Shown here: one piece after another, positions 1 to 64,000 of the stretch
Layout of the letters: every line of letters starts with the position of its first letter
Position numbering within the stretch: the stretch's first letter is position 1
Assembly: GCA_022708465.1 (NCBI GenBank)
Contig: JAKIYQ010000002.1
Coordinates: forward strand, 160 to 64,159
Reading direction: 5' to 3'
Source of the DNA: Bacteroidota bacterium
GTDB taxonomy: Bacteria > Bacteroidota > Bacteroidia > Bacteroidales > Paludibacteraceae
DNA length: 64,000 nucleotides
Notes under the pieces: generated by a model
What the model was told of the DNA's origin: nothing
The model's input: the letters and a program-made list of their open reading frames with translations, nothing else
Databases searched by the model: none
Position numbers and translations under genes: made by a program

Positions 1-443
1 ATCCTGATGTAGAGGCAATAGCCGGTGTAGCAACAGGTGCAATTGCACAAGGCGCATTAGTAGCCGATGCTTTAGGTTTACCATTTGTATATATTAGATC
101 TGCAAAGAAAGATCATGGTATGGAAAATCTAGTTGAAGGCTATCTACCTGAAGGCAAAAAGGTCGTAGTTGTAGAAGATTTAATATCTACCGGAGGTAGT
201 AGCTTAAAAGCTGTTGAGGCTATCAGGTCTGAGAAAAAATGTGAAGTTTTAGGGATGGTTGCAATCTTTACTTATGGTTTTCCATTAGCACAAGAGCAAT
301 TTGAGAAAGCCGGAGTTGAACTGACTACATTGTCAAATTACGAGGCTGTTCTTAAACATGCATTGGCAACTAATTATATTAATAATAAAGACTTGGCTGC
401 TTTGCAAGAATGGCGGAAAGATCCAAGTGTTTGGCAGGTATAA
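1..443 (+). CDS. pyrE: orotate phosphoribosyltransferase, C-terminal part (5' end outside window)
   Basis: Frame is open from the window edge to TAA 441-443. PRPP-binding loop VVVVEDLISTGGS is typical of type I phosphoribosyltransferases. Confidence 0.85.
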   Translation, partial: PDVEAIAGVATGAIAQGALVADALGLPFVYIRSAKKDHGMENLVEGYLPEGKKVVVVEDLISTGGSSLKAVEAIRSEKKCEVLGMVAIFTYGFPLAQEQFEKAGVELTTLSNYEAVLKHALATNYINNKDLAALQEWRKDPSVWQV

Positions 444-445
444 AA

Positions 446-856
446 ATGACAACATACGAGAGTCAAATTAAATCAATAAATGCATCAGCAGAGGCAATTT
501 TTAATAATCTGTCTGATTTAGAAAAATTGCGACCTGTTGTTGAGCAAGTGCATGATGATAGGATTAAAGATATTAATATAACATCAGATAGTATATATTG
601 CACAATTGATCCTATAGGCGAGATAGGTGTTAAAATGATAGAAACAGAAGCATTTAAAACTATTAAATTTGCATCAGAGAAATCGCCTATTGAATTTAAT
701 ATGTGGATACAATTGGTCGAGAAATCAGAGAATGATACTCGTATGAAGCTAACTATAAAGGCTGATGTGCCATTAATGTTTAAAATGATGCTTAGCGAAC
801 CTTTGTCAAAAGGAATTGATATATTGGCAGAAAATTTATCTAAATTACCATACTAA
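446..856 (+). CDS. SRPBCC-family (polyketide cyclase/dehydrase-like) protein
   Basis: ATG at 446 lies 2 nt after the pyrE stop; the ORF-track start at 410 overlaps pyrE. About 136 aa with no TM segment. The family call is from overall resemblance only. Confidence 0.55.
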   Translation: MTTYESQIKSINASAEAIFNNLSDLEKLRPVVEQVHDDRIKDINITSDSIYCTIDPIGEIGVKMIETEAFKTIKFASEKSPIEFNMWIQLVEKSENDTRMKLTIKADVPLMFKMMLSEPLSKGIDILAENLSKLPY

Positions 857-866
857 ATTTATCAAA

Positions 867-2195
867 ATGGCAAGTAAATTGTGGGATAAGAAAATCCAGC
901 TTGATTCGGATATTGAACGTTACACAATAGGCAAAGATGCCGAAATGGACATGTATCTTGCTCGTTATGATGTATTGGGCTCGATGGCTCATGCAACTAT
1001 GCTTGAAAGTGTTGGGTTGCTGTCTAATGATGATTTACAAGCATTGCTAAAAGGTTTACGTTCGATAAATAAAGAAATCGAAAAAGGTAATTTTAAAATT
1101 GAAGACGGAATTGAGGATATACATTCGCAAGTTGAATTGATGCTTGGCGAAGTAGGTAAGAAATTACATAGTGGACGTTCTAGAAATGATCAGGTACTTG
1201 TTGATTTGAAATTATTTACTCGTGCAAAAATTAAAGAATTAGTAGCTTCTGTAAATGATTTATTTGAGACTCTTATTGCTCAAAGTAATTTGTATAAGGA
1301 TGTGTTGATGCCGGGTTATACACATTTGCAAATAGCAATGCCATCGTCTTTCGGATTATGGTTTGCTGCATATGCAGAGAGTTTGGTAGACGACATGCAA
1401 TTATTGCTTAGTGTATATAAAATTTCTAATAGGAATCCTCTTGGCTCTGCCGCAGGATACGGAAATTCATTCCCCTTAGACAGACAATTGACTACCGATT
1501 TATTAGGCTTTGATAGCATGGATTATAATGTTATTTATGCTCAAATGGGTAGGGGAAAAACAGAACGTATTGTTGCAAATGCATTGGCATCAGTAGCAGC
1601 TACCTTATCAAAATTGGCATTTGATAGTTGTATGTTTACAAGTCAAAACTTTGGATTTATGAAGTTGGCTCCTGAATATACCACAGGTTCAAGTATTATG
1701 CCGCATAAGAAAAATCCTGATGTATTTGAACTTACACGTGCAAAATGTAATAAGATTCAAGGTATTCCTGCACAAATAACACTGATAACTAATAATTTAC
1801 CATCCGGATATTTCCGCGATTTGCAAATAATCAAAGAAATTTACTTACCTATGTTCGATGAAATGATAGATTGTGTTGAGATGGTAAGAAATATGATGGA
1901 GAAAGTAAGTGTGAATAAATCTATTTTGGAGGATTCAAAATACGATTTAATATTTAGCGTTGAAGAAGTTAATCGTCTAACTTTATCCGGGGTACCTTTC
2001 CGTGATGCATATAAACAGGTCGCTTTAGCAATCGAAGATGGTAAGTTTAAACCGAATAAAGAAATTCAACATACACATGCAGGTAGTATAGGAAATTTAT
2101 GTAACGATAAAATTAAATCTTTGATGTCATCTTTATTGACAGAATTTCCTTTCGAACGTGTAGAAAATGCAGAAAAACAATTAATTAAGGATTAG
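867..2195 (+). CDS. argH: argininosuccinate lyase
   Basis: MASKLWDKK N-terminus, GSSIMPHKKNPD fumarate-lyase signature and HSGRSRNDQV motif. ORF-track start 816 trimmed to ATG 867. Confidence 0.93.
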   Translation: MASKLWDKKIQLDSDIERYTIGKDAEMDMYLARYDVLGSMAHATMLESVGLLSNDDLQALLKGLRSINKEIEKGNFKIEDGIEDIHSQVELMLGEVGKKLHSGRSRNDQVLVDLKLFTRAKIKELVASVNDLFETLIAQSNLYKDVLMPGYTHLQIAMPSSFGLWFAAYAESLVDDMQLLLSVYKISNRNPLGSAAGYGNSFPLDRQLTTDLLGFDSMDYNVIYAQMGRGKTERIVANALASVAATLSKLAFDSCMFTSQNFGFMKLAPEYTTGSSIMPHKKNPDVFELTRAKCNKIQGIPAQITLITNNLPSGYFRDLQIIKEIYLPMFDEMIDCVEMVRNMMEKVSVNKSILEDSKYDLIFSVEEVNRLTLSGVPFRDAYKQVALAIEDGKFKPNKEIQHTHAGSIGNLCNDKIKSLMSSLLTEFPFERVENAEKQLIKD

Positions 2196-2197
2196 TC

Positions 2198-2959
2198 ATG
2201 TTATTTCATTCAACGATTTTTGGACCAATTTACAGTCGCAGACTGGGAGTCTCGCTGGGAGTGAATTTAGAGCCTGACAATGGTAAAATTTGTTCGTTTG
2301 ATTGTGTTTATTGCGAATGTGGTTTAAATGAGGATGGTCGTGAGGATACAAAAATTCCGACACGTGCCGAAGTCAAAAAAGCTTTAGAAAACAAACTTGT
2401 TACTTACATTAAAGGTAATGAGCCGACAATTGATAACATAACCTTCGCAGGTAATGGAGAGCCGACTATGCATCCTGATTTTAATGGTATTATAGATGAT
2501 ACTATTGAATTAAGAAATCGTTATACTCCTGAAACCAAAATATCTGTTCTAAGCAATGCTTGGCACTTGTCTCGCAAGGAAGTATTTACTGCTTTATGCA
2601 AAGTAGACAATAATATCTTGAAATTAGATAGCGCAATTGCTGAAACTGTTTCAAAGATCAACAGACCTGTTAATCCTAACTTTAACTTGCAAGAACATAT
2701 AAATAATTTGTCTAAGTTTAATGGAAATTGTACTATTCAAACTTTATTCTTGAGAGGAAATACATGTGATAATACTACTCCTGAAGAAATTAAGGCGTGG
2801 TTGGATGCTTTAAAGATTATTCAGCCTAAAATGGTTCAAATATATAGTTTAGACAGGAAAACTCCGTATGATACATTACAAGCAGTTCCTTTGTCAGAAT
2901 TGAAATCAATAGAGGTAAAGGTACGCAAATTAGGCTTGAACACTTTGGTGGTTGCATGA
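2198..2959 (+). CDS. radical SAM protein (COG0731/TYW1-like small family)
   Basis: CSFDCVYCEC is a CxxxCxxC radical-SAM cluster motif near the N-terminus. 253 aa, starting 2 nt after the argH stop. Confidence 0.75.
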   Translation: MLFHSTIFGPIYSRRLGVSLGVNLEPDNGKICSFDCVYCECGLNEDGREDTKIPTRAEVKKALENKLVTYIKGNEPTIDNITFAGNGEPTMHPDFNGIIDDTIELRNRYTPETKISVLSNAWHLSRKEVFTALCKVDNNILKLDSAIAETVSKINRPVNPNFNLQEHINNLSKFNGNCTIQTLFLRGNTCDNTTPEEIKAWLDALKIIQPKMVQIYSLDRKTPYDTLQAVPLSELKSIEVKVRKLGLNTLVVA

Positions 2960-3912
2960 TACCCAAGAAACGGATATTGGTTTGTCCATTAGATTGGGGA
3001 TTGGGGCATGCAACGAGATGTATTCCATTAATCAACAGCTTTTTATCGCAAGGTGATGAGGTTATTATCGGCTCCTGCGGTTTATCGGGTAATTTACTTA
3101 AGGATGAATTTCCTGATTTGCAACATATAAGTATACCTTCTTTTTCAATTCGTTATTCTGCAGGTAATTCTCAAGTCTTTTCTATGCTACGTGCATTGCC
3201 TTCGATAATTTATTTCTCATTTCGTGAGCATAGTCTTCTAAAATCTATTGTAAAACAATACAAAATAACTGATGTTGTTTCTGATAATCGTTTTGGGATG
3301 TGGTGTAAAGATGCAAAATGCACTTACATAACTCATCAATTATTAGTTCGCATGCCACAAAAATTTAGATGGTTGGAACCTATTGTATCTCGTTTACATC
3401 GCTCAATAATAAACAATTATGATAGTTGTTGGATTCCTGATAATGAAAATATAAGAGAATCATTGTCCGGCGAATTAAGTCATAGTTGTAGATTGCCTAA
3501 AAATGCAAAGTTTATTGGACCTTTGTCGCGTATATCGAAAGAAGGGGCATCTATCGAATCTGATGTTTTAATAATACTATCAGGAATTGAACCGCATCGT
3601 TCAATATTAGAGAAGAAATTATTAGAACGTTATTCAAAGCATCAATCTAAGGTAATACTAGTTGAAGGCATCCCTATGCAAAATAACACTGTAAGAGAAT
3701 TGCCTAATATTACAATATATCCATCGCTTAATTCTGATGTCTTGTCAGAGTACATACGTGGCGCAAAACATATTATTTGTCGTTCCGGATATACTTCAAT
3801 AATGGATATGCATGCTGCAGGGAAATTTGATGTTGTTGAATGGATTCCAACTCCGGGACAGCCTGAGCAGGAATATTTATCCTTGTGGTTAAATGTCAAA
3901 AAGACTCTCTAA
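2956..3912 (+). CDS. glycosyltransferase, MurG/GT28-like (UDP-glycosyltransferase fold)
   Basis: N-terminal ILVCPLDWGLGHATRCIPL glycine-rich loop and C-terminal GYTSIMD region. ATGA start/stop overlap with the radical SAM gene. Confidence 0.65.
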   Translation: MIPKKRILVCPLDWGLGHATRCIPLINSFLSQGDEVIIGSCGLSGNLLKDEFPDLQHISIPSFSIRYSAGNSQVFSMLRALPSIIYFSFREHSLLKSIVKQYKITDVVSDNRFGMWCKDAKCTYITHQLLVRMPQKFRWLEPIVSRLHRSIINNYDSCWIPDNENIRESLSGELSHSCRLPKNAKFIGPLSRISKEGASIESDVLIILSGIEPHRSILEKKLLERYSKHQSKVILVEGIPMQNNTVRELPNITIYPSLNSDVLSEYIRGAKHIICRSGYTSIMDMHAAGKFDVVEWIPTPGQPEQEYLSLWLNVKKTL

Positions 3913-4548
3913 CACAAAAATAGTGTTTAGATTTCCCATAGTTGGAATATGGTGTTTGTAATATTTGAGTAAGCTGTCCATTAGTTGTCGCCTTTCTGCA
4001 TGAGAAAATTGTTCTTCTTTGTTTAATAAGCGAATCAATAATGCTTGTTGCGATTTATCCAATCCGATGTTTATAAATTCGTTTTCTTCTTTATCGGCAG
4101 GGTAAAATCCTAAATAACGAGATAAATCGATTAGAAATTTAAGAGCGAACATAGCATTTTTTGAGCTATTATCTAATTCATTAATGCAACTCTTTATAAA
4201 TCCGAATAGGGCAGTGTCTTTTTCTGACGAATAAATACATTTATCAGTAATTTCTGCTATAAAAAAGCTGATTGATATTTTAATTGGATCGGATAATATA
4301 CCATGATTGATACACGATAATCTTGCTTCTTTGATTCTTTGTAAGTCGCGATGAGGAAGATGCTCAACTTCCATGTCAAGTATGCTTAAAACTTGCATAT
4401 TAGACTGACGTATGCTTGCGCGTTTGCTTTGAGGTGCATACACTAAATAAGAGACCTTACCAAATTCTTCTGTTAATACATGAACAATAGATTGGTTGTC
4501 TCTATATTTAAAAGATTCTAGAACGATGCCTTTAGTTTTGTAAATCAT
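3889..4548 (-). CDS. recO: DNA repair protein RecO
   Basis: N-terminal OB-fold-like MIYKTKGIVLESFKYRDNQSIVHVLTEEFGKVSYL and about 219 aa, typical of RecO. Confidence 0.85.
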   Translation of the reverse strand: MIYKTKGIVLESFKYRDNQSIVHVLTEEFGKVSYLVYAPQSKRASIRQSNMQVLSILDMEVEHLPHRDLQRIKEARLSCINHGILSDPIKISISFFIAEITDKCIYSSEKDTALFGFIKSCINELDNSSKNAMFALKFLIDLSRYLGFYPADKEENEFINIGLDKSQQALLIRLLNKEEQFSHAERRQLMDSLLKYYKHHIPTMGNLNTIFVLESLFDI

Positions 4549-4555
4549 TAAAGAA

Positions 4556-6763
4556 CTATTTTCTTATGATTTTATGAACTTCTGTATTAATACCATCAAT
4601 CAGTCGAAGAATGTAGATTCCTTTAGCGGGTGGCATTTGTACCAATGTGGATTTTCCGAAATTACATAATCTGCCTTGTATGTCAAATAATTCAAAATAT
4701 ACCTCATCGCCGATTTCATTGTTTGTTGATTCCCATTGTATTTTATCTGATGTGGGATTCGGAGAAACCAAAAAATTATTTGAAGCATTATCATTTACAT
4801 TTTGTACAGAACTTATGTCGTCAAAGCAAACAACAGGCTCAATCCACAATGAAGTGTTTGTTGGCATATATGAATGTTCAGTGTATGAGTGCCATCCGTT
4901 ATCATCTTGATAAAATGCGGAATTATTGATTGTTCTATTTTCAACAGCATATATTCCGAAGGAATCAATTTGTGCATACTGAATTTGGCATCCTACAAAA
5001 AATGTTTTTCCAACCTTAATTGGTGTATCAAATTTGATATAATTTTCTTTTTTTGTCAAAGTTACTTTGTCTTTTGTTCCCAATTCACCTCTAACAAAAG
5101 TTAAGTCTTGTGGATGTATCTGTGCACTTCCAATAATATCTTCAGGAACATCAGTTCCATTATATATATTCAAATAAACAGGTGCTGAACTATTATATTT
5201 ACCGATGCAAGGAACTACGTATGCTCCATATAATAATTTATCTTCGTCGAAGCTGAACTTTTCTGCAAATGCAGTATGCTCCAATGAATTATGTCCTGCA
5301 AGTAAACCACTTATACCATTACCGATATATATAATGCTCATTTCGTCTGTATCCGTATAGTTATTCGTACGAGCACATGGATGTGAATTTTCGTATGGGT
5401 CTGCACCATCCATTTGTGTGATTCCTGTGTTATATGGGTCTAACCATATTTTTAGTTGCTTGCTTGCATCTTGATAATAATCCCATGCGTAGGAGATTCG
5501 TGAAAAATAATCTAGTACAGGACTATCGCAGGTAGAATTACCTCCTGTTAATGCTCCTATTATATATCCATTATTATCAAGTAGGGCAGAACCGGAAGAT
5601 CCGGGCTCTGTAGTTCCTTTTTGCCATCTGTTGATTCTCCAAAATGAATTTTGTACCGGATTAAGTATATCGCCATCGAAGGTTGATATAACAGGTGCAT
5701 TAGTAGTCTGACTAATTCGTTTTGTGTCTCCTTGCGGATGTTGAATACAAGTAAGTGGTGGTGTAGGTGATGCTGTCAAATTCCAACCTGCAAGATATGG
5801 ACGATAGTCTTTAGGCGGCATTTGATTTAATTCGAGTAGCGCAAAATCTAAAGTAAAATCTCTCGCAATTACTTCAGAACTTGCCATTGTAAATTCTTCA
5901 GAACCTTGAACTAAGGTGTCTTTTGCAGGTACTTCGTAATTAAAATACCAAATAACATGATGCTCAACGTTCGTTTCGTCAACATTATGTGCAGCCGTAT
6001 AAATGTATGGATGCTTATCAGCGTTATTGATTAAATTTGCTGTACCCCACCAAGCACTTGATGTACCTGTTGCATATAAAATACAAACAGATCTTTTTAT
6101 TGGTTCAGCACCTTCCCATACAGATGTGTGTGGACTGCATCTTTCTGCATAATAGAATTGTCTGACTTTACGTGTTGCGCTTGTGCTTGATTCGAAATTA
6201 TGTACTGCGCTGCCTATCTTTAAACTTCCTTTGAATGCTGCATCCATTGGTTCTTGATACTCGATAACAATAGTATCATTGTCTAAAGGTCTTATTGGAA
6301 GAGTGTTGTGTGAATTGTTGTTTGCAGATGTGAAAGCACCATATACTATAGTTTGTGATGGATTATACAAGAATAGTTTTGCTCCATCCGGAACATTAAA
6401 TTCGCTAAATATTAAGCTTATAGATGCTGCATTAGGAGAATACATACCAACTCTCCAAATATTTGTACCATCTTCTGTTGTGAATGTTGTACCGCTATTG
6501 GTAGGTGATAAATCTACATTACATACTGTACCGGTATATAATACTCTCAGGTTATTCTCAGGCAAGGTCTTATTGGTATCAACAGGTAGTTTGTAGTAAA
6601 AGTTTGTTACTGATTCTGTTGCTACAACTTTTCTTGCTTTCTCTGAAGGTTGTGGATGTTTATAAGGGAGTGGAGATCCTCCTGAAGATATTTGTGCTGA
6701 AACGTTTACGTGTAATAAGCATAACAACAACAATATTGAGTATTTTACTAAATTATTCGACAT
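4556..6763 (-). CDS. secreted trypsin-like serine endopeptidase with T9SS C-terminal sorting domain
   Basis: Signal peptide ending VSAQ. His (AAHNV), Asp (DFALLEL) and Ser (GSSGSALLD) triad contexts. C-terminal about 80 aa (FLVSPNPTSDKI...GIYILRLIDG...) resembles the Por/T9SS CTD. Confidence 0.8.
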   Translation of the reverse strand: MSNNLVKYSILLLLCLLHVNVSAQISSGGSPLPYKHPQPSEKARKVVATESVTNFYYKLPVDTNKTLPENNLRVLYTGTVCNVDLSPTNSGTTFTTEDGTNIWRVGMYSPNAASISLIFSEFNVPDGAKLFLYNPSQTIVYGAFTSANNNSHNTLPIRPLDNDTIVIEYQEPMDAAFKGSLKIGSAVHNFESSTSATRKVRQFYYAERCSPHTSVWEGAEPIKRSVCILYATGTSSAWWGTANLINNADKHPYIYTAAHNVDETNVEHHVIWYFNYEVPAKDTLVQGSEEFTMASSEVIARDFTLDFALLELNQMPPKDYRPYLAGWNLTASPTPPLTCIQHPQGDTKRISQTTNAPVISTFDGDILNPVQNSFWRINRWQKGTTEPGSSGSALLDNNGYIIGALTGGNSTCDSPVLDYFSRISYAWDYYQDASKQLKIWLDPYNTGITQMDGADPYENSHPCARTNNYTDTDEMSIIYIGNGISGLLAGHNSLEHTAFAEKFSFDEDKLLYGAYVVPCIGKYNSSAPVYLNIYNGTDVPEDIIGSAQIHPQDLTFVRGELGTKDKVTLTKKENYIKFDTPIKVGKTFFVGCQIQYAQIDSFGIYAVENRTINNSAFYQDDNGWHSYTEHSYMPTNTSLWIEPVVCFDDISSVQNVNDNASNNFLVSPNPTSDKIQWESTNNEIGDEVYFELFDIQGRLCNFGKSTLVQMPPAKGIYILRLIDGINTEVHKIIRK

Positions 6764-7367
6764 ACGATTTTTTTAATATCAAAATACTTTCGTTTCCCAT
6801 ATTTAGTAATAAGTCAAAGATACTCAAGTTTTCGATAAAATCATATTTTTGTTTAAATATTTGATAATAAGGTTCCTGCTTAAATGTTTTATCTTCTATT
6901 GGTTTTATTAAAACTAAGTTTCGAAAGTCTTTAGAGTATTCTTTTTCGTATTTCTGAGTTCTGCAAAAATCTGTTTTACATCCAATGAGATTGCAAATAC
7001 ATTCTTCCAATTCTTGGTTGAAGTCTGCAAGATACTTGTACTTTTGTGTGTAAAATGGGCGTAGGTCGTCTTCGTAATACTCGAAATACGGACTTGAATT
7101 ATATGCGCTCATAATAGCACCCCAGTGCAATTTTTGCCAAGCTTCATCTGCAATTTTAATATCACGAACGATGCATTTACCATCAGGTTTTTCAACCGGT
7201 ATAGTTAAATCCATTATACCATCTGCAGTTGCTATTTGACATCTATTACGATATGTTTGTCTCAAATAATTATCGTAAACTTCTGTCTCCACTAAATCAA
7301 AATGTGCTATTTTACTGAAATAGTGTATGTTTCCGGCGTATGTAGATGATAAAACAACGGTACTCAT
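6753..7367 (-). CDS. WbqC-family protein
   Basis: About 204 aa with WbqC-like N-terminus (LSSTYAGNIHYFSKI). Sits downstream of lepB as in Bacteroides. Confidence 0.7.
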   Translation of the reverse strand: MSTVVLSSTYAGNIHYFSKIAHFDLVETEVYDNYLRQTYRNRCQIATADGIMDLTIPVEKPDGKCIVRDIKIADEAWQKLHWGAIMSAYNSSPYFEYYEDDLRPFYTQKYKYLADFNQELEECICNLIGCKTDFCRTQKYEKEYSKDFRNLVLIKPIEDKTFKQEPYYQIFKQKYDFIENLSIFDLLLNMGNESILILKKSYVE

Positions 7368-8767
7368 CGTATATTTTCAACTAACGAAAATATTCGTTTC
7401 CAACGTATTGAGTTTATAAAACTTTTGTCTTTGTCTAATGAAAGCCAAATAAAAATAGGCTTACCAACAATGTGGTCTTCAGGAACAAATCCCCAAAAGC
7501 GAGAATCTTCAGAGTTGTGTCTGTTGTCTCCCATCATCCAAAAATAGTTCATCTTGAATGTGTAAGTATTAGATTTTTCACCATTGATATATATCACGCT
7601 GTCTTTAACCTGAAGTTCATTGTTTTCATAGTTGACTATAGCACGTTGATATATAGGTAAATTGTCCATATTCAGACTAATTGTTGCTCCTTTTCTAGGT
7701 ATATATATAGGGCCATAATTGTCTCTTGTCCAATCCTTTTCCGTTTTAGGAAATACTTGATGCGAAAATAAATTAGGCTCAATTTTGACGTCAATTACAT
7801 TAGGTAATTTTTTCGTTGCACTTAATGCAGCTTTTGTAAGAGGAAGATAATAAACAGGATTAAATGCTCCATTCGAATTTCTAGTATATCCAAGATACTC
7901 TAAAATGGCATCACCATTGTTCCATTGATTTATAACATTTCGGTCATCCACGCTAATGCCAAGTTTATCAAATTGCTCTTCAGATATCTTTCTTCCATCA
8001 GTAGCTACAAAATAATTAAATTGTAGACCTTTGGGTTCATATTGTGCTTTGCCATTTATAAATATATGGTTGTCAATGATTTGAAGGCTATCGCCCGGTA
8101 ATCCTACGCAACGTTTTACATAATTCTCGCGCCTATCTACAGGGCGATAAACTATTTCTCCAAAGGTTTCGGTATGTTTTAGTACATTTTCTCTACCAAA
8201 CATTTCGCATAACGTGTAATAGTCAGGATTAGGCTGTAAAGTTGCCACGGTATCTCCTGTAGGGAAGTTGAAAACAACAATATCTAATGCTTTTATCGTA
8301 TCAAATCCGGTAAGTCTTTTATATTCCCAATGGGGACTCTCAATGTATGATTTTAAATTAGTCCCGGGAAATGTATGTTGAACTAAGGGGAATGAAAGCG
8401 GAGTCATAGGTACACGTGGCCCGTAACTAGCCTTACTAACTAACAAAAAATCTCCAACCATCAAAGATTTTTCTAGTGATGAGGATGGAATTCTATAGTT
8501 CTGAAATAAGTATGTGTTTATAAAATATACAGCTATCAATGCAAAAATTATGGCATCCAACCAGCTGCAAATACTATAAAGTGTTTTGTTCTTTATTTTC
8601 TTCCAAAAACTCCAAGGAATTATTTTTGTGATAAATATATCTGCAATAAAAGGTAAAAGCAGCAACCACCAATAATTGCCAACCCAAATAATGAATAATA
8701 TATAGGTGATGCAAGAAATGGCAGCTTTAATCCATTGCTTGGTTTGAATATTTGAAAATTTTTGCAT
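7364..8767 (-). CDS. lepB: signal peptidase I
   Basis: N-terminal TM segments, SLEKSLMVGDFLLVSK (catalytic Ser box) and GDNRHNSEDSRFWGFVP (box E). Confidence 0.9.
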   Translation of the reverse strand: MQKFSNIQTKQWIKAAISCITYILFIIWVGNYWWLLLLPFIADIFITKIIPWSFWKKIKNKTLYSICSWLDAIIFALIAVYFINTYLFQNYRIPSSSLEKSLMVGDFLLVSKASYGPRVPMTPLSFPLVQHTFPGTNLKSYIESPHWEYKRLTGFDTIKALDIVVFNFPTGDTVATLQPNPDYYTLCEMFGRENVLKHTETFGEIVYRPVDRRENYVKRCVGLPGDSLQIIDNHIFINGKAQYEPKGLQFNYFVATDGRKISEEQFDKLGISVDDRNVINQWNNGDAILEYLGYTRNSNGAFNPVYYLPLTKAALSATKKLPNVIDVKIEPNLFSHQVFPKTEKDWTRDNYGPIYIPRKGATISLNMDNLPIYQRAIVNYENNELQVKDSVIYINGEKSNTYTFKMNYFWMMGDNRHNSEDSRFWGFVPEDHIVGKPIFIWLSLDKDKSFINSIRWKRIFSLVENIR

Positions 8768-8778
8768 CGTTTTAGTAT

Positions 8779-9495
8779 TTAAAAATTAAGCATATCTGAC
8801 ATACCCAGGCAACCTTTTTTACGGTATGTAAATTCCGCAGCAACAACTGCACCCAATGCCAAGCCTGCGCGACTTTTTGCGTCATGAGTAATGGTTATAG
8901 AATCTACATCAGACTCATATCTAATTGTATGAATTCCCGGAACTTCTCCTTCGCGTATTGCTTTGATGCCTATTTTGTCGTCTTTGCTTGCTTTGTCAAG
9001 TTCCCATGATGATTTGCGATCTAGATTTTCGATAATACCATCAGCCAATGTAATAGCAGTGCCACTGGGAGCATCCAATTTGTGTATATGATGTGTTTCT
9101 GTTATATCTACTTCATATTCAGTGAATTCGTTCATTATTTTTGCAAGGTACTTGTTCATTGCAAAGAAGATATTTACGCCCAAACTAAAATTTGAAGTCC
9201 AAAAGAAAGCTAAATCTTTTTCCTTGCACCAAGATTTCACTTCTTCCATTCTTGCTGTCCATCCTGTTGTTCCTGATACGACAGATACTCCGGCATTAAA
9301 TGCCCTTCTGTAATTTTCTACGGCTACAGATGGTGCAGTAAATTCAATAGCGATGTCTGCACTTTTAAATTCCTTAGAATCAAAATCTTGTTGGTTATCT
9401 ATGTCAATGTGTGCAACAATCTCGTGTCCACGACTTATTGCTATTTGTTCGATGGTTTTACCCATTTTCCCGTATCCTATCAATGCTATTTTCAT
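8779..9495 (-). CDS. dapB: 4-hydroxy-tetrahydrodipicolinate reductase
   Basis: MKIALIGYGKMG Rossmann start and ETHHIHKLDAPSGTA signature. Confidence 0.92.
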   Translation of the reverse strand: MKIALIGYGKMGKTIEQIAISRGHEIVAHIDIDNQQDFDSKEFKSADIAIEFTAPSVAVENYRRAFNAGVSVVSGTTGWTARMEEVKSWCKEKDLAFFWTSNFSLGVNIFFAMNKYLAKIMNEFTEYEVDITETHHIHKLDAPSGTAITLADGIIENLDRKSSWELDKASKDDKIGIKAIREGEVPGIHTIRYESDVDSITITHDAKSRAGLALGAVVAAEFTYRKKGCLGMSDMLNF

Positions 9496-9522
9496 CTAAA
9501 TCAGAGATTAATGTATAAACTA

Positions 9523-9530
9523 CAAAAATA
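9523..9530 (-). promoter_or_regulatory. Bacteroidota -7 promoter box TATTTTTG (dapB)
   Basis: Minus-strand TATTTTTG matches TAnnTTTG, 28 nt upstream of the dapB ATG. Confidence 0.5.
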
Positions 9531-9579
9531 CAGCAAAGCAGTAAAGTAACCAAATTTATTTAGTTGAATGTGACTTGTG

Positions 9580-9603
9580 AAAATTCAAATAAGAAGTGCG
9601 AAA
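9580..9603 (-). repeat. 24-nt exact repeat copy A (TTTCGCACTTCTTATTTGAATTTT on the minus strand)
   Basis: Identical to 32988..33011 on the plus strand. Both copies lie about 84 nt upstream of a start codon in the same orientation. Confidence 0.9.
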
Positions 9604-9662
9604 TAGGATATACATTAAGGAACACAAATTTTTGCATCAGTATTTATATTAATAACCAATAA

Positions 9663-10031
9663 TCACCAAACAGGACTCATAAATGCATCTTTAATATGGT
9701 CTATACTATATCCTCCATACTCGCCGGGTATTAAAGCCATAATATCAAAACGGACGTCTTTTTTGATGCCGTATTGGTGAATATAACCCTGCGCTGCATT
9801 TACAATATGACGAATTTTGGCATGAGTAACAGCATCTTGAGGTAATATAAATCTGGTACTACTCCGTGTTTTAACCTCTATTATTATAAGAAATTCATTA
9901 GTCTCAGCGATGATGTCCAGCTCAAGATGTCCGCATCGCCAATTAGTGTGTCTAATAGTGTATCCGTTTGATTGTAAATAATTTACAGCAGCGTTTTCTC
10001 CGTCCTTGCCGAGTTTATTATGTTCAGCCAT
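9663..10031 (-). CDS. YraN-family (UPF0102) endonuclease-like protein
   Basis: 122 aa with GEDAAVNYL...ELDIIA...IIIEVK PD-(D/E)xK-like pattern typical of YraN. Confidence 0.8.
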   Translation of the reverse strand: MAEHNKLGKDGENAAVNYLQSNGYTIRHTNWRCGHLELDIIAETNEFLIIIEVKTRSSTRFILPQDAVTHAKIRHIVNAAQGYIHQYGIKKDVRFDIMALIPGEYGGYSIDHIKDAFMSPVW

Positions 10032-10193
10032 GATGTAAATAAGAATTAAGTAGTTAAAAACGCCCCAAAATTACATATAAATTTCTATTTAAACAGTACT
10101 CTCGCTTGGAAATGCTTACTGATGAGAGTTTTGTTAATCAATTGATATGCAAATATTAATCGATTTGAATTTCTGTAATCGCAAAAAACTATG

Positions 10194-10201
10194 TACTTTT
10201 G
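10194..10201 (+). promoter_or_regulatory. -7 promoter box TACTTTTG
   Basis: Matches TAnnTTTG, 29 nt upstream of ATG 10230. Confidence 0.5.
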
Positions 10202-10229
10202 TAGTTCAAATTAAGTGTTCGTGTCTATA

Positions 10230-10439
10230 ATGCAGTCCAATAAAAATAAAATACAAAAGATTAGGAAGATGAAACGCAGTCATCGCATAAGTTTTATGCT
10301 GAATGATAAAGAGGTGGATGCATTAGAAAGGTATATCAAAAAGTACAAAATAAAATGTAAATCGAAGTTTGTGCGCGAAGCTTTGATGATAACTGTAATA
10401 AGAAAATTAGAAGAAGATTCTCCAACACTATTCGATTGA
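10230..10439 (+). CDS. small ribbon-helix-helix-like protein (hypothetical)
   Basis: About 69 aa. HRISFMLND (beta strand) followed by two predicted helices (KEVDALERYIKKY, SKFVREALMITVIRKLEE). Its stop TGA overlaps the tadA ATG (TGATG). The GTG start at 10215 is rejected because it sits too close to the promoter box. Confidence 0.45.
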   Translation: MQSNKNKIQKIRKMKRSHRISFMLNDKEVDALERYIKKYKIKCKSKFVREALMITVIRKLEEDSPTLFD

Positions 10440-10876
10440 TGATGTACGACGATAATTATTTCATGAAATTAGCTTTGATTGAGGCTAAGACCGCTTTTGA
10501 AGCCGGAGAAGTTCCTATTGGAGCTGTTGTTGTGCAGCAGAATAGAGTGATAGGCAGAGGGCATAATTTAACGGAGACCTTGGAGGATGCAACAGCTCAT
10601 GCAGAAATGCAGGCCTTAACAGCTGCATCAGGAACACTTGGTGCTAAATATCTGATTGATTGTACAATATATGTCACGGTTGAGCCTTGTGTGATGTGTG
10701 CGGGTGCTATGTCGTGGACAAAAATTTCGAGATTGGTATATGGAGCATCCGAACCCAAGTTCGGTTATACACAGAAAGCCCCTACAGCCCTACATCCTAA
10801 AACAGAAGTTTTGGCCGGGCTTATGGCTGATGAATGTTCTGAATTAATGAAACGTTTTTTTAAAGATAAAAGATAA
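10439..10876 (+). CDS. tadA: tRNA adenosine(34) deaminase
   Basis: HAEMQAL and PCVMCAGA zinc-binding deaminase motifs; about 145 aa. Confidence 0.9.
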
Positions 10877-10877
10877 G

Positions 10878-12167
10878 ATGAATTTTGTAGAAGAAATTAA
10901 ATGGAGAGGTATGTTGCATAGCATCATGCCGGGTACTGAAGAACAATTACAAAAAGAAATGACAACTGCATATTTGGGGATAGACCCAACTGCGGATTCA
11001 TTACATATAGGCCATTTATGTGGTGTGATGATGTTGCGCCACTTTCAGCATTGCGGACATAAACCATTGGCTTTGATTGGCGGAGCAACGGGAATGATAG
11101 GCGATCCATCCGGCAAAAGTGCTGAACGTAACTTGCTTGATGAGGCAACACTTCGTCGTAATGAAGAAGCTATAAAAAAGCAATTATCTCATTTTCTTGA
11201 TTTTACCGGAGAAGCTCCAAATAAGGCTGAAATGGTAAATAATTATGATTGGATGAAGGGTTTTTCTTTCCTTGATTTTGCTCGTGAAATAGGAAAGCAC
11301 ATCACGGTTAATTATATGATGGCAAAGGAATCTGTACAAAAGCGTCTTAATGGTGAAGCAAGTGATGGTTTGTCATTTACGGAATTTACATATCAGTTAT
11401 TACAAGGATACGATTTTATGCATTTGTACGAAACCAAGAATTGTAAATTACAACTTGGAGGTTCGGATCAATGGGGCAACATTACTACCGGTACGGAACT
11501 TATTCGTAGAAAATTGGGAGGTAGTGCATTTGCTTTAACATGTCCGCTTATAACTAAGGCTGATGGCGGTAAGTTTGGTAAAACAGAAAGTGGTAATGTG
11601 TGGTTGGACAGACGTTACACATCTCCATATAAGTTTTATCAGTTTTGGTTAAATGTTAGTGATGATGATGCGGAAAAATATATTAAGATATTTACATCAT
11701 TGACACGTGAGGAGATAGAATCGTTAGTTGAAGAACATAAGACAGCTCCGCATTTGCGCATCTTGCAAAAACGTTTAGCTCAAGAAGTAACTATCATGGT
11801 TCATTCAAAAGGAGATTATGATATGGCTGTTGAGGCATCTTCAATATTGTTTGGAGGAAGTACTTCTGAAACTTTACGTCGTTTGGATGAAGATACTTTA
11901 TTATCTATTTTTGACGGAGTTCCGCGTTTTGATATTACTTTATCTGAAAACTTAGGACTTAAATTTGTTGATATCTTGACTGAAAAAGCATCAGTTTTCG
12001 AATCTAAAGGTGAGATGCGTAAGTTGGTTCAGAATGGTGGTTTCTTTATCAATAAAGAGAAGGTAGCAAATGCTGATATAGTATTTGATGAGACGAATTT
12101 GCTTAATGGTAAATATATTCTATTACAGAAAGGTAAAAAGAATTATTTTTTACTGACAGCAAAATAA
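10878..12167 (+). CDS. tyrS: tyrosine--tRNA ligase
   Basis: HIGH motif (SLHIGHL), KFGKT (KMSKS equivalent) and C-terminal S4-like domain. Confidence 0.95.
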
Positions 12168-12203
12168 AAGATAAGATTTTGCGCAATTTTTAGGAATTTG
12201 TAT

Positions 12204-12211
12204 TATCTTTG
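12204..12211 (+). promoter_or_regulatory. -7 promoter box TATCTTTG (tRNA-Gln)
   Basis: Matches TAnnTTTG, 31 nt upstream of the tRNA 5' end. Confidence 0.5.
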
Positions 12212-12241
12212 CCGCGCAAATGCGATAACCGCAATAGTAAT

Positions 12242-12312
12242 TGTCTCATGGTGTAATGGTAGCACTGCAGTTTTTGGTTCTGCCTGTCGAAGTTCGAATC
12301 TTCGTGAGACAA
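12242..12312 (+). tRNA. tRNA-Gln (anticodon TTG)
   Basis: Hand-folded cloverleaf. Acceptor TGTCTCA/TGAGACA, D arm GTGT-AATGGTA-GCAC, anticodon loop TTTTGGT, T arm CGAAG-TTCGAAT-CTTCG, discriminator A. There is a U31-U39 mismatch. Confidence 0.88.
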
Positions 12313-12317
12313 CAACA

Positions 12318-12347
12318 AACCTGATCATTTTATGGTCAGGTTTTTTT
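12318..12347 (+). terminator. intrinsic terminator after tRNA-Gln
   Basis: Stem ACCTGATCA/TGGTCAGGT followed by T7. Confidence 0.7.
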
Positions 12348-12372
12348 GTGGAAAAATTTGATTTTGTGAAAT

Positions 12373-12402
12373 AAAAAAAGCGGCTGATGTAAATCAACCG
12401 CT
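12373..12402 (-). terminator. intrinsic terminator after tRNA(CAT)
   Basis: Minus strand reads AGCGGTTGAT-TTAC-ATCAGCCGCT followed by T7. Confidence 0.65.
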
Positions 12403-12409
12403 TTGCAGG

Positions 12410-12483
12410 TGGGCCCACTTGGACTTGAACCAAGGACCTGCGGGTTATGAGTCCGATGCTCTAACCAACTGAGCTATAGGCCC
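12410..12483 (-). tRNA. tRNA with CAT anticodon (elongator Met, or Ile2 if lysidinylated)
   Basis: Reverse complement is GGGCCTATAGCTCAGTTGGTTAGAGCATCGGACTCATAACCCGCAGGTCCTTGGTTCAAGTCCAAGTGGGCCCA. The G1-C72 pair argues for an elongator. Anticodon loop is CTCATAA. The anticodon stem has only 3 Watson-Crick pairs. Confidence 0.85.
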
Positions 12484-12503
12484 TGACTTGAGATATTTTT
12501 ACG

Positions 12504-12511
12504 TATCTTTG
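12504..12511 (+). promoter_or_regulatory. -7 promoter box TATCTTTG (HAD hydrolase gene)
   Basis: Matches TAnnTTTG, 48 nt upstream of ATG 12559. Confidence 0.45.
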
Positions 12512-12522
12512 CAAATCGGAGG

Positions 12523-12530
12523 CAAAGGTA
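12523..12530 (-). promoter_or_regulatory. -7 promoter box TACCTTTG (tRNA-CAT)
   Basis: Minus-strand match to TAnnTTTG, 40 nt upstream of the tRNA 5' end; divergent from the box at 12504. Confidence 0.45.
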
Positions 12531-12558
12531 ATTTTTTTTTTATTAAGTTACAAAGAAA

Positions 12559-13152
12559 ATGATAAAAAATATTGTGTTTGACATGGGTGGTGTGCTGATT
12601 GATTTGGATATGCAGGCGTGCGTAAAATCGTTTAAAGATTTAGGTTTTGAGAATGTTGAGGAGTATATTAGTCCATACACTCAGTCTGGTTTTATGTTGG
12701 ATTTTGAGAGAGGGTTGATGTCTAATGCGGATTTCTGTAATGATGTAAGAAAACTATCCGGAAAGAATGTTTCTGACAAACAAATAGAAAACGCTTGGTT
12801 TCAGTTTTTATTGGATATTCCTGTCGAGAAGCTGAAACTTATAAAGAATTTGCGCGAGAAGTATATGATATACCTTCTTAGCAATACAAATTGGATACAC
12901 TTTCCAGTTATGTTAGAACGTTATAATCTTGATAAATATTTTGATAAGTTTTATTTGTCTTGTGAAGTGCATTATACAAAACCGGATCCTCGGATATTTG
13001 AGTATATGATAAACGATGCCGGAATAAAAGCAGAAGAGACCTTGTTTATTGATGACGGACCTGCAAATATTAAGACGGCAGAATCTCTCGGATTTCAAAC
13101 TCATTTGGCTAAGGCAAATGAGAGTCTGGAGTTTTTGAACGCCATAATTTAA
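12559..13152 (+). CDS. HAD-family hydrolase (subfamily IA)
   Basis: FDMGGVLI motif I (DxG variant), LLSNT motif II and FIDDGPANI motif IV-like. Confidence 0.8.
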   Translation: MIKNIVFDMGGVLIDLDMQACVKSFKDLGFENVEEYISPYTQSGFMLDFERGLMSNADFCNDVRKLSGKNVSDKQIENAWFQFLLDIPVEKLKLIKNLREKYMIYLLSNTNWIHFPVMLERYNLDKYFDKFYLSCEVHYTKPDPRIFEYMINDAGIKAEETLFIDDGPANIKTAESLGFQTHLAKANESLEFLNAII

Positions 13153-13235
13153 GGCTTGTGTTAAATTATAGCTAGCAGATATTTAGATACATATTATTTT
13201 TTTTGCTTAAAAGTTGTTTTTCGCTAGTCTTACAC

Positions 13236-13243
13236 TATCTTTG
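13236..13243 (+). promoter_or_regulatory. -7 promoter box TATCTTTG (ribF)
   Basis: Matches TAnnTTTG only 8 nt upstream of the ribF ATG, which implies a leaderless or near-leaderless mRNA. Confidence 0.5.
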
Positions 13244-13251
13244 CCTCCATT

Positions 13252-14193
13252 ATGAAAATAATTGATAACATAGCTAATTTTGATTGTAGCGCATCAGCCG
13301 TTACTATCGGTTTTTTTGATGGTGTACACAGAGGCCATGTGGCACTATTGCACAAATTAACCAAAGAAGCACACAAACGTTCACTGGCTTCGGTTGTAGT
13401 AACATTTGCTATCCATCCGCGCGAGGGTTTGCATGCCAATTACGTTCCTAAATTGTTAACTACACATGCAGAACGTATGCAATTACTTGAACAGCAAGGT
13501 GTTGATATTTGCGTTTTGTTGAAGATTGATCATAAAATGTTTGAGATGTCGTCTGGTTCATTTATGCATCACGTGTTATTTGAAAAACTTAATACCAAGT
13601 ATTTACTTGTAGGTCATGATCATCATTTTGGTTGCGATCGTGAAAATGGCTATGTTCATTACAAAGAATGTGGAGATAAATATGGTATAGAAGTAGAACA
13701 AGCAAATCCATTCCCCGGAAATGGATTAAATATAAGTTCTTCGTTAATTCGTAAAGCCCTTGAAGAAGGAAATATAAATCAAGCATCAGAATGGCTGGGA
13801 TATCGATTTTATATTGAAGGCACTATTGTACAAGGTCATAAGATAGGTCGTTCAATAGGATTCCCAACAGCAAATATTGCTATTAATGATGTGCGCAAAT
13901 TAATACCTCATGAAGGAGTTTATGCAGTAGATGTGGAATTGGAAGGAGAAAAAGAAATATTGCACGGCATGCTTAATATTGGAATTAGACCTACCTTTGT
14001 TACAGTTACAGTAGCTAAGAGCATTGAAGTGAATATTTTTGATTTTAACCAAGATATATATCATAAAAAAATAAAAGTATTTTTTCTTGATTATTTGCGT
14101 CCAGAGATTAAGTTCGATTCGCCTGAAAAATTGACAGCACAACTTAATGATGATAGAGAAGCTGTTTTGAAGTGGTTTGAACAAAAACTATAA
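13252..14193 (+). CDS. ribF: bifunctional riboflavin kinase / FAD synthetase
   Basis: GFFDGVHRGH nucleotidyltransferase motif; C-terminal GRSIGFPTANI and riboflavin kinase domain. Confidence 0.93.
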   Translation: MKIIDNIANFDCSASAVTIGFFDGVHRGHVALLHKLTKEAHKRSLASVVVTFAIHPREGLHANYVPKLLTTHAERMQLLEQQGVDICVLLKIDHKMFEMSSGSFMHHVLFEKLNTKYLLVGHDHHFGCDRENGYVHYKECGDKYGIEVEQANPFPGNGLNISSSLIRKALEEGNINQASEWLGYRFYIEGTIVQGHKIGRSIGFPTANIAINDVRKLIPHEGVYAVDVELEGEKEILHGMLNIGIRPTFVTVTVAKSIEVNIFDFNQDIYHKKIKVFFLDYLRPEIKFDSPEKLTAQLNDDREAVLKWFEQKL

Positions 14194-14214
14194 TATATTT
14201 TGTAATTATATTAT

Positions 14215-14254
14215 AAGCCCCGAAAGTTTGATTAAAGCTTTCGGGGCTTGTTTT
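14215..14254 (+). terminator. intrinsic terminator between convergent ribF and carB
   Basis: AAGCCCCGAAAG / CTTTCGGGGCTT 12-bp stem followed by GTTTT. The T tract overlaps the carB stop codon. Confidence 0.75.
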
Positions 14255-17200
14255 ATTTATACTCAGACCAACTCTTTATTTCAATATTATTGATGTTGAT
14301 ATTGCAAAATGCGTTTATAAATGCAGATGCAAGACGTGGATTTGTGAGTAGAGGAATATTAAAGTCTATTGCAGCTCGCCGGATTTTGTATCCGTTGTCG
14401 AGTTCGTCTGCACTTAGATTCTTTGGAATATTCACAACCAAATCAATCTTCTTTTCGCGTATTAAGTCAAGCGCTTGAGGCTGCTTATCAGTTTCGTTAG
14501 GCCAATAAATACGTTCAGACTTAATTCCATTATCTTGTAAGAACTTCTGAGTCCCTCCTGTGGCGTATAAATGATATGATTTTTCTTGCAAAAGGCGTGC
14601 AGCATCTAACATATCTACTTTTTGTTTTGCACTTCCTGTTGATAGCATAATATTCTTCTCAGGAATTTTGTATCCTACTGACAGCATTGATTTTAAAATA
14701 GCTTCATTAGTGTCATCTCCTAGGCATCCGACTTCGCCTGTAGATGCCATATCAACTCCTAATACCGGGTCTGCCTTTTGCAATCTGGAAAACGAAAATT
14801 GTGAGGCCTTTATTCCTACATAGTCTAGGTTAAATGCGTTTTTATTTGGCTTTTCTACAGGGATACCAAGCATTATTTTTGTAGCAAGTTCAATGAAATT
14901 TATTTTCAGAACTTTAGATACAAAAGGGAATGATCGTGATGCGCGTAGATTACATTCAATAACTTTTATCTCATTGTTGCGAGCCAAAAATTGTATGTTG
15001 AAAGGACCCGAAATGTCTAGCTCTTTTGCAATTTGTTTTGATATTCTCTTTATACGACGCATCGTTTCAAGATACAATTTTTGTGGGGGGAATTGTATAG
15101 TCGCGTCACCGGAATGAACACCTGCAAACTCTACGTGTTCTGAAATAGCGTATGTGATAATTTCACCATGGTCGGCAACTGCATCCATCTCTATTTCCTT
15201 TGCTCGTTCAATAAAAGAACTTACTACTACAGGATGTTTTTTTGAAACATTTGCCGCTAATTGTAAGAACTCAATCAATTCGCTTTCGTTTGAACATACA
15301 TTCATGGCAGCTCCTGATAGCACATAGCTGGGACGAACTAAAACAGGAAAACCTACTTCATTAACAAACTTATTAATATCATCCAAACTTACTAATTCTT
15401 TCCACCTTGGCTGATCAACGCCAATTCTATCGAGCATCGCAGAGAATTTGTGTCTATCTTCTGCATTGTCAATGTTTTTTGCAGATGTACCTAGTATTGG
15501 TACATTCATACAATCTAATCTCATCGCTAGATTATTAGGAATCTGGCCACCTGTTGAAACAATAACACCATGAGGATTTTCTAAATCCAAGATATCTAAA
15601 ACTCTTTCAAAGGATAATTCGTCAAAATATAATCTATCGCAGCTATCGTAATCGGTCGAAACGGTTTCAGGATTATAATTAATCATAACCGAACGCCAAC
15701 CTTCTTTTCTTATTGTATTTAGAGCATTTACGCCGCACCAGTCAAATTCAACCGAACTACCGATGCGATATGCGCCTGAACCGAGAACAACTACAGACTT
15801 TTTGTCGCCTAGGTATTTAACATCATTGGTGCAGCCGTTATAGGTCAGGTATAAATAGTTTGTTTGGGCCGGATGTTCAGCAGCAAGCGTATCTATCTGT
15901 TTTACAACAGGTACAATACTCATTGATTTTCTAATCTTTCTTATTTCGAGAAGAGCATGCTCTAAGTCTGTTTCATTATTACCGGCTAAACGCGCGATCT
16001 GAAAATCAGAAAAACCCTGTTGTTTAGCTGTTTTCATCATTTCAGGAGTAATCTTATGAAAACTATGCAAACATTCCAATTCGTTGGCTGTTTGTACAAT
16101 ATTATTCAGTTTGCACAAAAACCATTTGTCAATCATGGTTAGACGGTGTATTTCATTAACCGTATAGCCTTTACGTAAAGCCTTGGAAATTACAAAAATA
16201 CGATTGTCTGTAGGTTCGTGTAAGGCTTTGTCTATATCAGAAATAACCAATTCTTTATTAGCAACAAAACCATGCATTCCTTGACCTATCATTCGCAAAC
16301 CTTTTTGAATAACTTCCTCAAAGCTACGTCCTATTGCCATTATTTCGCCTACAGATTTCATGCTTGATCCAAGTTCACGGCTAACTCCGTGGAACTTACC
16401 TAAATCCCAACGAGGAATTTTACATACCACATAATCAAGTGCAGGTTCAAAAAATGCAGTAGTATCTTTTGTAACTGAATTTTTTAAATCAAATAAGCTA
16501 TAGCCTAAACCTAATTTTGCAGCAACAAATGCTAATGGGTATCCGGTTGCTTTTGATGCCAAAGCAGAAGACCTACTTAGACGAGCATTAACTTCGATAA
16601 CACGATAATCTTCCGATTCAGGGTCAAGCGCATACTGTACATTACATTCTCCGACAATACCAATGTGTCTGATTATTTTAATTGCAAGTGCGCGAAGTTT
16701 ATGATATTCACTATTGCTTAAAGTTTGAGAAGGAGCTATAACTATGCTTTCACCGGTGTGTATACCTAAAGGGTCGAAATTTTCCATATTGCAAACTGTC
16801 ACACAATTGTCGAATCTATCTCTTACTACTTCATATTCAACTTCTTTCCAACCTTTAAGAGATTTTTCTACCAAAACTTGTGGTGAAAATGATAGCGCTT
16901 TTTCTACCATTACATCTAATTCCGATTCGTTATTGCAAAATCCGCTTCCAAGTCCACCCAGTGCATAAGCAGCTCTTATAATAACAGGGTATCCTATTCT
17001 TTCTGCAGCCTTACGTGCATCCTCAGCATTTTCGACCGCCTCACTATTTATCGTTTTAACATTAATCTCATTTAACTTCTTAACAAACAATTCTCTATCT
17101 TCCGTATTAATAATTGCTTGTACGGGAGTCCCTAATACCTGAATGCCATACTTTTCTAAAATACCGGCTTTGTAAAGTTCAACTCCACAGTTTAGAGCCG

Positions 17201-17483
17201 TCTGTCCACCAAAGGCAAGTAATATTCCTTCCGGTTTTTCTTTTTGAATAATTTTTTCGACAAAGAATGGTGTAACCGGTAAAAAGTATATTTGGTCTGC
17301 AATATCTGCAGATGTTTGAACAGTTGCAATATTTGGGTTTATAAGTACAGTAAAGATACCTTCTTCTTTCAATGCCTTAAGAGCCTGTGAACCTGAGTAA
17401 TCAAACTCTCCTGCCTCACCTATCTTTAGTGCACCGGAGCCTAATACTAATACTTTTTTTATGTTTGAGATCATGTTTGACAT
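14253..17483 (-). CDS. carB: carbamoyl-phosphate synthase large subunit
   Basis: 1076 aa with duplicated ATP-grasp halves and a C-terminal MGS-like domain. The sequence is collinear with CarB throughout. Confidence 0.97.
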   Translation of the reverse strand: MSNMISNIKKVLVLGSGALKIGEAGEFDYSGSQALKALKEEGIFTVLINPNIATVQTSADIADQIYFLPVTPFFVEKIIQKEKPEGILLAFGGQTALNCGVELYKAGILEKYGIQVLGTPVQAIINTEDRELFVKKLNEINVKTINSEAVENAEDARKAAERIGYPVIIRAAYALGGLGSGFCNNESELDVMVEKALSFSPQVLVEKSLKGWKEVEYEVVRDRFDNCVTVCNMENFDPLGIHTGESIVIAPSQTLSNSEYHKLRALAIKIIRHIGIVGECNVQYALDPESEDYRVIEVNARLSRSSALASKATGYPLAFVAAKLGLGYSLFDLKNSVTKDTTAFFEPALDYVVCKIPRWDLGKFHGVSRELGSSMKSVGEIMAIGRSFEEVIQKGLRMIGQGMHGFVANKELVISDIDKALHEPTDNRIFVISKALRKGYTVNEIHRLTMIDKWFLCKLNNIVQTANELECLHSFHKITPEMMKTAKQQGFSDFQIARLAGNNETDLEHALLEIRKIRKSMSIVPVVKQIDTLAAEHPAQTNYLYLTYNGCTNDVKYLGDKKSVVVLGSGAYRIGSSVEFDWCGVNALNTIRKEGWRSVMINYNPETVSTDYDSCDRLYFDELSFERVLDILDLENPHGVIVSTGGQIPNNLAMRLDCMNVPILGTSAKNIDNAEDRHKFSAMLDRIGVDQPRWKELVSLDDINKFVNEVGFPVLVRPSYVLSGAAMNVCSNESELIEFLQLAANVSKKHPVVVSSFIERAKEIEMDAVADHGEIITYAISEHVEFAGVHSGDATIQFPPQKLYLETMRRIKRISKQIAKELDISGPFNIQFLARNNEIKVIECNLRASRSFPFVSKVLKINFIELATKIMLGIPVEKPNKNAFNLDYVGIKASQFSFSRLQKADPVLGVDMASTGEVGCLGDDTNEAILKSMLSVGYKIPEKNIMLSTGSAKQKVDMLDAARLLQEKSYHLYATGGTQKFLQDNGIKSERIYWPNETDKQPQALDLIREKKIDLVVNIPKNLSADELDNGYKIRRAAIDFNIPLLTNPRLASAFINAFCNININNIEIKSWSEYK

Positions 17484-17487
17484 GGCT

Positions 17488-18561
17488 TTACTTTATCATT
17501 TGTAGAAAATCATCGAATAAAAACTCAGTATCTGTAGGACCACTTGCTGCTTCGGGATGGAATTGAGCCGAAAACCAGGGCATCGTCTTATGTCTTATTC
17601 CTTCATTTGTATGATCGTTCAAATTCTCAAACAGAACTTCCCAATCTTTACTTAGAGTATTATTATCGACAGCGTATCCGTGATTTTGTGAACTTATAAA
17701 ACAACGATTAGTTCCAACTTCTCTAACCGGTTGGTTATGACTTCTATGTCCGTATTTTAATTTGTAAGTTTCGGATCCTCCTGCTTTACACAATAATTGA
17801 TTTCCCATACAAATTCCAAAAATCGGTTTACCGCTTTGCATAGTCTTTTGAATGTTTGCAATTGTCTTGCCACATGTATTTGGATCGCCGGGTCCATTTG
17901 AAATAAATAGTCCATCAAATTGCATCGAATTGTAGTCGTAATCCCAAGGTACTCGGATTAGTCTAACCCCACGTTTTAATAAACATCGTATAATATTATG
18001 TTTAACTCCGCAATCTATCATCACAATTGTCTTTCCTGAATTGTTGTATTCAATAACTTCTTTGCACGATACCTTTGCAACCTGATTTTCTATATTGGGA
18101 TCAATAAAATCGATATCCTTATAATCATCAATGATGATTTTGCCTTTCATAGATCCTTCGTTACGTAATATTTTGGTTAACTCGCGAGTATCTATGCCGT
18201 AAATGCCGGGAATTTTATTAGACTCAAGCCAATCGTGTAAACTTTGTTTTGCATTCCAATGTGAATATTCAAATGAATAATCGGACACAACAATTCCCGA
18301 AGTATGTATCTTTTCTGATTCAAGAAAATCTGAAATGCCATTCGAAATATTTGTGGAAGGAACTCCATAATTTCCAATAAGAGGAAATGTAAAAGTTAAG
18401 ATTTGACCTGAGTATGATGGGTCAGTAAGACTTTCAGGATACCCTGACATTGCAGTGTTGAAAACAACCTCACCGGCGGTTGATTTTTTGTACCCGAATG
18501 AATATCCGCGGAATACAGAACCATTGTCCAATATTAGTGATGCAGGTAGAGAAAGTCGCAT
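17488..18561 (-). CDS. carA: carbamoyl-phosphate synthase small (glutaminase) subunit
   Basis: 357 aa with GICMGNQLL catalytic Cys box and HP(E) of a triad amidotransferase. Confidence 0.95.
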   Translation of the reverse strand: MRLSLPASLILDNGSVFRGYSFGYKKSTAGEVVFNTAMSGYPESLTDPSYSGQILTFTFPLIGNYGVPSTNISNGISDFLESEKIHTSGIVVSDYSFEYSHWNAKQSLHDWLESNKIPGIYGIDTRELTKILRNEGSMKGKIIIDDYKDIDFIDPNIENQVAKVSCKEVIEYNNSGKTIVMIDCGVKHNIIRCLLKRGVRLIRVPWDYDYNSMQFDGLFISNGPGDPNTCGKTIANIQKTMQSGKPIFGICMGNQLLCKAGGSETYKLKYGHRSHNQPVREVGTNRCFISSQNHGYAVDNNTLSKDWEVLFENLNDHTNEGIRHKTMPWFSAQFHPEAASGPTDTEFLFDDFLQMIK

Positions 18562-18583
18562 AGTAATCGTTATTAATACATTG

Positions 18584-18591
18584 CAAAGTTA
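18584..18591 (-). promoter_or_regulatory. -7 promoter box TAACTTTG (carAB)
   Basis: Minus-strand match, 23 nt upstream of the carA ATG. Confidence 0.5.
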
Positions 18592-18789
18592 GTTGTTTTT
18601 CAAAACGCATAATCAAAAAAGCTGTTTGTGTTATATTTTTATAATACAGTTTGATAATTTGTTATAAATTAAGTTGTTTTTGGTTACGGAATTACTTTTT
18701 TAGTGTCGTTTTATTGATAATTTGAAATTTTGCATAAAAATACAAATCCTTTTAATGTAGTAGTCATTAAATTATGGCTATTAGTATGG

Positions 18790-18797
18790 TACTTTTG
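18790..18797 (+). promoter_or_regulatory. -7 promoter box TACTTTTG (glmS-purF)
   Basis: Matches TAnnTTTG, 29 nt upstream of ATG 18826. Confidence 0.5.
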
Positions 18798-18825
18798 TAA
18801 AGAATTATTATATAAAAAAACAATT

Positions 18826-20670
18826 ATGTGTGGTATTGTCGGGTATATCGGTAATCAGCAAGCTTATCCTATTTTGATTAAGGGTCTGCATCGTTTGGAG
18901 TATAGGGGATACGATAGTGCAGGTGTGGCTTTTGTGAATGATAAAAAGGAGCTTAATGTTTACAAAACAAAAGGAAAGGTTTCTGATTTGGAATCTTTGG
19001 TTGAGTCGCAAGATGTATCAGGTACTATAGGTATTGCTCATACACGTTGGGCAACTCATGGCGAACCTAACAATGAGAATGCTCATCCGCACTACTCGCA
19101 GTCCGAAACAATTGCTTTGATTCACAACGGAATTATTGAGAACTATTCTGTAATAAAAAAAGAGCTGTTACGCCAAGGATATACATTTAAAAGTACTACC
19201 GATACTGAGGTTTTAGTTCAATTTATTGAATATGTAAAAAAAACAAACAAGGTAGATCTGTGTCATGCAGTGCAAATAGCCCTTTCACAAGTAATAGGTG
19301 CTTATGCCATAGCTGTTATTGATAAAGAAAATCCAAATCAGATAGTAGCCGCAAGAAAAAGTAGTCCCTTAGTCGTAGGCATAGGTAAAAACGAATATTT
19401 TTTAGCGTCTGATGCCACACCTATTGTAGAATACACAGATAAGGTTGTATATGTTAATGATGAAGAAGTTGCAGTAATTGACAGAAAAAATGGTGTTAAG
19501 TTATTAAATCTGTCTGATGTTGAGCAAACAGCAGAAGTTACAACATTAAAGATGAATCTAAGTCAACTTGAAAAGGGTGGCTATGAAAATTTTATGTTGA
19601 AAGAGATTCACGAACAGCAACAAACCTTAATTGATTGTATTAGAGGACGTATAAATGTTGAAGGAACAGAAGTCGTTTTATCAGGAGTTGTAGATAATAA
19701 AGATAAATTTCTTAATGCTAAGCGTATTATTATTGTTGCGTGTGGTACATCTTGGCATGCGGCACTAATAGGAGAGTTTCTTTTAGAAGATTTATGTAGG
19801 ATACCTGTAGAAGTTGAATATGCTTCAGAGTTTAGATACAGGCATCCGATAATATATAAAGATGATATAGTTATTGCAATATCGCAATCAGGGGAAACTG
19901 CTGATACTTTAGCGGCTGTTGATATTGCTAAGCAGCAAGGAGCCTTTATTTATGGAATATGTAATGTTGTGGGGTCGTCTATTGCAAGGGCAACTGATTC
20001 CGGATCTTATATACATGTCGGTCCTGAGATAGGTGTTGCATCAACAAAAGCATTTACCGGACAAATAACAGTATTATCGATGTTAGCACTTACTATAGCT
20101 AAATTACGTGGAACTATTAGTAATGAGCATTACGTCGAAATTATTCAAGAATTGCAAGATATTCCTAATAAACTGCAGGAGGTCTTGAAACTTGACGATA
20201 AAATACGTGATTTGTCAAAAATCTTTACCTACGCTCACAACTTTATTTATTTAGGCAGAGGATATAATTATCCGGCAGCTTTGGAAGGAGCTTTAAAGCT
20301 TAAAGAAATTTCTTATATACATGCCGAAGGCTATCCTGCTGCAGAAATGAAACATGGCCCAATTGCTTTAATAGACAACGAAATGCCTGTAGTTGCATTG
20401 GCTACATCGGATAGAATTTATGAAAAAACGGTTAGTAATATTCAAGAGATAAAAGCAAGAAAAGGTAAGGTTATAGCAGTTGTTACTGAAGGCGATGAGG
20501 TGGTTTCTTCTATTGTAGATTATTGTATAGAAATACCAAAAACATTAGAAATGTTTGCACCTATAGTATCGGCTATACCACTACAATTATTTGCTTATTA
20601 TATAGCAGTTAACAAAGGTAGAGATGTTGATCAACCTCGTAACTTGGCAAAATCGGTTACGGTAGAATAA
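18826..20670 (+). CDS. glmS: glutamine--fructose-6-phosphate aminotransferase (isomerizing)
   Basis: MCGIVGYIG Ntn-Cys start, which requires Cys directly after Met, so ORF-track start 18730 is rejected. Two SIS domains and C-terminal ...RNLAKSVTVE. Confidence 0.97.
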   Translation: MCGIVGYIGNQQAYPILIKGLHRLEYRGYDSAGVAFVNDKKELNVYKTKGKVSDLESLVESQDVSGTIGIAHTRWATHGEPNNENAHPHYSQSETIALIHNGIIENYSVIKKELLRQGYTFKSTTDTEVLVQFIEYVKKTNKVDLCHAVQIALSQVIGAYAIAVIDKENPNQIVAARKSSPLVVGIGKNEYFLASDATPIVEYTDKVVYVNDEEVAVIDRKNGVKLLNLSDVEQTAEVTTLKMNLSQLEKGGYENFMLKEIHEQQQTLIDCIRGRINVEGTEVVLSGVVDNKDKFLNAKRIIIVACGTSWHAALIGEFLLEDLCRIPVEVEYASEFRYRHPIIYKDDIVIAISQSGETADTLAAVDIAKQQGAFIYGICNVVGSSIARATDSGSYIHVGPEIGVASTKAFTGQITVLSMLALTIAKLRGTISNEHYVEIIQELQDIPNKLQEVLKLDDKIRDLSKIFTYAHNFIYLGRGYNYPAALEGALKLKEISYIHAEGYPAAEMKHGPIALIDNEMPVVALATSDRIYEKTVSNIQEIKARKGKVIAVVTEGDEVVSSIVDYCIEIPKTLEMFAPIVSAIPLQLFAYYIAVNKGRDVDQPRNLAKSVTVE

Positions 20671-20675
20671 TTAAT

Positions 20676-22550
20676 ATGGAAACTCTAAAGCATGAATGTG
20701 GTGTCGCAATGGTTCGTTTAAGAAAACCTTTACAGTTTTACGAACAAAAATACGGTTCATGGATGTATGGTTTGAATAAACTATACTTGCTTATGGAGAA
20801 ACAGCATAATAGAGGGCAAGAGGGTGCAGGAATGGCCTGTGTAAAACTTGATATGCAAGCGGGTGAGGAGTTTATGTTTAGAGAAAGGGCAGAAGGCTCC
20901 GGTTCAATTAGTGAGATATTTAATACTGCTCATACACCAATTAATAATATTCCATCAGAAAAGCTTCATGATGCAGAATATGCTAAGTCTGCAATTCCTT
21001 TTGCAGGTGAATTATATATGGGGCATCTAAGGTATAGTACTACCGGCAAATCGGGTTTATCTTATGTACATCCATTTATGCGGCGAGATAATTATCGCTC
21101 AAGGAATCTTACAATATGTGGTAATTTTAATTTGACTAATGTTGATGAGGTTTTTGATTCTATAAGCATTATGGGACAACATCCTCGTCAGTATGCTGAT
21201 ACATTTATTATATTGGAGCAATTGGGGCATCGCTTGGATAGAGAGGTTGAGAGATTATACTCAAAGGCAAAGAAGAGCAAGAAATCTCCAACATGTATGT
21301 CTAAATATATTGAGCAAAATATATGTATTGAAAATGTACTGAGTAGTGCTGTTACTATGTGGGACGGAGGCTATGTTATATGCGGTTTGACAGGCAGTGG
21401 TGAGAGTTTTACGGTGAGAGATCCATGGGGAATTAGACCTGCTTTTTATTATGCTGATGAAGAGTTAGTAGTAGTAGCATCTGAGCGACCGGTTATTCAA
21501 ACAGCCTTAAATCTTTCTGTAGATAAGATTTGTGAGTTAGAACCGGGACAAGCTTTGATTATAGGGAATAATGGTAGTATGCGAATAGCGCAAGTAATTG
21601 AAGCAAAAGAACGTAAATTCTGTTCGTTCGAGAGAATATATTTTTCAAGGGGTAGTGATTGTGATATATATCGTGAACGTAAGGCTTTAGGATCTAATCT
21701 GGTTCCGGATATATTGGAATCGATAGAGCAGGATACACAAAATTCGGTATTTTCTTTTATTCCTAATACAGCAGAAGTCGCATTTTTTGGCATGGTTCAA
21801 GGATTAAATAATTATCTTAATGATATTAAGAACGAACAAATTCGTAATAATGTAGGCAAACTAACTCCAAAATATTTGGATAAATTGTTGTCAATGTCCA
21901 TACGCACAGAAAAAGTGGCAATTAAGGACATTAAGTTACGAACGTTTATATCGGAAGGAAATATCCGTAACGAATTAGCGGCACATGTATATGATATTAC
22001 TTATGGTAGTATAGTCCCGCATAAAGACAATCTTGTGGTTATTGATGATAGCATTGTTAGAGGCACAACATTGAGGCAGAGTATTATTAGAATATTAGCA
22101 AGATTAGAACCTAAAAAGATTGTTATAGTGTCCTCATCTCCTCAAATACGCTATCCTGATTTCTATGGAATAGACATGTCATCTTTAGAAGATTTCATAG
22201 CATTTAGAGCTGCTGTTGCATTGCTGCATGACAATAATTCTGAATATATCTTAGATGAGGTTTACGAGAAATCAAAACAACAAGAATTTTTTCCAAAAGA
22301 GAAAATCGTGAATTATATAAAAGAAATTTACGCTCCATTTTCAGCGAAACAAATTTCTGCAAAAATAGCGGAGTTATTAACTCCTAATGAGGTTAATTGT
22401 CACATTGATGTTATATTTCAGAGTTTGGAAGGATTACATGAGGCATGCAAAAATAATGTCGGTGATTGGTATTTCTCAGGAGATTATCCTACACCCGGAG
22501 GTAATAAGCGTTTAAATCAATCGTATATAAACTATTATGAAAACAAATGA
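20676..22550 (+). CDS. purF: amidophosphoribosyltransferase (long Bacteroidota-type form)
   Basis: Short propeptide then CGV Ntn nucleophile (METLKHECGVAMV); PRPP loop VVIDDSIVRGTT. Confidence 0.9.
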   Translation: METLKHECGVAMVRLRKPLQFYEQKYGSWMYGLNKLYLLMEKQHNRGQEGAGMACVKLDMQAGEEFMFRERAEGSGSISEIFNTAHTPINNIPSEKLHDAEYAKSAIPFAGELYMGHLRYSTTGKSGLSYVHPFMRRDNYRSRNLTICGNFNLTNVDEVFDSISIMGQHPRQYADTFIILEQLGHRLDREVERLYSKAKKSKKSPTCMSKYIEQNICIENVLSSAVTMWDGGYVICGLTGSGESFTVRDPWGIRPAFYYADEELVVVASERPVIQTALNLSVDKICELEPGQALIIGNNGSMRIAQVIEAKERKFCSFERIYFSRGSDCDIYRERKALGSNLVPDILESIEQDTQNSVFSFIPNTAEVAFFGMVQGLNNYLNDIKNEQIRNNVGKLTPKYLDKLLSMSIRTEKVAIKDIKLRTFISEGNIRNELAAHVYDITYGSIVPHKDNLVVIDDSIVRGTTLRQSIIRILARLEPKKIVIVSSSPQIRYPDFYGIDMSSLEDFIAFRAAVALLHDNNSEYILDEVYEKSKQQEFFPKEKIVNYIKEIYAPFSAKQISAKIAELLTPNEVNCHIDVIFQSLEGLHEACKNNVGDWYFSGDYPTPGGNKRLNQSYINYYENK

Positions 22551-22602
22551 TTCACACACTCTTATTAGAATGTATGAATCATAATATATTATAATCAGTT
22601 GA

Positions 22603-24330
22603 TTAGTCGGTTTTAATATCTTTAATCAGAAGTTGAATGGCTTCTTTTCCTGCAAAGTTGTTTTCTTCTATTGTGTAGCAGACATTAAATGATTTTTTAG
22701 CTTTTATGTGATCATTAAATTCCTTCCCTTTACCAAAAGCTATGCCATTCATAATTACGTTTGGCGATTCGTCTTCTGTCAAGTCTAATTTGAAGTGGTC
22801 TAAATCGCGCCCTACCAATCTGCTTGTACCATAGTCTTTTACGTTTTCAGTTACAAACACAGGTTTCATATTTTCAGGGCCAAATGGTGCAAATTTTTGA
22901 AGGATGCTAAAAAACTTAGGAGTAATTTCGCTGAAATGTACTATTGAATCAACCTCAATTTGTGGAATCTTTTGGTCTTCGTTCATGTTTGAAGTTACAT
23001 ATTCATCAAATCTGCGCGAAAACTCACTAACGTTTTCTTCTTTCATTGTTAAGCCTGCTGCATAAATATGACCTCCAAAGTTTTCTAATAAATCTCTGCA
23101 AGAATCAATAGCCTTGTAAATATCAAATCCGCTTACAGAACGTGCCGAACCTGTTGCGAATCCATTCGATAGAGTTAGTACCACAGAAGGACGATAATAT
23201 TGTTCGCTCAATCTTGATGCAACAATTCCTATCACTCCTTTACTCCATTCAGGGTTATAAACTACTATAGAATTGCGGTTTTCAAAATGTTCATCTCCAT
23301 TTATAAAGTCTTGAGCATCAACCGTAGTCTTTTTATCTAAGTCTTTTCTTTCTTGATTATATTGATCAATACAGTTGCTCTTTTCCTTTGCAAAATCGCG
23401 ATCTTTTGAAGTTAGAAGTTCAACAGCTTCACGACCCGAATACATTCTTCCTGATGCGTTAATACGAGGACCTATTTTAAATACTATATCACTAACAGTT
23501 ACTTCCTTACCTTGAAGTCCGCATATATCAAGAATAGCTTGTAGCCCCATGCTCGGATTTGAATTTAGTTGCTTTAATCCGAAAGTCATCAAAACTCTAT
23601 TTTCTCCTGTTATGGGAACTATGTCTGATGCGATACTTACAGCCAGTAAATCAAGATGTTGAGTTAAACGTTCAAAAGGAATGTGATTGTTAATTGCAAA
23701 GGCCTGCATCAACTTAAAACCTACACCGCATCCGGATAAATGTCCGTATGGGTATGTACTGTCCAAACGCTTGGGATCTAATACTGCAACTGCTTCAGGT
23801 AATTGTTCATCAGGAGTGTGATGATCGCAAATAATAATATCAATCTGACGATCTTTTGCGTATTTAACTTTCTTTATGGCTTTAATACCACAGTCAAGTA
23901 CGATAATTAATGAAAAACCATTTTCAGCTGCATAGTCAATTCCTTTATATGATACGCCATATCCCTCCTCGTATCTGTCGGGAATGTAGAAATCTATGCT
24001 TGAATAAAATTGTTGTAAAAACTTGTAAACCAATGCTACCGCGGTAGTACCATCTACATCATAATCGCCGTAAATAAGGATTTTTTCCTTTTTACCCATT
24101 GCTAAATTTAATCTCTCTACTGCTTTATCCATGTCGTTCAATAAGAACGGATCATGAATTTGGCTTAACTGAGGACGGAAGAACTTTTTAGCTTCTTCGT
24201 AAGTGTAAATACCTCTTTGTACCAACAATGTACAGATAATAGGGCTGATGTTGAGTTGTTTGACTAGTTCTTCTTTACATTTTTTTTGTTCTTCAGTTAA
24301 TTCATTAATAATCCATTTGTGATTAAGCAT
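22603..24330 (-). CDS. recJ: single-stranded-DNA-specific exonuclease RecJ
   Basis: DHH motifs (IYGDYDVDGTT, DHH in IICDHHTP) and DHHA1 GGH motif (FGGHIYAAG). Start trimmed to MLNHKW. Confidence 0.93.
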   Translation of the reverse strand: MLNHKWIINELTEEQKKCKEELVKQLNISPIICTLLVQRGIYTYEEAKKFFRPQLSQIHDPFLLNDMDKAVERLNLAMGKKEKILIYGDYDVDGTTAVALVYKFLQQFYSSIDFYIPDRYEEGYGVSYKGIDYAAENGFSLIIVLDCGIKAIKKVKYAKDRQIDIIICDHHTPDEQLPEAVAVLDPKRLDSTYPYGHLSGCGVGFKLMQAFAINNHIPFERLTQHLDLLAVSIASDIVPITGENRVLMTFGLKQLNSNPSMGLQAILDICGLQGKEVTVSDIVFKIGPRINASGRMYSGREAVELLTSKDRDFAKEKSNCIDQYNQERKDLDKKTTVDAQDFINGDEHFENRNSIVVYNPEWSKGVIGIVASRLSEQYYRPSVVLTLSNGFATGSARSVSGFDIYKAIDSCRDLLENFGGHIYAAGLTMKEENVSEFSRRFDEYVTSNMNEDQKIPQIEVDSIVHFSEITPKFFSILQKFAPFGPENMKPVFVTENVKDYGTSRLVGRDLDHFKLDLTEDESPNVIMNGIAFGKGKEFNDHIKAKKSFNVCYTIEENNFAGKEAIQLLIKDIKTD

Positions 24331-24425
24331 ATATGTTTTGTTTGTATATAGCAAGGAATAATGTAAATTTGCCACCGCAAAAATACAAACGGTAAAAATA
24401 CATATAATATTTTAAAAATAAGGAG

Positions 24426-25016
24426 ATGGATATGGATAATTATGAAAAAATAATATCTGATGAGGTTAAGAAAACAATAGAAGTTTTACGCGCCGGCGGA
24501 ATTATACTATATCCTACCGATACTGTTTGGGGAATTGGATGTGATGCAACAAATGCAGAGGCTGTTGAAAAAATATATAAAATAAAGCAGCGTGATGATT
24601 CCAAATCAATGTTAGTTATTACTGATGGAATGGCCAGAATTCAGAGTTACGTTGACGAAATCCCTGACATAGCATGGGATCTCGCAGAACTTGCAGATAA
24701 ACCGATTACTATAATTTACCCTCAAGCAAAAAATCTAGCTGCGAATCTTATTTCTGATGATGGTAGCATTGGAATAAGAATAAGTTCTGAAAAGTTTTCA
24801 AAGCAATTATGTGCTGCATTTAGACGTCCAATTGTTTCGACTTCTGCAAATATTAGCGGTGAACCCTCACCTGAATGTTTTGCCGAAATATCCGACATAA
24901 TAAAAGATCAAATGGATTATATTGTTCAATATCGTCAAGACGATACTCAAAAAAAACAGGCATCATCTATAATTAAGTTGAAAAAAAATGGTACTTTTGT
25001 CATCCTTAGACACTAA
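24426..25016 (+). CDS. tsaC: L-threonylcarbamoyladenylate synthase (TsaC/YrdC type)
   Basis: YPTDTVWGIGCD, KxR (KQR) and SxN (STSANISGE) catalytic tetrad all present. Confidence 0.85.
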   Translation: MDMDNYEKIISDEVKKTIEVLRAGGIILYPTDTVWGIGCDATNAEAVEKIYKIKQRDDSKSMLVITDGMARIQSYVDEIPDIAWDLAELADKPITIIYPQAKNLAANLISDDGSIGIRISSEKFSKQLCAAFRRPIVSTSANISGEPSPECFAEISDIIKDQMDYIVQYRQDDTQKKQASSIIKLKKNGTFVILRH

Positions 25017-25021
25017 TCGAT

Positions 25022-26419
25022 TTGAATGTTAAATATCAATTATATAAGTATCTCATAGCTGATGCGATTTCCGCATTTGTAACTTGGGTTATTTTCTATG
25101 TTTTTAGACGAATAGAGGTTGACTTATCTACGTTCAGCCTCAATTTGTTTATGCCTCAGTATAATGCTAGAATCCTGTTCCCTTTAGTACCAATATTTTG
25201 GTTGTTTATGTATTGGCTGTCAGGATATTACGGTGAAGTATGTTTTAAATCGAGGTTGTCTGAGTTCTGGACAACTCTTACATCAACATTATTCGGTACA
25301 TTAATATTATTTTTTACAATTGTAATTGATGATCCTGTATCCGATTATACCATCTTTTACACATCATATCTGCTTCTATTTGGAATGCAATTTACATTTA
25401 CGTACTTTACACGTTTATGCATTACCACAATTACGCAGAAAAACATGCAAAAAAGGCGAATAGGATTTAATACTCTAATAATTGGAGTGGGAGAAAAAGC
25501 TGTAAAGTTGCAATCTGATTTAGATTCTATGCCTAAATCACTAGGCTTTAACGTTGTAGGTTTTGCTTATTCCAATTCTGACAGTAAAGTTTGTGTGGAC
25601 TCAAAATCAGTACTTGGTAATATTAATGATGTAGAGAATCTATTGTTGAATTACAAAATCACAGTAGTTATTATTGCAATAGATAGAGTAAGTGAGTCTG
25701 AAATATATGATTTGATGCATATTTTGTGTGGCAAATCGGTAAAAATCAAACTTATACCAAGTAGATATGAATTGTTGACAGGTAGTGTTAAATTGACTAA
25801 TATCTATGGCATTCCAATGGTTGATTTAACAGAGGTTGTTATGCCTGAATGGCAGAAGAATGTAAAAAGATTAACCGATATTGTAATATCCGCCATAGTA
25901 CTGATTGTGTTTAGTCCTGTGTATGCAATAATAGCATTAAAAATTTTCAAAAAACCTATATACAAGCAAGAACGTATCGGCTTACATGGTAAACCATTTA
26001 TGATGTATAAGTTTAGAACAATGGTTATTGATGCTGAAAATGGGGAGGCTTTGTTATCATCAAAAGATGATCCGAGAATTATTAAGATAGGGCATTTTTT
26101 GAGGAAATACAGATTAGACGAATTACCTCAATTTTTTAATGTACTTAAGGGTGATATGTCTTTGGTAGGACCTCGTCCCGAGCGAGAATATTTTATTAAT
26201 CAAATAGTAAAAGATGCTCCATATTATTATATGTTGAGTAATGTTCGTCCGGGTCTGACTTCGTGGGGAATGGTTAAGTTTGGATATGCTCAAACTGTTG
26301 AACAAATGATTGAGCGTGCAAATTATGATGTTCTTTATTTGGAAAATATGTCAATAATTGTTGATTGTAAAATTGCGATATATACAATTAAGACAATTAT
26401 TACAGGGAAAGGGATTTAA
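25022..26419 (+). CDS. polyprenyl-phosphate glycosyl-1-phosphate transferase (WbaP/bacterial sugar transferase family)
   Basis: N-terminal TM block, central Rossmann-like region and C-terminal ...MYKFRTM...DELPQFFNVLKGDMSLVGPRP signature. Apparent TTG start; no in-frame ATG nearby. Confidence 0.85.
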   Translation: MNVKYQLYKYLIADAISAFVTWVIFYVFRRIEVDLSTFSLNLFMPQYNARILFPLVPIFWLFMYWLSGYYGEVCFKSRLSEFWTTLTSTLFGTLILFFTIVIDDPVSDYTIFYTSYLLLFGMQFTFTYFTRLCITTITQKNMQKRRIGFNTLIIGVGEKAVKLQSDLDSMPKSLGFNVVGFAYSNSDSKVCVDSKSVLGNINDVENLLLNYKITVVIIAIDRVSESEIYDLMHILCGKSVKIKLIPSRYELLTGSVKLTNIYGIPMVDLTEVVMPEWQKNVKRLTDIVISAIVLIVFSPVYAIIALKIFKKPIYKQERIGLHGKPFMMYKFRTMVIDAENGEALLSSKDDPRIIKIGHFLRKYRLDELPQFFNVLKGDMSLVGPRPEREYFINQIVKDAPYYYMLSNVRPGLTSWGMVKFGYAQTVEQMIERANYDVLYLENMSIIVDCKIAIYTIKTIITGKGI

Positions 26420-26420
26420 T

Positions 26421-28187
26421 ATGATATCAAATTGGTATACCAAATTATTGAATTGGCGTGAGAAAAAAATTCCAACACAACGCTTTGTTATTTTACTAAG
26501 TTTTTTTGTTGGTATTTTTACTGCTCTTTCTGCGTGCTTGCTTAAGGCAGGGATTCATGGAATACAAAAATTATTGACTCTCAATTTTAATATTAATTCC
26601 GAGAATTTTCTGTACTTATTATACCCGGTTATAGGTATTTTGTTGTCTGCATTATTCGTTAAATATATTGTTAAAGACGACATAAGTCATGGTGTTACTC
26701 GAATACTATATGCAATCTCTCAGCGTAAAAGTATTCTGAAATCGCACAATATGTGGACTTCAGTTGTAGCAAGTTCTATGACAATTGGTTTTGGTGGATC
26801 GGTCGGAGCTGAGGCTCCTGTTGTACTTACAGGTTCGGCAATCGGTTCAAACCTTGGCAGGTTCTTTAAAATGGACCAGAAAACATTGATGCTTATGGTT
26901 GGTTGTGGAGCTGCAGGTGCAATTAGTGGAATTTTTAAAGCTCCAATTGCCGGTGTAGTATTTACTATCGAAGTATTAATGTTGGATATGACTTTTACCT
27001 CGATAATTCCATTGTTAATATCCTCAGTTACTGCAACTGCTGTATCTTATTTTCTTATGGGTGATGCAGTTATGTTCTCTATGCAAGGTGAGGCATTTGT
27101 GTTGAATCGCATTCCTGCATACTTAATGTTAGGTGTTGTTTGCGGTTTTGCATCATTGTATTTTACGCGCGGAATGAATTGGTTGGAAGATTTCTTTCGT
27201 AAATTAAAAAACTTTTGGAGTAAACTGGTTATTGGTGGTTTGATTTTGAGTGCATTGATATTCTTATTGCCTCCGTTATATGGTGAGGGTTACGATTCGA
27301 TATCAGCTTTACTTAATAATAATACCAATGGATTGTTCGATAATAGTTTGTTTTACAATTTTAAAGACAATCAATACTGGGTGTTGTTTTACATGTCTTT
27401 GATAGTAACATTTAAAATATTTGCATCTGCCGCTACAAATGCAGCCGGTGGTTGTGGTGGTATTTTCGCTCCATCTTTGTTTGTAGGTTGTTTTGTTGGA
27501 TTTATTGTAGCAATAGTTTTGCAACTTATAGGTATACCGGTTCCGGCTCAGAATTTTGCATTGGCAGGAATGGCAGGATTGATGTCGGGAGTTATGCATG
27601 CTCCATTAACAGGTATATTCCTAATTGCCGAACTATCAGGAGGTTATTCTCTATTTATGCCTTTGATGATTGTTTCTGTTGTGTCTTATTGTACAATTAT
27701 ATTGTTCGAGCCTCACAGTTTGTATGCAATGCGTTTAGCAAAAAAAGGAGAGTTGATTACGCATCATAAAGACAAAGCAGTTTTAAGTTTGCTGAAAACT
27801 GAAAATGTTATAGAAAAAGATTTTCAAGTTATTAAACCAGAGGCAATGTTTGGTGATTTGATAAAGTTGATTTCAAAATCAAAACGTAATATTTTCCCTG
27901 TAGTTGATGAGTCAGGAGTCTTTCTTGGTGTAGTAACTCTTGAAGAAATTCGTAATATAATGTTCCGCCCCGAATTGTATAATCGCTTCAATGTGCAAAA
28001 ACTTATGGTTTCGCCGCCGGCGATAGTATCTATAGATGAATCTATGGATACCGTTATGAAAAAATTTGAGCAAACTCATGCTTGGAATCTACCTGTACTT
28101 GACGGAGATAAATATGTAGGCTATGTTTCAAAATCGAAAATATTCAGCGCATATAGAGATGTGCTTGTAGAATTTTCTTCTGATTGA
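26421..28187 (+). CDS. ClC-family chloride channel / H+-Cl- antiporter with C-terminal CBS pair
   Basis: GSVGAEAP (GSGIP-type variant) and GIFAPSLFVG selectivity motifs; two CBS-like repeats at the C-terminus. Start trimmed to ATG 26421. Confidence 0.9.
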   Translation: MISNWYTKLLNWREKKIPTQRFVILLSFFVGIFTALSACLLKAGIHGIQKLLTLNFNINSENFLYLLYPVIGILLSALFVKYIVKDDISHGVTRILYAISQRKSILKSHNMWTSVVASSMTIGFGGSVGAEAPVVLTGSAIGSNLGRFFKMDQKTLMLMVGCGAAGAISGIFKAPIAGVVFTIEVLMLDMTFTSIIPLLISSVTATAVSYFLMGDAVMFSMQGEAFVLNRIPAYLMLGVVCGFASLYFTRGMNWLEDFFRKLKNFWSKLVIGGLILSALIFLLPPLYGEGYDSISALLNNNTNGLFDNSLFYNFKDNQYWVLFYMSLIVTFKIFASAATNAAGGCGGIFAPSLFVGCFVGFIVAIVLQLIGIPVPAQNFALAGMAGLMSGVMHAPLTGIFLIAELSGGYSLFMPLMIVSVVSYCTIILFEPHSLYAMRLAKKGELITHHKDKAVLSLLKTENVIEKDFQVIKPEAMFGDLIKLISKSKRNIFPVVDESGVFLGVVTLEEIRNIMFRPELYNRFNVQKLMVSPPAIVSIDESMDTVMKKFEQTHAWNLPVLDGDKYVGYVSKSKIFSAYRDVLVEFSSD

Positions 28188-29438
28188 TTATGGATTAATC
28201 TGCGAATCCATCCAATCAAAGCGATTAAGTAAATATTTTTTTAAAAATTCAACTTGTCCTGCGTAATTATCAGGCAGATTTGTTACCGAATACCATTCAT
28301 TGTCATTAAAGATAGGCCAAATATTAAAATTCTCTTCTTGTGAGTATTTTAAGTATTCTTTTACAGAATCTATCGACATAATTACAGCTAACAAAACAGG
28401 TTTGTAAGTATTCCAAGCCACCTGCATTTCTTGTTTAAAATCAGGATCCGTATACATTCGATATATGTAGGCATTATATAAAACATGCCAACCGGTTGCT
28501 CTTTGACATACTTCACTATGACCTGAGTTGCCTGCTCCTAAATCAAAATCCCAAACAGGGCCCATAAATAATTTTTCGCCTGTCAACCTTTGATGAAAAT
28601 AGATGCTGGAATATGTTCGGGCATCAACGTTTTTAAATAATTCGTTTATCAATAACCATTTTATTACACTTTTTGTGTCATAATATTTCCTGAATCCATT
28701 TTTGGGGTCTTTATAATTATTTGAATCTAAAATCCTTTCAGCATTATTAAAATACCCTGAAATCTGATTTTTCTCGGCTTGAGTAATATCTGTAGGTTCT
28801 TCTATGACTACAGGGAAACGAGATGTCTTAAACCAAGGCTTATTTTGAGTTTCGTAAATGCGTTGGTCTATTTCTAAAAGATTGACTGCTTCAAGTCTGC
28901 CGTTTCCTATCTCTATTTGATCTGTAAGAAGATAATTTCCCTGATGCACTCCGTTTATAAACAGTTCGACAAAAAGATGCTGTGGAGTATAATCCATATT
29001 CAGTTTCTCGCTCATTTCAAAGGCGAGATAATTTCGCATCAAAGTTTTGTCGGCATAATTGGCAAGTAGAATCCATTTTTTTGCCGGATTAAGTCCGAAA
29101 ATGCCTGCTTTTTCGTCTAATTTTATTTTGTATGGACGTTTGGGCATATCCCAAGTAGAATTTCCTCTTCCTCTTATTTGGCCTTTTGCTATTATAGTAT
29201 CACCGGGGCTCATGTTGTTGGGGTCAAATTCGGCTGTCATAGTTCTGTAAACACTCTTATTTGAACTTACATTTTTGCCTCCGTCAATAACAATGCGTAT
29301 TATAGGTAGATGAGTGAAAGTGCTTGGTTTTATATCGTTTTTTGGGGGATCTTCCGTGGGCTCACCGGTATTTGTATCGTTACATGATGTAAAGAGTGCA
29401 AAAAGGGGTATTATAGTTAAAAATATGATTTTTCTCAT
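28188..29438 (-). CDS. CotH-family (kinase-like) lipoprotein
   Basis: Lipobox LFTSC after MRKIIFLTIIP. KRPYKIKLDEK...KKWILLANYADKTLMRNYLAFEM matches the CotH core as I remember it. Confidence 0.72.
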   Translation of the reverse strand: MRKIIFLTIIPLFALFTSCNDTNTGEPTEDPPKNDIKPSTFTHLPIIRIVIDGGKNVSSNKSVYRTMTAEFDPNNMSPGDTIIAKGQIRGRGNSTWDMPKRPYKIKLDEKAGIFGLNPAKKWILLANYADKTLMRNYLAFEMSEKLNMDYTPQHLFVELFINGVHQGNYLLTDQIEIGNGRLEAVNLLEIDQRIYETQNKPWFKTSRFPVVIEEPTDITQAEKNQISGYFNNAERILDSNNYKDPKNGFRKYYDTKSVIKWLLINELFKNVDARTYSSIYFHQRLTGEKLFMGPVWDFDLGAGNSGHSEVCQRATGWHVLYNAYIYRMYTDPDFKQEMQVAWNTYKPVLLAVIMSIDSVKEYLKYSQEENFNIWPIFNDNEWYSVTNLPDNYAGQVEFLKKYLLNRFDWMDSQINP

Positions 29439-29534
29439 AATATTATTATAGGCCGCAAACGATATAAATAACAAAGATGAGGTTTTTTTTGTTAAATATC
29501 AAAGTTTTTGTTGCTTTTGTATAAAAATTAGACT

Positions 29535-29542
29535 TACCTTTG
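29535..29542 (+). promoter_or_regulatory. -7 promoter box TACCTTTG (thiamine uptake operon)
   Basis: Matches TAnnTTTG immediately upstream of the riboswitch. Confidence 0.55.
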
Positions 29543-29548
29543 TTGTCG

Positions 29549-29650
29549 ATATAGGGGTGCCTTACTTTCAGGCTGAGATCATACCCATTGCACCGGATAC
29601 GGATAATGCCGAGACCGGGATGGAACGCAGAAACATCGTACCCCGAGTTC
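29549..29650 (+). promoter_or_regulatory. TPP (THI-box) riboswitch
   Basis: Conserved blocks in the right order: GGGGTGC (29554-60), CTGAGA (29573-78), ACCC (29583-86), ACC..GGATAATGCC (29592-29610) and CCGGGA (29615-20). Lies 5' of a transporter operon. Confidence 0.8.
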
Positions 29651-29672
29651 TGTAATTTTTATTCAATTTATT

Positions 29673-31901
29673 ATGCAAAAAAATGGAATGTTGTCTTTTA
29701 AGATAACAAGTGTAGCACTTTTTGTGTCGGGCATTATTTGTGCTCAAACTATTGTAATTGATTCGTCTAAGATTTATGAATTGGAGCAGGTAGAAGTTTT
29801 AGCAACCAGAGTGGACTATAAAACACCCGCTGTTTACACAAATTTAAAAGAGCACGAACTATTGCAAAATAGCTATGGTAAAGATGTCCCATATCTATTA
29901 CAAACAACACCTTCAATTGTTTCAATGTCTGATGCCGGTAATGGAGTGGGTTATACCGAAATACGTATGCGTGGTTATGATGGTACTCGCATCAACGTAA
30001 CTGCAAATGGAGTCCCTATGAATGATGCAGAGAGTCATAAAATGTATTGGGTTGATACTCCTGACTTTATTTCGGCGGTAGGCTCTATTCAGGTGCAAAG
30101 AGGAGCAGGAACATCTACAAACGGAACCGGAGCTTTTGGTGGAGGTATTAATATGACTACAGACAAATTACCTTCAGTTTTTGGCGGTGAAGCGTCATTG
30201 AGTTATGGTTCTTTTAATACAAATAAGCAATCGATAAGATTGTCATCAGGCTTACTTAATAAAAAATGGGCTGTTGACGGACGTCTTTCGCATGTATATT
30301 CCGATGGATACATGGAAAGAGCATCTGCAAGTTTACTTTCATATATGGTGCAAGCAGCATATTATACTGATAAAACTATGCTTAAATTGTTGTCTTATGG
30401 AGGTTCGGAGAAAACATATAATGCATGGGATGGCATCACTAAAGTTCAAATGGAGAAAAATCGCAGATACAATCCATGTGGAGAAATTACGGATAAAGAT
30501 GGTAATGTAACTGGATTTTACGATAATCAAAAAGATAATTATTTGCAGATAAATAATCAATTTTTAGTGAATCATAAATTCAATGCACGTTGGGATATGA
30601 GTGTTACTGCTCATTATACTTATGGTAACGGTTATTACGAGCAGTACAAGAATAATAGAAGTTTATACACTTATATGTTGGATAATTTAATCGATAAGGA
30701 TGATAATCCATTAAGTAAAAGTAATCTTGTACGTAAAAAAGGAATGTATAACCATTTTGGAGGATTTGTAAGTTCCGCAAATTATCAGATCAGTAAACTT
30801 AAATTATCATTCGGTTTAGCATGGAATACTTATACAGGCGACCATTACGGCGATGTGCTTAATGTTGTTGATGCTGTTAACTTTAATGCTCCATTCGAGT
30901 ATTATAGAAATTCATCAATAAAACACGACGGTAATATTTTTGTAAAAGCTAATTGGGAAATATTCAAAGGTTTTCATTTATATTCTGATGTTCAATATCG
31001 TTTTGTAAATCAAAGAATATGGGGCAAAGATGACTTGTATGATTACAACACATCAGATATGCAAGAAATTAATATTAATAAGATATTCAATTTTATAAAT
31101 CCTAAATTCGGTATAAACTATAATTTTTTGAAATACAATAGTGTATATGCATCATTCGCTATGGCAAATAGAGAGCCGACTCGTAAAGATTTTGTAAATG
31201 CAGAAAAAGGGAAGGACCCATTAGCAGAACAATTATATGATATTGAATTCGGCTATCGTTTAAATCATAAATATGTAGAACTTGGACTTAATTTCTATTA
31301 TATGATTTACAAAGATCAATTAGTTTTAACAGGCGAACAAAATCCGGATACTTATGAAGCCTTATATATGAATGTTCCAAACAGTTATCGTCGTGGTATA
31401 GAACTATCGATTATGGGGCATCCTCTAAAATGGTTTTCTTTAGGCGGGAACTTAACTTTGAGTCAAAATAGAGTGCTTGATTATACAGAATATGTATCAA
31501 ATTCGGACACATGGGAAATGGATGCCATATATATCGGAACATCAACTTTGTCGTATTCACCTAGTGTTATAGCATCAACAGATTTCAATTTCCATACACA
31601 TGGTTTCGAGGTTGATATTTTTACTCAATATGTTGGTAAACAGTATATTACCAATGGTCAAAATGAGAATCTTACAATAGATGATTATTGTGTTACAAAT
31701 TTAAATCTTGCATATACTCTTAAAACAAAAAAAATCGAAAGTGTGAGATTTGGTATTGCACTTAATAACATATTTAATTCGAAGTATTGTGCTAATGCTT
31801 TTGCGTATTCCGAAATATCTGGTGGAGAACGTTATGATGAGGGGTATTATTTGCCTCAGGCTCAATTTAATTTCTTGGCTAATGTTACAATAAAATTTTA
31901 A
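29673..31901 (+). CDS. TonB-dependent outer-membrane receptor (riboswitch context suggests thiamine or thiamine precursor)
   Basis: Signal peptide, plug domain (EIRMRGYDGTRINVTANGVPMND) and C-terminal beta-barrel ending in F. Confidence 0.85.
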   Translation: MQKNGMLSFKITSVALFVSGIICAQTIVIDSSKIYELEQVEVLATRVDYKTPAVYTNLKEHELLQNSYGKDVPYLLQTTPSIVSMSDAGNGVGYTEIRMRGYDGTRINVTANGVPMNDAESHKMYWVDTPDFISAVGSIQVQRGAGTSTNGTGAFGGGINMTTDKLPSVFGGEASLSYGSFNTNKQSIRLSSGLLNKKWAVDGRLSHVYSDGYMERASASLLSYMVQAAYYTDKTMLKLLSYGGSEKTYNAWDGITKVQMEKNRRYNPCGEITDKDGNVTGFYDNQKDNYLQINNQFLVNHKFNARWDMSVTAHYTYGNGYYEQYKNNRSLYTYMLDNLIDKDDNPLSKSNLVRKKGMYNHFGGFVSSANYQISKLKLSFGLAWNTYTGDHYGDVLNVVDAVNFNAPFEYYRNSSIKHDGNIFVKANWEIFKGFHLYSDVQYRFVNQRIWGKDDLYDYNTSDMQEININKIFNFINPKFGINYNFLKYNSVYASFAMANREPTRKDFVNAEKGKDPLAEQLYDIEFGYRLNHKYVELGLNFYYMIYKDQLVLTGEQNPDTYEALYMNVPNSYRRGIELSIMGHPLKWFSLGGNLTLSQNRVLDYTEYVSNSDTWEMDAIYIGTSTLSYSPSVIASTDFNFHTHGFEVDIFTQYVGKQYITNGQNENLTIDDYCVTNLNLAYTLKTKKIESVRFGIALNNIFNSKYCANAFAYSEISGGERYDEGYYLPQAQFNFLANVTIKF

Positions 31902-31905
31902 TAAA

Positions 31906-32481
31906 ATGGATTTAAAATTAATTCTTCAAATTATAGGGCTGATACTTGGTCTACTGTATTTATGGCTTGAGTATAAGGCCAATATTTGGCTTTGGCTGAT
32001 AGGAATAATTATGCCTATTGTACATGGAATCTTATATCTTACATCGGGACTATATGCAGATGCTGCCATGAATGTTTATTATGTAGTTGCAGGTTTGTAT
32101 GGTTGGTTTATGTGGAGTAGGAAGCCGAATGGGTCTGATGCTGCGGTTATTAAAATTGGTCATACGCCACTAAAAAAGATAGTTCCTTTAGTATTAGCTT
32201 ATGCAATTGCTCATGTTTTAATATATTATGTGTTGGTTAATTTTACTGATAGCACCGTGCCGTTCTGCGATAGTTTAACTACTGCTCTTAGTATAGTGGC
32301 TTTGTGGATGTTATCGCGTAAATATATTGAGCAATGGTTGGTATGGTTGGTTGTGGATGCTATTACAGTCGGATTATATTTATACAAAGAAATACCCATA
32401 ACTGCAGGTTTATATACACTCTACACTTGTATGGCTTTAGCGGGATATTTCAGATGGCGTAGAATGGTGAGCGAATGTTAA
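31906..32481 (+). CDS. PnuC-family (nicotinamide riboside/thiamine, PnuT-like) transporter
   Basis: 191 aa with about 6-7 TM segments and W-rich motifs (WLEYKANIWLWLIG, WLVVD) typical of PnuC. Confidence 0.8.
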   Translation: MDLKLILQIIGLILGLLYLWLEYKANIWLWLIGIIMPIVHGILYLTSGLYADAAMNVYYVVAGLYGWFMWSRKPNGSDAAVIKIGHTPLKKIVPLVLAYAIAHVLIYYVLVNFTDSTVPFCDSLTTALSIVALWMLSRKYIEQWLVWLVVDAITVGLYLYKEIPITAGLYTLYTCMALAGYFRWRRMVSEC

Positions 32482-32650
32482 GATTTGATTGTTTTAAAAA
32501 TAATAGTTGTTTTTTGTAAAACAAATATTAAGTTTATAAGCGCAATTATACTGAATCACAAATATCCGTTTCGTATTTTGCTGCTGTAATCTATATTGTA
32601 TATATTGTTATAGATAAAACTCCATTCAATACAAAAATTAAAATAAGAAA

Positions 32651-32912
32651 ATGAGAATCATTAAGATGTTATTAGCGTGTATAAATTGTGCTTTGTATGC
32701 GCAAACTTACGAAAGTTATATGCTGAACAACAACCGATTACAATACACAAAACAGAACAACTTCGATCTTATATCGTTTTTCAGGTTGTGAATACATCGA
32801 AGATATAGGTAAGTCCCAATTACCTATTAAAACTCTGTCTTTCGTAATTCCGAGAAACGCAACATCTGCAGGCGTAACAATACAAAAAATCTACGTATTA
32901 AAAGTGAAATAA
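32651..32912 (+). pseudogene. frameshifted N-terminal remnant of a secreted protein (possibly C25/gingipain-like propeptide region)
   Basis: ATG 32651 gives a signal-like MRIIKMLLACINCALYAQ... and stops at 32789-91. The +1 frame continues GCEYIEDIGKSQLPIKTLSFVIPRNATSAGVTIQKIYVLKVK and stops at 32910-12. Too short to be a complete protein. Confidence 0.4.
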
Positions 32913-32987
32913 CTTTTATTGCATTAAATAATTCCAACTTTTGACATATGTTTATTGGCATTCAACTATTTTGCCATTTCTTTTGCG

Positions 32988-33011
32988 TTTCGCACTTCTT
33001 ATTTGAATTTT
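32988..33011 (+). repeat. 24-nt exact repeat copy B (TTTCGCACTTCTTATTTGAATTTT)
   Basis: Reverse-complement identical to 9580..9603. Confidence 0.9.
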
Positions 33012-33094
33012 TAATATTAAAAAACAGAATAAAGTCATTTTTATTAAAAATTATTGTATTACCCTTATAGGATAATCAAAAGAAAATTATAATT

Positions 33095-33331
33095 ATGAAA
33101 AAAAGTTATGTTGTTTTACTACTAATGCTTATTGGCTTTACCATAGCAGAAGCGCAAATTAAAATCAAACAAAGTGGAAAAGTTATTGTTGGTAGTGAGT
33201 TGTCAGGGAATGATGCAAACAATGTTTTGAACATGCAAATTTTAGGCAACGGTTCAGGTAGAGGAGGTAGTAAATTGGCGTTTGGAGACTTTGGAAGATA
33301 TGAGGTATTAGGTTGGAATGTATTTATCTAA
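33095..33331 (+). CDS. hypothetical secreted protein, probably a truncated remnant
   Basis: Signal peptide (MKKSYVVLLLMLIGFTIAEAQ) followed by only about 57 aa ending abruptly (GDFGRYEVLGWNVFI). Looks like the start of a longer Bacteroidota surface or tail-fibre-like protein. Confidence 0.35.
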   Translation: MKKSYVVLLLMLIGFTIAEAQIKIKQSGKVIVGSELSGNDANNVLNMQILGNGSGRGGSKLAFGDFGRYEVLGWNVFI

Positions 33332-33390
33332 TTCTTTTACAAAGAGGAAAACAAATTTCAGTTTCCAAAATATTGAAATACTAATCAATT

Positions 33391-33918
33391 ATGAAAAAAC
33401 TTAAATTTTTAATTATAGCATGCACAATGTTATTGTGCGGATGCACAGTGAATTGTGATGATGTACCTGAAATAACAAAACAATACTTCCCTTATACGAA
33501 AAATCAAGTATTACAATATGTTAGTAACGAAAATGAGCAAATGGAATTAGTAGTGGATTCCATTAAGGAATTTCATGCAGGTTGTTTTAGTGTATCTGCA
33601 ATGTGTGCTTGTGAATCTTCTATACGGTGGTTTATCATCGATAATAATGGCGAATCTTTTTACATACCTGAATTGATTTATACTTATGGAAAAGGAGGTT
33701 TGGTTGCTTTTGTATTATCCCAGCAGATTGCAGGTGGTGAAGACTATCGTTCTTTATATTTTGATAAGCCTGATTTTAACACGGCGGATGATTTATTTGG
33801 AGATACCATTAAGTGCGCTACCTTAGGAAAGTATAAAGATTTTACAGTAGTATTTAACAAGGGTTTGGTGTCTTTTACCGATACAATCACGTATCAAACT
33901 TGGAATTTAGTGGAATAA
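33391..33918 (+). CDS. hypothetical lipoprotein
   Basis: Lipobox LLCGC after MKKLKFLIIACTM; no recognisable domain. Confidence 0.5.
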   Translation: MKKLKFLIIACTMLLCGCTVNCDDVPEITKQYFPYTKNQVLQYVSNENEQMELVVDSIKEFHAGCFSVSAMCACESSIRWFIIDNNGESFYIPELIYTYGKGGLVAFVLSQQIAGGEDYRSLYFDKPDFNTADDLFGDTIKCATLGKYKDFTVVFNKGLVSFTDTITYQTWNLVE

Positions 33919-33949
33919 GTATACTTAATCGCATAATTAAGTTTTTTAC

Positions 33950-33957
33950 TAACTTTG
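33950..33957 (+). promoter_or_regulatory. -7 promoter box TAACTTTG
   Basis: Matches TAnnTTTG, 23 nt upstream of ATG 33980. Confidence 0.5.
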
Positions 33958-33979
33958 TACATTCTTTTAACACGATTGT

Positions 33980-35572
33980 ATGAAGTATAAAATTTTTGCT
34001 TGCCTAGCGTCACTGTTGTTTTTCTTCAACTCTGTTGATGCTCAAACACCATCAATGCCGGAACGCCCTAGAATAGTTGTGGGAATCACAATAGATGGTT
34101 TACGTTCTGATTACCTTTCTTTATTTTGGAATAGCTTGTCGAAAGGTGGCTTTAAGCGTTTGGCAGAGCAAGGTGCTGTTTTTCCAAATGTAAGATATTC
34201 ATATCAATCGGCTGATGCTTCGGTTGATGTTGCAAGTTTTGCTACAGGTGCTGAACCATACATACATGGAATAGTAGGAGATTCAAAGTTTGACAGGAAA
34301 TTAAGCAGACAAGTAAAGTCGGCTTCTGATGCCTCGGTAATAGGCTTATCTGATACAAGAACTTTATCTGCAAAAAATTTACAATGTACAAGCTTAGCTG
34401 ATGAATTACAAGAAGCATCTATAAACGGCTCAAAAATTGTTTCGGTGGGTATAGATCCTACTAAAGCAATATTGCAATTAGGACATGTCGGAAATTGCTT
34501 TTGGATGAATAATATATCAGGGAATTGGGCCTCATCTAATTATTACATGACCAGCTTGCCCGAGTGGGTTCAGAATATCAATAACAAGAAAACCATAGAT
34601 ACATACCTGTCAAAAACATGGGAAACTATGTATCCTGCAGGTTATTATGTATCTGCATCAACAAATGGTGGAAGCGGCTTTAAGTATGAAGTACGTGCAG
34701 CTTGTAATGGCTTGCATTTGTATGATAATTTTGCTACAACACCATTCGCAAATGACTATTTATGTGATTTTGCTTTAGAAGCAATAGAGCAATTAAAAAT
34801 GGGCAAAGATATGATTCCCGACTTGATGTTGCTTCAATTTTCGGCTCAACCATTTTTCTTAAAGGCGGAATTTGGTTTAAGCATGGAATTAGAAGATGCT
34901 TATTTGCGTTTGGATAAGAATTTACAATGGCTGTTCGAAAATTTAGATAATAAATTCGGGAAGGATAATGTCTTGATTTATCTTACAACGACACGAACTG
35001 ATGATGCAATGAAAACTACTCGAATGAATCCTAATGTGCCGGGTAAATCGTTTAATGTTGATAGATATTTGGCTCTGTTAAATTCGTATTTAATGGCAAA
35101 CTACGGACAATTCAAATGGGTCTTATCTTGTGGCGGAGGAAATATATATCTTAATAGGGAACTGATAGAAGAAAAAGGATTGAATTTAAAAGATGTGCAA
35201 AATAAGGCTGTTGAGTTCTTTTATTTGATACCGGGTGTGGTTAATGTGGCAACTTCCTTTGATTTAGAACAAACATATTTTGCTTTAGGTTCATTACGAT
35301 ATGCATATTATCGCGAATCTTCAGGCGATTTGTTATATACACTCTCACCCGGCTGGTACGAGGTTGACATTAATAACAGACCTAATGGATATAAGTCAAA
35401 TAGCAGCCAAACAGTACCACTATATTTCTACGGATGGAGAATCGCGCCACAGCTGGTATCAGATCAAGTGGATGCAGCTGATGCAGTATTTACATTATCC
35501 AGATGGTTACGTATTCCGGCACCAAATGGTTCAAAAGGAGTTGTGTTACCTGTGAAGCTGAATGATAAGTAA
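33980..35572 (+). CDS. alkaline-phosphatase-superfamily protein (type I phosphodiesterase/nucleotide pyrophosphatase-like)
   Basis: Signal peptide, then VVGITIDGLRSDYL, a metal-ligand/nucleophile-region motif typical of the AlkP/NPP superfamily. Confidence 0.75.
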   Translation: MKYKIFACLASLLFFFNSVDAQTPSMPERPRIVVGITIDGLRSDYLSLFWNSLSKGGFKRLAEQGAVFPNVRYSYQSADASVDVASFATGAEPYIHGIVGDSKFDRKLSRQVKSASDASVIGLSDTRTLSAKNLQCTSLADELQEASINGSKIVSVGIDPTKAILQLGHVGNCFWMNNISGNWASSNYYMTSLPEWVQNINNKKTIDTYLSKTWETMYPAGYYVSASTNGGSGFKYEVRAACNGLHLYDNFATTPFANDYLCDFALEAIEQLKMGKDMIPDLMLLQFSAQPFFLKAEFGLSMELEDAYLRLDKNLQWLFENLDNKFGKDNVLIYLTTTRTDDAMKTTRMNPNVPGKSFNVDRYLALLNSYLMANYGQFKWVLSCGGGNIYLNRELIEEKGLNLKDVQNKAVEFFYLIPGVVNVATSFDLEQTYFALGSLRYAYYRESSGDLLYTLSPGWYEVDINNRPNGYKSNSSQTVPLYFYGWRIAPQLVSDQVDAADAVFTLSRWLRIPAPNGSKGVVLPVKLNDK

Positions 35573-35583
35573 AAATTAATTTA

Positions 35584-36192
35584 CTAGAGTATAACTTCGC
35601 CCTTACCTTTACGTTTAAGGTAAGGCTTGTCTCCTGTGCAGTCAATTATTGTTGAAGGCTCTAAAGAACCTCCACCGCCATCAATTACGCAATCGACTTG
35701 TCCTGCATAATTTTCTTCAATCAATTCCGGATTGGTACTATATTCAGGTTCGTCTTCATCAATAAAAATTGAAGTTGATAAAATGGGGTTTCCTAGGGCT
35801 TCTACTAATGCTAGCGCAATACCATTGTCAGGAATACGAACACCTACGGTTTTCTTCTTTTTAAATAGTTTAGGCAGATTGCTGTTACCATTTAGAAGGA
35901 ATGTAAAAGGTCCGGGTAAGCATTCTTTTAATAGTTTAAATGTATTGTTGTCTAATTGCGAATATTGGCTAATGTGGCTTATATTACTGCACACAAATGA
36001 CAGAGGCATTTTACCCGGATCAATATTTTTGATTTTACAAATCTTTTCTACCGCATGTGCATTCGTAATATCGCAACCAAATGCGTACAAAGAGTCTGTT
36101 GGATATATAATAATACCCCCATCTTTTAGAATACCCACGATTCTTTCAATTTCCTTAGAATTCGGATTTTCTTCGTATAAGCGTATTAACAT
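35584..36192 (-). CDS. YciO-family protein (TsaC/YrdC paralog)
   Basis: Collinear with E. coli YciO as recalled (YPTDS.YA.GC, PGP.TF.L, ...STS...EPSTIIDCTGDKP). Lacks the R of KxR (KNI) and the SxN Asn (STSIFID). Confidence 0.72.
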   Translation of the reverse strand: MLIRLYEENPNSKEIERIVGILKDGGIIIYPTDSLYAFGCDITNAHAVEKICKIKNIDPGKMPLSFVCSNISHISQYSQLDNNTFKLLKECLPGPFTFLLNGNSNLPKLFKKKKTVGVRIPDNGIALALVEALGNPILSTSIFIDEDEPEYSTNPELIEENYAGQVDCVIDGGGGSLEPSTIIDCTGDKPYLKRKGKGEVIL

Positions 36193-36200
36193 AGTTACAA

Positions 36201-37223
36201 TTAGTCTTGTGCAGGGGTGTAATGCGTTTCCGTATCAACAAGTATAATACTTGCAGTCTTTGTCGGATTCGTAGATATTACTTTTTCCTTTTTAATACAC
36301 GTAATAGTTAATTTACCTGCATTTAGGTAAATGTTACCATTTGAATACATACCTTTACCTGACATAGCAATAATATTGATATCTCCACCATTTATTGTGA
36401 TAGATGCATCAATAGCTTCAGTGTCAGTCGGTTCATCTCCATAATTGGTAAGTATACCATCATCAGCTGTTACAATATTGAGTATTCCGGAATCAATCTT
36501 TATATAACCTTCAGAGCATTGCAAGCCATCATTCTGATTGTTTACATTAATTTCTCCACCTTCTTGCCAATAATATTCTTTAACATGTAAACCATCTGAT
36601 GCTGCATTTGTAATAGTTATATTTCCGCTTCTAATACGAAGATATTCGTCAGTTGCAAGTGCATGTTTGTTTCTACCTCTTAGTTCAAGAGTACCATTAC
36701 CACTTACTATTACTTGACCCTCGCTAAAAAAAGCACCTTTCTTGTCTTCGCCTCCACTAGTAAGTTCTTCTTTGTCTGTCGGGTATCCGGCACCATCAGT
36801 AATTTTATTAGTTGTACCGTCTTCCAATACTAAAAAGCAGCGTTTTGACGATTGTATGTTGATAGCACAACTATCTGTTGAACTCATATCTAGACCATTA
36901 AGGCTAAGCTTGAATTTTTCTTCTCCATATATTTTTACAGAACCTTCAGTACAAGTACCTTTAAGTTCGTAACATACAGGATCTGTCATTGTTGAGCGTA
37001 TTGTAACGTGCTGACCATTATTAGTAATTTCAACTCCTTGACCACTTAAGGGATTCGTGATTTGAGGTTCGCCGTCTTCGCCGTAGTTGATACTAATAGT
37101 CTGAGAGAATTTATATCCCTCTACTAAATCTTTGTCGTCAAGTGAAGGGTCAGGTTCTACAACAGAACATGATGCAAATAGAATGCATAATGCTGAAGTA
37201 ATGATTAAAAATGTTTTTTTCAT
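36201..37223 (-). CDS. lipoprotein with beta-helix-type repeats (Cthe_2159-like carbohydrate-binding domain family)
   Basis: Lipobox LFASC. Repeated G.I.I..G.L.I / DGL motifs (SDGLHV, NDGLQC, DDGILT). Confidence 0.5.
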   Translation of the reverse strand: MKKTFLIITSALCILFASCSVVEPDPSLDDKDLVEGYKFSQTISINYGEDGEPQITNPLSGQGVEITNNGQHVTIRSTMTDPVCYELKGTCTEGSVKIYGEEKFKLSLNGLDMSSTDSCAINIQSSKRCFLVLEDGTTNKITDGAGYPTDKEELTSGGEDKKGAFFSEGQVIVSGNGTLELRGRNKHALATDEYLRIRSGNITITNAASDGLHVKEYYWQEGGEINVNNQNDGLQCSEGYIKIDSGILNIVTADDGILTNYGDEPTDTEAIDASITINGGDINIIAMSGKGMYSNGNIYLNAGKLTITCIKKEKVISTNPTKTASIILVDTETHYTPAQD

Positions 37224-37681
37224 GGTATTAGGTTTAAGCCGTTATTTTCAAAATATATAGGTTTTACCGCATCTTCTTTCATTACATAAATTTCATTTTC
37301 AAATCTGGAAAAATCAACTTTTAATCTGCGACTAAATAATAAAGCTTCGTAGTAGCTCGTAAAATCTCCTATTCTAACTTTCCAAAATGGAGCATTGTAA
37401 GTTACATACGACTTAATCTCAGGATAAAATTCAGTGAGTTCTTTTTCTAATTTTAAGGCCTCTTGTTTAGCCGTTTGCGGGTTATTACCTGAGTATAATT
37501 GTACTCTGTATCCCGAAACACTTATTGCGTTATTAGCCGGAAGTTGTGAAATGCCGGTATTTTGATGTACTAATTGATCTAAGCGGTTGTCCTGATTTAT
37601 TATTACCAAACCTTCGTCCGCTGCAAGCACATTTATTGTGAATGTAAGTATTAATGTAATTATAATTGAATTTTTTCGCAT
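37220..37681 (-). CDS. SPOR-domain protein
   Basis: Signal/anchor MRKNSIIITLILTF. C-terminal YRVQLYSGNN...FWKVRIGDF SPOR motif. TTG start at 37699 trimmed to ATG 37681. Confidence 0.8.
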   Translation of the reverse strand: MRKNSIIITLILTFTINVLAADEGLVIINQDNRLDQLVHQNTGISQLPANNAISVSGYRVQLYSGNNPQTAKQEALKLEKELTEFYPEIKSYVTYNAPFWKVRIGDFTSYYEALLFSRRLKVDFSRFENEIYVMKEDAVKPIYFENNGLNLIP

Positions 37682-37710
37682 ATCTATAATATCAACCAAT
37701 TTATTAACTG

Positions 37711-37718
37711 CAAAGATA
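37711..37718 (-). promoter_or_regulatory. -7 promoter box TATCTTTG (SPOR gene)
   Basis: Minus-strand match, 30 nt upstream of ATG 37681. Confidence 0.45.
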
Positions 37719-37796
37719 ATAAACTTGTTTATCTTTTTATGTTTACTATAACTAATTTTAATTCAGCTTATTGTGTTTTGACATATAGTATTTATT

Positions 37797-38534
37797 TTAA
37801 AGTACGAATTGTACTTCTTTAAATGCGTATCTTCTCAAATTTCCGGATTCGTCTTTAATAACAATATGCCCGGTAGTTTCAACATCAGTTATTACGCCGA
37901 TAAAGGTTCCATTTGCATCTTTGTATGTAGCCGCAATATCTCTTCTATATAGTTTTTTTAAATATTCCTCATGCAAAATATCAGGAGTATTTTCTGCTTG
38001 CCAAAATCTTGACATTAGATGTATCCGAATGCGTTTAGCTGCTGTTTTAGGATCAAAGAATCTTTTTGTTATGGTATTTAGAGATATGGGATTAGGTGCA
38101 TCACTCTTAAACTCGGATTGGTTTAGATTTAAGCCTATGCCTACAATGCAATCACTCAAATAATTGCCTGATAAATTATTTTCAATTAATATGCCGGCAA
38201 TCTTTTTGTCGTTCCAGTAAATGTCGTTAGGCCATTTTACGCTAATAAAAGAACTTCTTATATCTAAATAATCTGCGACAGCCAGTGCCACAGCTTCAGA
38301 TATAGGGAATTGAGCATTAGCTTGCATACGTTTAGGGAACAATATAATTGAACATAGTAGATTCTTTCCTCGTTCCGATTCCCAATGGTTGTTCATTTGT
38401 CCGCGGCCATTGCTCTGAAAATCAGCCATAACCATATCTCCGTGATTGAGATTTTTGTTCTGTTTCAATGATTGCAACATCCATTCATTGGTTGATTCTA
38501 TTTCGTCTAAGTGTGTAAGAAAATTAGTCGTCAT
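37797..38534 (-). CDS. birA: biotin--[acetyl-CoA-carboxylase] ligase (group I, no N-terminal HTH)
   Basis: QSNGRGQMNNHWES corresponds to the GRGRxGRxW biotin loop. About 245 aa. Start trimmed to MTTNFL to avoid overlap with comF. Confidence 0.88.
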   Translation of the reverse strand: MTTNFLTHLDEIESTNEWMLQSLKQNKNLNHGDMVMADFQSNGRGQMNNHWESERGKNLLCSIILFPKRMQANAQFPISEAVALAVADYLDIRSSFISVKWPNDIYWNDKKIAGILIENNLSGNYLSDCIVGIGLNLNQSEFKSDAPNPISLNTITKRFFDPKTAAKRIRIHLMSRFWQAENTPDILHEEYLKKLYRRDIAATYKDANGTFIGVITDVETTGHIVIKDESGNLRRYAFKEVQFVL

Positions 38535-38544
38535 GTTTGATTTA

Positions 38545-39231
38545 TTATGCAATTGCCAAGGCTGCAAAACTCACGCGCAGTCCTTTTATTTTTTGTAAAA
38601 CTTCGGTACAAGCCTCTATTGTAGCTCCTGTTGTTATAACGTCATCAACTAATAAAATGTGTTTTTCGCAGAGGGATAAACTATTTTCCTTTATGTCAAA
38701 AATGTTTTGAGAATTTTCCCAACGTTCGTAAACGTTTTTCTTTGTTTGTGTGCTGTTTGCTAATTTTCTATATAACAGATCGTTTACTATTGGTATATTC
38801 AATACTTCAGATAAGCCAATAGCTATTTGTTCACTCTGATTGTATCCTCGTTTTTTTAGTTTGACGGGATGCAGTGGAACCGGAATAATAGCATCAACCT
38901 GAGAAATATTGCTTCCTTGGATTTCGTATCCAAAAAATTGCCCAAGAACAATTCCTAATTCTTTTTCGCCTTTATATTTTAATTGATGCAATACTTTTTG
39001 TACAGAATTGCCTTTTTGAAATCTACATAAAGCAGTTCCATATTCAATTTTTACTCTTCCCCAAAGCAATTGTTCTGCCATATTATCGTTTATCAGATGG
39101 TATCCTGTTTTAGGAAGTTTATGTACACACTCTAAGCAGATACATTTTTCACCTTCTACTAAATATCCACCACAAACTAAACATATTTCAGGGTAAACAA
39201 GTCTCAGCAAGTCTAACAAATATTGTTTCAT
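38545..39231 (-). CDS. comF: ComF-family phosphoribosyltransferase-like protein
   Basis: N-terminal CxxC...CxxC zinc finger (CLVCG...CLEC) and C-terminal PRT loop LLVDDVITTGAT. Confidence 0.8.
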   Translation of the reverse strand: MKQYLLDLLRLVYPEICLVCGGYLVEGEKCICLECVHKLPKTGYHLINDNMAEQLLWGRVKIEYGTALCRFQKGNSVQKVLHQLKYKGEKELGIVLGQFFGYEIQGSNISQVDAIIPVPLHPVKLKKRGYNQSEQIAIGLSEVLNIPIVNDLLYRKLANSTQTKKNVYERWENSQNIFDIKENSLSLCEKHILLVDDVITTGATIEACTEVLQKIKGLRVSFAALAIA

Positions 39232-39253
39232 CGTCAATTAAAATTAAGATGCA

Positions 39254-39261
39254 CAAAGTTA
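39254..39261 (-). promoter_or_regulatory. -7 promoter box TAACTTTG (comF-birA)
   Basis: Minus-strand match, 23 nt upstream of ATG 39231. Confidence 0.45.
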
Positions 39262-39337
39262 CAATAAAATATGTGATTAGAACAAGCTAAATAAGACTTA
39301 AACGGAATGTGTGGACTGTAATTTTGAGTAGATATAT

Positions 39338-40336
39338 TTAAAATCCTATATGTAAAAGATTTCTTAGGGATTTTATAAAATTGTATTTACAGCTGCTTTT
39401 TGAAATTACAGAATAAGGAATTTGTTTTGCTCCATAAGACTGATTCTTTAAGGCAACTCCCTGAATCATGCTTCCTTCGAAATCATAATTCAAGGTTTTG
39501 TCTTTAAGTGCATCCATAACCATCCATATAATGCATGATGAGGCTCCGCTACTTTTGTATTTTGGATTAATTGCAATAATAAGATTGTATGCAGAATTGT
39601 CGTCCCACACGGTAAATAATGAACAATGTATGTTATTTTCTTTATCACGTATAGTAAAAATCATCCCCTGATTTCTTTCAACAGATGCATCATAAATTTT
39701 TCTCAGAGTATCAAATGTGTACAAAATAGGAGCATGCTGTTTTTTTTCTATCGTGTTTTTGCAAAACTCGTAGAAGTCGTTTATTGGCATGTCAGTATCG
39801 AGGGTAAAATTATCTTCTGATGAAAGTATCTTTTTTTGTCTTTTTTTATGCGACATCATTGCAAATACTACATCTCTATCTGCAATATTTTCAATTAAAT
39901 ATGTGTAATGTGTGGTTTGCTTGTATTGCTTCCAATAAAAAGGTTGCCAGTTGGTAAAGCTATAATGAAATTTCTGCTCGTAAAAGTCTAAATTCATGGC
40001 ATCTAACTGATTAATTAGATTTTCCATGACTCTGTTTTCGAAATCGTAACGCTTATCTAAACTTATATCTTTGGGATAATTAATCCAAATGCCATTATAC
40101 TGAGTTAAGGTTGGTTGAATAACTCGTTTTATCCCTAGCTTTTCTTGTATATGAAAAACAAGTACTGCTTCTGTATTATCATCATCACCACAGAAAAGCA
40201 CATTCCAAGAATCAGGTTTACAAGCTGCTTCCATCCACCAATATTGCATAAATAATGGGATTTCAGGATGTGTATTGCATAGCTGCTTGTATAGTTCTCG
40301 GTTATTCATATTTATGTTTGACGAAAAATTAAACAT
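39338..40336 (-). CDS. FemAB-like / GNAT-fold acyltransferase (BioF2-like, Acetyltransf_6-type)
   Basis: About 330 aa, two-lobed, no TM segment. ATG 40336 overlaps the upstream stop by 8 nt (alternative ATG at 40309). The family call is from general resemblance only. Confidence 0.5.
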   Translation of the reverse strand: MFNFSSNINMNNRELYKQLCNTHPEIPLFMQYWWMEAACKPDSWNVLFCGDDDNTEAVLVFHIQEKLGIKRVIQPTLTQYNGIWINYPKDISLDKRYDFENRVMENLINQLDAMNLDFYEQKFHYSFTNWQPFYWKQYKQTTHYTYLIENIADRDVVFAMMSHKKRQKKILSSEDNFTLDTDMPINDFYEFCKNTIEKKQHAPILYTFDTLRKIYDASVERNQGMIFTIRDKENNIHCSLFTVWDDNSAYNLIIAINPKYKSSGASSCIIWMVMDALKDKTLNYDFEGSMIQGVALKNQSYGAKQIPYSVISKSSCKYNFIKSLRNLLHIGF

Positions 40337-40859
40337 TATATGGAGGTATGTCTTTTATCTTTTTTGCAGGATTTCCGGCTAAAATGCAATTACCTTCTAA
40401 AAATGATTTGGTAACCACAGCACCTGCTGCAACAATGGTATGTTCTCCTAATTCTACTCCTGCAAGTATAGTGCAACCACATGCTAACCATGAATTTTTG
40501 CGTATAATAATAGGATTACTTGCATCAAACCGGCTATAGTCTGATTTGTTGTGATTCTGACTAATTATAGAAACTTTAGGTCCAACAATAGATCCTGATT
40601 CTATAATGATACCATTCCTTCCATCAATATAACATCCCATGGCATACCCCGGAGCTCTAAATCCATTGTCGTTTTGAATCTTTTCAGAGCATATAACTTT
40701 TGATGTGAAATGTACAGGCCATGGAGTATTTCTATTGATACCTAATATTTTTTGCCAAAATACAAATTTCAGTAAGGTCGAATTTATATATGATTTTGAC
40801 TTAAAGTGGGGGTAAAATATTCTCCCAATAAGCGACCATATTAATCTATTCTGTTTCAT
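40329..40859 (-). CDS. left-handed beta-helix (hexapeptide-repeat) acetyltransferase
   Basis: Hexapeptide repeats: IIIRKNSWLACGCTILAGVELGEHTIVAAGAVVTKSF...ILAGNPAK. Confidence 0.8.
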   Translation of the reverse strand: MKQNRLIWSLIGRIFYPHFKSKSYINSTLLKFVFWQKILGINRNTPWPVHFTSKVICSEKIQNDNGFRAPGYAMGCYIDGRNGIIIESGSIVGPKVSIISQNHNKSDYSRFDASNPIIIRKNSWLACGCTILAGVELGEHTIVAAGAVVTKSFLEGNCILAGNPAKKIKDIPPYNV

Positions 40860-40921
40860 TTATATTGGTTTAAAATAATTCTAATGAATTCATTTTCAAA
40901 GATAATACATTAAAAATCAAA

Positions 40922-42193
40922 CTAAGTACAAGTTTTAGCTAATTTAAAAAACCAAAAACCTCTGATTATAATAATTAGTGATGATAATAAGCTGTATAAC
41001 AGTATGGTCACATAAAAATCATTTATTGCAATACCGATAATGATTGCCATTACTCTTACTACTGTAATTGTGATCTCAAACAACATATCTGTACGCTGTT
41101 TGTTTAATATATCAGGAATACAACTAAAAGGATAAAACCACAATAAGCAAGCTAACCATGGTAGCATCAAACGAATATATTCGCCGGCATCTCTCCATGT
41201 TTCGCCAAGTAGCCACGAACATGTTGCAGGTAATACTAAATATAAGACTCCGAATCCTACAATAATAGTTGGTATAGAATATTTAAAGTACTTCTTAATC
41301 ATCGGAACTGCGCTTGTATGCTCTTTTATGCAATAACTTATTTTTTGAGTAATAGTTTGCGAAAGGGCATTGTTTATAAGTATTATTGGTCTCATAGATA
41401 GAGCAATAGCCATTCCGAATATACCTATTTTTGCCATTCCGAAATACGGGCTTAGCAGCAAGACAAGTAAGTTCGAACCAAAATAATTTATTAGGTTTCG
41501 AGGTAATGCATATCTTGGAAAATCTGCATATTTTGATGCGGTTTGTCTTAATTCGCTAAAGTTGCCGTATTTAAAAAATGACTTAAAGTATTTCTTGCAA
41601 TGAATTAATGAAATAGAAATAGCCGTTATTTGTCCTATTATGGTACCAATAATTAATCCGTATCCCGATTGAATTATACCAAAAACAGTTTTTAATCCTG
41701 AGTTTGAGGCGTTAAGTGTAATTTGATATTCTGCGATATGCTTAAATGATTTTTGCCTTATAAACCAATAATTTATACAAGACCATAAACCTCCACTCAA
41801 AACAAACAAAGGCAAATAGATTAGCGAATCAGCTAAGTCAGTAGTGTTGAATAAATCGGCGGTAAAAGTTTTAAAAAAAGCCGGTAATAAAGAAATTAGT
41901 GTGGCAATGATAATGCAATATGCGCATAAACGCACACAAGTTAATGAATCTTTTTCTTGCTTAGGTAATATTATGCTATAATGAAAGGCTCCTGTTGATA
42001 GTATCACTATACAACCTCCTATACTTAAGAATAAGTTAAAAACACCAAAGTCATCAGGTGAATATAATCGCGTTAAGACGGGATAAATTAACAATGATAT
42101 AGCTTGCGCAATAATATTCCCGCTTATAAGAGTCGCTGTATGACGAATAAATTCGCGAGATACTAATTTCTTTATGTTAACTAATGCGCGCAT
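40922..42193 (-). CDS. oligosaccharide flippase (Wzx/MOP superfamily)
   Basis: 423 aa, polytopic. N-terminal ...TLISGNIIAQAISLLIYPVLTRLYSPDDFGVF is typical of the Polysacc_synt family. Confidence 0.8.
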   Translation of the reverse strand: MRALVNIKKLVSREFIRHTATLISGNIIAQAISLLIYPVLTRLYSPDDFGVFNLFLSIGGCIVILSTGAFHYSIILPKQEKDSLTCVRLCAYCIIIATLISLLPAFFKTFTADLFNTTDLADSLIYLPLFVLSGGLWSCINYWFIRQKSFKHIAEYQITLNASNSGLKTVFGIIQSGYGLIIGTIIGQITAISISLIHCKKYFKSFFKYGNFSELRQTASKYADFPRYALPRNLINYFGSNLLVLLLSPYFGMAKIGIFGMAIALSMRPIILINNALSQTITQKISYCIKEHTSAVPMIKKYFKYSIPTIIVGFGVLYLVLPATCSWLLGETWRDAGEYIRLMLPWLACLLWFYPFSCIPDILNKQRTDMLFEITITVVRVMAIIIGIAINDFYVTILLYSLLSSLIIIIRGFWFFKLAKTCT

Positions 42194-43731
42194 AAATTCT
42201 GTTTAACTTGGTATAGGTACCAAAGTGCCATAATTTCATTTGGGTTATTAGTTTTTGTTTTAATGCCGACTTTCGCAAGTTCTTTTATGAATGGTTTTAA
42301 TATATCGTTCATTCCCACTAAATCAGGCGTATGTGATAGTGAAACCGCTATTTTTAGAGGGAGCATTCTTTTGATAAACGACTTAATACAATGAAGTCTT
42401 AAATCCATATCACTTGCTTGTAGTCTGCCTTTAAAACTTATGCCTAGTGGTCCAAATAGGCTAGAATCCAAATAATTATGATAAAATTTTTGGTTCTGCT
42501 TTAATGATGGATCCAATGTTTTAAAAAAGTCCATCATTTCAATATCCCAAAAAGGTAAAGCTATATCAAAACCAAAATAACTATATACGCGAGTGGCACT
42601 ATTAATGTATTTCGCAAGTCTATTTTTGATTACAAAATCGTCAAAGTTAGATGTCCTAAGTGTTTTTTCCTTCTTTTGTAATAGCTTGGTAATCTTATTT
42701 TGCAGTTCTTTATTTCGTCCTAAAAAACTTTGGTCTTCTAATACTTTAACAGCCATATATGATGCTGTACTATGCTGTGTAATATGGTTTTTACTACTAT
42801 GACTACCGGCCAAGCAATCACCGCTGTGACCCGGAACAAAAACAGCATCATATTCAGCAATCCCATTTTCTTTAAGCCATTTAACAGAAAAAAAATCGAA
42901 CGTCCATATTTTGTTACATAGTTGTCCGACATACTTACAATAGTCCAAAAAATCAACATCTTTGGATAAATCGCATTTTTTTGCCATTAATGTATTGTCT
43001 ATGCAATAATGCTTAAAACCTAAGCTTTTAGCAACTGATTTTGCAATTTCGACCTCTTCACTATTCTCATCACCTATGGTATAGCAAATAATATTTTTGT
43101 AATTGAGCCGATATAACATAGCAACTATAAGACGAGAATCATAACCTCCGCTTAACGGAACAATTACCTGTCTACCATTAATATATTCAATTAATCTTCC
43201 AAAAATATTAAGCAAGGCAACCGAAAACTGATACTGTATATCAATATTGTTTATCTCATTTTTATAGATACGATAAGAATAATATGATGATGTTTTTACC
43301 GAGTTGTTGCTAATGCTTGCATAAGTCATTGGCTCAATTCTGTGTATACCATTAATGAGAGTTTTGCTATTAAGAGTATAATTAAGATTTAAATAATCGG
43401 TTTCCGCATTTTTATCTATTGTCTCATTGCCTTTTAATAGCGAATATACATTGTCAGAAAGGAAACATTTGTTATTGTAATTGCGGTAATACAACGGAAG
43501 CGTTCCTGCAATATCACCTGCGGCAAGAACCCCTTGTGATGTCTCTATTATAACTTGAAAAATTCCATTTAATTGCTTTATTTTTTTTGAAAAATCTTCT
43601 TCGGTTTGTATGCCTGAAAATAAAGACAACAATTTTTCCGATTTAATAAAATTTGATTGTTCATCAAAACAATATCCGCGAACAAAACATTTTTGTCCGC
43701 GAATCCAAGAATGAGAAAGTATATATTCCAT
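42181..43731 (-). CDS. asparagine-synthetase-family PP-loop adenylating enzyme lacking the N-terminal Cys nucleophile
   Basis: PP-loop VPLSGGYDSRLI. The N-terminus is MEYILSH, so there is no Cys2 and no class II glutaminase activity is expected. Confidence 0.72.
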   Translation of the reverse strand: MEYILSHSWIRGQKCFVRGYCFDEQSNFIKSEKLLSLFSGIQTEEDFSKKIKQLNGIFQVIIETSQGVLAAGDIAGTLPLYYRNYNNKCFLSDNVYSLLKGNETIDKNAETDYLNLNYTLNSKTLINGIHRIEPMTYASISNNSVKTSSYYSYRIYKNEINNIDIQYQFSVALLNIFGRLIEYINGRQVIVPLSGGYDSRLIVAMLYRLNYKNIICYTIGDENSEEVEIAKSVAKSLGFKHYCIDNTLMAKKCDLSKDVDFLDYCKYVGQLCNKIWTFDFFSVKWLKENGIAEYDAVFVPGHSGDCLAGSHSSKNHITQHSTASYMAVKVLEDQSFLGRNKELQNKITKLLQKKEKTLRTSNFDDFVIKNRLAKYINSATRVYSYFGFDIALPFWDIEMMDFFKTLDPSLKQNQKFYHNYLDSSLFGPLGISFKGRLQASDMDLRLHCIKSFIKRMLPLKIAVSLSHTPDLVGMNDILKPFIKELAKVGIKTKTNNPNEIMALWYLYQVKQNLCAH

Positions 43732-43761
43732 GTTTATAAAGAGAACACTAATAATAGATTA

Positions 43762-44199
43762 TTATAAATCGATTTCTAAAAGTTGTCCTCTTAGGTTAAA
43801 TTTTAGTTCAAGTCCGTTTGATAATTTTACTTCATATGTTTTTTTGCCCCTTTCGATACTTACGATATTTTTGTCAGGGTATTTTTCTTTTATATATGAC
43901 GAAATCTCATTAGGAAGAAGTTCGTCCGGTACAATGCAAGTTTTGCATTCGTAATCTTTCCATTCTCCTTGTTTGTTAAATTCAATACTATTACCGCTTT
44001 TAAATGTGATTTCGTATGCAGAATCGAAAAATTCGGGATCGTATTTTGCGTATGCAACTGTTTCGTTAGGGAAGTATTTCTTAATAAACTGTTGAGAAAC
44101 AACCGGAAGTTGGTCTGTAGTAATCATATCTTCGTTATCTGCATAAGCAGCAAACGAAAAGAATGACGTACAAACTAATAAAATCAGTGCTTTTTTCAT
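43762..44199 (-). CDS. PepSY-like (DUF2874-type) secreted protein
   Basis: Signal peptide. Duplicated LP...Fi.KyFP...YE(V/I)...G.ELKF pattern. Confidence 0.62.
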   Translation of the reverse strand: MKKALILLVCTSFFSFAAYADNEDMITTDQLPVVSQQFIKKYFPNETVAYAKYDPEFFDSAYEITFKSGNSIEFNKQGEWKDYECKTCIVPDELLPNEISSYIKEKYPDKNIVSIERGKKTYEVKLSNGLELKFNLRGQLLEIDL

Positions 44200-44230
44200 T
44201 ACAGTGTGGTTTTAATTGTTAGACATACCA

Positions 44231-44238
44231 CAAATGTA
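44231..44238 (-). promoter_or_regulatory. -7 promoter box TACATTTG (PepSY-like/AsnB-like operon)
   Basis: Minus-strand match, 32 nt upstream of ATG 44199; divergent from the metG box. Confidence 0.45.
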
Positions 44239-44260
44239 CAATAAATTCAGTAAAAAGCAT

Positions 44261-44268
44261 TATTTTTG
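44261..44268 (+). promoter_or_regulatory. -7 promoter box TATTTTTG (metG)
   Basis: Matches TAnnTTTG, 19 nt upstream of ATG 44287. The ORF-track TTG start at 44266 lies inside the box. Confidence 0.5.
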
Positions 44269-44286
44269 CAATTTAAAACGAAAAAC

Positions 44287-46329
44287 ATGCAAAAGAAATT
44301 CAAGCGTACTACTGTTACTTCGGCTTTACCATACGCAAATGGTCCGGTTCATATAGGTCACTTGGCAGGAGTTTACGTGCCTGCTGATATTTATGTTCGT
44401 TATTTGCGCCTTAAAGGAGAAGATGTGCTTTTTATAGGTGGTTCTGACGAACACGGAGTACCTATTACAATAAAAGCAAAGAAAGAAGGTTTAAGGCCAA
44501 AAGATATAGTAGATCGTTATCATAGTATCATTAAAAAATCATTTGAAGAATTCGGTATTTCGTTTGATATATATTCTAGAACTACTAGTAAAACTCATCA
44601 TGAAGTGGCATCGCAAATCTTTAAAACCATATATGATAAGGGTGGATTTGTTGAGAAAACTTCTGAGCAATATTATGATGAGGAGGCTAAGCAATTTTTA
44701 GCTGATAGATACATCACCGGCGAATGCCCTCATTGTCACAATCAAGATGCATACGGTGATCAGTGTGAGAAATGTGGAACGTCTTTATCACCACTAGAAT
44801 TGATTAATCCTAAATCTGCAATAAGCGGTAGTAAGCCTGTATTGAAGGAAACTAAGCACTGGTATTTGCCTTTGGATAAATACGAGAATTGGTTGCGCGA
44901 GTGGATCTTAGATGGACACAAAGAATGGAAAACCAATGTTTACGGACAATGCAAAAGTTGGTTAGACATGGGATTGCAGCCGCGAGCAGTAAGTCGTGAT
45001 TTGGATTGGGGAATTCCATTGCCGATTGAAAATACCGAGGGGAAAGTTTTATATGTTTGGTTTGATGCTCCAATAGGATATATTTCAAACACAAAAGAAT
45101 TACTTCCTAATGATTGGGAAAAATGGTGGAAATCTGAGGATACACGTTTGCTTCATTTTATAGGCAAGGACAATATAGTATTTCATTGCATAGTATTTCC
45201 AACAATGCTTAAGGCAGAGGGTTCATATATTTTGCCTGATAATGTTCCTGCAAATGAATTTTTAAATTTAGAGGGCGACAAGATTTCAACATCTAGAAAC
45301 TGGGCAGTTTGGTTGAATGAATATCTGGTTGATTTTCCGGGTAAACAGGATGTTTTACGTTATGTGTTAACGGCAAATGCACCTGAAACAAAGGATAACG
45401 ATTTTACATGGAAAGATTTTCAAGCACGCAACAATAACGAATTAGTTGCTATATACGGGAACTTTGTAAATAGAACATTGGTCCTTACGCAAAAGTATTT
45501 TGATGGGAAAATACCTGCTTGTGGCGAATTAACTGAATGTGATTCTGCAACTCTTAAAGAATTTGCTGATGTTAAGAAAAGTGTAGAAGATTTGCTTGAT
45601 GTGTTCAAGTTTAGAGATGCTCAAAAAGAAGCTATGAACTTGGCACGTATTGGGAATAAATATTTAGCAGATACAGAACCTTGGAAGTTAGCCAAAACAG
45701 ATATGAAGCGAGTCGAAACTATTATGTATTTGGCTTTGCAGATAACAGCTAATTTGGCAATTGCATTTGAGCCGTTCTTACCATTCAGCTCTCAAAAATT
45801 GCGCAATCTTCTTAATATGGATTCGTTTAATTGGAATGAATTGGGACGTACCGATTTATTGAAGACAGGCGAATCTGTTTCACAACCTGAACTATTATTT
45901 GAGAAAATAGAAGACGATGCAATTGAAGCTCAGATACAGCGTCTTTTAAATATTAAACAACAAAATGCGCTGAATAATTTTAAACCTGCAGAAATTAAAC
46001 AACAAGTCAGTTTTGATGATTTCGGCAAACTTGATATAAGAGTAGGTACAATTTTAGAATGTGTTAAAGTACCAAAAGCTGATAAGCTATTGCAATTTAA
46101 GATTGACGATGGGATGGGAGGAAGAACAATTGTATCCGGCATAGCTAAGTATTATCCTAATCCTGAAGTTTTAGTAGGAAAACAAATTTGTTTTATAGCA
46201 AACTTTGAAAGCAGAAAACTTAAAGGAGTAGAAAGTCAAGGAATGATTTTGAGTGCTGAGGATTCGGATGGAAGATTGGTAGTTGTATCTCCGAGTGATA
46301 TAGTAAGAAGCGGTGTAAGTGTATGTTGA
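44287..46329 (+). CDS. metG: methionine--tRNA ligase (with C-terminal tRNA-binding EMAP/Trbp111 domain)
   Basis: [11 protein letters not shown] (HIGH), KISTSRN (KMSKS), CPHC...CEKC zinc knuckle and C-terminal LDIRVGTI...ESQGMIL domain. Confidence 0.96.
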
Positions 46330-46339
46330 TTTATAAATC

Positions 46340-47206
46340 ATGGAAGAATCAGTAAAAAAACAAATTATAATTGCTCAGATAAGTGAAATTACCGAGTACA
46401 TTATATATCGCAAATTAGCATCAATAGAAAAGGATTCAGCGAATAAAGCAGTCTTAGAGCAAATAGCATCGGAAGAGAATAAACATTACAAAATATTGCA
46501 AAAATTATCAGGTGCATCACCAAAGCCTAATATGTTAAAAGTTTATTGGTATGTATTTTGTGCGCGTACTTTTGGTTTGACATTTGCCATTAAGTTAATG
46601 GAATCAGGTGAACAAGGTGCAAGTGAAAAGTATGGAATGTATGATATCCCTGAAATTAAAGCCTTAGCTAAAGAAGAGCAGGTACATGAACAACGTTTGA
46701 TAGCTTTAATAAATGAAGAACGTTTGTCTTATATGGGAAGCGTTGTTTTAGGTTTGAATGATGCTTTAGTTGAGTTTACCGGAGCCTTGGCCGGATTTAC
46801 ATTGGCCTTAGGAGATCATAAACTCATTGCCTTAACCGGAAGTATTACCGGAATAGCAGCAGCTTTGTCTATGGCATCTTCCGAGTACCTTTCAACAAAA
46901 TCGGAAGGTGGTGATAGTGATAAACATCCTATAAAAGCATCTGTATATACTGGTGTTGCATATCTAATAACGGTTATTGCATTGATAAGTCCGTTTGTTT
47001 TTTGCTCTAATGTTATAATTTCGTTGGTAATAATGTTACTTTCAGCATTGCTTATTATTGCGATATTCAATTTTTATTATTCTGTAGCTAGAGGCGAAAG
47101 TTTTAAGAAGCGATTTCTTGAAATGGCAATACTAAGTTTTAGTGTTGCAGGTGTAAGTTTCTTGATAGGATACTTGTTTAAACTTTTCACGGGAATAGAA
47201 GCCTAA
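46340..47206 (+). CDS. VIT1/CCC1-family iron/manganese transporter with N-terminal ferritin-like domain
   Basis: N-terminal EITEYIIYRKLA...EENKHYKIL (erythrin-like). C-terminal membrane domain VLGLNDALVEFTGALAGF. Confidence 0.72.
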   Translation: MEESVKKQIIIAQISEITEYIIYRKLASIEKDSANKAVLEQIASEENKHYKILQKLSGASPKPNMLKVYWYVFCARTFGLTFAIKLMESGEQGASEKYGMYDIPEIKALAKEEQVHEQRLIALINEERLSYMGSVVLGLNDALVEFTGALAGFTLALGDHKLIALTGSITGIAAALSMASSEYLSTKSEGGDSDKHPIKASVYTGVAYLITVIALISPFVFCSNVIISLVIMLLSALLIIAIFNFYYSVARGESFKKRFLEMAILSFSVAGVSFLIGYLFKLFTGIEA

Positions 47207-47228
47207 TTTTTTTAGATTATATAGATAC

Positions 47229-47259
47229 AAAAAGGCAGAAGATTTTCTTCTGCCTTTTT
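47229..47259. terminator. bidirectional intrinsic terminator
   Basis: AAAAAGGCAGAAG-ATTTT-CTTCTGCCTTTTT perfect hairpin flanked by A5 and T5, between convergent genes. Confidence 0.8.
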
Positions 47260-47280
47260 GTGTGTTGTTAATTAGTTGTT

Positions 47281-48516
47281 TTATCCTAAGAACGAAATTA
47301 GAATACCGGCTGCAACTGCAGAACCGATAACTCCGGCAACGTTCGAAGACATGCAATAATTTAAAACGTGGTTACGACTATCGTACTTCAATGCTATTTC
47401 ATTTGCAACACGTGATGCCATAGGAACAGCGCTCAAACCGGTTGCTCCAATAAGTGGATTGATTTTTTTCTTTGAAAAGAGATTCATGATTTTTACCAAC
47501 ATTATACCTCCAAATATTGATAAACCAAATGCAAAGAAACCACCTATTACAATTCCTATAGTTGTGAAATTTAAGAAAGCATCAACTGTCATTGTTGCAC
47601 CAACAGATAGTCCTAAGAATATAGTTGCAGCATTCATAATGCTATTTGAAGCAGCATCAAATAAACGTGATGTGTTGGCGCCAATCTCTTTTACAAGATT
47701 ACCAAACATCAACATACCAACTAGGGCTACTGCAGATGGAACTATAATAGCAACAATTGTTGTTGTAACAATAGGGAATAAAATTTTAAGAACACGCATA
47801 TTCTTTATTTCTGTTTTAGAAGGATAAAGTTTATCTTGTTCTTTCATGTTAATGCTCAATTCCTTTTTTGTACATGTAAGTTTAACAACTAAAGGAATAA
47901 TTACAGGTACTAATGCCATATAAGAGTATGCTGCGATTGCAATAGGCCCTAGCAAGTGAGGTGCTAATTTTATTGTTGTAAAAATAGCTGTAGGACCATC
48001 AGCTCCACCAATAATTGCTAAAGATGCAGCTTCTTTAATTGTAAAAAATTGGCTGGCAACAAGTAATACTGCAAATATACCGAATTGTGCGCCTGCACCA
48101 AAAATTGCTAATTTAAGATTTCTAAGCATTGGTCCGAAGTCGGTTAATGCACCTACACCCATGAAAATAATAGGAGGTAAGAAACCTGTTTTAATGAGCA
48201 AATAGTATATAAAGTTCATTATACCAAGTTCATGTGCTATTTGTGGTAATGACATCTCCCATATATTGACTATTTCGCCGTTAATAAGCTTAATAGTGCC
48301 ATCTTCGGCAGCTTGTGTAACACCCATATCACCTCCCGGAAAATTGGCAATCAATACGCCGAAAGCGATAGGTACTAATAGCAGAGGCTCATATTGTTTC
48401 TTTATACCTAGATATAATAGAATAAAAGCCAAAGCGTACATGATAAGAAATCTAGGATCAGCTATTATATTGCTGATCGCAGTCATTTCATATATTTTAT
48501 TTAATATTTCTTCCAT
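47281..48516 (-). CDS. oadB: Na+-translocating decarboxylase beta subunit
   Basis: 411 aa polytopic protein collinear with the OadB/GcdB/MmdB family (..GADGPTAIF.., ..NPLIGATGLSAVPM..). Confidence 0.9.
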   Translation of the reverse strand: MEEILNKIYEMTAISNIIADPRFLIMYALAFILLYLGIKKQYEPLLLVPIAFGVLIANFPGGDMGVTQAAEDGTIKLINGEIVNIWEMSLPQIAHELGIMNFIYYLLIKTGFLPPIIFMGVGALTDFGPMLRNLKLAIFGAGAQFGIFAVLLVASQFFTIKEAASLAIIGGADGPTAIFTTIKLAPHLLGPIAIAAYSYMALVPVIIPLVVKLTCTKKELSINMKEQDKLYPSKTEIKNMRVLKILFPIVTTTIVAIIVPSAVALVGMLMFGNLVKEIGANTSRLFDAASNSIMNAATIFLGLSVGATMTVDAFLNFTTIGIVIGGFFAFGLSIFGGIMLVKIMNLFSKKKINPLIGATGLSAVPMASRVANEIALKYDSRNHVLNYCMSSNVAGVIGSAVAAGILISFLG

Positions 48517-48520
48517 GGTG

Positions 48521-50362
48521 TTATGCTTTTATTTTCATCAATACATCATCTTCCGATACCATTGCACCTATTGGCAAACTAATTTCTGTGATAACTCCGT
48601 CAAATTCAGCTGCAATAGCATTGAACGTTTTCATTGCTTCGATGTAGCATATTGTTTGACCTTTCTTTACAAAATCACCAACTTTTACTGTGGCGTCTGA
48701 TGTGTTTTTTACTAAATAAAATTTACCTTCCAATGGAGATGTTAAAGCCGTGCCTTCGCCCGGTGCTGCAGAAACTGTAGTTGTTGCAGAAGTTTCTTTT
48801 CCGTTGTTTGCTCCAATTGTTACTGCAAATTTTTCGCCGTTAACATCAACTGTTACAGTTTGTGGTAGTGATAAAGATCCATTGCAATTTTCACGATCAG
48901 CTTTGCGTTTTGCTAAGTCGGCTTCGAAATCTGCTTTAGCTTGACCCGATTTGTATGCACGATATTGTTGTGGATGCATAGCTAATTCGAATAATTCTTC
49001 ATCATCTCGGCCTAATTCCCATTTATTTTCTTCCATTTCCTTGCGGAATGTATTTAATGCATCAGGGAAGTTGCTTTGAGGATCTTCATTATGAAATTCG
49101 CGACCTTGTTCTTTTGCTTTTGCAATTAATTCTTTATCTAATTTACCCGGTAATTGGCCTGCTTTCCCTAACATCATATCCCAAATATCGTCAGCAATCA
49201 TAGACCAACGTTCTTTGCCTTTTTCCATTTGCATTACATTCATCAAAGCCATATTCTTTACATACTGGCTAAATGGAGTAACTAAGCAAGGATAACCCAT
49301 CTTAGGCCATACATAAGATACCTCATTAAATAACTTAATCAAAAGTTGATCTTGTGTAATAGCAGGTTGACCATTTTTGGCCTTGTATTTATTGATAGAT
49401 TCAAGATTGGTTTCCAAATCTGTCATTAAGCTACCCATCATTCCTCCCGGAAGTCCAGGAGCAATAAGTAATGAGCTCATTAATCTGTTTCTGGAAGGAA
49501 TGTAATATCCTAAGAAATCGTCCATCATTTCTTGAATCAACGAACGGGTTTCCATATATGCTTCCATATTGATTTCAGGAACATCAAATCCTGCATCTTT
49601 CAACATGGCTTGGACAGCCAATACATCAGCATGTCCTGTGCCCCATGAAAGTGGTTCCATACCAACATCAACGAAATCGCATCCTGCTTTACATACTTCA
49701 AGGATTGATGCCATGCTAAATCCTGGGCCTGCATGACTATGATATTGAATAGGAATTTCAGGATATTTTTCTTTGATATTTTTTACGATTTTTCCTAAAG
49801 ATACAGGACGACCTATACCTGCCATATCTTTTAAGCAGATTTCGTCAGCACCGGCTTTAATTAATTCAAAAGCCATATTGGTGTAATATTCTACCGTATG
49901 AATAGGAGAGAATGTGATACACAAACTACATTGTGAAATCATACCACCTTCTTTTGCGTATCCAATAGATGGAATAATATTACGAGTATCATTCAATCCG
50001 CAGAATGTACGTGCAATATCGGTACCTTGTGCTTTTTTTACTTTATAAAATAATTTGCGAACGTCTGCAGGTACAGGGCTCATGCGAAGACCATTCAAGC
50101 CGCGGTCTAACAATTGTGTTTGTATACCGGCTTCGTAAAAAGGTTTCGTCCATTCGCGGACAGCTTTGTTTGGATTTTCTCCAAATAGCAGATTTATTTG
50201 CTCAAAACCACCTCCGTTTGTTTCAACACGTGCAAAACATCCCATTTTTACAATGTAAGGAGCTACTTTTAATAATTGATCTACACGTGGTACATATTTA
50301 CCGGCCGACTGCCACATGTCACGAAACATTAGGCAAAATTTTACTTCTTTCTTCTTTGACAT
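48521..50362 (-). CDS. oadA: oxaloacetate decarboxylase alpha subunit (carboxyltransferase plus biotinyl domain)
   Basis: TIM-barrel carboxyltransferase N-terminal part (FRDMWQS, HSHAGPG). C-terminal biotin attachment CYIEAMKTFN. Confidence 0.9.
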   Translation of the reverse strand: MSKKKEVKFCLMFRDMWQSAGKYVPRVDQLLKVAPYIVKMGCFARVETNGGGFEQINLLFGENPNKAVREWTKPFYEAGIQTQLLDRGLNGLRMSPVPADVRKLFYKVKKAQGTDIARTFCGLNDTRNIIPSIGYAKEGGMISQCSLCITFSPIHTVEYYTNMAFELIKAGADEICLKDMAGIGRPVSLGKIVKNIKEKYPEIPIQYHSHAGPGFSMASILEVCKAGCDFVDVGMEPLSWGTGHADVLAVQAMLKDAGFDVPEINMEAYMETRSLIQEMMDDFLGYYIPSRNRLMSSLLIAPGLPGGMMGSLMTDLETNLESINKYKAKNGQPAITQDQLLIKLFNEVSYVWPKMGYPCLVTPFSQYVKNMALMNVMQMEKGKERWSMIADDIWDMMLGKAGQLPGKLDKELIAKAKEQGREFHNEDPQSNFPDALNTFRKEMEENKWELGRDDEELFELAMHPQQYRAYKSGQAKADFEADLAKRKADRENCNGSLSLPQTVTVDVNGEKFAVTIGANNGKETSATTTVSAAPGEGTALTSPLEGKFYLVKNTSDATVKVGDFVKKGQTICYIEAMKTFNAIAAEFDGVITEISLPIGAMVSEDDVLMKIKA

Positions 50363-50377
50363 AGTTATTTGGTTTTA

Positions 50378-50629
50378 TTATATTTTTTCGATTTTTTCAA
50401 CCATCCCTTTATTATTGGTGATGATTTGAACAGCTGCAGATATTGCTTGAGCTGTTTTAGGGCTTACTGATGCCATTTGTTTGTTATCAACAGCTGACTT
50501 TTCGTTTTCAGGGAAGAAATGATTTATCAAACGAATAAGACCTTCGCCTAAGTATATGATAATTAGTAGGGCTACAAATACTGTTCCCATACCAACAACT
50601 AAAAGCACTATTGGAGATTGAATATCCAT
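50378..50629 (-). CDS. oadG: OadG-family small membrane subunit
   Basis: 83 aa with a single N-terminal TM segment, located first in the oadGAB order. Confidence 0.65.
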   Translation of the reverse strand: MDIQSPIVLLVVGMGTVFVALLIIIYLGEGLIRLINHFFPENEKSAVDNKQMASVSPKTAQAISAAVQIITNNKGMVEKIEKI

Positions 50630-50678
50630 ATTTGAATCAAATTTTAAGTAAAATGAATGTTGAAATTAAAAATTGACG

Positions 50679-50686
50679 CAAAGATA
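50679..50686 (-). promoter_or_regulatory. -7 promoter box TATCTTTG (oadGAB)
   Basis: Minus-strand match, 50 nt upstream of the oadG ATG. Confidence 0.45.
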
Positions 50687-50692
50687 TGACTT

Positions 50693-50705
50693 TTATTTGA
50701 ATTTT
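50693..50705 (+). repeat. 13-mer TTATTTGAATTTT (left arm of inverted pair)
   Basis: Same 13-mer as the core of the 24-nt repeat. Inverted partner at 50736..50748. Confidence 0.85.
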
Positions 50706-50735
50706 AAAGTTTTGATGGGCTTTTTATTTAGAGTA

Positions 50736-50748
50736 AAAATTCAAATAA
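50736..50748 (-). repeat. 13-mer TTATTTGAATTTT (right arm, minus strand)
   Basis: Plus strand reads AAAATTCAAATAA; 30-nt spacer from the left arm. Confidence 0.85.
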
Positions 50749-50859
50749 ATACTTATAAAACATGTTCTGGATAAATTTGTAATTTGTTTTTTTGTACTTG
50801 TTTTTTGCGTGATTTAGTACATATTTGCTTGTAATTGTTACTTTTAAGAGCTAAATCAT

Positions 50860-50867
50860 TAACTTTG
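50860..50867 (+). promoter_or_regulatory. -7 promoter box TAACTTTG (cstA)
   Basis: Matches TAnnTTTG, 23 nt upstream of ATG 50890. Confidence 0.5.
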
Positions 50868-50889
50868 CGGTTTAAAATTCTATAAAAGT

Positions 50890-52311
50890 ATGATTACATT
50901 TAGTATTGCTTTATTACTGCTTATTGTAGGATATTTTGCTTATGGTGCTTTAATTGAGCGATTATTTGCTCCTGACGCTTCGAAAATTACACCGACAATA
51001 TTAAAGGCAGATGGAGTTGATTATGTACCCATGTCGGGCTGGCGTATGTTCATGATACAATTTTTGAATATCGCAGGCTTGGGACCTATTTTTGGTGCAA
51101 TTATGGGTGCTAAGTTCGGTATGTCTTCATATCTATGGATAGTCTTGGGTACTATATTTGGTGGAGCTGTGCATGATTATTTGGCAGGTATGATATCGCT
51201 ACGCAATGATGGATGCAATTTACCTGAAATACACGGGAAATACTTAGGTAATAAAATGAAACAATTTTCCCGATTTTTTGCTGTTTTGCTAATGATATTG
51301 GTCGGTGCAGTATTTGTTGCAGGACCTGCCGAATTACTAGGCAGTTTGACTCCATCATTCTTTGATACAACATTTTGGATTATTGTCATTTTCTTATACT
51401 ATTTTTTAGCTACCATGCTACCGATTGATAAAATAATAGGTAAGATATATCCATTATTTGCATTTGCGTTGCTATTTATGGCAGCTGGAATACTTGTTAT
51501 GCTATACGTTAAATTTCCAGCATTGCCTGAAATAACAGATGGTTTGGCAAACACACATCCGGGCGGAGAAAGTATGCCAATATTTCCAATGATGTTTATC
51601 AGTATAGCTTGTGGCGCAATATCAGGATTTCACGCAACACAATCTCCATTGATGGCACGTTGTATGACAAATGAAAAACAAGGACGAAGAATCTTTTTTG
51701 GAGCTATGATTGCAGAAGGTATTATAGCTTTAATATGGGCAACAGCAGCCACTTATTTCTTTCAGAAAAATGGTATGGGAATATCAAATGCTGCAGAAAT
51801 TGTAAATAACATTACAAAAGATTGGCTAGGCACTTTTGGTGGTTTGCTAGCTATATTAGGAGTTATTGCAGCTCCTATTACCTCTGGTGATACAGCATTG
51901 AGATCAGCTCGTTTGATGATTTCTGACATGTTTAATTTTAATCAGAAACCTATTAAAAACCGTTTGTTGATAAGTGCGCCTTTGTTTTTAGTTACAGTTG
52001 GGATTCTGCTATATAGTTTGCGCGACAAAGAAGGCTTTAATATAATTTGGAGATATTTTGCATGGGCAAATCAAACATTAGCTGTAATGACATTATGGAC
52101 GATCACAGTATATTTACTAAAAGAGAAGAAATGTTATTGGGTAACATTGCTACCGGCATTATTTATGACATCAGTTGTTGTAACATACATATTAGTAGCA
52201 CCTGAAGGATTTGGATTATCATATTATTTGAGTTTGTCAATAGCCTTATCAGTAGTATTATTGTTACTAGGATTGTTCTTCTATAAGAAAATAAAAAACA
52301 AAGTCGACTAA
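50890..52311 (+). CDS. cstA: carbon starvation protein A (peptide/pyruvate transporter family)
   Basis: 473 aa polytopic protein with CstA-like N-terminus and ISGFH..QSP motif. Confidence 0.88.
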   Translation: MITFSIALLLLIVGYFAYGALIERLFAPDASKITPTILKADGVDYVPMSGWRMFMIQFLNIAGLGPIFGAIMGAKFGMSSYLWIVLGTIFGGAVHDYLAGMISLRNDGCNLPEIHGKYLGNKMKQFSRFFAVLLMILVGAVFVAGPAELLGSLTPSFFDTTFWIIVIFLYYFLATMLPIDKIIGKIYPLFAFALLFMAAGILVMLYVKFPALPEITDGLANTHPGGESMPIFPMMFISIACGAISGFHATQSPLMARCMTNEKQGRRIFFGAMIAEGIIALIWATAATYFFQKNGMGISNAAEIVNNITKDWLGTFGGLLAILGVIAAPITSGDTALRSARLMISDMFNFNQKPIKNRLLISAPLFLVTVGILLYSLRDKEGFNIIWRYFAWANQTLAVMTLWTITVYLLKEKKCYWVTLLPALFMTSVVVTYILVAPEGFGLSYYLSLSIALSVVLLLLGLFFYKKIKNKVD

Positions 52312-52326
52312 AGTAAATATATTAAC

Positions 52327-53700
52327 ATGAAAGATTTATTTTATAAACGTTCGCATGCAGCAAGTATTATTGATGATAAAGATATTGATGCTGCATTTGT
52401 GTTCTGTGATAAGTATAAACAGTTTTTGGATTGCGCAAAAACAGAACGAGAAGCAGCAACTGAAATAGAAAAGCAATTAAAAGCAAAAAAATTTAAATCA
52501 TATAAATATGGTGATAAGATTGTTGCAGGCGATATGATTTTTATGAATAATAGAGCAAAATCAATCATTGCGGCAAAAATAGGAAAAGATTCTATTGATA
52601 CAGGGGTTAATATATTAGTTGCACATATAGATTCGCCTCGCATAGATTTAAAACAAAATCCTTTATACCAAAACTCTGAAATAGCATTGTTTAAGACTCA
52701 TTATTACGGAGGTATTAAAAAATATCAGTGGACAACTATAGCTCTTGCTTTACATGGGGTTATTATCAAGTCAGATGGTACTAAAATTCAAGTTAATATA
52801 GGTGAGGATGAACATGACCCTGTTTTTTGTATAAGTGATCTATTGCCTCATTTAGCTCAAGAACAAATGAAGCGTGATGCTTCAGAAATTATTAAGGGTG
52901 AGGAGCTAAATGTGATGGTAGGTTCTCTTCCCTTTAAAAATACCAAAAATGCAGAAAAAGTAAAAGCAAATATTTTATCTATATTACATGACAAGTATGG
53001 TATTGTAGAAAAAGATTTCTTGTCAGCTGAATTGGAACTTGTTCCTCAAAATAAAGCAAAAGATGTTGGTTTTGATCGCAGTATGATTGGTGCGTATGGA
53101 CAAGATGACAGAGTTTGTGCATATACTGTGCTTCAAGCATTTCTAGATACCGAAACCCCACAGAAAACCACAATAGCAGTGTTTGCCGATAAAGAAGAAA
53201 TAGGCAGTATGGGAAATACAGGAATGCAATCATCTATTCTACGTTATTTTATTGCTGACATTGCAGAAGCTTTTGGCAGTTCGGAGCGAGTTGTACTGTC
53301 AAATTCAAATTGTTTATCGGCAGATGTAAACGCAGCTTTTGATCCGACATTCCCAAATGTATCAGAAATTAATAATGCATCATTACTCAATTATGGCGTA
53401 GTTGTTACTAAATATAACGGAAGTAAAGGGAAGGCGGGCTCTTCTGATGCCAATGCAGAATATATTTCGCAAATACATGCAATGCTTGACAAAAATAAAT
53501 TAGTTTGGCAAACAGGGGAATTAGGATTGGTAGATATGGGAGGTGGTGGTACTGTAGCAGCTTATATAGCTAATTTGGGCCCTCAAGTTGTAGATGTCGG
53601 AGTTCCTGTAATAAGTATGCATTCTCCATTTGAAATTACAGCAAAACTCGATGTTTATATGGCTTATAAAGCATTTTGCGCATTTTGCAAAAACAGATAA
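52327..53700 (+). CDS. M18-family aminopeptidase
   Basis: VAHIDSPRIDLK, DDRVCAY, DKEEIGS and SMHSPFE motifs match M18 metal ligand positions. Confidence 0.85.
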   Translation: MKDLFYKRSHAASIIDDKDIDAAFVFCDKYKQFLDCAKTEREAATEIEKQLKAKKFKSYKYGDKIVAGDMIFMNNRAKSIIAAKIGKDSIDTGVNILVAHIDSPRIDLKQNPLYQNSEIALFKTHYYGGIKKYQWTTIALALHGVIIKSDGTKIQVNIGEDEHDPVFCISDLLPHLAQEQMKRDASEIIKGEELNVMVGSLPFKNTKNAEKVKANILSILHDKYGIVEKDFLSAELELVPQNKAKDVGFDRSMIGAYGQDDRVCAYTVLQAFLDTETPQKTTIAVFADKEEIGSMGNTGMQSSILRYFIADIAEAFGSSERVVLSNSNCLSADVNAAFDPTFPNVSEINNASLLNYGVVVTKYNGSKGKAGSSDANAEYISQIHAMLDKNKLVWQTGELGLVDMGGGGTVAAYIANLGPQVVDVGVPVISMHSPFEITAKLDVYMAYKAFCAFCKNR

Positions 53701-53708
53701 ATTTAATT

Positions 53709-54404
53709 ATGAAATATAATAAGATAGGCATCATCGTTGCCATGACAAAAGAATATGAACTTGTAAAATCAACCTTACAAAATACCACTGAAAAAGAGGT
53801 ACACAAGTTTAAATTTTGTACAGGATTACTTGGCGAAAAGAAAATTATTTTGATGAAAAGTGGTATAGGAAAAGTTAATGCTGCAGTTGCATCCATCGAA
53901 ATGATTGAGATATACTCTCCTGATTGTATAATAAATACCGGAGTTGCCGGAGGTATAGATAGAAATGTGAATGTGGCTGACATTGTGATAGGAGAACAAA
54001 CTACGTATCATGATTATTATGCAGGTGATGTAGCCGATCATATTAAAGAATTAGGTTTTCCTGAGATTATCCCGGCAGATTCCTCTATGCTAAATAGTTT
54101 GCATACATTAGCAGCAAAAAATAATGGCATTAAGTTCGGCTTAATATGCACAGGTGATCAATTTATAACCAATAATGTAGTTTTAGAGCAAATTAAAGCA
54201 AAACATCCTTCCGGTTTGGCAGTTGATATGGAATCTAATAGTATTGCCCATGTGTGTTTTTTGCGTGATGTTCCTTTCTTGAGTTTTAGAATTATAAGTG
54301 ATACTCCATGGGTTGATAATCATAATGAGCAATATTTGAATTTTTGGGAGAGTGCTCCACAAAAGAATTTTTCATTACTTTCAGGATTAATAAAAAATAT
54401 TTGA
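53709..54404 (+). CDS. mtnN: 5'-methylthioadenosine/S-adenosylhomocysteine nucleosidase
   Basis: IGIIVAMTKE, SGIGKVNAA and VDMES motifs. Start trimmed from 53676. Confidence 0.9.
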   Translation: MKYNKIGIIVAMTKEYELVKSTLQNTTEKEVHKFKFCTGLLGEKKIILMKSGIGKVNAAVASIEMIEIYSPDCIINTGVAGGIDRNVNVADIVIGEQTTYHDYYAGDVADHIKELGFPEIIPADSSMLNSLHTLAAKNNGIKFGLICTGDQFITNNVVLEQIKAKHPSGLAVDMESNSIAHVCFLRDVPFLSFRIISDTPWVDNHNEQYLNFWESAPQKNFSLLSGLIKNI

Positions 54405-54407
54405 TAG

Positions 54408-55109
54408 ATGCATTTATTTTACGCTCCCGACATAGAAAAGACGATGTGTTTGCCTGAGGATGAATCAAATCATGCTGTGAAGGTTTTACGCTTGAATGCC
54501 GGCGATGATATTGTCATACTTAATGGACAAGGCACTATGTACAATGCAACTATAGCAGTTGCTCATCCAAAGCATTGTGTTGTCAATTCATTAACACCTA
54601 ATAAAGTAAAATCTCCACGCGATTATTATCTGCATATAGCCATTGCTCCAACTAAAAATATGGATAGACTTGAATGGTTTGTAGAAAAAGCAGCAGAAAT
54701 AGGCATAGATGAAATTTCTCCCGTATTTTGTAGGTTTTCAGAGCGGAAAGTTCTTAATAACAGTCGTTTGGAAAAGATCCTTGTTTCGGCAATGAAACAG
54801 TCAATGCAACCATTTATTGCTAAATTAAATGAACCGCGTCAGTTGTCGGATTTGCTTAAAACGGCAGAAGCGGATCAAAAGTTTATAGCGCATTGCCACG
54901 AAGCTGATAAACGCTTGCTTTCAAAAAGTGTAGATAAAGCTAAATCGATATTGATATTAATAGGTCCGGAAGGCGATTTTAGTGACGAAGAAGTTGCTAC
55001 TGCATTATCTATAGGATATAATGCTGTATCGCTTGGTGAGAATAGATTAAGGGTAGAAACAGCTGCATTAGTAGCATGCCATACAGTTCGCTTAATTAAT
55101 GAGTTATAG
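54408..55109 (+). CDS. rsmE: 16S rRNA (uracil1498-N3)-methyltransferase
   Basis: MHLFYAP start, PUA-like N-terminus and C-terminal SPOUT knot IGPEGDFS...LGENRLRVETA. Confidence 0.88.
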   Translation: MHLFYAPDIEKTMCLPEDESNHAVKVLRLNAGDDIVILNGQGTMYNATIAVAHPKHCVVNSLTPNKVKSPRDYYLHIAIAPTKNMDRLEWFVEKAAEIGIDEISPVFCRFSERKVLNNSRLEKILVSAMKQSMQPFIAKLNEPRQLSDLLKTAEADQKFIAHCHEADKRLLSKSVDKAKSILILIGPEGDFSDEEVATALSIGYNAVSLGENRLRVETAALVACHTVRLINEL

Positions 55110-55115
55110 ACTTAA

Positions 55116-55705
55116 TCAAATGAAGTCTAATTTCAGATCCTTAAATAATTTTCTTAATTCATGATTTTTTTCAGCCATGTAGCGTGCTTTCTCTTTTGAT
55201 GAGGTTGGCAATACTGATTGTTGCTCCATTAGCTCGGTGCTAATTGCAATAGTATCATTATCAAGCGCATCCGCAAGGTATTTGTGTAGAGTAGGTATTA
55301 ATTTTTTAACCTCCGAGTCGACAATGCTATTAGGAACCTTTATTGTTATATTTTTTTCTTCATCAACCAACGGGATTTGCTTAAACAGATAGTGTAACTT
55401 TGGTTGTTCCGATATCTTGTTCGGAAAAGAATACCATGCTGCAATAAGTTCGTCAGTAGTAAATTCTTTTAAACGTATTTCTTCTATTTTCTTTTGTTCC
55501 GGCTTATTTTTACTCTCTTGTCTGTTGAGTAAACCACGTAACGACATTATAGGAGCAACTTTAATATCTGATGCAGATGGTGCTGCCTCATTCGTCTTGT
55601 TGATTTGTGGACTGATATTTGATGCAACAGACGTAGCTTTGGTGAATTCGGAAGGGAAGAAAGGAAGTAACGGATTTTTCTTTCTTAGTCGCCTAATTTT
55701 TTTTT
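55116..55705 (-). CDS. dnaX: DNA polymerase III tau-specific C-terminal region, in the +1 frame relative to upstream dnaX
   Basis: Hand translation of the +1 frame from the A10 run is stop-free: KKKIRRLRKKNPLLPFFPSEFTKATSVASNISPQINKTNEAAPSASDIKVAPIMSLRG.... It joins ORF 55116..55547 (EFTTDELIAAWYSF...KDLKLDFI). Confidence 0.7.
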
Positions 55706-56799
55706 TGCCCCGATAGTTGGCACAATCGGATTAACATTAGTTCAACAGCTAAACGCTTATTTTTGCTCTGCTTATAAGAAATATCACAATCATTACAAAC
55801 TTCTAAGGCATCATACAAAAAATCGACCGAACATCTTGAAGCTTGTTCTATGTATTTGTCTCTGATGCTGGAACCGACTTCTAGAAGATCTGCCGTACTT
55901 TTGTCTTTGCAAACTAAAGTATCACGCAAATGTTCTGACAAACCGGTAACATAATTATGTGCATCAAATCCTCTGTTTAAAATTTCGTTGAAAAGTAATA
56001 AGGCAGCAGGAACATTGTTTGTTAAGAATAAATCAATCGAACGGAAATAATAATCGTAATCAAGTATGTTTAGATTCTCAATTACACTATGATAGTCGAC
56101 TTTTGAGCCGCAGAAACTTACAACTTGGTCGAATGTAGAAAGTGCATCTCTCATACCTCCATCAGATTTCAAGGCTATAACATTTAAAGCTTCGTCATCT
56201 ATTTCAACTCCTTCTTTGGATGCGATGTCTTTTAAATGCGCAACTGTATCCTTTACACTGATGCGATTAAAATCATAAATCTGACAACGAGATAATATAG
56301 TAGCAATTACCTTGTGCTTTTCGGTAGTTGCTAAGATGAAAATAGCGTATGATGGCGGTTCTTCCAAGGTCTTCAAAAAGGCATTAAAAGCAGATGATGT
56401 AAGCATGTGAACCTCATCAATAATGTATACGCTGTATTTACCTATTTGTGGCGGGATTCTAACCTGATCTGTCAAATTTCTTATATCGTCAACACTATTG
56501 TTTGATGCGGCATCTAACTCGTGAATATTGAAAGATCTGCCATCAGCAAATGCTTTGCAAGATTCGCATTCACCACAAGCTTCTCCGTCTTTTGTAGGAT
56601 TAAAACAATTAATGGTTTTTGCGAAAATGCGTGCAGTAGTAGTCTTTCCAACTCCTCTCGAACCGCAAAATAAGTATGCATGAGCTAATTGTCCGCTTTT
56701 AATTGCATTCTTTAATGTAGTGACGAGTGGCGATTGGCCAACAACAGTGTCAAATGTTATAGGTCTGTATTTTCGTGCCGATACCAAGTAATTATTCAT
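55693..56799 (-). CDS. dnaX: DNA polymerase III subunit gamma/tau, domains I-III (368-aa 0-frame product)
   Basis: MNNYLVSARKYRP start, Walker A GSRGVGKTT, zinc module CGECESC, IIDEVHMLT (Walker B) and SRC motif (LSRCQ). ORF-track start 56904 trimmed to ATG 56799. Confidence 0.92.
   Translation of the reverse strand: MNNYLVSARKYRPITFDTVVGQSPLVTTLKNAIKSGQLAHAYLFCGSRGVGKTTTARIFAKTINCFNPTKDGEACGECESCKAFADGRSFNIHELDAASNNSVDDIRNLTDQVRIPPQIGKYSVYIIDEVHMLTSSAFNAFLKTLEEPPSYAIFILATTEKHKVIATILSRCQIYDFNRISVKDTVAHLKDIASKEGVEIDDEALNVIALKSDGGMRDALSTFDQVVSFCGSKVDYHSVIENLNILDYDYYFRSIDLFLTNNVPAALLLFNEILNRGFDAHNYVTGLSEHLRDTLVCKDKSTADLLEVGSSIRDKYIEQASRCSVDFLYDALEVCNDCDISYKQSKNKRLAVELMLIRLCQLSGQKKN
55697..55706 (-). 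other. A10 homopolymer (slippery/recoding or error-prone site) at the end of the dnaX 0 frame
   Basis: Minus strand reads CAA AAA AAA AAT TAG. The 0 frame stops at 55695-55693. The -1 frame reads KLGD-stop. The +1 frame is open for 193 codons. Confidence 0.9.
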
Positions 56800-56818
56800 T
56801 TTTCTTTTTTTACAATGG

Positions 56819-56826
56819 CAAAGATA
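56819..56826 (-). promoter_or_regulatory. -7 promoter box TATCTTTG (dnaX)
   Basis: Minus-strand match, 20 nt upstream of ATG 56799. Confidence 0.5.
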
Positions 56827-56847
56827 ATAAATTAAAAACAAATTCTG

Positions 56848-56855
56848 TACCTTTG
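56848..56855 (+). promoter_or_regulatory. -7 promoter box TACCTTTG (ftsB-like gene)
   Basis: Matches TAnnTTTG only 5 nt upstream of ATG 56861, implying a leaderless mRNA. Confidence 0.5.
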
Positions 56856-56860
56856 CAGAA

Positions 56861-57169
56861 ATGAAAAAAAGTTTACAAACGATATTAAAAATTGTTTTCA
56901 ACAAATACTTGATTGTATTAGTTTTGTTTGCCGTAATTATGGTAACAAGTGAAGATCATAATCTGCTCCATCGTTATAAAAATAAGAAAACAATTGAATC
57001 GCTTGAGAAACAAATATCTTACTACAAAAACGAGACTGCTAAAAACAAAGAGAAATTGGATGAACTTCGTTCGGATAGCAGTAATCTTGAAAAATATGCA
57101 AGAGAGCGATATCAAATGAAGAAAGTTGATGAAGATGTATATGTAATAATACAAGAAAATGAAAAATAA
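56861..57169 (+). CDS. septum formation initiator family protein (FtsB/DivIC-like)
   Basis: 102 aa with an N-terminal TM segment then a coiled coil (LEKQISYYKNETAKNKEKLDELRSD) and ...YARERYQMKK. Confidence 0.7.
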   Translation: MKKSLQTILKIVFNKYLIVLVLFAVIMVTSEDHNLLHRYKNKKTIESLEKQISYYKNETAKNKEKLDELRSDSSNLEKYARERYQMKKVDEDVYVIIQENEK

Positions 57170-57488
57170 ACGTTTATACGATATATTATTTGCGCTGGCT
57201 GCGTTTTTTATTTTAACGGGTGCAGTAATTAATTTATATTATCCGCAGTATGCTCCATACATATTTTCGGTTGGTGTTGCCTTGTTAATTATAGTGCGTA
57301 TTAATACTATGTATAAAGGCAAAGATTTCCGTCTTAAACGCTTGCAAAACATGCAAATTATTGCCACACTATTATATATACCTGTGGCTTATTTTATGTT
57401 TGTTCAAAGTAAAGTGTGGGTAGCAATACTTACTGCTGCGGCTGTTATGGAACTTGTTACGTCTTTCAGAGCTCCTTCTAAAAAATAA
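57159..57488 (+). CDS. hypothetical small membrane protein
   Basis: 109 aa with 3-4 predicted TM segments; overlaps the ftsB-like gene by 11 nt. Confidence 0.4.
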   Translation: MKNKRLYDILFALAAFFILTGAVINLYYPQYAPYIFSVGVALLIIVRINTMYKGKDFRLKRLQNMQIIATLLYIPVAYFMFVQSKVWVAILTAAAVMELVTSFRAPSKK

Positions 57489-57670
57489 CATCATGATTGT
57501 TAATGCTTATTGTCAAAAGTCATACACATTGATGCTTAATTTCTTGACAACCGTAAATAATGAATCATTAGAATAGGCATCGTTGCTTGTTAAATTGAAA
57601 CTATTTAAGGTACATATTATTAATTTGTAGTTTTTTATTGAATAAATGTTTCATATTTAAAAATAATCCT

Positions 57671-57678
57671 TACCTTTG
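57671..57678 (+). promoter_or_regulatory. -7 promoter box TACCTTTG (aromatic amino-acid operon)
   Basis: Matches TAnnTTTG, 22 nt upstream of the leader-peptide ATG. Confidence 0.55.
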
Positions 57679-57699
57679 ACCCATAATTATTGAGAACAA

Positions 57700-57756
57700 A
57701 TGAGAAATTTATCTTTTACATACTTTTATTTTTACTTTTACTTTAGCACGAAGTGA
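57700..57756 (+). CDS. Phe/Tyr-rich leader peptide MRNLSFTYFYFYFYFSTK
   Basis: ATG 57700, TGA 57754-56. Of 18 codons, 5 are Phe (TTT) and 4 are Tyr (TAC/TAT), alternating. Sits immediately 5' of the antiterminator/terminator structure and pheA. Confidence 0.75.
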   Translation: MRNLSFTYFYFYFYFSTK

Positions 57757-57816
57757 ACGGGATTTAATGTATGTAATATGAAATAAAGATCATTCTAGAA
57801 TATATAAGAATCCCGT
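57757..57816 (+). promoter_or_regulatory. antiterminator helix of the attenuator
   Basis: ACGGGATTT (57757-65) pairs with GAATCCCGT (57808-16). This is mutually exclusive with the terminator 5' arm. Confidence 0.65.
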
Positions 57817-57841
57817 CCGTAAGGTCGGGATTCTTTTTTTT
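57807..57841 (+). terminator. attenuator intrinsic terminator
   Basis: AGAATCCCG-T-CC-GTAA-GG-T-CGGGATTCT hairpin followed by a T8 run, 14 nt before the pheA ATG. Confidence 0.8.
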
Positions 57842-57855
57842 AAAAACACATATTT

Positions 57856-58698
57856 ATGAAAAGAAAAATTGCAATTCAGGGAGTAGCAGGATCTTTCCAC
57901 GACATCGCTGCAAAAAATTATTTTAAGGGTGATGAACTTGATATAATACCATGCGGTACTTTTAAGGAAGTATTTGCGACCATTAAAAAAGATAATTCTG
58001 TAATAGGAGTTATTGCAATAGAGAATACGATTGCCGGAAGTTTGCTTCCCAATCACAATCTATTGAAAGATAGCGGGTTGCGTATCATGGGCGAAACAAA
58101 ATTACGAATAGAACACAATTTGGTTTGTTTAAAAGGCCAAACAATTGACGATGTTCATGACGTTTATTCACATCCAATTGCTTTGATGCAGTGTGAAGAT
58201 TTCTTGGCACAACATCCTCATCTTTGCGCAGTAGAAAGTGATGATACTGCACAAAGCGCTAAACGGATAGCCGAAAATAATATAATGGGTAGAGCAGCAA
58301 TTTGCGGAAAATTAGCAGCAGATATTTATGGACTTGAGATTTTAGCATCGGGTATAGAGACTAATAAAAGGAACTTTACCCGTTTTTTAATTATTGGCGA
58401 TCCTTGGACTGCTGATGAACACCTCAAAGGAAAAACTGTGGATAAATCATCAATGGTATTTGCCTTGCCTCATGAAGAAGGTAGTTTAGCAAAGGTTTTG
58501 TCAATATTGTCTTACTATAACATAAACTTAACCAAAATACAATCACTACCAATAATCGGCAGAGAATGGGAATATTTGTTCTATGTTAATCTGACATTTG
58601 ATAACTATTTATCATATAGTCAATCATTGGATGCAATAAGACCCTTTACAAAAGACTTGCGTATATTAGGTGAATATGTAGGATCAAAAGAACAATAA
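57856..58698 (+). CDS. pheA: prephenate dehydratase
   Basis: IAIQGVAGSFH start, TRF motif (NFTRFLIIG) and C-terminal ACT domain with ESRP-like region (IQSLPI). Confidence 0.92.
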   Translation: MKRKIAIQGVAGSFHDIAAKNYFKGDELDIIPCGTFKEVFATIKKDNSVIGVIAIENTIAGSLLPNHNLLKDSGLRIMGETKLRIEHNLVCLKGQTIDDVHDVYSHPIALMQCEDFLAQHPHLCAVESDDTAQSAKRIAENNIMGRAAICGKLAADIYGLEILASGIETNKRNFTRFLIIGDPWTADEHLKGKTVDKSSMVFALPHEEGSLAKVLSILSYYNINLTKIQSLPIIGREWEYLFYVNLTFDNYLSYSQSLDAIRPFTKDLRILGEYVGSKEQ

Positions 58699-58711
58699 AA
58701 TACTAATCATT

Positions 58712-59875
58712 ATGATACAACCTGCAAAAAGATTGTCGAACGTTTCAGAATACTATTTTTCAAAAAAACTAAAACAGATTGCTGAAATGAATGCTGCCGG
58801 ATTAGACATCATCAGTTTAGGAGTCGGTAGTCCGGATATGCCACCATCTGAGGCAACAATTCAGACATTATGCGATCAAGCAAAAAAAGCTGATGTTCAT
58901 GGTTATCAACCATATACAGGTATCCCTGAATTGCGCGAAGCATTTGCAGAATGGTATAAGCGTTGGTATGGTGTAACGCTTAATCCAAAGAACGAAATTC
59001 AACCATTAATAGGTTCAAAAGAAGGTATTCTTCACGTAACTTTGGCATTTGTTAATCCGGGAGATAAGGTTTTAGTACCTAACCCAGGTTATCCAACTTA
59101 TACGTCTTTAAGTACATTGTTAGGAGCAGATGTGATTCCTTATGATTTAAAAGAGGATAATAATTGGCAGCCTGACTTTGATGCTTTGGAAACAATGGAT
59201 TTAAGCGGTGTTAAGTTGATGTGGACAAATTATCCTAATATGCCAACCGGAGCTAATGCAACAATGCAATTATATGAGAAACTAGTAAATTTTGCACGCA
59301 AACACCAAATTGTAATTGTAAACGATAATCCTTATAGTTTTATTTTAAATAAAAAACCTCTTAGTTTATTGTCTGTAGAAGGTGCAAAAGAATGTTGTAT
59401 TGAATTTAATTCGATGAGTAAAAGTCATAATATGCCGGGTTGGCGTATAGGTATGTTGGCAACTAACGCAACATTTGTAAGTTGGATATTAAAGGTAAAA
59501 AGCAATATAGATTCAGGAATGTTCAGACCCATGCAACTAGCTGCAGCTACTGCCTTGACAAATGAAAACGAATGGCACGAAGCTATGAACTATGATGTTT
59601 ATGCAAAACGTCGCGCATTAGCAGGACAAATAATGGATGAGTTGGAATGTAAATATGACGATTCTCAAGTTGGTATGTTTTTATGGGGAAAGATTCCTGA
59701 TTCTTATTCAGATGTTGAAGTCCTTACCGAAAAAGTATTAAAAGAAGCACGTGTATTTATAACTCCCGGATTTATATTCGGTAGTAATGGTAAGCGATAC
59801 GTGCGAATATCTTTATGCGCTAAAGAAGAAAAACTTCAAGAAGCTTTAAATCGTGTAAAGTCTATTAAAAAATAA
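58712..59875 (+). CDS. class I/II PLP-dependent aminotransferase (aromatic/prephenate aminotransferase by context)
   Basis: NPGYPTY, NYPNMPTG and SMSKSHNMPGWRIG (PLP-Lys) motifs. Confidence 0.85.
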   Translation: MIQPAKRLSNVSEYYFSKKLKQIAEMNAAGLDIISLGVGSPDMPPSEATIQTLCDQAKKADVHGYQPYTGIPELREAFAEWYKRWYGVTLNPKNEIQPLIGSKEGILHVTLAFVNPGDKVLVPNPGYPTYTSLSTLLGADVIPYDLKEDNNWQPDFDALETMDLSGVKLMWTNYPNMPTGANATMQLYEKLVNFARKHQIVIVNDNPYSFILNKKPLSLLSVEGAKECCIEFNSMSKSHNMPGWRIGMLATNATFVSWILKVKSNIDSGMFRPMQLAAATALTNENEWHEAMNYDVYAKRRALAGQIMDELECKYDDSQVGMFLWGKIPDSYSDVEVLTEKVLKEARVFITPGFIFGSNGKRYVRISLCAKEEKLQEALNRVKSIKK

Positions 59876-59914
59876 TTGGTAACAGAAATTATAAAACAAA
59901 CAAATATAAAAAAT

Positions 59915-60979
59915 ATGAATGATTTAAAATCAATTTTACTTCCGGGTGTAGAAGACAAACGTCCTCTAGTTATTTCCGGACCATGTAGTGCAGAAACCGA
60001 GGAACAAGTTATTACAACAGCCAAAGCCTTGGCCGATAAAAAAGTAAAAATATTTCGTGCGGGAATATGGAAACCAAGGACAAAACCCGGTGGTTTTGAA
60101 GGTGTAGGTGTGGATGGTTTATCATGGTTACAAGAGGTTAAACAAGAAACCGGAATGTATGTAAGTACCGAGGTTGCTACTTCAAAACATGTAGAAGAAG
60201 CCTTAAAAGCGGGAATTGATATGTTATGGATAGGCGCTCGTACATCTGCAAATCCATTTGCAGTGCAAGAATTGGCAGATGCTTTAAAAGGAGTTGACAT
60301 ACCTGTATTAGTAAAAAATCCTGTGAACCCTGATATAGAGTTATGGATAGGAGCTTTAGAGAGAATCTATAATGCAGGAATTCGCAGATTAGGTGCTATT
60401 CATAGAGGTTTTAGTACTTACGATAACAAAATATATAGAAATCTGCCGCAGTGGAATGTCCCAATTGAACTACGTCGTCGTATTCCAAACATGCCAATTA
60501 TCTGTGACCCAAGCCATATTGGTGGAAAACGCGAACTTATAGCACCACTTTGTCAACAAGCTATGGATCTGAGTTTTGATGGATTGATGATAGAGTCACA
60601 TTGTAATCCTGATAAAGCTTGGAGTGATGCATCTCAACAAATAACTCCTGATATATTGGAATATATTTTGAATACATTAGTAATTCGTGAAACAAATCAG
60701 ACAACCGAAAATTTGACAGAATTACGTAAACAAATAGATGCAATCGATAATGAATTGCTTGATTTATTGTCAAAACGTATGCGTGTTTCTCGCGAAATAG
60801 GAACATATAAGAAGGAACATTCAATGCCTGTTTTGCAATCAGCTCGTTACGATGAAATTATGCAAAAACGTGTTATTCTAGGCAAAAGTCTTGGAATGTC
60901 AGCAGATTTTGTAAGTGAGTTTTTAAAATCAGTACATGAGGAATCAGTGCGTCAACAAATTGATATCATTAATAATTAA
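59915..60979 (+). CDS. bifunctional 3-deoxy-7-phosphoheptulonate synthase / chorismate mutase type II
   Basis: KDO8P/DAHP synthase I-beta-like core (GPCSAE, CDPSHIGGKRE) plus C-terminal AroQ helix-bundle region (LRKQIDAIDNELLDLLSKRMRVSREIG). TTG 59876 trimmed to ATG 59915. Confidence 0.9.
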   Translation: MNDLKSILLPGVEDKRPLVISGPCSAETEEQVITTAKALADKKVKIFRAGIWKPRTKPGGFEGVGVDGLSWLQEVKQETGMYVSTEVATSKHVEEALKAGIDMLWIGARTSANPFAVQELADALKGVDIPVLVKNPVNPDIELWIGALERIYNAGIRRLGAIHRGFSTYDNKIYRNLPQWNVPIELRRRIPNMPIICDPSHIGGKRELIAPLCQQAMDLSFDGLMIESHCNPDKAWSDASQQITPDILEYILNTLVIRETNQTTENLTELRKQIDAIDNELLDLLSKRMRVSREIGTYKKEHSMPVLQSARYDEIMQKRVILGKSLGMSADFVSEFLKSVHEESVRQQIDIINN

Positions 60980-60982
60980 ACG

Positions 60983-61756
60983 ATGAAGATATTAATTTTG
61001 GGTGCAGGTAAAATGGGCACCTTTTTAACAGATGTTTTGTGCGTTCAACATGAGGTAGCGTTATTCGACCTTAATCCTAAAAATCTTCGATTTGTGTTCA
61101 ATACATATCGAATGACAAAATACGAGGAAATAAAAGAGTTTGAACCTGAATTAATGATTAACTGCGTAACGCTTAAATATACTATTGATGCATTTAATGC
61201 AGTGATACAATATTTACCTAAGACTTGTATTATTTCAGATATAGCATCTGTTAAAACGGGACTCCCTGAATATTACAAACAATGTGGAATGCGTTATGTA
61301 TCAACGCACCCTATGTTTGGACCTACATTTGCAAATTTAGAAGATCTAAGCAATCAGAGTGCAATCATAATATCCGAGTCAGATCACATGGGCAAGGCTT
61401 TCTTTAAAGATTTATATGGCTCACTTAAGCTTAAAATATTTGAATATACATTCCTTGAACATGACGAAACAATCGCATATTCATTGTCAATACCATTTGC
61501 ATCTACTATGGTGTTTGCTGCCGTAATGAAACACCAAGAAGCTCCGGGTACAACATTTAAGAAACACATGAATATAGCCAGAGGATTGTTTTCTGAAGAT
61601 GATTATCTTATTTCGGAAATCATGTTTAATCCATTTACTTCAGGGCAGTTGACAAAAATTCGCGAAGAGCTCAAACATCTTTTAGAAATAGTTGATGCGA
61701 AGGATACTGATAAACTGCACACTTATTTAAAGAAACTTCGCAAAAATATAGAGTAA
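60983..61756 (+). CDS. tyrA: prephenate dehydrogenase
   Basis: MKILILGAGKMG Rossmann start and HPMFGP catalytic His motif. Confidence 0.85.
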   Translation: MKILILGAGKMGTFLTDVLCVQHEVALFDLNPKNLRFVFNTYRMTKYEEIKEFEPELMINCVTLKYTIDAFNAVIQYLPKTCIISDIASVKTGLPEYYKQCGMRYVSTHPMFGPTFANLEDLSNQSAIIISESDHMGKAFFKDLYGSLKLKIFEYTFLEHDETIAYSLSIPFASTMVFAAVMKHQEAPGTTFKKHMNIARGLFSEDDYLISEIMFNPFTSGQLTKIREELKHLLEIVDAKDTDKLHTYLKKLRKNIE

Positions 61757-61758
61757 AT

Positions 61759-63180
61759 TTATTTTAGGAGTTCAATCAAGTATCTCCATGTCTTTTCGAC
61801 CGATGAAACAGAAACGCGTTCATCGGGCGAATGGACTCCTTCCAAGTTAGGTCCTATTGAAATCATGTCCAAGTTGGGAAATTTTTGCAAGAAAAGACCA
61901 CATTCCAAGCCTGCATGTATCACTTTTATCTTTGGAGCCTTTTTAAAAAGTTGCTTGTATATACTATCAGCCTTTTTTACCAAAGGAGATTCAAAATTTG
62001 GCTTCCAACCGGGGTATTCGTTTGAGTGTGTAACTAATGCGTGATGCTTATTCGCAGTTTTATCAATCATAGATGCCGTATTATGTAATTTATCTATATC
62101 GTCGCTGCGTTGACTTGTACATATAACTATAGAATTTTCTAATGTTTTAATTGATGCAAGATTTGTAGATGTCTTAACAAGTCCCGGAATCTCACTGCTG
62201 TATTCTAACACACCATGTGGGCATTCGCTTATTGCATTAATAATGTTCAGCGCATCATCATGTTTAATTCTTGTGTCAGGGACTTTGCAAGAATCAAGTG
62301 ATAATTTCATGCCGGGCTCTTTTTTTATCCAATTATCCTCAGTTTCTGCACTGAAAATATTCCATGCTATTCGTATTCTTTCTTTGTCAGCCCATGGAAC
62401 TGCTATTGTAGCACTTGCTTCACGCGCAATTGCATTTCTTAGTCCACCACCATTAATATTGCATACTGATAAATCAAATTGTTTAGATGCTAAGTTTAAA
62501 AATTCGTTCAGTAGTTTATTTGCATTTGCCCGATCTTTGTTTATGTCATCTCCACTATGTCCTCCTTGTAATCCGAAAATTTTTAAGGATATTGCGAATA
62601 AATGCTCCGGCATAGGCTCTTTTTCGATATTAAAAGTTAGAATTGAGTCGCATCCACCGGCACAGCCTATAATAATTTCATCATCTGTTTCAGAGTCTAA
62701 ATTTATTAGCGAATTAGCCGAAATAAAATCATTCTTTAGTGCTGATGCTCCTGTAAGTCCGGTCTCTTCATCAATTGTGAATAAACATTCAAGCGAACGT
62801 TGAGTTTCATTACCTGCTAATAATGCAAGCATCATTGCAACACCAATTCCATCGTCAGCTCCCAGGGTAGTACCATTTGCAGAAATCCAATCTCCATCTT
62901 GAGTAAAGTTGATAGGGTCTATCATAAAATCATGAATCACATTGTCGTTTTTTTCACAAACCATGTCAGTGTGTGCTTGTAATATTACAGTAGGGCTGAT
63001 TCCTTCTTTTTTTATCAATACATTTCCTACCTCATCTTGTTTGTATTCAAGATTATTTTTTTGTGCAAATCGAATTAAATAAGCAGTAATCTTTTCTTCG
63101 TGCTTTGATGGACGTGGAATTTTGCATATCTCAGAAAAATATTTCCACACATCAATAGGGTTCGGCATATTTTGATTCAT
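61759..63180 (-). CDS. pepD: aminoacyl-histidine dipeptidase (M20 family, PepD-like)
   Basis: IPRPSKHEEKI, QAHTDMV, GADDGIG, DEETGLTG and HAGLECG motifs. Confidence 0.9.
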   Translation of the reverse strand: MNQNMPNPIDVWKYFSEICKIPRPSKHEEKITAYLIRFAQKNNLEYKQDEVGNVLIKKEGISPTVILQAHTDMVCEKNDNVIHDFMIDPINFTQDGDWISANGTTLGADDGIGVAMMLALLAGNETQRSLECLFTIDEETGLTGASALKNDFISANSLINLDSETDDEIIIGCAGGCDSILTFNIEKEPMPEHLFAISLKIFGLQGGHSGDDINKDRANANKLLNEFLNLASKQFDLSVCNINGGGLRNAIAREASATIAVPWADKERIRIAWNIFSAETEDNWIKKEPGMKLSLDSCKVPDTRIKHDDALNIINAISECPHGVLEYSSEIPGLVKTSTNLASIKTLENSIVICTSQRSDDIDKLHNTASMIDKTANKHHALVTHSNEYPGWKPNFESPLVKKADSIYKQLFKKAPKIKVIHAGLECGLFLQKFPNLDMISIGPNLEGVHSPDERVSVSSVEKTWRYLIELLK

Positions 63181-63386
63181 TGTAAATGTTTATATCTAAA
63201 TGGCTTATTTTATATATTGCAAAAGTAAATAAATTTAAGTCTTTATTATGTAATTAAACTTTAAAAAGGACATAGTATTTAGGTAATAATTATAGCGCAG
63301 TTTTTAAAAAAGATGAAAACGTTAAAAATTTCGTTATTAAAGTACAAAATTATGTGTGATGTTTCACAATTAATTTTTTTATGACC

Positions 63387-63394
63387 TATATTTG
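63387..63394 (+). promoter_or_regulatory. -7 promoter box TATATTTG
   Basis: Matches TAnnTTTG, 22 nt upstream of ATG 63416. The ORF-track TTG start at 63392 lies inside the box. Confidence 0.45.
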
Positions 63395-63415
63395 CTCCTC
63401 ATTATTAAACAATGT

Positions 63416-63619
63416 ATGCTTAAAGCCTTTTTGTTGTCTCTAGTTATTTTGATACCAGCAATTTTATTGATGGGGTATCGTGTGTTTTTTACACAGAAGG
63501 GTAAATTTCCGGGTCTTCATGTAGATTCGAATGCTGCATTAAGAGAAAAAGGAATTCATTGCGTGCAAACACAAGATAAAGAGGCTAGAAAACAAAAAAC
63601 AAATCAAATAAAAGCATGA
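63416..63619 (+). CDS. hypothetical small membrane protein
   Basis: 67 aa with a single N-terminal TM segment (MLKAFLLSLVILIPAILLMGY). ATGA overlap with the downstream OmpH-like gene. Confidence 0.4.
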   Translation: MLKAFLLSLVILIPAILLMGYRVFFTQKGKFPGLHVDSNAALREKGIHCVQTQDKEARKQKTNQIKA

Positions 63620-64000
63620 AAAATTTAGTACTTTACATTATTAATGGCGTATTAGTCGTTGCAGTTGTAGTCTTGTTTATATTATTCTTTATCAATAAAG
63701 AAGAGAATTCAAAAGAACAGGCTTTAACCGAAGGTGAAGTTTTACCAATAGCATACGTAAATATTGATACATTGTTGCTCAATTATGATTTATATAAATC
63801 AATGAGCGAAGAGTTACTACAAGAAGAAGAACGTTCTCGTGCAAGTGTTAATCAAAAAGCTAATGCTTTACAAGCTGAAATGGTTGATTTTCAGAATAAA
63901 ATAGAGAACAGAGCATTTTTGTCAGAAGAACGCGCACGTAGCGAACAAGAACGTTTGGTTCGCAAGCAACGCGAATTACAAGAGCTTGACAACAAATTGG
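63616..64000 (+). CDS. OmpH/Skp-family periplasmic chaperone, N-terminal part (3' end outside window)
   Basis: TM/signal anchor, then IAYVNIDTLLLNYDLYK and a long charged coiled coil typical of Bacteroidota OmpH. The frame is open to the window edge. Confidence 0.72.
   Translation, partial: MKNLVLYIINGVLVVAVVVLFILFFINKEENSKEQALTEGEVLPIAYVNIDTLLLNYDLYKSMSEELLQEEERSRASVNQKANALQAEMVDFQNKIENRAFLSEERARSEQERLVRKQRELQELDNKL

Follow-up and report, generated by a model that had tools for sequence, protein, structure and literature searches.

In Escherichia coli, dnaX is recoded by −1 programmed ribosomal frameshifting at A_AAA_AAG, with an upstream Shine-Dalgarno-like element and a downstream stem-loop. 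For Thermus thermophilus dnaX, transcriptional slippage on an A9 run has been shown experimentally (Larsen et al. 2000, PNAS 97:1683) and, according to the accounts given in PMC1088944 and PMC5009743, leaves approximately 50% full-length product. A role reversal, in which two ORFs are present and tau itself requires recoding at an A10 run, was described by Antonov, Coakley, Atkins, Baranov and Borodovsky (2013, NAR 41:6514, PMC3711429) for 17 dnaX genes, all with −1 frameshifts, including those of Flavobacterium johnsoniae, F. psychrophilum, Cytophaga hutchinsonii, Chlorobium, and others. On bioinformatic grounds only, the authors proposed transcriptional realignment, for which they took the occurrence of shifts in either direction among members of a single gene family as a criterion, and the reversal was discussed again in a later review (Atkins 2016, PMC5009743). 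Beyond these two publications, we found no literature on slippage experiments with Bacteroidota dnaX or on a +1 arrangement.

Outside dnaX, a stem-loop stimulates slippage resulting in 1-nt deletions in the Roseiflexus IS630 element (Penno et al. 2015, PNAS, as described in PMC5009743), and in insect endosymbionts, genes with frameshifts are rescued by poly(A) tracts (Tamas et al. 2008; Blochmannia, PMC3017870). In the published cases, bacterial slippage on A/T runs mostly adds nucleotides, in diminishing proportion.

Organization of the dnaX locus

The dnaX gene analysed here lies on the minus strand of a 64-kb stretch of DNA from an uncultured Paludibacteraceae bacterium, referred to in its entirety as the window, and is split at a run of exactly 10 A (55706–55697), so that tau can be made from this copy only through slippage of RNA polymerase or of the ribosome at that run. 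A second intact dnaX outside the 64-kb window is possible. The comparative data presented below suggest that the run is a genuine, maintained recoding site that probably works by transcriptional slippage. The features of the locus are as follows.

55693–56799, minus strand: dnaX 0-frame ORF, gamma-like, AAA+ domains I–III, 368 aa, ending AAT TAG one codon past the run (Pfam, phmmer)
55709–55730, minus strand: predicted nascent-RNA hairpin of 6+2 bp, ending 2 nt 5' of the A-run (folding, covariation, enrichment)
55697–55706, minus strand: putative A10 slippery run (T10 on the template strand) at the gamma/tau, i.e. domain III/IV, boundary, codons 365–368 (sequence, orthologues)
55685–55687, minus strand: TAA stop of the −1 frame, at which A11 transcripts would end in KKKLGD to give a 371-aa gamma-like variant (sequence)
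55116–55697, minus strand: tau-specific part of the gene, read in the +1 frame over 193 codons, ATT (55697–55695) to TGA (55118–55116) (NF011531, pN versus pS, C-terminal motif)
55119–55466, minus strand: tau C-terminal globular domain, 116 aa (PF28557/DUF8439 in relatives, AF2 model)

From the ATG at 56799, the 0 frame encodes a Walker A motif (GSRGVGKTT), passes through the run as ...CAA AAA AAA AAT TAG and terminates as ...LCQLSGQKKN at the TAG at 55695–55693. The +1 frame reads KKKIRRLRKKNPLLPFFPSEF... and, with the count starting at the run, has 196 open codons, continuing into the listed ORF 55116–55547. As off-frame stops elsewhere in the surveyed dnaX genes occur at a median of 10 codons, an open frame of this length is beyond chance. 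Deleting one A in silico yields a 560-aa DnaX, and adding one A leads to termination at the −1-frame TAA, with stops thus following the run after one codon in the 0 frame and after four in the −1 frame. A preliminary description of the locus had reported the same coordinates and reading frames, including the split within the ten A, a stop-free +1 frame of 193 codons merging with the downstream ORF, a −1 frame reading KLGD-stop and a tau of about 560 aa after loss of one A, all of which were reproduced. Its further claim that tau arises only by loss of one A or a +1 slip has to be widened, as the tau-specific region comes into frame when the predicted transcript has either 9 or 12 A's.

The 0-frame product has Pfam matches to PF13177 (E 9e-46), PF22608, and PF12169, which together span residues 22–365, domains I–III ending at residue 365, and it matches E. 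coli DnaX structures in phmmer searches (E 1e-63). With the Bacteroidota DnaX equivalog NF011531 (cutoff 685), the fused 560-aa protein reaches 763.7 bits, and the DnaX model TIGR02397 is matched with 434.9 bits (cutoff 250). A Walker A motif, a lid domain, domain III and an equivalog-level match, as expected of a DnaX clamp-loader ATPase, are hence all present. The +1-frame region terminates in the conserved DnaX C-terminal motif, and relatives carry PF28557/DUF8439 at the position of the 116-aa C-terminal domain. When the 193-aa fragment was aligned to full-length homologues, it scattered over their N-terminal domain; for this reason, only its last 116 aa were compared, with C-terminal segments of the homologues. 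By sequence, the 193-aa region had no match in the PDB. The AF2 model of the C-terminal domain (pLDDT 78) had no significant Foldseek match (best E 0.06); DnaA domain I (4tps_D, probability 0.99, TMt 0.67) and the KH-type fold of DciA (8a3v, 7ykm) ranked high among the weak, non-significant hits, and both have a fold in common with tau domain V (PMC8216460), which in E. coli is of KH type II and binds Pol III alpha.

The A10 run in public sequence data

The 0-frame product is identical to P0121/MBP7210693.1, and the identical 368-aa protein is encoded on 49 public contigs (NCBI, JGI, ENA, Logan). At least 14 further allelic variants are listed in the same 90% cluster, all of them 368 aa long and ending in QKKN. 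At the DNA level, the same A10 and 0-frame stop are present in an independent strain assembly (L006), and A10 occurs at the same codon in L001–L010. Comparing run length and frame among orthologues, as envisaged in the preliminary description, showed that three sister species (8 loci) share A10 with tau in the +1 frame; L006 and the sister species together cover at least 8 independent samples. The sister species have 75% amino acid identity, with a dS of about 1 among themselves, and the closest species representative in the contig scan was Paludibacteraceae MAG47 (72%). No in-frame allele of the dnaX of the window clade was found among the best 120 matches in a search of 5.8 billion proteins.

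The window has a GC content of 34%, at which an A10 run by itself is not unusual, and contains two runs of this type, the other being a T10 (12532–12541) in an intergenic region beside a tRNA-Met gene. Of the 24 pairs of neighbouring ORFs that share a strand in the window, however, dnaX alone is split at a homopolymer, and a general unreliability of homopolymers in the window was therefore rejected. A second suspect split (24426–25016/25022–26419) proved to be two separate genes, the second one starting at TTG.

Selection on the +1 frame

All clade members have a +1 frame that is open right from the run, and the peptide directly after the run is conserved (RRLRKKNPLLPFFP, RIRNRRKILPFFP). Approximately 50 codons ahead of the first +1-frame ATG are kept at the peptide level. 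In the window, the second ORF has its own ATG at 55547; this Met is not conserved in relatives, the second-ORF start calls of which vary (123, 86, and 167 aa). Among the clade relatives compared, no start codon past the run proved to be conserved. Nonsynonymous differences in the +1-frame region are rare relative to synonymous ones, both between L007 and L008 (pN 0.12 vs. pS 0.58; dN/dS 0.12 at a dS of 1.1) and between L001 and L007 (pN 0.19 vs. pS 0.76), while synonymous sites are saturated between the window dnaX and the sister clade. These substitution patterns show that purifying selection acts on the tau region as read in the +1 frame.

Distribution of tau frames in Bacteroidota

In a survey of 160 Bacteroidota dnaX loci, an A9–A13 run at the domain III/IV boundary was found in 111 (~70%). 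It was nearly always A10, with A11 in L014 and L011 and A13 in L046 as exceptional lengths. Among the run-bearing loci, tau is in the 0 frame in 79, in the −1 frame in 23, and in the +1 frame in 4, the last count being separate from the window clade and L010. The +1 state thus makes up approximately 4% of the run-bearing loci, and the −1 state is about six times more common in the dnaX samples. A neighbor-joining tree of the dnaX loci implies at least 12 frame changes and at least four origins of the +1 state. Whatever the tau frame, the run is kept at a length of 10 throughout the phylum, and it persists in GC-rich dnaX genes where AAG is the preferred lysine codon. Stops in the non-tau frames follow at a median of 2 codons past the run, compared to 10 in controls, and the quick stops in both non-tau frames that had made the window site look programmed in the preliminary description therefore follow a phylum-wide rule. 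Apart from a weak G at position −4, no conserved motifs flanking the run were found in the surveyed loci.

Such a distribution over the phylum suggests a mechanism by which all three frames are supplied, and it fits programmed transcriptional slippage as in Thermus. Since the same A10 is associated with tau in the 0, −1, and +1 frames, the criterion of Antonov et al. (2013) also indicates transcriptional realignment.

A predicted hairpin upstream of the run

Immediately upstream of the A-run, a hairpin is predicted at 55730–55709 (UCCGAU.GU....AC.AUCGGG), which the sister clade retains through two compensatory pairs. Its covariation score in a 15-sequence alignment is 0.335, compared to 0.193 in shuffles (1/500). 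Folding z-scores are modest for single sequences, and the hairpin sits within coding sequence. Hairpins abutting the run are present at 49% of the dnaX loci but in only 12.5% of control windows (Fisher 2e-12). All eight +1 loci have one (7/7 in the first sample); it was nevertheless rejected as a hallmark of the +1 class, as it is equally common (~50%) in the 0 and −1 classes, also in the replication sample, and we therefore regard it as a general feature only. Its covariation and enrichment suggest that it may stimulate realignment. As far as we could find, a covarying hairpin abutting the run has not been described previously.

Proposed mechanism and alternative explanations

On the T10 template, the RNA:DNA hybrid in the RNA polymerase would consist entirely of rA:dT pairs and could realign, possibly stimulated by the small nascent-RNA hairpin 2 nt ahead of the run, resulting in a pool of mRNAs with differing A-run lengths. 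Templated A10 mRNAs would encode the 368-aa gamma-like clamp-loader subunit with domains I–III, and A11 mRNAs the 371-aa variant. A9 or A12 mRNAs would bring the downstream 193 codons into frame and yield full-length tau of 560–561 aa, the linker and C-terminal domain of which presumably tether the polymerase and helicase. The predicted junction peptide differs by route, reading ...GQKKIRR... from A9 and ...GQKKKIRR... from A12. As bacterial slippage mostly adds A's, tau may arise from A12 transcripts besides or instead of A9 transcripts. If addition prevails, tau would need either two extra A's or the less common loss of one, and an essential protein would be made from minority transcripts; the rarity of the +1 state would fit the cost of such an arrangement. 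The sequence comparisons establish the anatomy of the site, its conservation, the selection on the +1 frame, the phyletic pattern, and the covariation and enrichment of the hairpin; from these, we infer that slippage occurs and that it is transcriptional, as well as the ratio of its products and any part played by the hairpin.

The window dnaX may thus represent one state of a phylum-wide "frame-agnostic" design that combines a conserved A10 and near stops with tau in the 0, −1, or, rarely, +1 frame. More tentatively, and with less confidence than in slippage at the window site, it can be hypothesized that the hairpin and an A10 held at ten form a composite cassette across the Bacteroidota, which feeds all frames at set ratios and has allowed single-base indels to move the tau frame repeatedly without loss of function. 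The window lineage might then long have made tau only from minority A9 or A12 transcripts, possibly through hairpin-helped single-nucleotide deletion.

The same protein would result from shifting by ribosomes, which also occurs on A-runs. In this alternative, the A10 mRNA is copied faithfully, and a share of the ribosomes enters the tau frame by a +1 (or −2) shift or by sliding on the lysine codons AAA. Re-pairing of tRNA-Lys on AAA is possible one base further along the run, giving the same QKKIRR junction, poly-A is slippery to ribosomes as well as to polymerases (Antonov et al. 2013, PMC3711429), and E. coli dnaX itself frameshifts ribosomally on an A-rich heptamer. At the window run, however, the heptamer A_AAA_AAG is absent (the next base is T), and no conserved stimulator was found: the flanks are unconserved, and downstream RNA structure was rejected as a frameshift stimulator, the folds of the 60 nt downstream being no more stable than those of shuffled sequences (window, z −0.10; L001, z +0.83). 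The 0-frame stop, which adjoins the run in the window, is placed 5–8 codons later in the sister species, so that a stop-stimulated +1 shift is not conserved. Furthermore, a directional ribosomal signal does not explain the same A10 with tau in three frames, and a hairpin 1–2 nt upstream would sit in the mRNA channel of the ribosome, whereas it would suit the exit channel of RNA polymerase. We therefore consider a purely translational route unlikely, albeit the most credible of the alternatives.

Gene fission or decay would leave a gamma-only DnaX and a downstream ORF that is either a decaying remnant or a separate protein supplying the C-terminal domain in trans. Gene callers do report two ORFs, the second with its own start codon, and some bacteria possess short DnaX proteins. 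Arguments against this are the clade-wide opening of the +1 frame from the run, the conserved peptide ahead of the first ATG, the differing start calls and unconserved Met, and the purifying selection on the +1 frame. In addition, tethering of the polymerase to the clamp loader by tau needs covalent linkage in E. coli. A split into two independent genes is accordingly very improbable.

Slightly less credible still is phase variation at the DNA level, with replication slippage toggling A10 to A9 or A12 and tau being supplied by a genomic subpopulation. The variation in run length between related lineages (L014, L011, and L046) and the repeated frame changes in evolution would be in line with such toggling, but A10 is found in every assembly and allele of the species, the run length stays at 10 phylum-wide regardless of the tau frame, and, tau being essential, the majority of cells with A10 would still have to make it. 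Finally, the preliminary description had considered a homopolymer assembly error in an ordinary single-ORF dnaX with a true A9, and while homopolymers are notoriously prone to indel errors and deleting one A restores a canonical 560-aa DnaX, the recurrence of the product on 49 contigs and in at least 15 alleles, the DNA-level A10 in L006 and in 8 loci that represent three sister species and stem from different samples, the lack of any other homopolymer split in the window, and the lack of an in-frame allele among the best 120 matches exclude this error and identify the site as genuine and evolutionarily maintained.

Implications

Tau is the essential organizer of the bacterial replisome. If it is indeed made by slippage only, the standard frame of a free-living lineage encodes just the dispensable short form, and transcription "errors" can be a fixed, selected part of core-gene expression. 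Routine annotation turns dnaX genes of this kind into a truncated gene and a hypothetical ORF, as is the case for the window and for relatives in public data, and filters for frameshifts may take them for pseudogenes or for errors of assembly. The occurrence of the 0, −1, and +1 frames at one conserved A10 constitutes a natural experiment on insertion versus deletion during RNA polymerase slippage, and their coexistence bears on the gamma:tau ratio tolerated by cells. The hairpin beside the run is a directly testable candidate stimulator.

Comparison with known systems

As in the genes described by Antonov et al. (2013), the window dnaX has an A10 at the gamma/tau boundary, a zero-frame stop just after it, and the tau C-terminus in another frame; the poly-A run is within the 7–10 A considered there, and the overlapping +1 tau region is conserved in three sister species. 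The inverted arrangement suggested in the preliminary description is thus supported by the selection on the +1 frame, the quick non-tau stops, and the A10 orthologues in three frames, but it is not new, as a tau that needs recoding has been known since 2013 and the +1 polarity is a rare variant of this organization. All of the previously described genes are of the −1 type, in which one extra A restores tau, whereas the window gene is +1 and would be restored by A9 or A12; neither Paludibacteraceae nor a hairpin abutting the run is part of the 2013 description.

Thermus dnaX resembles the window gene in having a run of 9–10 A at the equivalent junction, near stops in both alternative frames, and two products per gene. 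In Thermus, though, the templated frame encodes tau and slippage gives gamma, while in the window the zero frame ends at residue 368 with a gamma-like product and slippage would be needed for tau; moreover, the Thermus slippage was shown experimentally and the window case is known from sequence alone. With E. coli, the window shares the gene, the domain boundary, an A-rich lysine-codon shift site, and, as predicted, the production of gamma and tau from one gene. It differs in that tau is encoded by the zero frame in E. coli and the mechanism there is translational, with stimulators that the window dnaX lacks.

The predicted hairpin immediately 5' of the slip motif is reminiscent of Roseiflexus IS630, and the loss of one nucleotide, as observed for that element, would make tau in the window; however, the IS630 motif is heteropolymeric (T5C5) and strictly hairpin-dependent, whereas the A10 should slip unaided. 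In the endosymbiont cases, as proposed for the window dnaX, an out-of-frame gene keeps its function because the polymerase is inaccurate at an A10-type tract, and the frameshift can be conserved between species. The endosymbiont frameshifts are scattered mutations in decaying AT-rich genomes, in contrast to the dnaX tract, which is positionally conserved throughout the phylum at a functional domain boundary and would also give a useful short product.

The dnaX gene and its A10 run

The dnaX gene of the window carries a run of ten A at the boundary between the part encoding gamma, the short DnaX with AAA+ domains I-III, and the C-terminal extension of tau. The features concerned are:

56799, minus strand: ATG start of dnaX; N-terminus MNNYLVSARKYRP..., Walker A motif GSRGVGKTT
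55730-55709, minus strand: predicted hairpin of 6+2 bp, ending 2 nt before the run
55706-55697, minus strand: A10 tract, read CAA AAA AAA AAT TAG in the templated frame
From inside the run to TGA 55118-55116, minus strand: dnaX +1 frame, 196 codons open, reading KKKIRRLRKKNPLLPFFPSEF...

The templated frame passes through the tract and stops after 368 residues, and AAA+ domain I, the lid and DnaX domain III (Pfam) all lie inside residues 22-365 of this product. The -1 frame, restored by one extra A, ends in KKKLGD followed by TAA, and the +1 frame, restored by A9 or A12, swallows the listed ORF 55116-55547. Deleting one A in silico yields a 560-aa DnaX that passes the Bacteroidota DnaX equivalog NF011531 with 763.7 bits (cutoff 685). 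As the frames, the coordinates and this fused protein were verified, every factual element of the preliminary description (A10 split, open +1 frame, early -1 stop) is correct.

The split is not an assembly artefact

The preliminary description also considered a homopolymer assembly error hiding a true A9. P0121 (MBP7210693.1, "MAG: ... Paludibacteraceae bacterium"), found on 49 contigs (NCBI, JGI, ENA, Logan), has exactly the sequence of the window's 368-aa product, and 14 more alleles with 1-8 residue differences are each 368 aa long and end in ...QLSGQKKN. At the DNA level, the independent strain L006 keeps the A10 despite substitutions nearby. A comparison of run length and frame in orthologous dnaX, proposed earlier as a check, revealed A10 with tau in +1 in three sister species (L001-L005, L007 and L008/L009; at least eight samples), which read GAG CAA AAA AAA AAT CAG/CAA GAT AAG GA.., with a zero-frame stop 5-8 codons past the run, a -1 stop after KKKSG/KKKSR and a +1 frame of ~197 open codons with the C-terminal end ...KLRDLCRKLNLDFA. 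Together, the 49 contigs, the 14 alleles, the independent strain and the sister species rule out the artefact.

The fused protein, used as a query, retrieved one 368-aa match at 99% identity, standing for 23 sequences, and three matches of 372-375 aa at 75% identity; the remaining strong matches were full-length at ≤58% identity. In the DnaX homologues P0002 (719 aa) and P0004 (667 aa), both from ENA, an internal stretch of ~60-110 residues occurs in tandem (e.g. SKEGITAEPEALNVIALKADGG... twice), which probably reflects either misassembly or a duplication of recent date.

Among 24 adjacent same-strand ORF pairs in the window, a homopolymer-associated split occurs only in dnaX. Only one other run in the window is 10 nt or longer, T10 at 12532-12541. 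It is intergenic, 18 nt upstream of an ATG, and adjoins tRNA-Met (12408-12483, minus strand) and an ORF starting at 12559 (plus strand); the tract could influence a promoter or leader, or could be prone to slippage or phase variation. Two A8 runs (24949-24956 and 24981-24988, plus strand) fall in the final 70 nt of a TsaC/YrdC-like gene (24426-25016). The frame of this gene is intact, and its downstream neighbour uses a TTG start at 25022.

The +1 frame as coding sequence

The substitution pattern identifies the +1 frame as an active coding sequence: pN is 0.12 vs a pS of 0.58 between L007 and L008 (dN/dS 0.12 at dS 1.1) and 0.19 vs 0.76 between L001 and L007, with dN/dS of 0.02-0.03 for the N-terminal part among the sister species. 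Two alternatives were also considered, a downstream protein with its own start and a remnant in decay. The residues immediately following the run are conserved (RRLRKKNPLLPFFPS, window; RIRNRRKILPFFPS, L001; RIRRRAKRALLPF, L014, Paludibacteraceae MAG47), the first Met of the window's downstream ORF is not, and the start chosen by gene callers differs in each relative. These observations favour read-through from the run over both alternatives.

Assignment of the long product as tau rests mainly on position and the full-length NCBIfam equivalog. Its N-terminal part is similar to E. coli DnaX structures (E 1e-63), and a PDB sequence search with the 193-aa extension found nothing. The last 116 residues of the extension were modelled with AF2 (pLDDT 78), and Foldseek gave no significant match for the model. 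Among the top matches, all weak and non-significant, are DciA and DnaA domain I (prob 0.99, TMt 0.67), helicase-interacting domains that share the KH type II fold with tau domain V (PMC8216460). These weak matches to the tau C-terminal domain (55119-55466, minus strand) hint, suggestively only, that the Bacteroidota DnaX C-terminus (Pfam DUF8439) may belong to that fold group.

Frame lability across Bacteroidota

Frame classes of dnaX in 80 species representatives and 80 metagenome contigs
A9-A13 run at the domain III/IV boundary: 111/160 loci (set 1, 60 plus 5 further including the window clade/L010; set 2, 46)
Run length: exactly A10 in the overwhelming majority of run-bearing loci
Tau in frame 0 (Thermus-like): 79 loci
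Tau in frame -1: 23 loci
Tau in frame +1: 4 loci (L017, L031, L082, L148), the window clade additional
Run to stop, two non-tau frames: median 2 codons; ≤5 codons in 87%
Off-frame controls, same genes: median 10 codons; ≤5 codons in 34%

Every out-of-frame ORF terminates with the conserved DnaX C-terminal motif. Fitch parsimony on an NJ tree requires at least 12 frame-state changes and at least four origins of +1. In L010 (58% identity to the window protein), A10 occupies the equivalent codon with tau in frame, and L014, the closest species representative, has an A11 (3591-3601) with tau in -1; it has the window clade's post-run peptide and is one genomic A away from the window-type arrangement, and in both arrangements tau requires transcripts with 9 or 12 A. 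A DivIC/FtsB-like septation gene adjoins dnaX in the window (56861-57169, plus strand), L001 (4704-5012) and L010 (1006-1302). In the window and L010 it lies upstream of dnaX and is divergent from it; in the sister clade it is found downstream, on the dnaX strand.

The GC-rich locus L076 has AAA at 0/17 other Lys codons and A10 at the boundary nonetheless, and 14 other GC-rich loci preferring AAG for lysine also retain it, indicating that selection acts on the nucleotides of the run rather than on the KKK peptide. At dnaX codons about 350-387 of L011-L170, most lineages have exactly 10 A, whatever frame holds tau. Frame flips are therefore not simple run-length changes: A10 has to be regained by another change, and this suggests that one particular slippage efficiency is selected.

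A hairpin adjoining the run

The sister clade retains the hairpin through two double (compensatory) changes. In a 15-sequence alignment of a Bacteroidales subgroup, its covariation score was 0.335 vs 0.193 in shuffles (1/500) and 0.08-0.17 with slid partners. Hairpins (≤-5 kcal/mol, no more than 3 nt between hairpin and run) occur in 49% of 65 run-bearing loci of the first sample vs 12.5% of control windows in the same genes (Fisher 2e-12), and in 26/46 loci of the second. They accompany 8/8 +1 loci (four lineages) and about half of the other classes, which rules out a +1-specific attribute. The geometry resembles that of a Roseiflexus IS element, where, according to a review (PMC5009743), a nascent stem-loop drives single-nucleotide-deletion slippage; we hypothesize that the dnaX hairpin may likewise stimulate slippage.

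Mechanism and comparison with known systems

Transcriptional slippage would produce mRNAs of mixed run length and could feed tau in any frame. It is favoured because one conserved homopolymer serves tau in three frames with quick stops in the other two, a pattern that, by a published criterion (PMC3711429), points to transcriptional realignment rather than a ribosomal shift. In the window, the 368-aa gamma-like protein would come from A10 transcripts, a 371-aa variant from A11, and tau from A9 or A12. Slippage mainly adds A's, in diminishing proportion, according to the same review (PMC5009743); it would follow that -1 arrangements outnumber +1, as observed (~six times), and tau would by implication be a minority product of +2 A and/or -1 A transcripts. 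Ribosomal shifting on AAA codons may also contribute to tau. Unlike E. coli dnaX, the window run has no A_AAA_AAG heptamer, the sequence 3' of it folds no better than shuffles, and no conserved flanks were found in the surveyed loci.

The split is real, and selection on the +1 frame, quick non-tau stops and the phylum-wide A10 in three frames support the programmed site suggested by the preliminary description. We found no work later than Antonov et al. 2013, and no experimental work, on dnaX slippage in Bacteroidota, nor an account of a +1 arrangement or a run-abutting hairpin. Our survey adds phylum-wide frame lability, tight run-length control and the adjoining hairpin. The conserved run and quick stops match Thermus dnaX, where slippage is experimentally established (PMC1088944, PMC5009743). 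Antonov et al. 2013 (PMC3711429) predicted, without testing any, 17 dnaX genes whose tau depends on recoding, in 12 genera (including Flavobacterium, Cytophaga, Capnocytophaga, Chlorobi and Coraliomargarita), nine with A10, and ascribed them to transcriptional realignment. The kind is thus already known, but their genes are all -1, whereas the window dnaX is a rare variant of +1 polarity in a new family.

Follow-up and report, generated by a model that had tools for sequence, protein, structure and literature searches.

The region in front of pheA in the window (the whole 64,000-nucleotide stretch of DNA analysed here) carries, with a probability of roughly 0.88, a ribosome-mediated leader peptide transcription attenuator of the classical four-segment type, which controls the pheA-aminotransferase-aroG/CM-tyrA operon. 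The element is real, unannotated and uncharacterised, and the kind of regulator is already known. Evidence for it comes from its parts, their conservation, the maintenance of the leader reading frame, covarying pairs in helices 2:3 and 3:4 and the folding energetics of helix 1:2. Very probably, it functions as the initial annotation of this DNA had proposed, sensing Phe and Tyr through the translation of a short leader peptide rich in both residues.

Architecture of the leader and its operon

Features of the leader region (window 57671-57841) and of the genes behind it are listed below.

57671-57678, + strand: -7 promoter box TACCTTTG of the Bacteroidota type, consensus TAnnTTTG (direct sequence reading)
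57700-57756, + strand: leader ORF with its stop codon, encoding MRNLSFTYFYFYFYFSTK (sequence reading, homologous ORFs)
57714-57744, + strand: segment 1, the F/Y codon block (F6, then Y8-F15) and 5' strand of the 1:2 hairpin (folding)
57750-57776, + strand: segment 2, 3' strand of the 1:2 hairpin, including the antiterminator 5' arm (folding, covariation)
57806-57818, + strand: segment 3, 5' arm of the terminator and also 3' arm of the antiterminator (folding, covariation)
57823-57835, + strand: segment 4, 3' arm of the terminator hairpin (folding, covariation)
57834-57841, + strand: T8 tract of the intrinsic terminator, its first T still within the stem (sequence reading)
57856-61756, + strand: regulated operon of four genes (Pfam and NCBIfam matches)
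57856-58698, + strand: prephenate dehydratase, pheA (Pfam/NCBIfam)
58712-59875, + strand: aminotransferase, class I/II (Pfam/NCBIfam)
59876-60979, + strand: fused DAHP synthase/chorismate mutase (Pfam/NCBIfam)
60983-61756, + strand: prephenate dehydrogenase, tyrA (Pfam/NCBIfam)

Every coordinate given in the initial annotation agrees with the sequence, as read over positions 57400-58000 of the window. The leader ORF has an A-rich start context and runs from the ATG at 57700 through 18 codons to the TGA at 57754-56. Transcription would start near 57684-57686, about 15 nt 5' of the leader ATG; the -33 promoter element is weak in the window. By sequence reading, the 5' arm of the antiterminator, ACGGGATTT, occupies 57757-57765 and its 3' arm, GAATCCCGT, 57808-16; the latter is overlapped by AGAATCCCG (57807-15), and CGGGATTCT occupies 57826-34. 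The terminator hairpin contains a T-T mismatch inside its stem (57816/25), inner C-G pairs (57817/24 and 57818/23) and a GTAA loop (57819-22). The distance between the T8 tract and the pheA ATG at 57856 is 14 nt. The attenuated transcript is predicted to end at the T8 tract and to be about 156 nt long. When the 166-nt leader RNA was folded, a z of -3.8 was obtained.

Intergenic gaps within the operon amount to 0-13 nt. The Pfam and NCBIfam matches bear out the gene content named previously, i.e. the Phe branch (pheA), the Tyr branch (tyrA), an aminotransferase and the shared DAHP synthase/chorismate mutase (DAHPS/CM). The arrangement is widespread among orthologous loci, the aminotransferase lying directly after PDT in 74 of 79 and DAHPS/CM downstream in 78 of 78.

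Some observations concern the neighbourhood of the operon. Directly 5' of the leader promoter lies a 109-aa ORF (57159-57488, + strand) that matches neither Pfam nor NCBIfam and is preceded by a DivIC/FtsB-like gene (56861-57169). The dnaX ORF (55693-56904, - strand, 403 aa) covers positions 1-365 of the 614-position gamma/tau model, and Pfam gave nothing for the next ORF on its strand (55116-55547, 143 aa); a split gene, a tau C-terminus of low complexity or a short form resembling gamma could account for this. Two divergent tRNA genes, at 12242-12312 (+) and 12410-12483 (-), are the sole Rfam matches at gathering threshold in the 64-kb window.

The Phe/Tyr leader ORF and its conservation

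The F/Y leader ORF is no chance feature. Five Phe and four Tyr make up 9 of the 18 codons of MRNLSFTYFYFYFYFSTK, and Trp codons are absent. The initial annotation had described these nine as one strictly alternating block; alternation is indeed strict over eight codons (YFYFYFYF, Y8-F15), and the fifth Phe (F6) is set apart by Thr7. Among the 955 ATG-initiated ORFs of 10-40 codons in the window, the leader ORF has the longest F/Y alternation (8), the runner-up reaching 3. An alternating run of at least 9 never arose in 20000 dinucleotide shuffles of this ORF; as this threshold lies one codon above the observed 8, the comparison is an indirect one. At least 9 F/Y codons in total were reached in about 1% of these shuffles.

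The prephenate dehydratases nearest to that of the window in the protein database belong to uncultured Bacteroidales and Paludibacteraceae, with 98% identity on one short contig and at most 80% thereafter. A scan of species-representative genomes provided 80 orthologous pheA loci (57-73% identity) from, among others, Bacteroides, Phocaeicola, Parabacteroides, Paludibacter, Tannerellaceae, Muribaculaceae, Barnesiella, Prevotellaceae and Carboxylicivirga. In nearly all of them, an F/Y-rich mini-ORF is located 126-200 nt 5' of pheA. A covariance model (R1) built from 69 distinct leaders finds the element in all 78 loci with enough upstream DNA; conservation of the mini-ORF upstream of orthologous pheA genes, set beforehand as a check of the proposal, thus holds throughout the evaluable loci. 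In the window, R1 scores 107 bits (E = 5e-20) at the leader, which is the sole copy within 64 kb. An R1 match at L058 5096-5187 was rejected as spurious, being a T-rich spacer of low complexity with neither ORF nor hairpin.

The leader reading frame is maintained. A start codon in the F/Y frame is present at 78 of 78 loci, in all cases ATG except for one GTG (L041 2814-2894, encoding (M)NRFYFTYSFYYFYFSKQVRQDFVCK), the lone non-ATG leader among them. From the ATG to a conserved TAC-TTT anchor, all 69 aligned leaders measure 36, 39, 42 or 45 nt, each of these divisible by three. The F/Y block varies in length only in such steps, which argues strongly that this frame is being read. A TAnnTTTG box precedes the leader ATG by 18-50 nt (mostly 26-44) in 71 of 76 leaders, as compared with 4% of random 80-nt windows. 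Peptide length and both the N- and C-termini vary freely between homologous leaders.

Codon content of the leaders varies as well. In the 76 leaders (69 distinct), 2-9 Phe and 3-7 Tyr codons are found in each, and Trp in two. Both leaders of L033 (1978-2031 and 2124-2171) contain seven Tyr and two Phe codons, and Phocaeicola-type leaders (L048, L052, L055, L062, L069, L072) nine Phe and three to five Tyr codons. This lineage-dependent Phe:Tyr ratio suggests that the sensor is tuned differently between lineages. The leader peptides match no NCBIfam model and are absent from a collection of 15 billion proteins, an absence that may merely reflect length cut-offs.

At five loci, tandem F/Y attenuators, each with its own leader ORF and terminator, precede pheA (L003 2657-2966; L007 2637-2959; L033 1963-2247; L034 2666-2968; L078 2667-2977). 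The second leader of the tandem is of a distinct type (...RFFYYFYFYFMRS). In three of the five loci, the gene order is PDT-DAHPS/CM, with the aminotransferase not next. L007, which is labelled 'Clostridiales bacterium', has a pheA leader typical of Bacteroidales, and its PDT shares 67% identity with that of the window; the taxonomic label of L007 is probably wrong.

Competing helices and the proposed attenuation mechanism

The terminator hairpin (57806-57835) has a folding energy of about -19 kcal/mol and is followed by T8; a T-run 3' of the hairpin occurs in nearly all homologues. In the 69-sequence alignment, 92.6% of terminator cells are paired and double changes are seen in 8 of 11 pairs; the observed score was not attained in any of 500 shuffles, and slid registers pair at 36-55%. 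A simple scan for consensus terminators did not detect the hairpin in the window, because of its internal T-T mismatch.

For the antiterminator (57757-65 with 57808-16, extended to the equivalent columns), 84.3% of cells are paired in the same alignment and compensatory changes are present in 7 of 11 pairs. Again, 0 of 500 shuffles reached the observed score, slid registers pairing at 33-54%. The following column pairs carry such changes, covariation being counted per sequence, not per evolutionary event, with the variant pairs spread over several families.

Column pair 90-166: GC 43, AU 23
Column pair 87-169: AU 39, GC 21
Column pair 88-168: GC 61, AU 7
Column pair 86-170: GC 27, AU 13

Column 166 is strictly Watson-Crick with its antiterminator partner and often tolerates G-U with its terminator partner. 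Both helices therefore show the compensatory changes that the initial annotation had asked for and, since their arms overlap and both covary, its proposal of mutually exclusive antiterminator and terminator is upheld.

A further helix had been overlooked in that proposal. Folding of the window sequence reveals a long imperfect hairpin in which 57714-57744 pairs with 57750-57776, i.e. the F/Y codons with the antiterminator strand. The terminator/antiterminator logic of the initial annotation stands, and its two-helix model lacks this 1:2 hairpin. With the F/Y block as 5' strand of the 1:2 hairpin, the element becomes a classical four-segment (1:2, 2:3, 3:4) attenuator, and termination on untranslated or fully translated RNA is explained. 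Support for helix 1:2 comes chiefly from folding the sequences one by one, which over the 69 leaders gives a mean of -17.2 kcal/mol and a mean z of -4.07 (z < -2 in 93%). About seven of the eight antiterminator core bases are buried in the hairpin. Outer arms pair better with their own partner than with arms swapped between sequences (-5.72 vs -4.43 +/- 0.17 kcal/mol; 0 of 2000 permutations). Third positions of Tyr codons pair and covary with segment 2 (C-G 56 / U-A 4; C-G 35 / U-A 5), which explains why 57730-57744 (TTTTACTTTTACTTT) is nearly invariant in nucleotides, synonymous sites included. RNAalifold recovered the terminator alone from the 69-sequence alignment and not helix 1:2, because an insertion or deletion in segment 2 puts the clades out of register with one another.

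We propose that the switch would work as follows. Transcription would begin about 15 nt ahead of the leader ATG, and the leader ORF would be translated. When Phe-tRNA and Tyr-tRNA are plentiful, the ribosome would cross the F/Y block up to the stop codon at 57754-56 and cover segment 2; in most relatives, it would translate right through this segment. Alternatively, once the ribosome has gone, segment 1 would re-pair with segment 2. With segment 2 occupied in either way, segment 3 would be free for segment 4 and RNA polymerase would terminate at the T8 tract. If either charged tRNA is scarce, the ribosome would stall in the F/Y block and mask segment 1, whereupon segment 2 (ACGGGATTT) would pair with segment 3 (GAATCCCGT) while segment 4 is still to be transcribed. 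The 2:3 helix would block the terminator and the operon would be transcribed. The element would accordingly respond to Phe and Tyr by OR logic, the Tyr codons perhaps contributing as much to sensing as the Phe codons.

The position of the stop codons is consistent with this scheme. They form two classes, one located 1-3 nt 5' of the antiterminator core (17 leaders, including that of the window) and the other 17-33 nt past the start of the core (52 leaders). With the stop codon in either place, a ribosome finishing the leader would always cover segment 2. Masked folding of the window sequence reproduced the dependence on ribosome position that had been put forward, termination at the stop codon and antitermination on a stall in the F/Y block. 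When any F/Y codon is covered by a ribosome footprint of 30 nt, nascent RNA extending to 57822 forms all nine antiterminator pairs; a ribosome at the stop codon masks the antiterminator arm, and the terminator is formed. Free RNA adopts the 1:2 hairpin together with the terminator (-36.5 kcal/mol). At equilibrium, the bare antiterminator helix (-9.5 kcal/mol) is outcompeted in the full-length RNA by the terminator (-19.4 kcal/mol), so antitermination must be kinetic. In the trp operon of E. coli, antitermination is likewise kinetic.

It is improbable that the element senses Phe only, with Tyr codons being by-products of RNA structure in which UAC supplies the C for a G of segment 2. Such a role would agree with the pairing and covariation of Tyr third positions and with the near invariance of the F/Y block in nucleotides, and the related element of Flavobacterium psychrophilum was labelled "phenylalanine biosynthesis" by its authors (PMC9723704). 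However, at least three Tyr codons are kept in all 76 leaders and some lineages are dominated by Tyr, such as L033 with seven Tyr and two Phe codons per leader. Moreover, in masked folding a stall at any codon of the block masks segment 1 equally, and the operon includes tyrA and shared enzymes, all of which favours sensing of both amino acids.

Still less probable is a switch made of RNA only, where a protein, tRNA or ligand would choose between 1:2/3:4 and 2:3, and the apparent ORF would arise incidentally from a U-rich hairpin strand. In line with this explanation, the F/Y block forms one strand of a hairpin and is strongly conserved in nucleotides, and its U-rich sequence lacks stop codons in every frame. 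Nevertheless, it would leave unexplained the in-frame start codon at 78 of 78 loci, the changes in block length by multiples of three in all 69 aligned leaders, the A-rich start context and the agreement between the amino acids of the leader and the pathway; in the Rfam search over 56500-58500 (E up to 10), neither riboswitch nor T-box families were matched. Finally, a functional hydrophobic micropeptide, whose small gene would merely end in the hairpin, can practically be dismissed in spite of a conserved aromatic-rich peptide with its own promoter and terminator, for length and both termini vary freely, the stop position switches between two classes, the conserved parts are F/Y codons and RNA arms, the element always lies directly 5' of pheA on the same strand, and antiterminator covariation would have no role. 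Ribosome-mediated attenuation remains our preferred reading.

Relation to known attenuators

The closest known counterpart of the element comes from the same phylum. The leader of the pheA-aspC3 operon in F. psychrophilum, THC0290_N_0195, was annotated as a leader peptide attenuation element (Guerin et al. 2021, PMC9723704, SI D9, Table S7); its start site is mapped, a 5' transcript of 171 nt and read-through in nutrient-poor medium were observed and, according to its authors, it is conserved in other genera of Flavobacteriaceae and absent from Rfam (PMC9723704). The short transcript and the read-through of this homologue are the one, indirect, piece of evidence for premature termination relieved when the cognate charged tRNA runs short. 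When the published 171-nt sequence was compared with our Bacteroidales leader profile A2 (nhmmer), a match of 31.6 bits (E = 2.3e-9) was obtained that spans profile positions 8-161 of 164, with a high compositional bias term. Both elements occupy the same position 5' of a prephenate dehydratase-aminotransferase operon and share GGGAUU / AAUCCCG / CGGGAUU-U(n) arms and a UAUAUG motif. The end-to-end profile match together with the shared arms places the window element in the same family as the F. psychrophilum leader, a family that spans the phylum. The two differ in that the F. psychrophilum leader has 27 codons with a sparser F/Y block (FY...FYFYW) and one Trp. It belongs to the class Flavobacteriia and is supported by transcriptome data, whereas the window element is known from sequence. 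Its authors described it as a Phe element only, without analysing antiterminator covariation.

The initial annotation had been aware of no characterised dual Phe/Tyr leader. As a statement of novelty this is too strong, a homologous F/Y(/W) pheA leader having already been annotated in F. psychrophilum (PMC9723704, Table S7). Furthermore, Stav et al. 2019 (PMC6429828, Fig. 6b) depict candidate uORFs with notable F and Y residues at shikimate-pathway genes; they come from one of five unrelated genomes and are likened to the window leader by their F/Y content. Judged from that figure, mixed F/Y leaders are not unprecedented. In the B. thetaiotaomicron transcriptome paper, leader-like sORFs are treated generically, and neither "prephenate" nor the peptide occurs in the supplements checked. 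Our literature search found no description of a Bacteroidales pheA leader. Bacteroidetes attenuators may be listed in Vitreschak et al. 2004 (FEMS Microbiol Lett 234:357).

We consider it rather probable that the element represents an uncurated family outside Rfam, extending from Bacteroidales to Marinilabiliales and Flavobacteriales, and acts as a true Phe OR Tyr sensor over both branches and the shared entry step. It is to a similar degree likely that within this family pairing dictates the choice among synonymous codons, that the Phe:Tyr ratio is adjusted lineage by lineage and that attenuators are doubled in tandem in some lineages. Dual sensing by one leader peptide would then be the new functional point. 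For the synthesis of aromatic amino acids in Bacteroidales, the element provides a concrete regulatory model that can be tested. Bacteroides, Phocaeicola and Parabacteroides, genera that dominate the human gut, belong to this order, in which cis-regulatory RNA is poorly charted. The leader alignment and covariance model could seed an Rfam family and improve annotation, the 5' fragment being otherwise called an sRNA in transcriptome maps. The element could also serve as a compact Phe/Tyr-responsive part for engineering of Bacteroides.

Among curated families, the Bacteroid-trp leader (RF01692; Weinberg et al. 2010) is similar in being a predicted leader peptide attenuator of an aromatic operon in Bacteroidota, and differs by its Trp codons and by preceding the trp operon. 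Its model found nothing at E up to 10 in 56500-58500, nor at gathering threshold in the whole window. Rfam 15 matches found at E up to 10 in 56500-58500 (MicC, rnk_pseudo and Phe_leader) were rejected as terminator-driven noise. Specifically, Phe_leader (RF01859) matched the terminator part only, with 21.6 bits (E = 1.3), below its gathering score of 55.

The latter family represents the pheA attenuator of E. coli (pheL), with which the window element shares the target function, prephenate dehydratase, and the regulatory logic: a leader peptide with regulatory codons, 1:2/2:3/3:4 helices and an intrinsic terminator. There is no homology in sequence or structure between the two. The pheL leader contains Phe codons only, whereas that of the window mixes Phe and Tyr. 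In E. coli, tyrA and DAHP synthases are separately controlled by TyrR, whereas in the window one leader precedes the genes for both branches and for the shared steps. In concept, the element would be a modest extension of classical attenuation, with two amino acids and a whole branched pathway brought under one leader.
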